DNA from: Armatimonadota bacterium | GTDB lineage: Bacteria > Sysuimicrobiota > Sysuimicrobiia > Sysuimicrobiales > Humicultoraceae | DNA: 22,274 nt | Direction: 5' to 3' | Assembly: GCA_037446215.1 (NCBI GenBank) | Contig: JBBIJB010000024.1 | Coordinates: forward strand, 8,301-30,574 | Part shown: positions 1 to 22,274 of the stretch, in pieces | Layout: each line of letters begins with the position of its first letter | How positions within the stretch are numbered: position 1 is the first letter of the stretch | Translations under genes and position numbers: made by a program | The notes under the pieces: generated by a model | Told to the model about the DNA's origin: nothing | What the model saw: the letters and a program-made list of their open reading frames with translations, nothing else | Databases searched by the model: none

Positions 1-67
1 GGGAGTAGCGCTTCATCTGCTCCCTGCTGAGCAGCGGCGCCGCCTGATCCGCCGGGACGTCCCTCAT
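1..67 (-). CDS. N-terminal fragment of a probable MoeB/MoeZ/ThiF-family adenylyltransferase (continues beyond the left edge)
   Basis: Not in the ORF track. ATG at 67-65 overlaps the lipA TGA (66-64) as ATGA. Translation MRDVPADQAAPLLSREQMKRYS resembles the LSxE(E/Q)xxRYSR N-terminal motif of the MoeB/ThiF family. Only 22 codons are visible. Confidence 0.6.
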   Translation of the reverse strand, partial: MRDVPADQAAPLLSREQMKRYS

Positions 68-984
68 GCTCGCGTCCTGCGGTCGTCTGCCGCGGTGCCT
101 CTCCCAACGGCCCGGGCGGCCACATCAGCGTTGTAGGAGGAGCGTACCAGCGGGCCCGACTCCACGTGCCTGAACCCGCGACCCAGCGCCTCCTCTCGCA
201 GCCATAGGAACTCGTCGGGGGTGTAGTAGCGGGCCACGGGGTGGTTGCCCGGCCCGGGCCGCAGATACTGGCCCACGGTCAGCACATCGCACCGCGCGGC
301 CCGCAGATCGTCCATCGTCTCGAGCAGCTCCTCGGTGGTCTCGCCGAGGCCGACGATCACCCCGCTCTTGGTCAGGGAGGCCGCGCCCCACTCCTTTGCC
401 CGCCCCAGCAGGCGGAGCGACCGGTCGTACTCGCCGCCGCGGCGCACCTCCCCAAAGAGACGGCGTGTGCACTCGATGTTGTGTCCCAGGACCTCAGGGC
501 CTGCTTCGAGCACCGTCTGGAGCGCCGCGGGATCACCCCGGAAGTCAGGCACGAGCACCTCCACCGTGCAACCGGGCAGCCGCAGGCGGATCTGGCGGAT
601 CGTCTCAGCGAAGAGCGCGGCGCCCCCGTCTTCCAGGTCGTCCCTGGTCACGGAGGTCACGACGGCGTGGCGCAGCCCCATCGCGGCCGCGGCCTCGGCG
701 ACCCGGGCCGGCTCATCTCCGTCGGCCGGATCCGGCCTCCCGTGCGACACCGCGCAGTAGCCGCATCTTCGCGTGCACCTCTGCCCCAGGATGAGGAACG
801 TCGCGGTGCGCCTCTGCCAGCACTCACCCACGTTGGGACAGCGCGCCTCCTCGCAGACGGTGTGCATCTGGAGGCCGCGCATTATCCCCACCAGGTCGGC
901 GTAGTCGGGCCCGCCCGGAAGGCGTACCTTCAACCAGGGAGGACGGCGGACGCCGGCGGGTGCGGCGGGGCGGCCGCTAGGCAT
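64..984 (-). CDS. lipA: Lipoyl synthase (radical SAM)
   Basis: CX4CX5C (CEEARCPNVGEC), CX3CX2C (CTRRCGYC), TATFLILG, GQYLRP and C-terminal RSSY motifs. Start overlaps the lpdA stop by 8 nt. Confidence 0.97.
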   Translation of the reverse strand: MPSGRPAAPAGVRRPPWLKVRLPGGPDYADLVGIMRGLQMHTVCEEARCPNVGECWQRRTATFLILGQRCTRRCGYCAVSHGRPDPADGDEPARVAEAAAAMGLRHAVVTSVTRDDLEDGGAALFAETIRQIRLRLPGCTVEVLVPDFRGDPAALQTVLEAGPEVLGHNIECTRRLFGEVRRGGEYDRSLRLLGRAKEWGAASLTKSGVIVGLGETTEELLETMDDLRAARCDVLTVGQYLRPGPGNHPVARYYTPDEFLWLREEALGRGFRHVESGPLVRSSYNADVAARAVGRGTAADDRRTRA

Positions 985-2374
985 GCAGCACTCGGCCCAT
1001 GGCGTCCAGGGCGGCCTCCTTCAGCGCCTCGGAGAGAGTGGGGTGGGCATACACGGCGCCTCCGAGCTCGGCCACCGTACCCTCGAGGAAGCGGGTGGCC
1101 ACGCCGGCCGCGAGCAGCTCCGTGGCCGAGGGGCCAAGGATGTGAACGCCGAGCACCTCGCCGGTTGCGGCGTCGCTCACGATCTTCACGAAGCCCTCGC
1201 GCTCCCCGTCGATGGTCGCCTTGCTGTTTGCCGCGAACGCGAAGCGGCCGACCTTCACCGCCCGGCCCGCCTCCTCTGCCTGGGTCTCACTCTGCCCCAT
1301 CGTCGCAACCTGCGGTGTCGAGAAGGTGGGCCTGGGGACCGTCATGTAGTCTATGGGCGGCCCGGCCTCTCCGGCAATCGACTCCACCGCGTGAATCGCC
1401 TCGTCCGAGGCGACATGCGCCAGCCGGAACGGCCCACCGATCACATCGCCCACCGCCAGGATCTCGGGGACCGCGGTGCGGAAGCCGGCGTCCACGACTA
1501 CACCCTGCGGCTTGACCTCCACTCCCGCCTCAGCGAGGCCGAGCCCCTCGGTCTGAGGAGCGCGTCCCACCGCAACCAGGAGGTAGTCGGCGGTGATGCT
1601 CTCCGTCTCCCCGCCCTTCTCGAGGGAGATCTGCAGGCCGGCCTTACCGTGGACGGCCGCCTTGACCGTTGTGCCGGTGTGAACGGCGATCCCCCTGCGC
1701 TTGTAGATCTTCTCCAGCGCCCGGCCGACCTCGGCGTCTTCCAACGGCAGCAGGGTCGGCAGCAGCTCCACCAGTGTGACCCTGCTTCCCAGGGCCGCGA
1801 AGAGCGTCGCGAACTCCACACCGATCGCCCCGCCCCCCAGGATTGCGATGCTCTTCGGAACCTCGCCCAGCGAGAGGGCTCCGGTGCTGTCGATGATCCG
1901 CTCGTTGTCTATCTCGACTCCCGGCACGCCCCGAGGGGCCGATCCGGTGGCGATCAGGATGTGCCTCGCCGAGAGCTCCAGGCCGGGGCCCCCGGGCCCC
2001 TCGACCGCGACGCGGCCCTTGCCCAGGAGCCGTCCGGTGCCTGAGTGGACGTCTATCTTGTGCTTGCGCATAAGGAGCTGCACGCCCTTACCCAACCCCT
2101 CGACCACCGCGCCCTTCCTCTTCTGCAGCTTGGCGAAGTCCACGCTGGCGGGGCCGCACTCTATCCCCAGTGACGAGGCGGACTTCAGCTGCCGCAGCAG
2201 GTCAGCGGCGTGAAGCAGTACCTTGGTGGGGACGCAGCCCCAGTTCAGGCAGACCCCGCCCAGTTTCTCGCGCTCGACCAGCGCCGTTCGAAGCCCCAGC
2301 TGGGAGGCGCGGATCGCTCCCACGTAGCCTGCCGGTCCTCCACCGACCACCACGAGATCGTATGCTTCGGACAC
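977..2374 (-). CDS. lpdA: Dihydrolipoamide dehydrogenase (E3)
   Basis: GGGPAGY FAD motif, redox disulfide GGVCLNWGCVPTK, GGGAIGVEFA NAD motif, C-terminal HPTLSE. Start re-called to GTG at 2374 (VSEAYDLVVV) with GGGAGGG just upstream, giving 465 aa rather than the 645-aa track ORF. Confidence 0.95.
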   Translation of the reverse strand: MSEAYDLVVVGGGPAGYVGAIRASQLGLRTALVEREKLGGVCLNWGCVPTKVLLHAADLLRQLKSASSLGIECGPASVDFAKLQKRKGAVVEGLGKGVQLLMRKHKIDVHSGTGRLLGKGRVAVEGPGGPGLELSARHILIATGSAPRGVPGVEIDNERIIDSTGALSLGEVPKSIAILGGGAIGVEFATLFAALGSRVTLVELLPTLLPLEDAEVGRALEKIYKRRGIAVHTGTTVKAAVHGKAGLQISLEKGGETESITADYLLVAVGRAPQTEGLGLAEAGVEVKPQGVVVDAGFRTAVPEILAVGDVIGGPFRLAHVASDEAIHAVESIAGEAGPPIDYMTVPRPTFSTPQVATMGQSETQAEEAGRAVKVGRFAFAANSKATIDGEREGFVKIVSDAATGEVLGVHILGPSATELLAAGVATRFLEGTVAELGGAVYAHPTLSEALKEAALDAMGRVLHA

Positions 2375-2493
2375 GTCACCCTCCCGAGATGCCGACTCCT
2401 CGCTAAGCCGCGGCCCACCGTGCGGCTTGCCCGGGCGCACCGAGAACACGGTACAGTTCTTGGGACGCGCGCTTGCCTCCTCCGGCCTCCCGA

Positions 2494-3519
2494 CTAACCC
2501 CTGACACGCAGCCGCATGGTGTGGTAGCCGCTGGAACCGTCGGGAAATGGGGGCGTCTCCTGGGCGGTCTGCAGGATGCCGGCCCCGTCCTTGGCGCGGA
2601 CTCTGAGCGTGTACTCCCCCGGTCTGGGAGGCTTCCAGCTGGCAGCCCAGAGGACCCACGTGTGGTCGCCCAGCGCCCGCTTCACCTCGGCGGCAAACCA
2701 GGTCCGCCCTCCGTCGGCGCTGACCTCTATCTCCCGGATCCCCCTGTCCCCGCCGTAGGCGATACCACCCAGATCGACCGGCCCGGGCCCCACAGGCGAT
2801 CCCTTGGGCAGACGGAACGAGGAGGAGGTCTTCACGACGGCCTCGTCGCTCCAGCCCGATGCCTGCCAGTAGCCGGTGAACTGGCTCTTGACCGCCTCGG
2901 CTCGGACTATCCACTTCACGTTCTTCATCCCGTACAGACCCGGGACCAGCAGCCGGGCGGGGAAGCCGTGCTCCCCGGTCAGCGGCCTGCCGTTCATCTC
3001 GAGGGCGAGCAGCGTGTCCGGGTGCATCGCCTCGGCCACCGGAAGCCCTTCGGTGTAGCCGTCGGCGCAGCGCACGGCGAACCTGGTTGCCTCCGGGCTC
3101 ACCCCGCCGGCCAGGACCACGAGATCGCTAAACCTGACGCCCCGCCAGTGAGCGTTGCCTATCAGGTCTCCGCCCACCGGGTTGTTTATGCACTCCAGCG
3201 TGTGGTAGCGTTCTACGGCCCGCATCGCCTTGAGCTGATCGTAGGTGAGCCGCAGCGGCTTCCCCACCAGCCCCGTTATCTCGAGGCTCCATCGGCCCGG
3301 TTCCAGCCGGGGGTCCCTTCCCGCGGAGTTCTTGCTTATCGAGAAGAACGTGCCGACGGGCGTCACCTCGAGGGGCAGCCCCCTCATCCGATCGAAGATC
3401 GAGGCGGCAGCCGCCATAGCGCCGGCCGCCGCGGACGAGAGCCACTGAAGCAGCGCCGCCACGCCCGTCACCGAGGCAGCGGCGACACCCACGCGGGCAA
3501 TGAACTCCCTCCGGCGCAT
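2494..3519 (-). CDS. Tat-exported molybdopterin oxidoreductase, sulfite oxidase family (SorA/SoxC/MsrP-like)
   Basis: Twin-arginine signal MRRREF followed by a hydrophobic stretch; Mo-ligating Cys in TLECINN; HGFPARLLVPGLYGMKNVKW; C-terminal Ig-like dimerisation domain (EVSADGGRTW...GEYTLRVRAKD). Confidence 0.9.
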   Translation of the reverse strand: MRRREFIARVGVAAASVTGVAALLQWLSSAAAGAMAAAASIFDRMRGLPLEVTPVGTFFSISKNSAGRDPRLEPGRWSLEITGLVGKPLRLTYDQLKAMRAVERYHTLECINNPVGGDLIGNAHWRGVRFSDLVVLAGGVSPEATRFAVRCADGYTEGLPVAEAMHPDTLLALEMNGRPLTGEHGFPARLLVPGLYGMKNVKWIVRAEAVKSQFTGYWQASGWSDEAVVKTSSSFRLPKGSPVGPGPVDLGGIAYGGDRGIREIEVSADGGRTWFAAEVKRALGDHTWVLWAASWKPPRPGEYTLRVRAKDGAGILQTAQETPPFPDGSSGYHTMRLRVRG

Positions 3520-3573
3520 CTGATCTCCACCGTCCTTCCTGCGCTGCGCACGGCCCTCGCGCCCGTCAAAGGG

Positions 3574-3604
3574 CGCGCGCCCCGGCCTTGTGCCGGGGCG
3601 CGCG
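3574..3604 (-). terminator. 13-bp GC-rich stem-loop downstream of nuoC; possible intrinsic terminator or mRNA-stabilising hairpin
   Basis: CGCGCGCCCCGGC (3574-3586), 5-nt loop, GCCGGGGCGCGCG (3592-3604): perfect inverted repeat. Followed on the minus strand by CCCTTT, only a weak U tract. Confidence 0.6.
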
Positions 3605-3630
3605 GTGGCTTGCGGCTTCAGCGGCGGCGG

Positions 3631-4194
3631 CTACTCCTCCGGCGCCTCCCCGGCCTCGCGGCGGCGCGTCTCGATGAGCTCTGTCATCCACCGCGGCTCC
3701 TGGAAGACGTAGTCCTTACGAAGCGGGTGCCCGATCCAGTCGTCGGTCATCATTATCCGCCGCAGGTCCGGGTGCCCGACGAAGGCTACCCCGAAGAGGT
3801 CGAACGCCTCCCGCTCGTGCCACAGCGCGCCGCTCCATATCCCGGAAACGCTGGGAACGCTGGGCGAATTCCGGTCAACCCTCGCCTTGATCAGCAGCTC
3901 GTGGTTCGCCGCCGTCGAGTACAAGTGGTAGACCACCTCGAACTGCCCTGCGTCCGGGCGATCGACCGCAGACACGAACGAGCAGTAGTCCAGGAGAAAG
4001 GGCTCCTCATCCCTCAGCGCCCGGCAGATCTCGGGGAGCCTCTCGGCGGGCACGTACGCGCCCGGAGTTAGAAAGGCAGGCGCCTTCTGCTTGTGCGCGC
4101 CCTCCTCGCCGCCTTCATGCCCTTCCTCGGGGCCCGGGAGCGGCTCCGCCTCCGGGAACCGGGTCTTCAGTCTCTCGACCAGCTCCCAGCTCAT
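3631..4194 (-). CDS. nuoC: NADH-quinone oxidoreductase subunit C
   Basis: FEVVYHL, WHEREAFDLFG, GHPDLRRI and GHPLRKDY motifs. Start overlaps the nuoI stop (ATGA). Confidence 0.93.
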   Translation of the reverse strand: MSWELVERLKTRFPEAEPLPGPEEGHEGGEEGAHKQKAPAFLTPGAYVPAERLPEICRALRDEEPFLLDYCSFVSAVDRPDAGQFEVVYHLYSTAANHELLIKARVDRNSPSVPSVSGIWSGALWHEREAFDLFGVAFVGHPDLRRIMMTDDWIGHPLRKDYVFQEPRWMTELIETRRREAGEAPEE

Positions 4195-4670
4195 CGACCC
4201 CTCCCCATCTTGACCAGCCCGCGCGCCGGCGGCTCCTTAGGCGCCGCGCGGTGCAGATCCTCGAGGTCGTAGAGGAGGCGGGCACGATCGCGCGTGCTCG
4301 CCTCGTACTCGGGGATGAAGACGATCGCATCCGTGGGGCATACCTCCACGCATAGGCCGCAGTAGCAGCACTTGTCCATCTCGATGTCGAACCGGGTGAG
4401 GACCCGCTCCTTGCCCTTTCCGGTGGACTCTATGTGGATGCACCTGTCCGGGCATACCCGCTCGCACTGGAGACAGATTATGCACTTGTCCTTGCCCGTC
4501 TCCGGGTCGAGGGGCAGCGCGAGGAGACCGTGCCACCTGGGCGAAACCTCGAGCTTCTCGAGAGGGTACTTGACCGTGATCTTCCTGTCCAGCAGCACCC
4601 GGAACGTCACGCGGAGCCCAAGGTACAGGCCGTTGATGGCGTCCCAGGCGCGCGCGGCAAGCTCTGCCAT
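4191..4670 (-). CDS. nuoI: NADH-quinone oxidoreductase subunit I (2x[4Fe-4S])
   Basis: Two ferredoxin motifs CIICLQCERVCP and CCYCGLCVEVCP; N-terminal GLRVT...TVKYP typical of NuoI. Start is ATG 4670 or GTG 4676. Confidence 0.9.
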   Translation of the reverse strand: MAELAARAWDAINGLYLGLRVTFRVLLDRKITVKYPLEKLEVSPRWHGLLALPLDPETGKDKCIICLQCERVCPDRCIHIESTGKGKERVLTRFDIEMDKCCYCGLCVEVCPTDAIVFIPEYEASTRDRARLLYDLEDLHRAAPKEPPARGLVKMGRGR

Positions 4671-4679
4671 CCCCACCCC

Positions 4680-5783
4680 CTACCGATCCACGTCCGAAAG
4701 CACGATGTCGACGCTGCCCAGGATGGCCACGAGATCTGCCACCTTCCAGCCTCGCATTATCTCGGTCAGCGCATAGAGGTTGCTAAACGACGGGGCGCGG
4801 ATCTTGACCCGGTGGGGCTTGTCCGTGCCTTCACTCACCAGGTAGATCCCGAGGTCGCCTCGCGGCGACTCCGTTCGGGCGTAGACCTCTCCCCTGGGGA
4901 GCCTGACGTTGACCGGGACCCTCGCGCGCACCTCCCCCTCGGGGAGCCTCTCTATCGCCTGGCGGATGATGCGCACGCTCTGCCGCATCTCCTCCATGCG
5001 GACCTGGTAGCGGGCGAAGCAGTCCCCGCCCTCGAACACCGGAACATCGAACTCCACATCGCCATAGGCCTCGTACGGGTGAGCCCTGCGGACGTCGAAG
5101 TCGACTCCCGACCCGCGCGCGATAGGTCCGCAGGCACCCATGTTGATCGCGGCATCGCGAGGAAGCACGCCCACGCCCAGCACCCGGGCCCGGAAGATCG
5201 GGTTGCCGGTCAGGAGCTCGTGGTACTCCACCATGCGGTCTAGGAGCTCGTCGCAGAACTCCAGCGCGCGATCGGTCCAGCCCTCCGGCAGGTCCGTCAG
5301 GACGCCTCCGGGACGGAAGTAGACGTAGTGGAGGCGTCCACCCGTTACCTGCTCCAGCAGGTCCAGGATGCGCTCCCTCTCGCGGAAGCAGTAGATGAAG
5401 ACCGTCGAGGCTCCCAGGTCTATCCCCCAGGTGCCCAGCCACACCAAGTGGCTGGAGATCCGCTGGAACTCGAGCATGATGGTCCGAATCCACTTCGCGC
5501 GAGGAGGAACCTCGATGCCGCCCAGGCGCTCCACGGCCAGGAGGTATGCCTCCTCGTTCGCGAGCGCCGTCAGGTAGTCCATGCCGCGGTCGACCAGGGC
5601 CACGTTTTGGAGGTAGGTGCGGTGCTCCATCATCTTCTCGAGGGAGGAGTGCAGGTAACCGATGTCCGGCTTGACCCCCGCGATGTTCTCGCCGTCGATC
5701 GTGAGGATGAGGCGCAGCACACCGTGCGTGCTGGGGTGCTGGGGCCCCATGTTGAGCATGAGTTCCTCGGTGTGAAGCCTCAC
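4680..5783 (-). CDS. nuoD: NADH-quinone oxidoreductase subunit D (49-kDa-type)
   Basis: NMGPQHPSTHGVLRL, GYLH, RISSHL, ESPRGDLG, KIRAPSF and C-terminal DIVLSDVDR. No NiFe CxxC pairs. Confidence 0.95.
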   Translation of the reverse strand: MRLHTEELMLNMGPQHPSTHGVLRLILTIDGENIAGVKPDIGYLHSSLEKMMEHRTYLQNVALVDRGMDYLTALANEEAYLLAVERLGGIEVPPRAKWIRTIMLEFQRISSHLVWLGTWGIDLGASTVFIYCFRERERILDLLEQVTGGRLHYVYFRPGGVLTDLPEGWTDRALEFCDELLDRMVEYHELLTGNPIFRARVLGVGVLPRDAAINMGACGPIARGSGVDFDVRRAHPYEAYGDVEFDVPVFEGGDCFARYQVRMEEMRQSVRIIRQAIERLPEGEVRARVPVNVRLPRGEVYARTESPRGDLGIYLVSEGTDKPHRVKIRAPSFSNLYALTEIMRGWKVADLVAILGSVDIVLSDVDR

Positions 5784-5816
5784 CGCGCACGCCCTACGTG
5801 GGCTCGCAGGTGCATC

Positions 5817-6377
5817 CTACGCCCCTCCGTCCCTCGCGGGCCTCAGAAACCGCTCGCCCTTGATCTTGTCCTGGAGCCTCAGGATGCCCTCGATCAGGGC
5901 CTCGGGCCGTGGAGGACAGCCCGGGACGTAGACGTCCACCGGAACTATCTCGTCGATGCCCTTCACTATGGAGTAGTTGTCGTGGTAGAAAGGCCCGCCG
6001 CAGGTCGCGCACGAGCCCATCGAGAGGACGTACTTGGGCTCCGGCATCTGCTCCCACAGCCGCCGGACGATAGGGGCCATCTTGATCGAGCACCGACCCG
6101 CCGCGATCATCAGGTCGGTCTGGCGGGGGGTAGCCCGGGGCATGACGCCTATGCGGTCGAGATCGAACCGTCCGGCCCACGCCGCCATCATCTCTATCGC
6201 GCAGCACGCGAGGCCGAAGGTCAGGGGCCACAGGCTGGCTGCGCGGCTCCAGTTGAGCACGTACTCGACCTTCGTGAGGACGACACTCCCTCCGGGGAGC
6301 CGTTCTACCGCACCCACCACCTTGCCTATGGGTGCGCTCCTGGAGGCCGCGTGTATCGGGATCTCGGAATTAGCCAT
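5817..6377 (-). CDS. nuoB: NADH-quinone oxidoreductase subunit B (cluster N2)
   Basis: [10 protein letters not shown] tandem cysteines, [19 protein letters not shown]. Start re-called to ATG 6377 with GGAGGG at 6387-6382; the track start at 6425 lies inside the promoter. Confidence 0.95.
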
Positions 6378-6415
6378 CGAACCCTCCAACCCTGCGCAGG
6401 GCCGCAATCCAGGCA

Positions 6416-6444
6416 ATGGTAGCATCGCCTGAAAGGAGCGTCAA
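6416..6444 (-). promoter_or_regulatory. Sigma70-type promoter for nuoBDIC
   Basis: Minus strand TTGACG (6444-6439), 17-nt spacer, TACCAT (6421-6416), preceded by an extended -10 TGn (TGC). Confidence 0.75.
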
Positions 6445-6484
6445 ACGGCGCGCCGCGGCCCCCGCAGTGACGCTACCGCCTGCG

Positions 6485-6949
6485 TTACCCGAAGAGGCGG
6501 TCCTTCTCCAGCAGCCTCCGGAGGGTGGTGATCTTGCCGACGTGGTAGCCGCGGTGGTGGACCATGAAGGTGAGGGCCTCCCCGACGGAGCCGTACACCT
6601 TGCTCCCTTCGAGCGGCTGATCCAAAGGGGCCGTGGCGGCCAGATCGCAGAGCAGCTCGTTCATCGCCGCCAGGAGCGGGCGGATCTCATCCAGCGGCGG
6701 GTAGTCGGCCTCTCCTCCGGAGCCCATCGCGAAGAGGGTATCGTAGCTTGCCGGCAGGTCCGCCTGCCGGCCGGCCCGGCGAAGCAGGAGCGCCTCTGTC
6801 AGGAGCACGTGGCCGGCCTGCCAGACGATGGGGGTCAGGCCGTGCACGTTGGCAGCCGCCTCCTCCTCTGAGAGGTCGGAGAGGCATCGCGTGATACGCT
6901 CGGCGGTCTTAGTGAGAACCCATCTCAATAGCGTGCGTTGATCGCTCAT
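6485..6949 (-). CDS. DinB/YfiT-family protein (putative metal-dependent thiol S-transferase-like)
   Basis: 154 aa, helical pattern; WQAGH (H47) and HHRGYHVGKI (H132xxxH136) form the His triad typical of DinB. GGAGGAG upstream. Confidence 0.8.
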   Translation of the reverse strand: MSDQRTLLRWVLTKTAERITRCLSDLSEEEAAANVHGLTPIVWQAGHVLLTEALLLRRAGRQADLPASYDTLFAMGSGGEADYPPLDEIRPLLAAMNELLCDLAATAPLDQPLEGSKVYGSVGEALTFMVHHRGYHVGKITTLRRLLEKDRLFG

Positions 6950-7047
6950 CGCCCTTCATCTCCTCCCGGCATCCGCGGGCCGGACGCCCTCGGCCATCCC
7001 TGCGCCAGCCCCGCGCCTGTCCCCTCTCCCTTGGATGAGCGAGCGCG

Positions 7048-7108
7048 CATACCCTCCTGAGGACCTCAGGAAGGGTGTGGAGCGCGGCACACAGAACCCT
7101 GTCAGGGT
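7048..7108. repeat. Two related inverted repeats in the divergent dinB/transketolase intergenic region
   Basis: TCCTGAGG-A-CCTCAGGA (7055-7071), extendable by CATACCC/GGGTGTG with one bulge; and ACCCTG-T-CAGGGT (7096-7108). Function unknown. Confidence 0.6.
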
Positions 7109-7140
7109 CAGGAGTAAGCAACCCGCAGAAGGGGCACCCC

Positions 7141-7983
7141 ATGAATCCCGAACCCGACATCGGGGCGCTGCGGTCCCGCGCCCGGCAGTTTCGCAAGAGC
7201 ATCCTGGAGATCACCACCGAGGCGGCCTCAGGCCACCCCGGAGGTTCGCTCTCCGCGATCGACGTAGTCACCGCGCTCTACTTCCACGCGATGCGACACG
7301 ACCCGGGCAACCCCAAGTGGGAGGAGCGCGACAGGTTCGTGCTCAGCAAGGGCCACGCCTGCCCGGCCTGGTATGTCGTGCTGGCCGAGTGCGGCTACTT
7401 CGACGCGTCGCACCTCCCGTCGCTGCGGCAGCTGGGCAGCCTCCTGCAGGGCCACCCCGACATGAACCGCACTCCGGGGGTGGACATGTCGACGGGATCG
7501 CTGGGGATGGGCTTCTCGGCCGCGATCGGGATGGCGCTCGCCGCGAAGCGCGACGGGAAGGACTGCCGGGTCTACGTGATGCTGGGCGACGGCGAGTCCC
7601 AGGAGGGGGCGGTGTGGGAAGGCGCCATGTTCGCGGCCCACTACCGCCTGGACAACCTGACCCTGATCGTCGACCGCAACGGCCTCCAGCAGACCGGAAA
7701 GACCGAGGAGCGAATCTGCCTCGACCCGCTGGCCGAGAAGTGGCACGCCTTCGGCTGGGAGGTGGCGGAGATAGACGGGCACGACATGGGCGAGATAGTG
7801 GCCGCCCTGGACAGGGCGCGTGCCGGGGTGGGGCGCCCGCAGGTGATAGTGGCTCGCACCGTAAAGGGGAAGGGCGTGTCGTTCATCGAGGGCGTGGTGG
7901 GCTTCCACGGCAAGGCGTTGAGCAGGGACGAACTGGCGCGGGCGCTGGCCGAGCTCGACGCCGAGACGCAGGGAGGGCGCTGA
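7141..7983 (+). CDS. Transketolase, N-terminal (TPP-binding) subunit
   Basis: SGHPGGSLS, DRFVLSKGHA, LQGHP, STGSLG, GDGE...N TPP motif, TVKGKG. Start re-called to ATG 7141. Confidence 0.93.
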   Translation: MNPEPDIGALRSRARQFRKSILEITTEAASGHPGGSLSAIDVVTALYFHAMRHDPGNPKWEERDRFVLSKGHACPAWYVVLAECGYFDASHLPSLRQLGSLLQGHPDMNRTPGVDMSTGSLGMGFSAAIGMALAAKRDGKDCRVYVMLGDGESQEGAVWEGAMFAAHYRLDNLTLIVDRNGLQQTGKTEERICLDPLAEKWHAFGWEVAEIDGHDMGEIVAALDRARAGVGRPQVIVARTVKGKGVSFIEGVVGFHGKALSRDELARALAELDAETQGGR

Positions 7984-7988
7984 CGATC

Positions 7989-8957
7989 ATGGGTGGGCCC
8001 AACAGGAGCTCCGCAGGGAGCAAGGCAACGCGCGACGCCTACGGCGAGACGCTGGTGGAGGTCGCCAGGGAGGACCCGAGGGTATACGCGCTCACGGGCG
8101 ACCTCCGCGACTCCAACCGCCTCGAGGCCTTCGCGGAGGAGTTCCCGGAGCGGTTCATCGAGTGCGGGATCGCAGAGCAGAACATGATAGGCGTGGCCGC
8201 AGGCCTGGCCGCCTCGGGCAAGATCCCCTTCGCCAGCTCGTTCGCGGCCTTCTCGCCAGGCCGGTGCTACGACCAGATAAGGGTCCTGGTTGCGCAGACG
8301 GGCCTCGGTGTCAAGCTGGTCAGCACGCACGGCGGCATCACCGTGGGCGAGGACGGGATGAGCGCCCAGGCGGTCGAGGAGCTCGCGATGATGCGCGCGC
8401 TCGCCGGGATGACAGTCGTAGTACCGGCCGACGCCGTCGAGACGGCAAAGGCGATACGGGCGGTGGCCGGCCACCCCGGCCCGGTCTACGTGAGGCTTGG
8501 GAGGAGCGGGGTCCCGGTGCTGTTCGGCGACGACTACCGTTTCGAGATCGGGGTCGCCGCCTCGCTGCGTGAGGGCGGGGACGTCGTGATAGCCGCGTGC
8601 GGGATCATGGTCGCAGAAGCCCTCAAGGCCGCGGAGGCGCTCGGCGCGGAGGGCATCGAGGCGGGCGTCCTCAACGTCTCGACCCTGAAGCCGCTGGACG
8701 AGGAGACGATCGTCGCGGCCGCGCGCAGGAGCGGGGCGCTGGTCACCGCCGAGGAGCACACGATCTACGGTGGGCTGGGCGGGGCGGTCTGCGAGGTCGT
8801 GGCAGCGCACCACCCCGTCCCGGTCGAGAGGGTGGGCATCAAGGACACCTTCGGCGAGTCGGGCCAGCCCGGGCAGTTGATGGAGAAGTACGGGCTGACG
8901 GCACGTGAGATCGAGGCGGCGGCCCGCCGCGCGGTGGAGCGCAAGAGGGCGGGCTAG
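7989..8957 (+). CDS. Transketolase, C-terminal (pyrimidine-binding) subunit
   Basis: ATRDAYG, GIAEQNMIGVAAG, GEDGMSAQ, PVYVRLGR, TAEEH, GGLG. Start re-called to ATG 7989 after GGGAGGG at 7971-7977. Confidence 0.92.
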   Translation: MGGPNRSSAGSKATRDAYGETLVEVAREDPRVYALTGDLRDSNRLEAFAEEFPERFIECGIAEQNMIGVAAGLAASGKIPFASSFAAFSPGRCYDQIRVLVAQTGLGVKLVSTHGGITVGEDGMSAQAVEELAMMRALAGMTVVVPADAVETAKAIRAVAGHPGPVYVRLGRSGVPVLFGDDYRFEIGVAASLREGGDVVIAACGIMVAEALKAAEALGAEGIEAGVLNVSTLKPLDEETIVAAARRSGALVTAEEHTIYGGLGGAVCEVVAAHHPVPVERVGIKDTFGESGQPGQLMEKYGLTAREIEAAARRAVERKRAG

Positions 8958-8978
8958 CGCCCGCGGTTGCAGGGCGGA

Positions 8979-8996
8979 GCCTCGCCGAGGCGAGGC
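8979..8996. terminator. Stem-loop between convergent transketolase and sufU genes
   Basis: GCCTCGC-CGAG-GCGAGGC, a perfect 7-bp stem; no U tract; overlaps three tandem CGAGG copies (8986-9000). Confidence 0.4.
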
Positions 8997-9002
8997 GAGG
9001 CG

Positions 9003-9467
9003 CTACCCGGCGGGATCCTCGGTGGAGACCCTGCGGGGAACGCGCCCGGTGCCGGCATCCTCCAGCCCCTGCTCCAGGGTGACCCACGGCAGCGTAGCGC
9101 ACTTGACGCGCACCGGGAACTTGCTGACGCCCCGCAGCGCGACGATGTCGCCTAGCTCCTCCGAGGGCTCCTTGCCGTGCATCATAAGCTTGAACTGAGC
9201 GGCAAGCTCGCGAACCTCGTCCACGCTCTTGCCCTTGACCAACTCCGTCATCATCGAGGTCGAGGCCTGGCTGATCGAGCAGCCGCGCCCCTCGAACCGC
9301 GCCTCCTCGACCTTACCCTCGCGCACACGTAGGTAGAGCGTCAGCTCGTCGCCGCACAGCGGGTTGACACCCTCCACCGCGACGTCCGCCGGCTGAAGGA
9401 CCCCGCGGTTGCGGGGGTGAGAGTAGTGATCGAGTATCACGTCTCGGTAGAGGTCTTCGATCCCCAC
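9003..9467 (-). CDS. sufU: SUF system sulfur-transfer protein SufU
   Basis: LYRDVILDHY, NPLCGD, GCSISQAS and RVKCATL motifs; directly downstream of sufS. Confidence 0.95.
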   Translation of the reverse strand: MGIEDLYRDVILDHYSHPRNRGVLQPADVAVEGVNPLCGDELTLYLRVREGKVEEARFEGRGCSISQASTSMMTELVKGKSVDEVRELAAQFKLMMHGKEPSEELGDIVALRGVSKFPVRVKCATLPWVTLEQGLEDAGTGRVPRRVSTEDPAG

Positions 9468-9484
9468 GATCCCCTCCCGGCCCT

Positions 9485-10726
9485 CTAGTCGGACCCGGCC
9501 CCGCGGCCGAAGACCCTCCGGACCTTCAGCAGGCCCTCGATCAGGGCGTCGGCGTCCTCGCGGGTGTTGTACAGGTAGAAGCTCGCCCGAGCGGAGGCCG
9601 AGATCCCGAACCTCCGGTGCAGGGGCTGCGTGCAGTGGTGGCCTGCCCGTACCGCGATCCCCTCGGCGTCCAGCACCTGGGCGATGTCATGCGGGTGCGC
9701 CACGTCCATGGTGAAGCTGACGGCACCTCCCCGCTCCTGTGCCTCGAGCGGGCCGTAGACCGTCACCCCCGGAACGTCGCGCAGTCGTGAGAGCGCATAC
9801 GCAGTCAGGTCGCGCTCGTGGGCGGCGATCGCGTCGAGACCGACCCGCTGCAGGTAGTCCACAGCCGCTCCGAGCGCGATGCAGTCGCCTATGTTGGGCG
9901 TTCCCGCCTCGAACCTGTGGGGAGGGCCCTTGAAGGTCGACGAGTCGAGCCCCACGCTGACGATCATCTCGCCGCCGCCGTGGTAGGGAGGCATCGACTC
10001 CAGCAGGTCGTAGCGCGCCCAGAGTCCGCCCGTGCCTGTGGGCCCCAGCATCTTGTGGCCGGAGAAGGCGAGGAAGTCCGCCCCCAGGCCTGGGGCGTCC
10101 ACTCCCTGGTGGGGCACGCTCTGTGCCGCGTCGACCAGGACCAGGGCGCCGACGGCGTGCGCCGCGTCCGCTATCTCCCGCACGGGGTTGACGGTGCCCA
10201 GCACGTTCGACTGGTGTGTGAGCGCGACCAGCTTCGTGCCTTCGGTCAGCAACCGATCCAGTGAGCCGAGATCGAGACGACCCGCATCGGTGACGGGCAT
10301 GTACCTGAGCCTCGCTCCCCGCTCCGCGGCCAGCAGCTGCCAGGGCACTATGTTGCTGTGGTGCTCCATTTCCGTCAGAACGATCTCGTCGCCCGGCCCG
10401 ACATTGGCGCGGCCCCATGCCGAGGCAACCAGGTTGATCGCCTCGGTCGTCCCGCGCGTGAAGACCACCTCCGCGGGCTCGGAGCCGCCCAGGAATCCGG
10501 CGAGCTTGGCGCGGGCCCCCTCGTAGCGGGCCGTCGCCTCCTCGGCGATGCGGTAGATCCCCCTGTGCACGTTGGCGTTGAAGTCGTGGTAGAACTCGAG
10601 CAGCGCCTCCAGGACCGGAGTAGGCTTCTGGGAGGTCGCGGCGCTGTCCAGGTAGACTAGCGGCCTCTCCCCCTCCCTGCCCCTGAGCAGGGGGAAGTCG
10701 CCTTTGATGCGCGCGCCAAGCTCCAT
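9485..10726 (-). CDS. sufS: Cysteine desulfurase SufS (class II, PLP)
   Basis: YLDSAATSQKP, ANVHRG, EHHSN, SGHKMLGPTG (PLP Lys), RAGHHC (catalytic Cys). Confidence 0.96.
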   Translation of the reverse strand: MELGARIKGDFPLLRGREGERPLVYLDSAATSQKPTPVLEALLEFYHDFNANVHRGIYRIAEEATARYEGARAKLAGFLGGSEPAEVVFTRGTTEAINLVASAWGRANVGPGDEIVLTEMEHHSNIVPWQLLAAERGARLRYMPVTDAGRLDLGSLDRLLTEGTKLVALTHQSNVLGTVNPVREIADAAHAVGALVLVDAAQSVPHQGVDAPGLGADFLAFSGHKMLGPTGTGGLWARYDLLESMPPYHGGGEMIVSVGLDSSTFKGPPHRFEAGTPNIGDCIALGAAVDYLQRVGLDAIAAHERDLTAYALSRLRDVPGVTVYGPLEAQERGGAVSFTMDVAHPHDIAQVLDAEGIAVRAGHHCTQPLHRRFGISASARASFYLYNTREDADALIEGLLKVRRVFGRGAGSD

Positions 10727-10742
10727 AGACCGCGCTCCTGCC

Positions 10743-11087
10743 TCAGCTCCTGTGGGGCATGCCCTGCCCCGGCGCAGGCGTCGGCGAGACGAAGACCTCC
10801 TCGCCCTCCACCTTCACCTGGTAGGTGCTGACCGGCCGGGCCGCGGGCAGCGAGAGCACGCGCCCCGTGGGGATGTGGAACCTGGATCCATGCCTGGGAC
10901 ATACGATCAGATCGCCCGTGACGGGTCCCTCCGAGAGCGACTGGACCTCGTGGGAGCAGGTGTCGTCGATCGCGTAGAATGTGCCCGAGAGGTTCACGAT
11001 CGCGATCCTACGCCCTCCCAACACCACCTGCTTGGCTGCGCCCGGTGGAATCTCGGCCGTGCTGGCGGCCCTCACGAACTCGTCCAT
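10743..11087 (-). CDS. Rieske-type [2Fe-2S] ferredoxin
   Basis: CSH...CPRH Rieske ligands followed by GSRFHIPTG; 114 aa; lies between sufD and sufS. Confidence 0.92.
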   Translation of the reverse strand: MDEFVRAASTAEIPPGAAKQVVLGGRRIAIVNLSGTFYAIDDTCSHEVQSLSEGPVTGDLIVCPRHGSRFHIPTGRVLSLPAARPVSTYQVKVEGEEVFVSPTPAPGQGMPHRS

Positions 11088-11088
11088 C

Positions 11089-12402
11089 TCAGATCATCTT
11101 CTCCGCTATGCGTGCCCGCAGGTACGCCCTCAGGCGACCCTCCGGGATCCGGTCCAGGATGTCCGCAAAGAACCCTTCCACGATCATGAACGCAGCCCTC
11201 TTGCGCCTTATGCCGCGGCTCATCAGGTAGAGGATCTGCTCCTCGTCGAGGCGGCTGGTGGCGGAGCCGTGGCTGCACCGCAGGTCGTTGGCCATTATCT
11301 CGAGCATAGGCGTGCTTTCGGTCCGCGCGCCCTCGGAGAGGATCAGGTTCCGGTTGGATTGGAAGGCATCGGTCCCCTGCGCGCCCTCCTCCACGCGGAT
11401 CAGCCCGGAGAACAGGCCCCTCGCCGAGTCCTTCACGGCGCCCTTGTACGACAGGTCGCTCCTGGTGCTCCTCGCGCCATGGTGCTGCAACGTGTGCAGC
11501 TCCACGTGCTGCGCGCCGCTTCCGAAGTAGACGCCCAGCATCTCCGCCGACGCGCCCGGGCCCAGCAGCCTGGATTCGATCTCGGACTTCGCGACACCCC
11601 CGCCGAGTGTGGCCACCAGGCTGGAGAAGGAGGCGTCGCGCCCTATCCCTGCACGGATCCGGCTGCCTACCTCCCACAGGGGCTGGCCCCACTCCTGCAC
11701 GACCGCGTGGCGAACCCGGGCACCGGGTCGGGCGACTATCTCGGTGTCCCCCGAGATCAGCCCGCGCCGGCCGGCGGCTACAGAGGTGCACAACTCGACG
11801 AGTGTGACGCCGCTGCCCTCCTCTGCGACGAGAAGCGTGCGCGGGAACGCCGCGATACCCGCGGCCCCCAGCCACCGGTGAGAGAGCAGCGGCAGCGCCA
11901 CCTCGACTCCGCTCGGCACGTAGAGGAACGTTCCCCCTGACCAGAGCGCGGCCCGCAGGGCTTCGAACCTGTGCGTAGGAGACCGGTCGAAGGCGCCCAG
12001 GAGGTGTTCGCTCACCAGATCTTGGTGCGTCTTGAGGGCCTCCGACAGCCCGCAGAGGATCACGCCCCGGCCGGATGCGGGGGCTTCTAGTTCGGCGAGC
12101 GGCTCTTTCCCGTTCATGTGCACGATGAGGCCTGCGCGCGCCTCCGGGTCCCTGAGCAGAGGCCCGAGATGCTGCGGAGGGTCCGGCAGAGCCGTGCCGT
12201 CTGGAAGGGCGAGGGCCCCCAGATCCAGGCCGCCCAGGTCGGTGCGGCGCCACCGCTCAGGGTGGGTCACCGACGGCGGAGGGAGCCTCTCGAAGGCTTC
12301 CCATGCCTCGAGCCGCGACTCCAGCGCCCACGAGGGCTCGCCCAGCCGGGAGCTCAGCTCCTCGACCGAGGCGCGGCTGAGCCCGACGCCCGCCCTAGCC
12401 AA
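11089..12402 (-). CDS. sufD: Fe-S assembly protein SufD
   Basis: [47 protein letters not shown] start overlaps the sufB stop. Confidence 0.93.
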
Positions 12403-13801
12403 CCGAGCCCTCCATCTCGAGGGCGACCAGGCGGTTGAGCTCCACCGCGTACTCGAGGGGGAGCTCCTTGACGACCGGCTCGATGAACCCCCTCACGATC
12501 ATGTTCATCGCCTCGTCGCCCTTGATGCCGCGGCTCATTAGGTAGAAGAGCTGCTCGTCGCTGACCTTCGAGACCGTGGCCTCGTGAGTGACCGAGACGT
12601 CCTGCTCGTCGATCTCCATCCGCGGATAGGTGTCCGACCTGCTGTGCTCATCCAGGATCAGCGCGTCGCAGCGCACGGCGCAGCTGCTCCCCCTGGCCTC
12701 TGGGTAGATCTTCACCAGGCCGCGGTACCCTGCGCGGCCGCCGTCCTTGGCGATCGACTTGCTCACGACGGTCGAGCGGGTGTGAGGCGCGGCGTGGATG
12801 ACCTTGGTGCCCGGATCCTGGTGCTGGCCGCTTCCCGCGAAGGCCACCGAGAGTATCTCCGCGCGGGCGCCGGGCTCCATCATGTAGACCGAGGGATACT
12901 TCATCGTCACCTTAGAGCCCAGGTTGCCGTCTACCCACTCCATCGTCGCGTCGCGGTAGGCGACCGCCCTCTTGGTCACCAGGTTGTAGACGTTCTTCGA
13001 CCAGTTCTGGATGGTGGTGTAGCGGCAGCGCGCGCCCTCCTTGACGATGATCTCCACTACGGCGCTGTGGAGCGAGTCGGTGGTGTAGACGGGCGCCGTG
13101 CAGCCCTCCACGTAGTGGACGTACGATCCGGGCTCGCAGACGATCAGCGTCCTCTCGAACTGACCGGCCTTCTCCGCGTTGATGCGGAAGTACGCCTGCA
13201 GAGGTATGTCCACCTTGACCCCGGCGGGCACATACACGAAGGAGCCCCCCGACCAGACAGCGCTGTTGAGGGCGGCGAGCTTGTTGTCCTCGGGGGGAAC
13301 GACCGTTCCGAAGTACTCACGCACGACGTCGGGGTGCTGGCGCAGCGCCGAGTCGGTGTCCAGGAAGATCACGCCGAGCTTCTCCCACTCCTCCTTGAGG
13401 TTGTGGTAGACGGACTCGCTCTCGTACTGGGCACCCACCCCCGCCAGGAACTTCTTCTCCGCCTCCGGGATTCCGAGCCGGTCGAAGGTGCGCTTAATCT
13501 CCTCGGGCACCTCCTCCCACGTGTGCCCCTTCCTGTCGGTCGGCTTGAGGTAGTAGTAGATGTCGTTGAAGTCGATCTGGCCGAGATCGGCGCCCCATCG
13601 CGGCGTCGGGCGCTTCTGGAAGTGATCGAGCGAGTGAAGCCGGAGCGCCCTCATCCAGTCGGGCTCGCCCTTCATCGCCGAGATCATCTCGACGATCTCG
13701 CGATCCAGTCCCTTGCGGGCCTTGTAGGCGTAGTTCTCGGGATCGCGAAAGCCCCACTTGTAGCTGTCCAGGTCTATCCCGAGAGGGTTGGACGGTGCCA
13801 T
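12395..13801 (-). CDS. sufB: Fe-S assembly scaffold SufB
   Basis: [53 protein letters not shown]; 468 aa. Confidence 0.97.
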
Positions 13802-13847
13802 CTGCCGGTCTCCAGGCGGTCTCTCGCGTCGAAGGTCTCGGCCGTCG

Positions 13848-14678
13848 CTAGTGGGTTACCCAGAACACCTTGCCCGCGCGTCGCACGGCCCCATCCTGCC
13901 TGACCTCGGCCGCGACGACCTCGAACTGCTGCCGGATCCCCTCGTAGCCCTGACGCTCCAGCTCGTCCGCCAGCTCCGGGCCTCCCGAAACGACTATCCG
14001 GCCGTCGTACAGGATGTGCACTTGCCCGGGAGGAATGAACTGGAGGATCCGCGAGTAGTGGGTGATCAGGAGCATCCCCATCTGGCCCGAGGCCTCCCCG
14101 TACATCTGCATCACGCCGTCCGCGACGACCTTGAGCGAGTCGATGTCGAGCCCGGAGTCGGTCTCGTCCATGATGGCGACGGTCGGCTCGAGCAGGGCCA
14201 TCTGCAGGATCTCGGCCCGCTTCTTCTCGCCCCCCGAGAACCCCTCGTTGAGGTAACGGCCGACCACCGCAGGGTCCATCCTCAGCATCTCCATCCTCGC
14301 CCTGAGGAGCTTCTGGAACTCGGCCGCGGGCATTAGCTCCTGCTCGTAGCCCCTTCGGGCCGAGACGGCGGTGCGCAGGAAGTTCGCCATCGACACACCC
14401 GGAACGCTCACCGGGTACTGGAACGCGATGAAGAGGCCGCGGCGGGCCCGCTCGTCGGGGGCCATGGCCAGCAGGTCCTCGCCCCGGTAGAGGACCTCTC
14501 CCCCGATAACCTGGTAGAAGGGGTTGCCCATCAGCACGTTGGCCAGGGTGCTCTTCCCGGACCCGTTCGGGCCCATGATGGCGTGTATCTCCCCGGCTTC
14601 CATGGCCAGGTTCAGCCCCTTGAGGATTACCTTGTCCGCGACCTGCACGCGCAGATCACGGATCTCCAGCTCAGCCAT
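13848..14678 (-). CDS. sufC: Fe-S assembly ATPase SufC
   Basis: Walker [23 protein letters not shown] signature, Walker [18 protein letters not shown] upstream of the start. Confidence 0.97.
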
Positions 14679-14736
14679 GCCCGCCTCCTGTGGCCTTGCG
14701 CGGGGGTCCTTCCACGTCGCGGACTCTCGAGGTCGT

Positions 14737-14765
14737 ATTCTAGATCAAAATGGTCAACATTTCAA
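14737..14765 (-). promoter_or_regulatory. Sigma70-type promoter of the suf operon with an overlapping IscR/Rrf2-like operator
   Basis: TTGAAA (14765-14760), 17 nt, TAGAAT (14742-14737), an AT-rich island in GC-rich DNA. The 25-mer AATGTTGACCATTTTGATCTAGAAT resembles IscR type 1 sites. Confidence 0.75.
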
Positions 14766-14832
14766 CGCGCGCCCAGGCGGCGCAGGCGGCCGGGTGCCCT
14801 CGCGATTGGAGGCGCGGCGCCGACTGCCGCGC

Positions 14833-15858
14833 TCAGGAAGAGAGGGAAGCGGATCGAACCCGTCGCTCGAGCGCGGCCCGGGCATCGTGAGGCAGAAACG
14901 CTGCCCTAGCGCCGTTTGCCGCGACCTCGAGGACCTCTGCGGCCCCGAGGCCTTGGGCCCTGGCCATCAGGCGGAGCTCCCTGGATAGCGTGGTGCCGAG
15001 CAGTACAGGATCGTCGCTGTTTATGGTGACCCGGACTCCGTGATCCAGGAAGGCGCGGAGCGGGTGTGCCTCCAGCGACGGGATGAGTCCGAGCCGCAGG
15101 TTGCTGCTTGGGCAGACCTCCACCGTGACGCCCCGCTCCCGCAGGCAGTCCAGCAGGGAGGGATCTTCCAAGGCCCGGATCCCGTGCCCTATGCGCATAG
15201 CCCCAAGCTGGTAGATCGCCGTCCACACGCCCGCGGCGCCCGAGAACTCGCCCGCGTGGACGGTAATGCCCATGCCGCAGTCGCGAGCCGCCGCCGCGAC
15301 CCGCGAGAAGAGCGCCGGCGGGTAGTTCCCCTCGTCCCCGGCCAGGTCGATGCCAACGAGGCCGCAGTCCGGACAGCGCAGGGCCTCGCCGACGAGCCGC
15401 TCTGCCTGCTCCGGCCCGCGCTCGCGCACGACGGTGACGATCACCCCGCAGGAGACCCCGAGGCCTTCGACCGAGGATGCGCCCTCCGCCATCGCTTCGA
15501 GCATCCCCCTGACCCCAAGCAGCTCGAACCCCCGCTTGCCGCCGACGCGGATCTCCACGTGACAGACCGACTGGTCGGCGGCTTCCGAGATCAGTTCGGC
15601 GGTTATGGCCGCGATGTTGGCCCTCGTGTAGACGGCGTCGGCGATCCTCACGCTCCGACTCGCGTACCGGAGGCGCCTGAGCCGGTCGTACCCTGAGAAC
15701 AGCGATGGGTCAGCCACCAGGTGGGCCCCTTCTTCGGGCACCGGCCCGTCGTCACGCCTCTCCAGCAGGCGCCTGAGCCTGAGAGAGGTTTCCAGGTGTT
15801 GGTGGAGTTCGACCTTGGGTAGCGATTCGATGAACGGCTGCGTTGCGCGCACCACCAC
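14833..15858 (-). CDS. Adenosine/adenine deaminase-family metallohydrolase
   Basis: LPKVELHQH, GIDLAGDE, TVHAGE, RIGHG, EVCPSSN, INSDDP. Start is probably one of three tandem GTGs (15858, 15855, 15852), because the track TTG at 15879 overlaps the -10 box. Confidence 0.88.
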   Translation of the reverse strand: MVVRATQPFIESLPKVELHQHLETSLRLRRLLERRDDGPVPEEGAHLVADPSLFSGYDRLRRLRYASRSVRIADAVYTRANIAAITAELISEAADQSVCHVEIRVGGKRGFELLGVRGMLEAMAEGASSVEGLGVSCGVIVTVVRERGPEQAERLVGEALRCPDCGLVGIDLAGDEGNYPPALFSRVAAAARDCGMGITVHAGEFSGAAGVWTAIYQLGAMRIGHGIRALEDPSLLDCLRERGVTVEVCPSSNLRLGLIPSLEAHPLRAFLDHGVRVTINSDDPVLLGTTLSRELRLMARAQGLGAAEVLEVAANGARAAFLPHDARAALERRVRSASLSS

Positions 15859-15878
15859 GGCCCCCCGCGAGTGGTGCA

Positions 15879-15907
15879 ATTATATCCCGGCCCGTGGCGG
15901 GTCGCAA
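15879..15907 (-). promoter_or_regulatory. Sigma70-type promoter for the deaminase gene
   Basis: TTGCGA (15907-15902), 17 nt, consensus TATAAT (15884-15879). Confidence 0.75.
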
Positions 15908-15922
15908 TCGAGGGAATATAGT
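15894..15922 (+). promoter_or_regulatory. Possible promoter for pdhABC
   Basis: TATAGT at 15917-15922; only a poor -35 (GTGGCG) 17 nt upstream. Confidence 0.4.
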
Positions 15923-15973
15923 ATATGAGTGTACGCAGTTCTGCGCCGCGACGCGGTCTGGGAGTGATCGGAG

Positions 15974-17029
15974 ATGGCAAAGCGCGCCGCCCGCAAGGCC
16001 GGCCGGGGTGCGAGAGAGGCGCCCGGCGCAGCATCCCTACGGGAGACGCAGCCCGATCTGGACTCCGCCCTCCATTGGTACAGGAAGATGGTCACGGCGC
16101 GTCTCTTCGAGGAGGAGGCAGAACGCGCGTTCCGGCGTGGCAGGATAGGCGGCTATCTGCACGTCTACTCCGGGCAGGAAGCTGTGGCTGCCGGGTTTCT
16201 GGCGGAGATGCGGGAGGACGACATCTTCTTCACCTCCTACCGGGACCACGCCCATGCGCTGTTCCGCGGCTCCTCTTTAGGAGAGACGATGGCAGAGCTG
16301 TTCGGAAGGGTGGACGGGCTGGCAAGAGGCAAGGGCGGCTCGATGCACCTCTTCGACGTGTCCAGGGGCTTCTACGGCGGGTACGCCATAGTGGGAGGCC
16401 ACATACCGCTCGCGGTCGGAGCCGCCTACGCCCTGCGGTACAAGGGCGGCGACCAGGTGTGCCTCTGCTTCCTCGGGGATGGCGCGATGAACTCGGGCGC
16501 GTTCCACGAGTCGCTGAACATGGCGGGGCTCTGGGGCGCGGCGGGGGCGTGCCCCCTGGTGGTCATAGTTGAGAACAACCTCTACGCGATGGGCACCCCT
16601 CTCGAGGGGTCTTCGGCGGTCACCGATATCCCGGCCCGGCTCTCCTCCTACGCGATTGAGTGCCGGCAGATCGATGGGATGGACTTCCTCGCCGTCCGCC
16701 AGGCGGCCTCTCGACTGATCACGGAAGCGCGGGACTCCGGGAGGCCGGTAGCTGCCGAGGCCCGGACCTACAGGTTCTCCGGGCACGGCGCAGCAGACGT
16801 CTTCCAGCCCTACCGCAGCAAGGAGGAGGTCTCGGACGCGCGCAGGCGCGACCCGATCTCGGTGCTGGAGGATAGGCTGCGGGAGGCCGGACTGCTCGAC
16901 GACTCCGGGATCGAGGCGATCCGCAGGGAAGCCGAGGAAGCGGTCGCCAAAGCGGCGCAGTTCGCCGAAGAGAGCGCGCCGCCGCCACCACAGGAGCTCC
17001 ACAGGCACGTCTACGGAGAGGGGGTCTAG
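15974..17029 (+). CDS. pdhA: Pyruvate dehydrogenase E1 alpha subunit
   Basis: IGGYLHVYSGQEA, YRDH, GKGGSMH, GDGA...ENNLYAMGT TPP motif, TYRFSGH. Acetoin dehydrogenase is not fully excluded. Confidence 0.88.
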   Translation: MAKRAARKAGRGAREAPGAASLRETQPDLDSALHWYRKMVTARLFEEEAERAFRRGRIGGYLHVYSGQEAVAAGFLAEMREDDIFFTSYRDHAHALFRGSSLGETMAELFGRVDGLARGKGGSMHLFDVSRGFYGGYAIVGGHIPLAVGAAYALRYKGGDQVCLCFLGDGAMNSGAFHESLNMAGLWGAAGACPLVVIVENNLYAMGTPLEGSSAVTDIPARLSSYAIECRQIDGMDFLAVRQAASRLITEARDSGRPVAAEARTYRFSGHGAADVFQPYRSKEEVSDARRRDPISVLEDRLREAGLLDDSGIEAIRREAEEAVAKAAQFAEESAPPPPQELHRHVYGEGV

Positions 17030-17032
17030 GTC

Positions 17033-18013
17033 GTGGCCGGGATCTCCTACCGGGATGCCATCCGCACGACGCTGATCGAGGAGATGGACAAGGACCCCTC
17101 GGTGGTCCTCATGGGTGAGGACATCGGGCTCTACCAGGGGACGTTCCGGATCACCGCGGACCTCCTCGAGCGCTTCGGCAGGCAGCGGGTCATAGACACG
17201 CCGATATCCGAGCTTGGCTTCGTGGGCGCCGCGATCGGCATGGCGATGCTGGGCCTCCGCCCTGTCGTCGAGGTCATGACTTGGAACTTCTCCCTCCTGG
17301 CGCTCGACCAGATCGTCAACAACGCCGCCAAGGTCCGCTACTTCTCCGGAGGACAGGTGGACGTGCCCCTGGTGATAAGGGGTCCCAACGGCGCCGGCGT
17401 TCAGCTCTCTGCCCAGCACTCCCAGAGCCTGGAGGCTCTCTACGCCCACTTCCCGGGGCTGCGGGTGGTGGCGCCGGCCACTCCGGCGGAGGCGACAGGG
17501 CTGCTGCGTACCGCCATAAGGGGAAAGGACCCCGTTATCTACCTCGAGAACGCCGCCCTCTACAGCATGAAGGGCGAGGTGCCGGAGTCCGACCACACGA
17601 TACCGTTTGGATCGGCCGAGGTGGTGAGGCGTGGGAGCGACCTCACCGTCGTCGCCTACAGCAGGATGGTCCACCTCGCACTCGACGCCGCGCGGCGCCT
17701 CGCCGACGAAGGAGTGGAAGCCGAGGTGATCAGCCTGAGGTCGCTGCGCCCCCTCGATGAGCGGACGATCGTGGAGTCGGCGGCTAGGACTCACCGGGCG
17801 GTAGTGGTCCAGGAGCAGTGGCGCCCGTACGGGGCCGCGGCCGAGATCGCGGCAGTAATAGCCGAGGGCGCGTTCGACCTCTTGGACGCGCCGGTGGCAC
17901 GAGTGACGGGAGCAGACGTTCCGATGCCCTATGCGAGGAACCTCGAGCTTTTGGCGCTGCCGACCTCCGACGCAGTAGTCGAGGCGGCAAGGGGCGTCCT
18001 CTACCGGAAGTAG
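17033..18013 (+). CDS. pdhB: Pyruvate dehydrogenase E1 beta subunit
   Basis: MGEDIG, DTPISELGF, EVMTWNF, DQIVNNAAK, RGPNG, AQHSQ, DVPMPYA. GTG start 3 nt after the pdhA stop. Confidence 0.9.
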   Translation: MAGISYRDAIRTTLIEEMDKDPSVVLMGEDIGLYQGTFRITADLLERFGRQRVIDTPISELGFVGAAIGMAMLGLRPVVEVMTWNFSLLALDQIVNNAAKVRYFSGGQVDVPLVIRGPNGAGVQLSAQHSQSLEALYAHFPGLRVVAPATPAEATGLLRTAIRGKDPVIYLENAALYSMKGEVPESDHTIPFGSAEVVRRGSDLTVVAYSRMVHLALDAARRLADEGVEAEVISLRSLRPLDERTIVESAARTHRAVVVQEQWRPYGAAAEIAAVIAEGAFDLLDAPVARVTGADVPMPYARNLELLALPTSDAVVEAARGVLYRK

Positions 18014-18057
18014 GCCCGCGGGCCCGGGCACGCATACCAGAGTCGGAGGCGAAGGCC

Positions 18058-19233
18058 ATGGCCGAGGTGATAATGCCGAAGATGGGTGACGCCATGACCG
18101 AGGGCCGGGTCCTGCGCTGGCTCAAGCAGCCAGGGGATGCGGTCGCCAGGGGCGAGCCGATCGCGGAGATCGAAACCGACAAGGTGAACATCGAGATAGA
18201 GGCCGAGTGGGACGGAACCCTGGCGAAGATAGTCGTGTCCGAGGGAGAGACGGCCGAGGTGGGCGCCACTATCGCCCTGATCGCACGCCCGGGCGAGGCT
18301 CCCAGGGAGGAGGCCGTTGAGATCGCGCCCCCGGCGAAACCGGAAGAAGGACCTGAGGAGGGCGCAGTCCGAGCGTCGCCCCTCGCCAGGCGGCTGGCGC
18401 GGGAGCGAGGCCTCTCGCTTCGGGCGATCGAGGGGACCGGGCCGGGCGGCAGGATCACCAGGTCCGATGTCGAGGCCGCGGGAGAGGACACCGCCCGGCA
18501 GCCCGAAACCGCTGTCCGGGCCCCACGCGGGAAGGCGGTAGACCAGCCTCTCTCACGGATGCGCCAGACGATAGCCCGTCGAATGACGGAGAGCAAGCAG
18601 CAGGCGCCTCACTTCTACCTGACCGTTTCGATCGTGATGGACGCGGCCTTGGAGCTTCGCGACAGGCTCAACGCCGATCTTGCCGACGAGGAGAGGGTTT
18701 CCGTGAACGACCTCGTCGTCCGGGCCTCGGCCCTCGCACTGGCGGCACACCCACAGATCAACGCCTCGCTCGAGGGCTCATCGGTGCGGCTCCACGGCGA
18801 CGTCAACATATCCGTGGCTGTCGCCCTGCCCGAGGGGCTGATAGTACCCACGCTTTACGGGTGTGACCGCAAGCCGCTGCTGCAGATAGCGCGGGAGTCG
18901 CGGGCCCTGGTGGAGCGGGCCCGCGGGGGTCGCCTGAAGCCGGAGGATCTCACCGGAGGGACGTTCACCGTCAGCAACCTGGGGATGTACGACGTCGAGA
19001 CGTTCATCGCCATACTCAACCCGCCCCAGGCGGCGATCCTGGCCGTCGGAGCGGCCGCGCAAAGGGCGGTCGTCAGGGGGGGCGAGATCGTTGCCGGTGC
19101 GGTGATGCAGGCGACCCTCTCCGCCGATCACCGCGTTACGGACGGCGCCCAGGCCGCGGCCTTCCTGCGGGATGTGAAGCGGCTGCTAGAGAACCCGATC
19201 TGGCTAGTAGCGGAGCGCGGCGGGGACGGCTAG
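18058..19233 (+). CDS. pdhC: Dihydrolipoamide acyltransferase (E2), single lipoyl domain
   Basis: Start re-called to ATG 18058 (MAEVIMPKMG) after GGAGG; lipoyl motif ETDKV; E3-binding ASPLARRLA...GTGPGGRIT; catalytic DHRVTDG. Confidence 0.92.
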   Translation: MAEVIMPKMGDAMTEGRVLRWLKQPGDAVARGEPIAEIETDKVNIEIEAEWDGTLAKIVVSEGETAEVGATIALIARPGEAPREEAVEIAPPAKPEEGPEEGAVRASPLARRLARERGLSLRAIEGTGPGGRITRSDVEAAGEDTARQPETAVRAPRGKAVDQPLSRMRQTIARRMTESKQQAPHFYLTVSIVMDAALELRDRLNADLADEERVSVNDLVVRASALALAAHPQINASLEGSSVRLHGDVNISVAVALPEGLIVPTLYGCDRKPLLQIARESRALVERARGGRLKPEDLTGGTFTVSNLGMYDVETFIAILNPPQAAILAVGAAAQRAVVRGGEIVAGAVMQATLSADHRVTDGAQAAAFLRDVKRLLENPIWLVAERGGDG

Positions 19234-19261
19234 AAGACCCGCGGCGCGGGCCTGCGAGCGC

Positions 19262-20164
19262 CTAGTGGACCCGGGTCTCGGCGGCTCCCCCCGGGACCTC
19301 GCAGTACCAGGCCGCGAGCTTCGCGAAGGCGATCAGCTGCGGCAGCCCGCCGCGCACGGCACTCAGGATGCGCTCGGCGGAGTGCACGCCCGCAGACGCC
19401 AGGAGCTGCCAGCGCATCTCCACCTGTGACGCCAGGTGCAGCGCCAGGTCCATCGGGACGAGGCCCGCGTCGGCGATGGGCAGGAAGACCTCCCAGCGGC
19501 GCGCGGGGCGCTCCATGTCGAAGATGTTGAGCATCGCCTTGGCGATCCCGGTGGCCGCGCCCGCGGCGTTGCTGAACCACCCGATCGCCTGGCCAATCCT
19601 CTCGGGATCGCGCGCGACCGGCTCCATGTCCCTTGTGGCAACCTCGAGAACGGCGGCGGACGCCATGATGCGGCTGAGCCGCCATCCGATGCGGATGGGG
19701 TCCAGATACCTGGGCGGTTGCGGAAGGACGTAGCCGGAGGTGGCTGTCACTGCCAGCCCAAGAGATCGGGCCTGCGTTATGGCCTCCCTGGACTCCTCCA
19801 GCAGGGTCGCGCGCTCCGCCTCTATGCGCGCCTTGGATGCCTCGACAAAGGCCCTCCGGCAGGCCGGATCGCTCTCAATCAACAGCGACCCACCCTCGAG
19901 GATCTCATGGATCACAGGGAGGATGTGGGTGTTGAGCGCGAAGGGCATCAGTATGCCGGGCTCCCCGCCCAGGGGGCTCTCGTCGGAGAGATGCTCCATG
20001 TAGTCGCGGATGTCGTCCTCGGAGGCCTTCTCCGGGAAGACCAGCCCGACCTCGATGTCGGTGTCCGGGAAGCTCGGGCCGTTCCCATACCTGCCGTACA
20101 GGTAGACCGCAGCGACCTCGCTGGGCCCGGCGAAGTACTCCCTGAGGGCCGCTATCGCCCGCAC
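19262..20164 (-). CDS. Hypothetical protein: fused MntA-like nucleotidyltransferase and HepT/DUF86-like HEPN domain, both with degenerate active sites
   Basis: GTG start with GGGGGGAG upstream. aa 1-125: AVYLYGR-x10-DIEVGLVF...LN...I..GSLL..D...R..F follows the MntA pattern. aa 153-288: LD..I..RL......D......A..IA......P....EVF..I...GLV...LA..L...MRWQLLA follows the HepT pattern. Confidence 0.7.
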   Translation of the reverse strand: MRAIAALREYFAGPSEVAAVYLYGRYGNGPSFPDTDIEVGLVFPEKASEDDIRDYMEHLSDESPLGGEPGILMPFALNTHILPVIHEILEGGSLLIESDPACRRAFVEASKARIEAERATLLEESREAITQARSLGLAVTATSGYVLPQPPRYLDPIRIGWRLSRIMASAAVLEVATRDMEPVARDPERIGQAIGWFSNAAGAATGIAKAMLNIFDMERPARRWEVFLPIADAGLVPMDLALHLASQVEMRWQLLASAGVHSAERILSAVRGGLPQLIAFAKLAAWYCEVPGGAAETRVH

Positions 20165-20207
20165 GACACTCCCCCCATCCTAGCGACTCTTCCGCCCCGA
20201 CCCAATG

Positions 20208-21629
20208 CTACCCAACCGATCGCGACTCGGGAAGCCCCGGGATCACCCATCCGACCGCCTCCTCGATCACGCGCGCCACGGCCAGGACGAGGCCTTCGCT
20301 GAACTCCCTGCCGGCGAGCTGCACGGCCACGGGCAGTCCGGCCGAGGTGGCCCCGGCCGGCACCACTACGGCGGGAAGCCCTGCCAGGTTGTAGATCCGT
20401 GAGAACCGGCCCAGTCTGCTGCGGATCTCGGGCCAGCCTTCGCCGTCCGGATCTACCTCAGAGATCAGAGGGGCGCCGCCTGGCAGCGCGGGCCCGAGCA
20501 GCACGTCGCACTCCCCTAGGATGTCGGCCAGCTCGGCTCGGACGGCCCTCGCCACCTCTTCCGCGCGGGCCAGCTCATCGGCCGTGAGCCCGGCCCCTCT
20601 CTCCAGCAGGGTCCTGACATCGCGACCGTAGTAGCTCTCCTTGCCCGGATACGCGGCCCGGTGGAAGGCCGCCGCCTCCGCCAGCAGGAGTGCCACCTGT
20701 GCCTGCCCTGCTGCCTCTGCCGTACGCAGGGTGACCGGCCTGACGGTCAGGCCGGCCCTCTCGCAGGCCAGCGCGGCCACTTCCACCGCGGAGGACACGG
20801 CCGGGTCCAGGTCGGCCTCAAACAGCGGGCCTACAAGGCGGCCGACACGCGCGCGCGGCCGGCGAGCCAGGACCGCGGCCTGGTAGGCGTCGACGGGCCG
20901 GCGGCCGCTCGCCGGGTCTTGTGGGTCGAACCCCGCGATCGCCTCGAGCATGAGTGCAACGTCCTCGACCGTCCTGGCTATGGGGCCGACCGTGTCGAAG
21001 GACGAAGCGAGGGGAAGGACTCCGGCTCTGCTGACCCTGCCGAATGTGGGCTTGAGGCCGACGACACCACACAGGGCCGCGGGGATGCGAATCGATCCAC
21101 CGGTGTCGGTGCCCAGGGCGCCCGCGGCCACTCCCGCCGCGACGGCGACCGCGGAACCGCCGCTCGATCCTCCCGCAACGCGGCTCACGTCCCAGGGATT
21201 GCGAGGGGTGCGCCCGTGCGGGTTGACGCTGGTCATCCCCAGGGCGAACTCGTGCAGCGTGGCGGTCCCCAGGACGATCGCCCCGGCGGACTCCAGGCGG
21301 GCGACCACCTGCGCGCTCACGGCCGACGGTGCCTCCTGCAGGAACGAAGTCCCCGCAGTCATCGCGACCCCTTCCACCGCGATGATGTCCTTGATCGCAA
21401 CCGGCACGCCGTGGATAGGGCCCCGGGCTCTCCCTTCTCCCAGTTCCGCGTCACGCGCGCGCGCGGCGGCTAGTGCCCTGTCGGCCAGCAGGCTCACGTA
21501 TGCGCAGACCTCGGGATCTACCGCCTCGATCCGCCGCAGGTAGGCCGACACCACCTCCACGCAGGTCAGCTCACCCTGCCCTATCTGCCGCGCCAGGGCG
21601 GACGCCGACTGGGAGGTTATCTCACACAC
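20208..21629 (-). CDS. Amidase-signature family enzyme (GatA-like fold, substrate unknown)
   Basis: HGVPVAIKD (catalytic Lys), GGSSGGS, GTDTGGSIRIPA, GLKPTFG, GLPVAVQL. Start re-called to GTG 21629, just after the lysC stop; exact start uncertain. Confidence 0.9.
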   Translation of the reverse strand: MCEITSQSASALARQIGQGELTCVEVVSAYLRRIEAVDPEVCAYVSLLADRALAAARARDAELGEGRARGPIHGVPVAIKDIIAVEGVAMTAGTSFLQEAPSAVSAQVVARLESAGAIVLGTATLHEFALGMTSVNPHGRTPRNPWDVSRVAGGSSGGSAVAVAAGVAAGALGTDTGGSIRIPAALCGVVGLKPTFGRVSRAGVLPLASSFDTVGPIARTVEDVALMLEAIAGFDPQDPASGRRPVDAYQAAVLARRPRARVGRLVGPLFEADLDPAVSSAVEVAALACERAGLTVRPVTLRTAEAAGQAQVALLLAEAAAFHRAAYPGKESYYGRDVRTLLERGAGLTADELARAEEVARAVRAELADILGECDVLLGPALPGGAPLISEVDPDGEGWPEIRSRLGRFSRIYNLAGLPAVVVPAGATSAGLPVAVQLAGREFSEGLVLAVARVIEEAVGWVIPGLPESRSVG

Positions 21630-21634
21630 TCCGT

Positions 21635-22123
21635 CTACCCGGTGGGCGCCTCGAGGTCGAAGGCCTTGTGGACCGCACGGACTGCCCGCTCTACGTCTGA
21701 CGCGGCGATCACACATGAGATCTTTATCTCCGAGGTACTGATCATCTGGATGGCGATCCCTTCCCCGGCCAGGACGCCGAACACCGTGGCGGCTACGCCC
21801 GGGTTGCTGATCATCCCCGCTCCAACGACCGAGATCTTCGCGACGTCATCCCCCGCGACGACCTCGCCGCACCCGATCTGCCGGCCAACGGCGGCAGCCA
21901 GCTCCAGGGCGGCGGCCGCATCGGCCTTGGTCACGGTGAAGGAGATGTCCGACCTCTCACTGTGGCCGGCCGCGTGCACTATAACATCCACGTTGACATG
22001 GCGCTCGGCCAGCGCCGAGAACAGCCTGTGGACCGCGCGGGGATCGTCGGGCAGGTCCCGGATCGTGATCCTCGCCACGTTCCTGTCGTGTGCGACACCT
22101 GTGACCAGACGCACGCGCTCCAC
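21635..22123 (-). CDS. Probable aspartate kinase beta (regulatory) subunit from an in-frame internal start, 162 aa
   Basis: GGAGGAGG (22139-22132) lies 8 nt before an in-frame GTG at 22123, giving MERVRLVTGVAHD at the kinase/ACT boundary. Confidence 0.65.
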   Translation of the reverse strand: MERVRLVTGVAHDRNVARITIRDLPDDPRAVHRLFSALAERHVNVDVIVHAAGHSERSDISFTVTKADAAAALELAAAVGRQIGCGEVVAGDDVAKISVVGAGMISNPGVAATVFGVLAGEGIAIQMISTSEIKISCVIAASDVERAVRAVHKAFDLEAPTG

Positions 22124-22274
22124 CTCAGGTACCTCCTCCACCACCGTCCCCGGCTCCTGGTCCCAGGTCGAGCGGACGTGCAGCCGGACCCCGTAGGACT
22201 TCGCGTACTCCACCGATCTAGTCTGCAGCACAACCGCGCCGCCGCTGGCCATCTCGAGCATCTCATCGTAGGAG
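21635..22274 (-). CDS. lysC: Aspartate kinase, C-terminal part with two ACT domains (5' end outside the window)
   Basis: SYDEMLEMASGGAVVLQTRSVEYA, VRST, GT, NVDVI, ISFTV, AKISVVGAGM..NPGVAA, ISTSEIKISC. The frame is open to the right edge. Confidence 0.95.
   Translation of the reverse strand, partial: SYDEMLEMASGGAVVLQTRSVEYAKSYGVRLHVRSTWDQEPGTVVEEVPEVERVRLVTGVAHDRNVARITIRDLPDDPRAVHRLFSALAERHVNVDVIVHAAGHSERSDISFTVTKADAAAALELAAAVGRQIGCGEVVAGDDVAKISVVGAGMISNPGVAATVFGVLAGEGIAIQMISTSEIKISCVIAASDVERAVRAVHKAFDLEAPTG

Follow-up and report, generated by a model that had tools for sequence, protein, structure and literature searches.

The window analysed here, a stretch of 22,274 nucleotides, carries on its minus strand a gene for a protein in which the N-terminal domain, a minimal nucleotidyltransferase (MNT), and the C-terminal one, a HEPN domain of the HepT type, are fused into one chain. 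Toxin-antitoxin (TA) modules are usually seen as selfish, mobile and dispensable. Here, a TA module whose ancestry is still legible has become part of the core genome of an entire uncultured phylum, as a strongly conserved gene in single copy, and has the look of a selfish element tamed for some housekeeping role. The account that appears most probable, and that is proposed tentatively, is that the protein is a domesticated, vertically inherited descendant of MntA-HepT, which would act as a fused, non-toxic, nucleotide-binding symmetric homodimer with a regulatory or sensing function. With the catalytic residues of the toxin gone and the nucleotide pocket of the antitoxin remodelled, it would give a concrete and testable example of the domestication of TA modules suggested by a 2013 survey. 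That a fused MNT may be put to new use beside an inactive HEPN is not a new idea; it was already formulated in that survey (PMC3710099).

The reading frame comprises 300 codons from its GTG start and has no internal stops in the translation of the window; the coordinates of the gene, its parts and its neighbours are presented in Table 1. The genome has a GC content of 68%, long spurious ORFs are common at high GC, and the scores of family models against this protein lie under their cut-offs, all of which could speak for an artefact of assembly, an ORF open by chance or a pseudogene in decay. This reading has already been refuted and keeps virtually no probability. The GC content by codon position (0.68, 0.49, 0.89) is typical of the real genes in the window, there are at least 245 homologues, intact orthologues occur in 88 genomes, and at 55 positions at least 98% of the family sequences agree (column counts here and below were taken over 177 unique sequences). 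Moreover, the AlphaFold2 model of the full chain is confident, with a pLDDT of 90 and a pTM of 0.90, and close pairs of orthologues show the low dN/dS values given below. Contigs from two further runs of one study also span the ORF without indels, one being identical and the other carrying 7 substitutions, but these runs are not independent, since the window's own sample may be among them. Seven of the nine strain-level substitutions in the gene are synonymous. The stop codon lies 28 nt from that of the convergent gene for a 2-oxoacid dehydrogenase E2, and a scan for promoters and terminators returned nothing relevant, its single terminator-like match lying inside the fused ORF.

Table 1. Position of the fused gene, its domains and motifs, and its neighbours in the window.
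Feature	Position	Strand	Basis or remark
Whole gene, fused MNT-HEPN protein, 300 aa	19262..20164	-	GTG start; TAG stop at 19262-19264
Shine-Dalgarno-like GGGGGGAG	20169..20176	-	4 nt 5' of the GTG start; read from the sequence, putative function
MNT (Pol-beta fold) domain with two trailing helices, aa 1-135	19760..20164	-	Pfam, MntA profile, Foldseek
Relic nucleotidyltransferase motif G24-R25-x8-D34-T35-D36-I37-E38	20051..20095	-	HMM alignment to MntA 5yep_A
Strand carrying the third carboxylate in MNTs, P-G-I-L-M-P-F-A-L-N-T-H, aa 69-80	19925..19960	-	Alignments with MntA and standalone MNTs
Connecting segment, Pro-rich, aa 136-152	19709..19759	-	pLDDT profile, conservation
HepT/DUF86-fold HEPN domain, Arg-rich, aa 153-290	19295..19708	-	VIA-align, conservation counts
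Predicted symmetric homodimer interface, aa 224-275 (residues 224, 237-250, 253, 265-275)	19340..19495	-	Complex prediction
Relic RNase motif RX4HXY, R251-W-Q-L-L-A256-S-A258	19391..19414	-	Gapless HepT superposition
Flexible C-terminal tail, aa 291-300	19265..19294	-	pLDDT below 50 for aa 294-300
Amidase (PF01425), upstream neighbour	20208..21716	-	Ends 43 nt before the fused gene; not a conserved neighbour
2-oxoacid dehydrogenase E2, convergent neighbour	17818..19233	+	Longest ORF; true start probably near 18070

The C-terminal half has the fold of HepT. Residues 155-287 of the model superpose without gaps on residues 1-133 of the S. oneidensis toxin SO_3166 (5yep_B), with Z 16.7 and an rmsd of 1.8 Å over 133/133 positions (VIA-align), and Foldseek gives a TM of 0.85 and a probability of 1.00 for the same chain. 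Further VIA-align matches are 7ae2_A (Z 15.6) and YutE 1ylm_B (Z 14.4). At the level of sequence, support for this half is weak: the NCBIfam HepT model NF047751 reaches E 0.015 and 15.2 bits against a cut-off of 60 (aa 166-251), the Pfam scan found no match of the window protein to PF01934 (DUF86), and a profile of the C-half searched against PDB sequences had a HEPN toxin as its sole match, at a non-significant E of 2. The C-halves of five orthologues score 23.9-26.9 bits with PF01934 and thus exceed its cut-off of 23.5, and those of six further orthologues reach E values of 1e-3 or lower.

The gapless superposition places HepT Y104 on A258, which sets the register of the relic RNase motif. 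The motif Arg (R251) and the adjacent W252 are present in 177/177 sequences. The site of the catalytic His, position 256, is occupied by Thr (136 sequences), Ala (18), Gly (11), Ser (11) or Leu (1), and the site of the acceptor Tyr, position 258, by Ser, Gly, Ala, Thr and others; His and Tyr occur at these sites in 0/177 sequences. Lacking both residues, the HEPN half would be neither an RNase toxin nor switchable by Tyr-AMPylation. Its basic residues R158, R162, R165, R219, R222, R223, R251, R265, R271 and K209 are invariant. The connector that precedes this domain is modelled with low confidence at aa 139-144 and then continues as a conserved L147-P148-x-P150-P151 leading to L154-D155-P156. 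At the other end, the flexible tail keeps a terminal H300 in 177/177 sequences and P291 in 176/177.

The N-terminal half is an MNT. Foldseek matches it to the MntA chains 7bxo_G and 6m6u_G with TM 0.67-0.70 and a probability of 1.00, and VIA-align gives Z 8.2 against HI0073 and Z 8.0 against the MNT 8xeh_E. In hmmscan, the Pfam Polbeta model PF18765 matches aa 7-100 of the window protein with E 1.6e-5 and 25.4 bits, under the cut-off of 26.9, and in a six-frame search of the genome it exceeds that cut-off at the fused gene with 28.1 bits. The NCBIfam MntA model NF047752 covers aa 15-108 with E 8e-4 and 19.2 bits against a cut-off of 60. The relic motif corresponds to GSX10DXD with Ser replaced by Arg and the second Asp by Glu (G24-R25-x10-D36-x-E38). 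Position 25, the site of the GS serine, is Ser in 5/177 sequences, and the second motif Asp is Glu (E38) in every family sequence. A D-x-E arrangement is tolerated by some active nucleotidyltransferases (NTases).

Around this motif, conservation is nearly complete: G24, D34, D36, E38, G70, N78, H80 and E87 are each found in 177/177 sequences, and Thr or Ser stands at position 35 in 176/177. G70, N78 and H80 lie on the strand that carries the third carboxylate in other MNTs, and the stretch I71-L-M-P-F75 within it can be read directly in the window translation. In alignments with both MntA and standalone MNTs, G70 falls on MntA D71, which is a metal ligand (PMC7641770); the seven nearest standalone MNTs have D-x-D or D on this strand. 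E87 falls on MntA Q85 in the HMM alignment, a residue described as touching the adenosine of AMP-PNP in a cavity that is also lined by N7 of HepT helix 1 (PMC7641770). To judge from these columns, the MNT pocket is remodelled and constrained, not decayed.

The preliminary description, which was made from the sequence alone, had named an uninterrupted frame encoding a single-chain MntA-HepT protein, and the intact minus-strand ORF and the separate structural comparisons of the two halves agree with it and show a resemblance beyond chance. All of its motif positions are correct (G24-R25, D36-I37-E38, ILMPF at 71-75, the Pro-rich segment at 136-152 and R251-WQLL-A256-S257-A258). Its statement that both active sites are degenerate holds for the HEPN half, where the loss of the RNase His and of the AMPylated Tyr extends to the whole family. 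For the MNT half it was overstated: the GS serine and the third Asp are lost, but the remaining pocket residues are invariant.

Compared with the type VII system HepT/MntA of S. oneidensis (SO_3166/SO_3165; PDB 5YEP, 6M6V, 7BXO), the protein shares both folds and their order, MNT followed by HEPN, and retains the motif Gly, the first motif Asp and the motif Arg at equal spacing. The differences are that two genes have become one chain, that the GS serine is missing, that the second Asp is Glu and the third (D71) is Gly, and that neither the RNase His nor the AMPylated Tyr (Y104) remains. Moreover, HepT/MntA is a patchy, multi-copy, mobile module, whereas the fused gene is a single-copy core gene.

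This core status follows from the distribution of the gene, which is found in 88/94 genomes of Sysuimicrobiota/CSP1-3, in one full copy each, with a length of about 300 aa and no internal stops. It is present in 53/54 high-quality genomes and in 29/31 genera of the phylum. Since it is missing from six of the 94 genomes, among them the only two genomes of one genus, which are 86% and 93% complete, it is not strictly essential. Profile scores of the fused gene cluster according to taxonomic family, as would fit vertical descent. Six shorter forms are all fragments or N-halves, and no longer multi-domain relatives were found, which is weak evidence. In the 25 closest pairs (dS 0.06-0.41), dN/dS ranges from 0.03 to 0.33 and is about 0.1, alike in the N- and C-halves. 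When every pair with dS 0.05-1.0 is taken (1041 pairs), the median is 0.42, a weaker signal that we attribute to dS saturation in a gene with 89% GC3.

Neighbouring genes were compared at 64 loci, with gene calls from a GC3-based caller. They are housekeeping genes without any mobile gene among them, and searches of plasmid and phage collections gave no match to the fused gene; PADLOC likewise returned 0 families. The convergent pdhC (E2) gene lies beside it at 20/64 loci. In this respect, the expectations of a gene kept intact under low dN/dS, of a fusion that is conserved and no singleton, and of a housekeeping, non-mobile context have all been substantiated. The conserved synteny with amidase and lysC, which had also been envisaged, was rejected, as the amidase lies upstream at 4/64 loci and lysC at 1/64.

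These data bear on whether the protein could still be a fused TA or defence module, in which the HEPN half would be toxic through an alternative site or through non-catalytic RNA binding, with the MNT half restraining it. Such proteins do exist: FhepTA, encoded by the Shewanella prophage CP4So, is a fused MNT-HEPN toxin-antitoxin described in 2026 (PMC13000451), and the 2013 survey mentions that, in a genome-wide screen, toxicity was still seen for some HEPN proteins lacking the motif (PMC3710099). The invariance of R251 and of many basic residues would suit this reading as well. Nevertheless, it is highly improbable, given that the gene is single-copy, taxonomically coherent in its scores and set among housekeeping genes, with no match in the plasmid, phage and PADLOC searches, and that His and Tyr are missing throughout the family. 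True HepT in the same genomes behaves differently, being patchy and multi-copy: above the PF01934 cut-off it is found in 47/94 of them, with 0-6 matches each.

FhepTA resembles the fused protein in being a single chain that starts with an MNT domain and ends with a HEPN domain of the HepT type, and in its similar size (276 versus 300 aa). According to its description, FhepTA retains GS-x10-DxD and an RxxxxH with an adjacent Tyr, auto-oligoAMPylates, has a HEPN half that is toxic once released, resides on mobile elements and joins its halves by a hydrophobic linker of 3-5 aa (PMC13000451). It is monomeric because its MNT half blocks HEPN dimerisation (PMC13000451). Unlike FhepTA, the family studied here has neither the His nor the Tyr; its connector is Pro-rich, conserved and about 17 residues long, and the gene lies on the chromosome, occurs in nearly all genomes of the phylum and encodes a predicted dimer. 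The two therefore form a natural contrast, with equal architecture and an opposite lifestyle. As a precedent for domestication, the 2013 survey describes the RNase residues as typically missing from HEPN domains that are joined to MNTs, and reads such proteins as domesticated TA systems (PMC3710099).

The preliminary description had also considered a decoy for active HepT toxins. In this scheme the protein would work in trans on canonical HepT/MntA pairs, either absorbing MntA activity or pairing with active HepT toxins into inactive heterodimers. The model appears to retain a dimer surface like that of HepT, and canonical HepT is present in about half of the phylum's genomes. Even so, the proposal is highly improbable. 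No intact HepT was found in the source genome (91% complete), only a degraded MNT/HepT remnant, and with the fused gene in 88/94 genomes against 47/94 for HepT, many carriers have nothing to decoy. Additionally, a decoy substrate of MntA would need the acceptor Tyr, which is missing.

Returning to the domesticated descendant of MntA-HepT, its proposed mode of action begins with a symmetric homodimer joined through the helices of the relic RNase motif. The predicted dimer goes through this helix with a score of 0.49, compared with 0.00 for the best control; the mark used for this score is attained by 20/30 solved homomers and by 1/23 single chains. Contacts agree to at least 81% between runs, and the partner pLDDT is at least 84. 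The score may stem from the model's memory of solved HepT dimers, and the monomeric state of the characterised fused relative FhepTA also speaks against a dimer. In a second step, a nucleotide and a metal would be held in a cleft with the MNT pocket on one side and the first HEPN helix (R158, W161, R162, R165) on the other, a geometry read from alignments. Finally, nucleotide binding would serve as a regulatory or sensing signal. We infer that the protein would be a pseudo-NTase, or at most an NTase of a very atypical kind, and would not perform canonical two-metal nucleotidyl transfer.

The perfect invariance of D34, D36 and E38, three carboxylates on a single strand face, and of H80 could equally reflect an operating catalytic centre or a binding site. 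This leads to a second account, less probable but to be taken seriously, in which the protein is an active atypical NTase. D34, D36, E38 and possibly H80 would then form a relocated metal and catalytic centre, and the Arg-rich, RNase-dead HEPN half would bind the substrate; this could be a phosphorylated or acidic molecule, the end of an RNA, a protein, or the C-terminal tail of the fused protein itself. The invariance of these residues and of N78 and E87, along with purifying selection that is equally strong on both halves, favours this account. It likens the protein to kanamycin NTase/ANT(4'), AadA/ANT(3'')(9), AAD(9), GlnE/GlnD and DrrA, which share the design of a Pol-beta NTase with a HEPN-type helical domain lacking Rx4-6H. 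This design was interpreted in the 2013 survey as a domesticated MNT-HEPN module, a route known to yield two-domain NTases with an inactive HEPN-like C-domain (PMC3710099). In AadA, ATP is held in the interdomain cleft, where the helical C-domain provides Arg and Lys to its phosphates (PMC6065190); by analogy, and in either account, the basic helical-domain residues of the fused protein may be available for phosphate binding.

Structural matches to this group over the whole chain exist but are weak: AAD(9) gives Z 7.0 with 198 aligned residues, DrrA gives Z 8.2 with 237 aligned residues and an rmsd of 7.3 Å, and AadA has a TM of about 0.3. The HEPN half is much nearer to true HepT/DUF86 than to the C-domains of the ANT/AadA/GlnE/DrrA group. 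Several observations speak against an active enzyme. A Pfam scan to E 10 found Polbeta and NTP_transf_2 alone, with no ANT or GlnE C-domain family. Where MntA has D71, the canonical third carboxylate or catalytic base, this family has Gly70; the counterpart of D71 in AadA we take to be E87. AadA E87 acts with D47 and D49 and is one of three Mg-coordinating carboxylates, and the E87Q variant cannot adenylate (PMC6065190). The GS serine is missing too, and among the mutants reported for MntA, those of G27/S28 in the GS motif and D39E/D41E are inactive (PMC7641770).

A more specific version of an enzymatic role can also be conceived. The commonest neighbour is a small Nfu_N gene, located downstream on the same strand at 45/64 loci: 25 within 150 bp, one at 389 bp and 19 at 0.7-3 kb. 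The rewired enzyme (D34, D36 and E38 with H80) might nucleotidylate its own H300 or a partner, for example the Nfu_N protein encoded downstream. This is an unlikely proposal, and Nfu_N was not found in the source genome (91% complete); functional coupling to Nfu_N is a lead only. If it were true, the protein would be a phylum-specific housekeeping nucleotidylation switch derived from a TA module, possibly linked to Fe-S cluster assembly. A GlnD/GlnE-like role in nitrogen control, prompted by GltB, NtrC-like and RpoN genes next to the fused gene in other families, was dropped, as searches of the source genome found neither P-II (PF00543) nor the GlnD domain (PF08335).

Single-chain proteins of similar make-up are found beyond the phylum. 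The ESM Atlas contains clusters from Chloroflexota/Thermoproteota whose members, about 283-294 aa long, combine Polbeta with a HepT-like part, with the same length and composition of domains; their feature similarity of 0.94 is a lead only. Since PF01934 is present in every member of these clusters, their motifs are probably still canonical; the window protein gives no PF01934 match. The literature searched, including PMC11604079, contained no description of an RNase-dead fused MntA-HepT core gene in CSP1-3/Sysuimicrobiota. Database annotation would also benefit from correction: in Sysuimicrobiota genomes the gene should not be tallied under TA or defence, and its product is currently labelled 'nucleotidyltransferase domain-containing protein' or 'hypothetical'.

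The gene studied here is a minus-strand open reading frame that runs for 300 codons without interruption from a GTG start, with the Shine–Dalgarno-like sequence GGGGGGAG read 4 nt 5' of that start. Its GC content by codon position (0.68, 0.49 and 0.89) is the same as in other real genes of the window, which has 68% GC. The residues named in the preliminary description (G24-R25, D36-I37-E38, I71-L-M-P-F75 and R251-WQLL-A256-S-A258) are all present in the translation, as is the Pro-rich connector claimed at aa 136–152. Profile signals for the two halves are weak and mutually consistent. Pfam Polbeta matches aa 7–100 (E 1.6e-5, 25.4 bits against a cut-off of 26.9), while NCBIfam MntA (aa 15–108, E 8e-4) and HepT (aa 166–251, E 0.015) both score far under their 60-bit cut-offs.

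An AlphaFold2 model, obtained from an alignment of 128 rows, reached pLDDT 90 and pTM 0.90, being uncertain only at aa 139–144 and 294–300. Residues 155–287 of this model superpose on residues 1–133 of HepT SO_3166 (5yep_B) over 133/133 residues at an rmsd of 1.8 Å (Z 16.7). The next best superpositions are with a HEPN toxin from a cyanobacterium (7ae2_A, Z 15.6) and with YutE of B. subtilis (Z 14.4). The N-half superposes on HI0073 (Z 8.2) and MNT 8xeh_E (Z 8.0). Foldseek paired the C-half with HepT (TM 0.85) and the N-half with MntA chains (TM 0.67–0.70), each at probability 1.00. Model, Foldseek and superposition thus bear out the earlier proposal of an MNT N-half and a HepT/DUF86 C-half. 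Two-domain nucleotidyltransferases matched the whole chain weakly (AAD(9), Z 7.0; DrrA, Z 8.2 and rmsd 7.3 Å; AadA, TM ~0.3). HepT ancestry gains sequence-level support from the C-halves of five orthologues, which exceed the PF01934 cut-off (23.9–26.9 bits), with six more at E ≤1e-3; a profile built from the C-half alone, in contrast, reached a HEPN toxin in the PDB at no better than E = 2.

Since the HepT superposition is gap-free, residue i of HepT maps to residue i+154 of the studied protein. Y104, the residue AMPylated by MntA according to PMC7641770, therefore falls on A258. The same register places the motif Arg on R251 and the His on A256, as the RX4HXY reading of the preliminary description had it. 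The loss of both the catalytic His and the AMPylated Tyr, also claimed there, extends to the whole family, with His at 256 and Tyr at 258 in 0/177 unique sequences. H261 is found only in the window's own clade (13/177) and is not conserved elsewhere; it gives R-x9-H, 10 residues past the motif Arg and outside the Rx4-6H range. Conservation of at least 98% is seen at 55/300 positions, in both halves. The C-terminal residue H300 closes a low-confidence tail and is invariant.

Coordinates of window features and conservation across 177 unique family sequences
Feature	Location	Details
Lipoyl synthase; dihydrolipoyl dehydrogenase	window
NADH dehydrogenase subunits	window
Adenosine deaminase	window
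Complete SUF-type Fe-S operon	window 9003–14678	SufC, two SufB/D, Rieske protein, cysteine desulfurase, NifU_N-type scaffold
2-oxoacid dehydrogenase E1-alpha, E1-beta, E2	window	E1-beta 17033–18013; longest E2 ORF 17818–19233
Studied gene, amidase, aspartokinase C-terminus	window	convergent with dehydrogenase-side genes; studied gene 19262–20164 (-)
G24	MNT half	177/177
Position 25	MNT half	R110, Q27, T13, K9, A6, S5, others (n=177)
D34	MNT half	177/177
T/S35	MNT half	176/177
D36	MNT half	177/177
E38	MNT half	177/177
G70	MNT half	177/177
N78, H80, E87	MNT half	177/177 each
R158, W161, R162, R165, K209, R219, R222, R223	HEPN half	177/177 each
W224, E249, R251, W252, R265, R271	HEPN half	177/177 each
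Position 256 (motif His)	HEPN half	T136, A18, G11, S11, L1
Position 258 (motif Tyr)	HEPN half	S, G, A, T or another; never Tyr (n=177)
H261	window 19382–19384
Low-confidence tail	window 19265–19294	starts at invariant P291
H300	window 19265–19267	177/177
MNT/HepT remnant	L095:1270–1602 (G000:C35, ~16.6–16.9 kb), in the window's own genome	85-aa ORF; MNT C-terminal part only, no GS..DxD

The family is compact. Searched without filters, 1.84 billion cluster representatives gave only 16 matches at E ≤1e-3. Seven of these are family members, six of them fragments and one a full-length protein at 50% identity. The other nine match the MNT part only, most being standalone MNTs of 98–204 aa; phmmer showed no intermediate relatives in this set at that threshold. 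A word-indexed search retrieved 245 relatives, named 'nucleotidyltransferase domain-containing protein' or 'hypothetical' at source, and the best 120 of the 245 have 288–324 aa and 59–100% identity. Two family proteins, P0138 and P0128, have 148 aa, so that the conserved L147-P148 forms their last two residues and they finish at the domain boundary. A stop replacing Q149 would give such ends, and the two could be alleles that were split or truncated.

Within the phylum set (94 genomes of one order and seven families), the gene was matched in 88/94 genomes, or 86/92 without G017 and G025, both flagged unpublished and not needed for any of the conclusions. It was found in 53/54 genomes at ≥90% completeness and in 29/31 genera, with one full copy and no internal stop in each carrier; among the six genomes without it are the only two of one genus, at 86% and 93% completeness. 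The 64 orthologous loci compared include Candidatus Sysuimicrobium, Fervidifonticultor, Geohabitans, Calidihabitans and Tepidifontimicrobium, given as genera of Sysuimicrobiota/CSP1-3 in PMC11604079. NCBI labels of these metagenome-assembled genomes do not agree with one another (Sysuimicrobiota 10, Armatimonadota 15, Bacillota 3, unlabelled 36), and the three 'Bacillota' loci have the same coordinates as phylum-set genomes G071, G064 and G065.

Selection on the gene was estimated by the Nei–Gojobori method. In the 25 closest pairs (dS 0.06–0.41), dN/dS is 0.03–0.33, with the N- and C-halves alike. The median over all 1041 pairs (dS 0.05–1.0) is 0.42; the close pairs are given more weight because the median dS of 0.86 is near saturation and GC3 is 89%. 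Contigs from four runs of one study, which may include the window's own sample, differ by nine substitutions within the ORF, seven of them synonymous, and by no indels; the two others, G13R and R103L, lie at variable positions. The preliminary description had named a neutrally drifting singleton or an artefact as one case against it. With 88/94 genomes, no internal stop and low close-pair dN/dS, the singleton picture does not apply, and an artefact is extremely improbable.

True HepT proteins are distributed differently. PF01934 exceeds its cut-off in 47/94 phylum genomes, at 0–6 matches per genome, a patchy spread that is as expected of toxin–antitoxin (TA) modules. No intact HepT was found in the window's genome, whose only MNT/HepT trace is a degraded canonical remnant: the 85-aa ORF of a truncated MNT and, 3' of it, a short HepT-like stretch that contains a TAG stop. 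A decoy role, raised earlier with active HepT toxins in mind, is set against this background and seems very unlikely.

Gene content of the window is housekeeping throughout. The earlier view that it bears no mobile-element signs stands: no mobile-element genes were found in it, the studied gene had no match in plasmid and phage collections, and PADLOC gave none. A fused MNT–HEPN protein can still be a TA system, as described for FhepTA (2026; PMC13000451), which is prophage-borne and monomeric, keeps both motifs and auto-oligoAMPylates. The studied family shares its fused architecture and HepT/DUF86-type HEPN domain; unlike FhepTA, it has lost His and Tyr, and its behaviour is that of a core gene passed on by vertical descent. 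That it is still a module for TA or defence is highly improbable, and the combination of FhepTA-like architecture, His/Tyr loss and core-gene behaviour is read as that of a domesticated, non-toxic MNT–HEPN protein, a conclusion held with good confidence.

The MNT half is remodelled. G70 sits where MNTs have the third metal-binding Asp (D71 of MntA in PMC7641770), as seen in an HMM alignment to MntA and with the seven nearest standalone MNTs, 7/7 of which keep GS, SDxD and a D-x-D or D on the third-Asp strand. D34, D36, E38 and H80 are perfectly invariant, so that an active nucleotidyltransferase with a centre relocated to these residues is conceivable, though somewhat doubtful: the MNT half lacks a third carboxylate and the GS serine, and matching MntA and AadA mutants are inactive. 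For this reason we tentatively prefer a binding protein, in which a homodimer would hold nucleotide and metal in the remodelled pocket and the bound nucleotide would serve regulation or sensing. The ligand would sit between the MNT pocket and HEPN helix 1, judging from alignment to the MntA–HepT–AMP-PNP contacts (E87 on MntA Q85, W161 on HepT N7) and analogy with AadA.

A two-copy prediction passed its mark (score 0.49, best control 0.00), which was reached by 20/30 solved homomers and 1/23 single chains; contact agreement between runs was at least 81% and partner pLDDT at least 84. The predicted symmetric interface (residues 224, 237–250, 253 and 265–275) is a helix pair with the relic motif, presumably the same surface that HepT-type dimers use, and the pass may owe something to solved HepT dimers that the model had already learned. 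Dimerisation is needed for HEPN RNase activity, according to PMC13000451.

The principle of domesticated MNT–HEPN proteins is already known. In the 2013 HEPN survey (PMC3710099), HEPN domains fused to MNT are described as typically lacking RNase residues, and such fusions as domesticated TA systems from which enzymes such as GlnE, kanamycin nucleotidyltransferase and DrrA originated. The literature searches gave no description of a family like this one, which is of HepT type and RNase-dead, combines a remodelled MNT pocket with an invariant C-terminal His, and is a single-copy core gene throughout its phylum.

The neighbourhood of the gene is variable. The amidase/lysC synteny of the preliminary description does not hold across the family, with an upstream amidase in 4/64 loci and lysC in 1/64; a convergent E2 lies beside the orthologue in 20/64. 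The commonest neighbour, at 45/64 loci, is a gene for a 93-aa protein with Nfu_N (PF08712), which lies downstream in the same orientation, at ≤150 bp in 25 loci, 389 bp in one and 0.7–3 kb in 19. These 19, from some of the families, have a PASTA Ser/Thr kinase, or else an NtrC-like activator and RpoN, inserted between the two genes. Upstream genes vary by family (cytochrome oxidase operon, GltB, HTH-TPR protein with LuxR regulator, LysR). In the window's genome, which is 91% complete, Nfu_N, P-II (PF00543) and a GlnD-type domain (PF08335) were not found; P-II is present in most control genomes. In L085–L091, loci of one family, an amidase homologue 47–51% identical to that of the window lies ~3.5–5 kb downstream of the orthologue and directly before GatB, a position that makes it a probable GatA; no GatB adjoins the amidase of the window. 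The SUF operon lies two genes past the dehydrogenase cluster, and in other families the same block of SufC and SufB/D is again found close to the orthologue. The longest E2 acyltransferase ORF overlaps E1-beta by ~200 nt, and its true start is probably near 18070, where the lipoyl domain begins.
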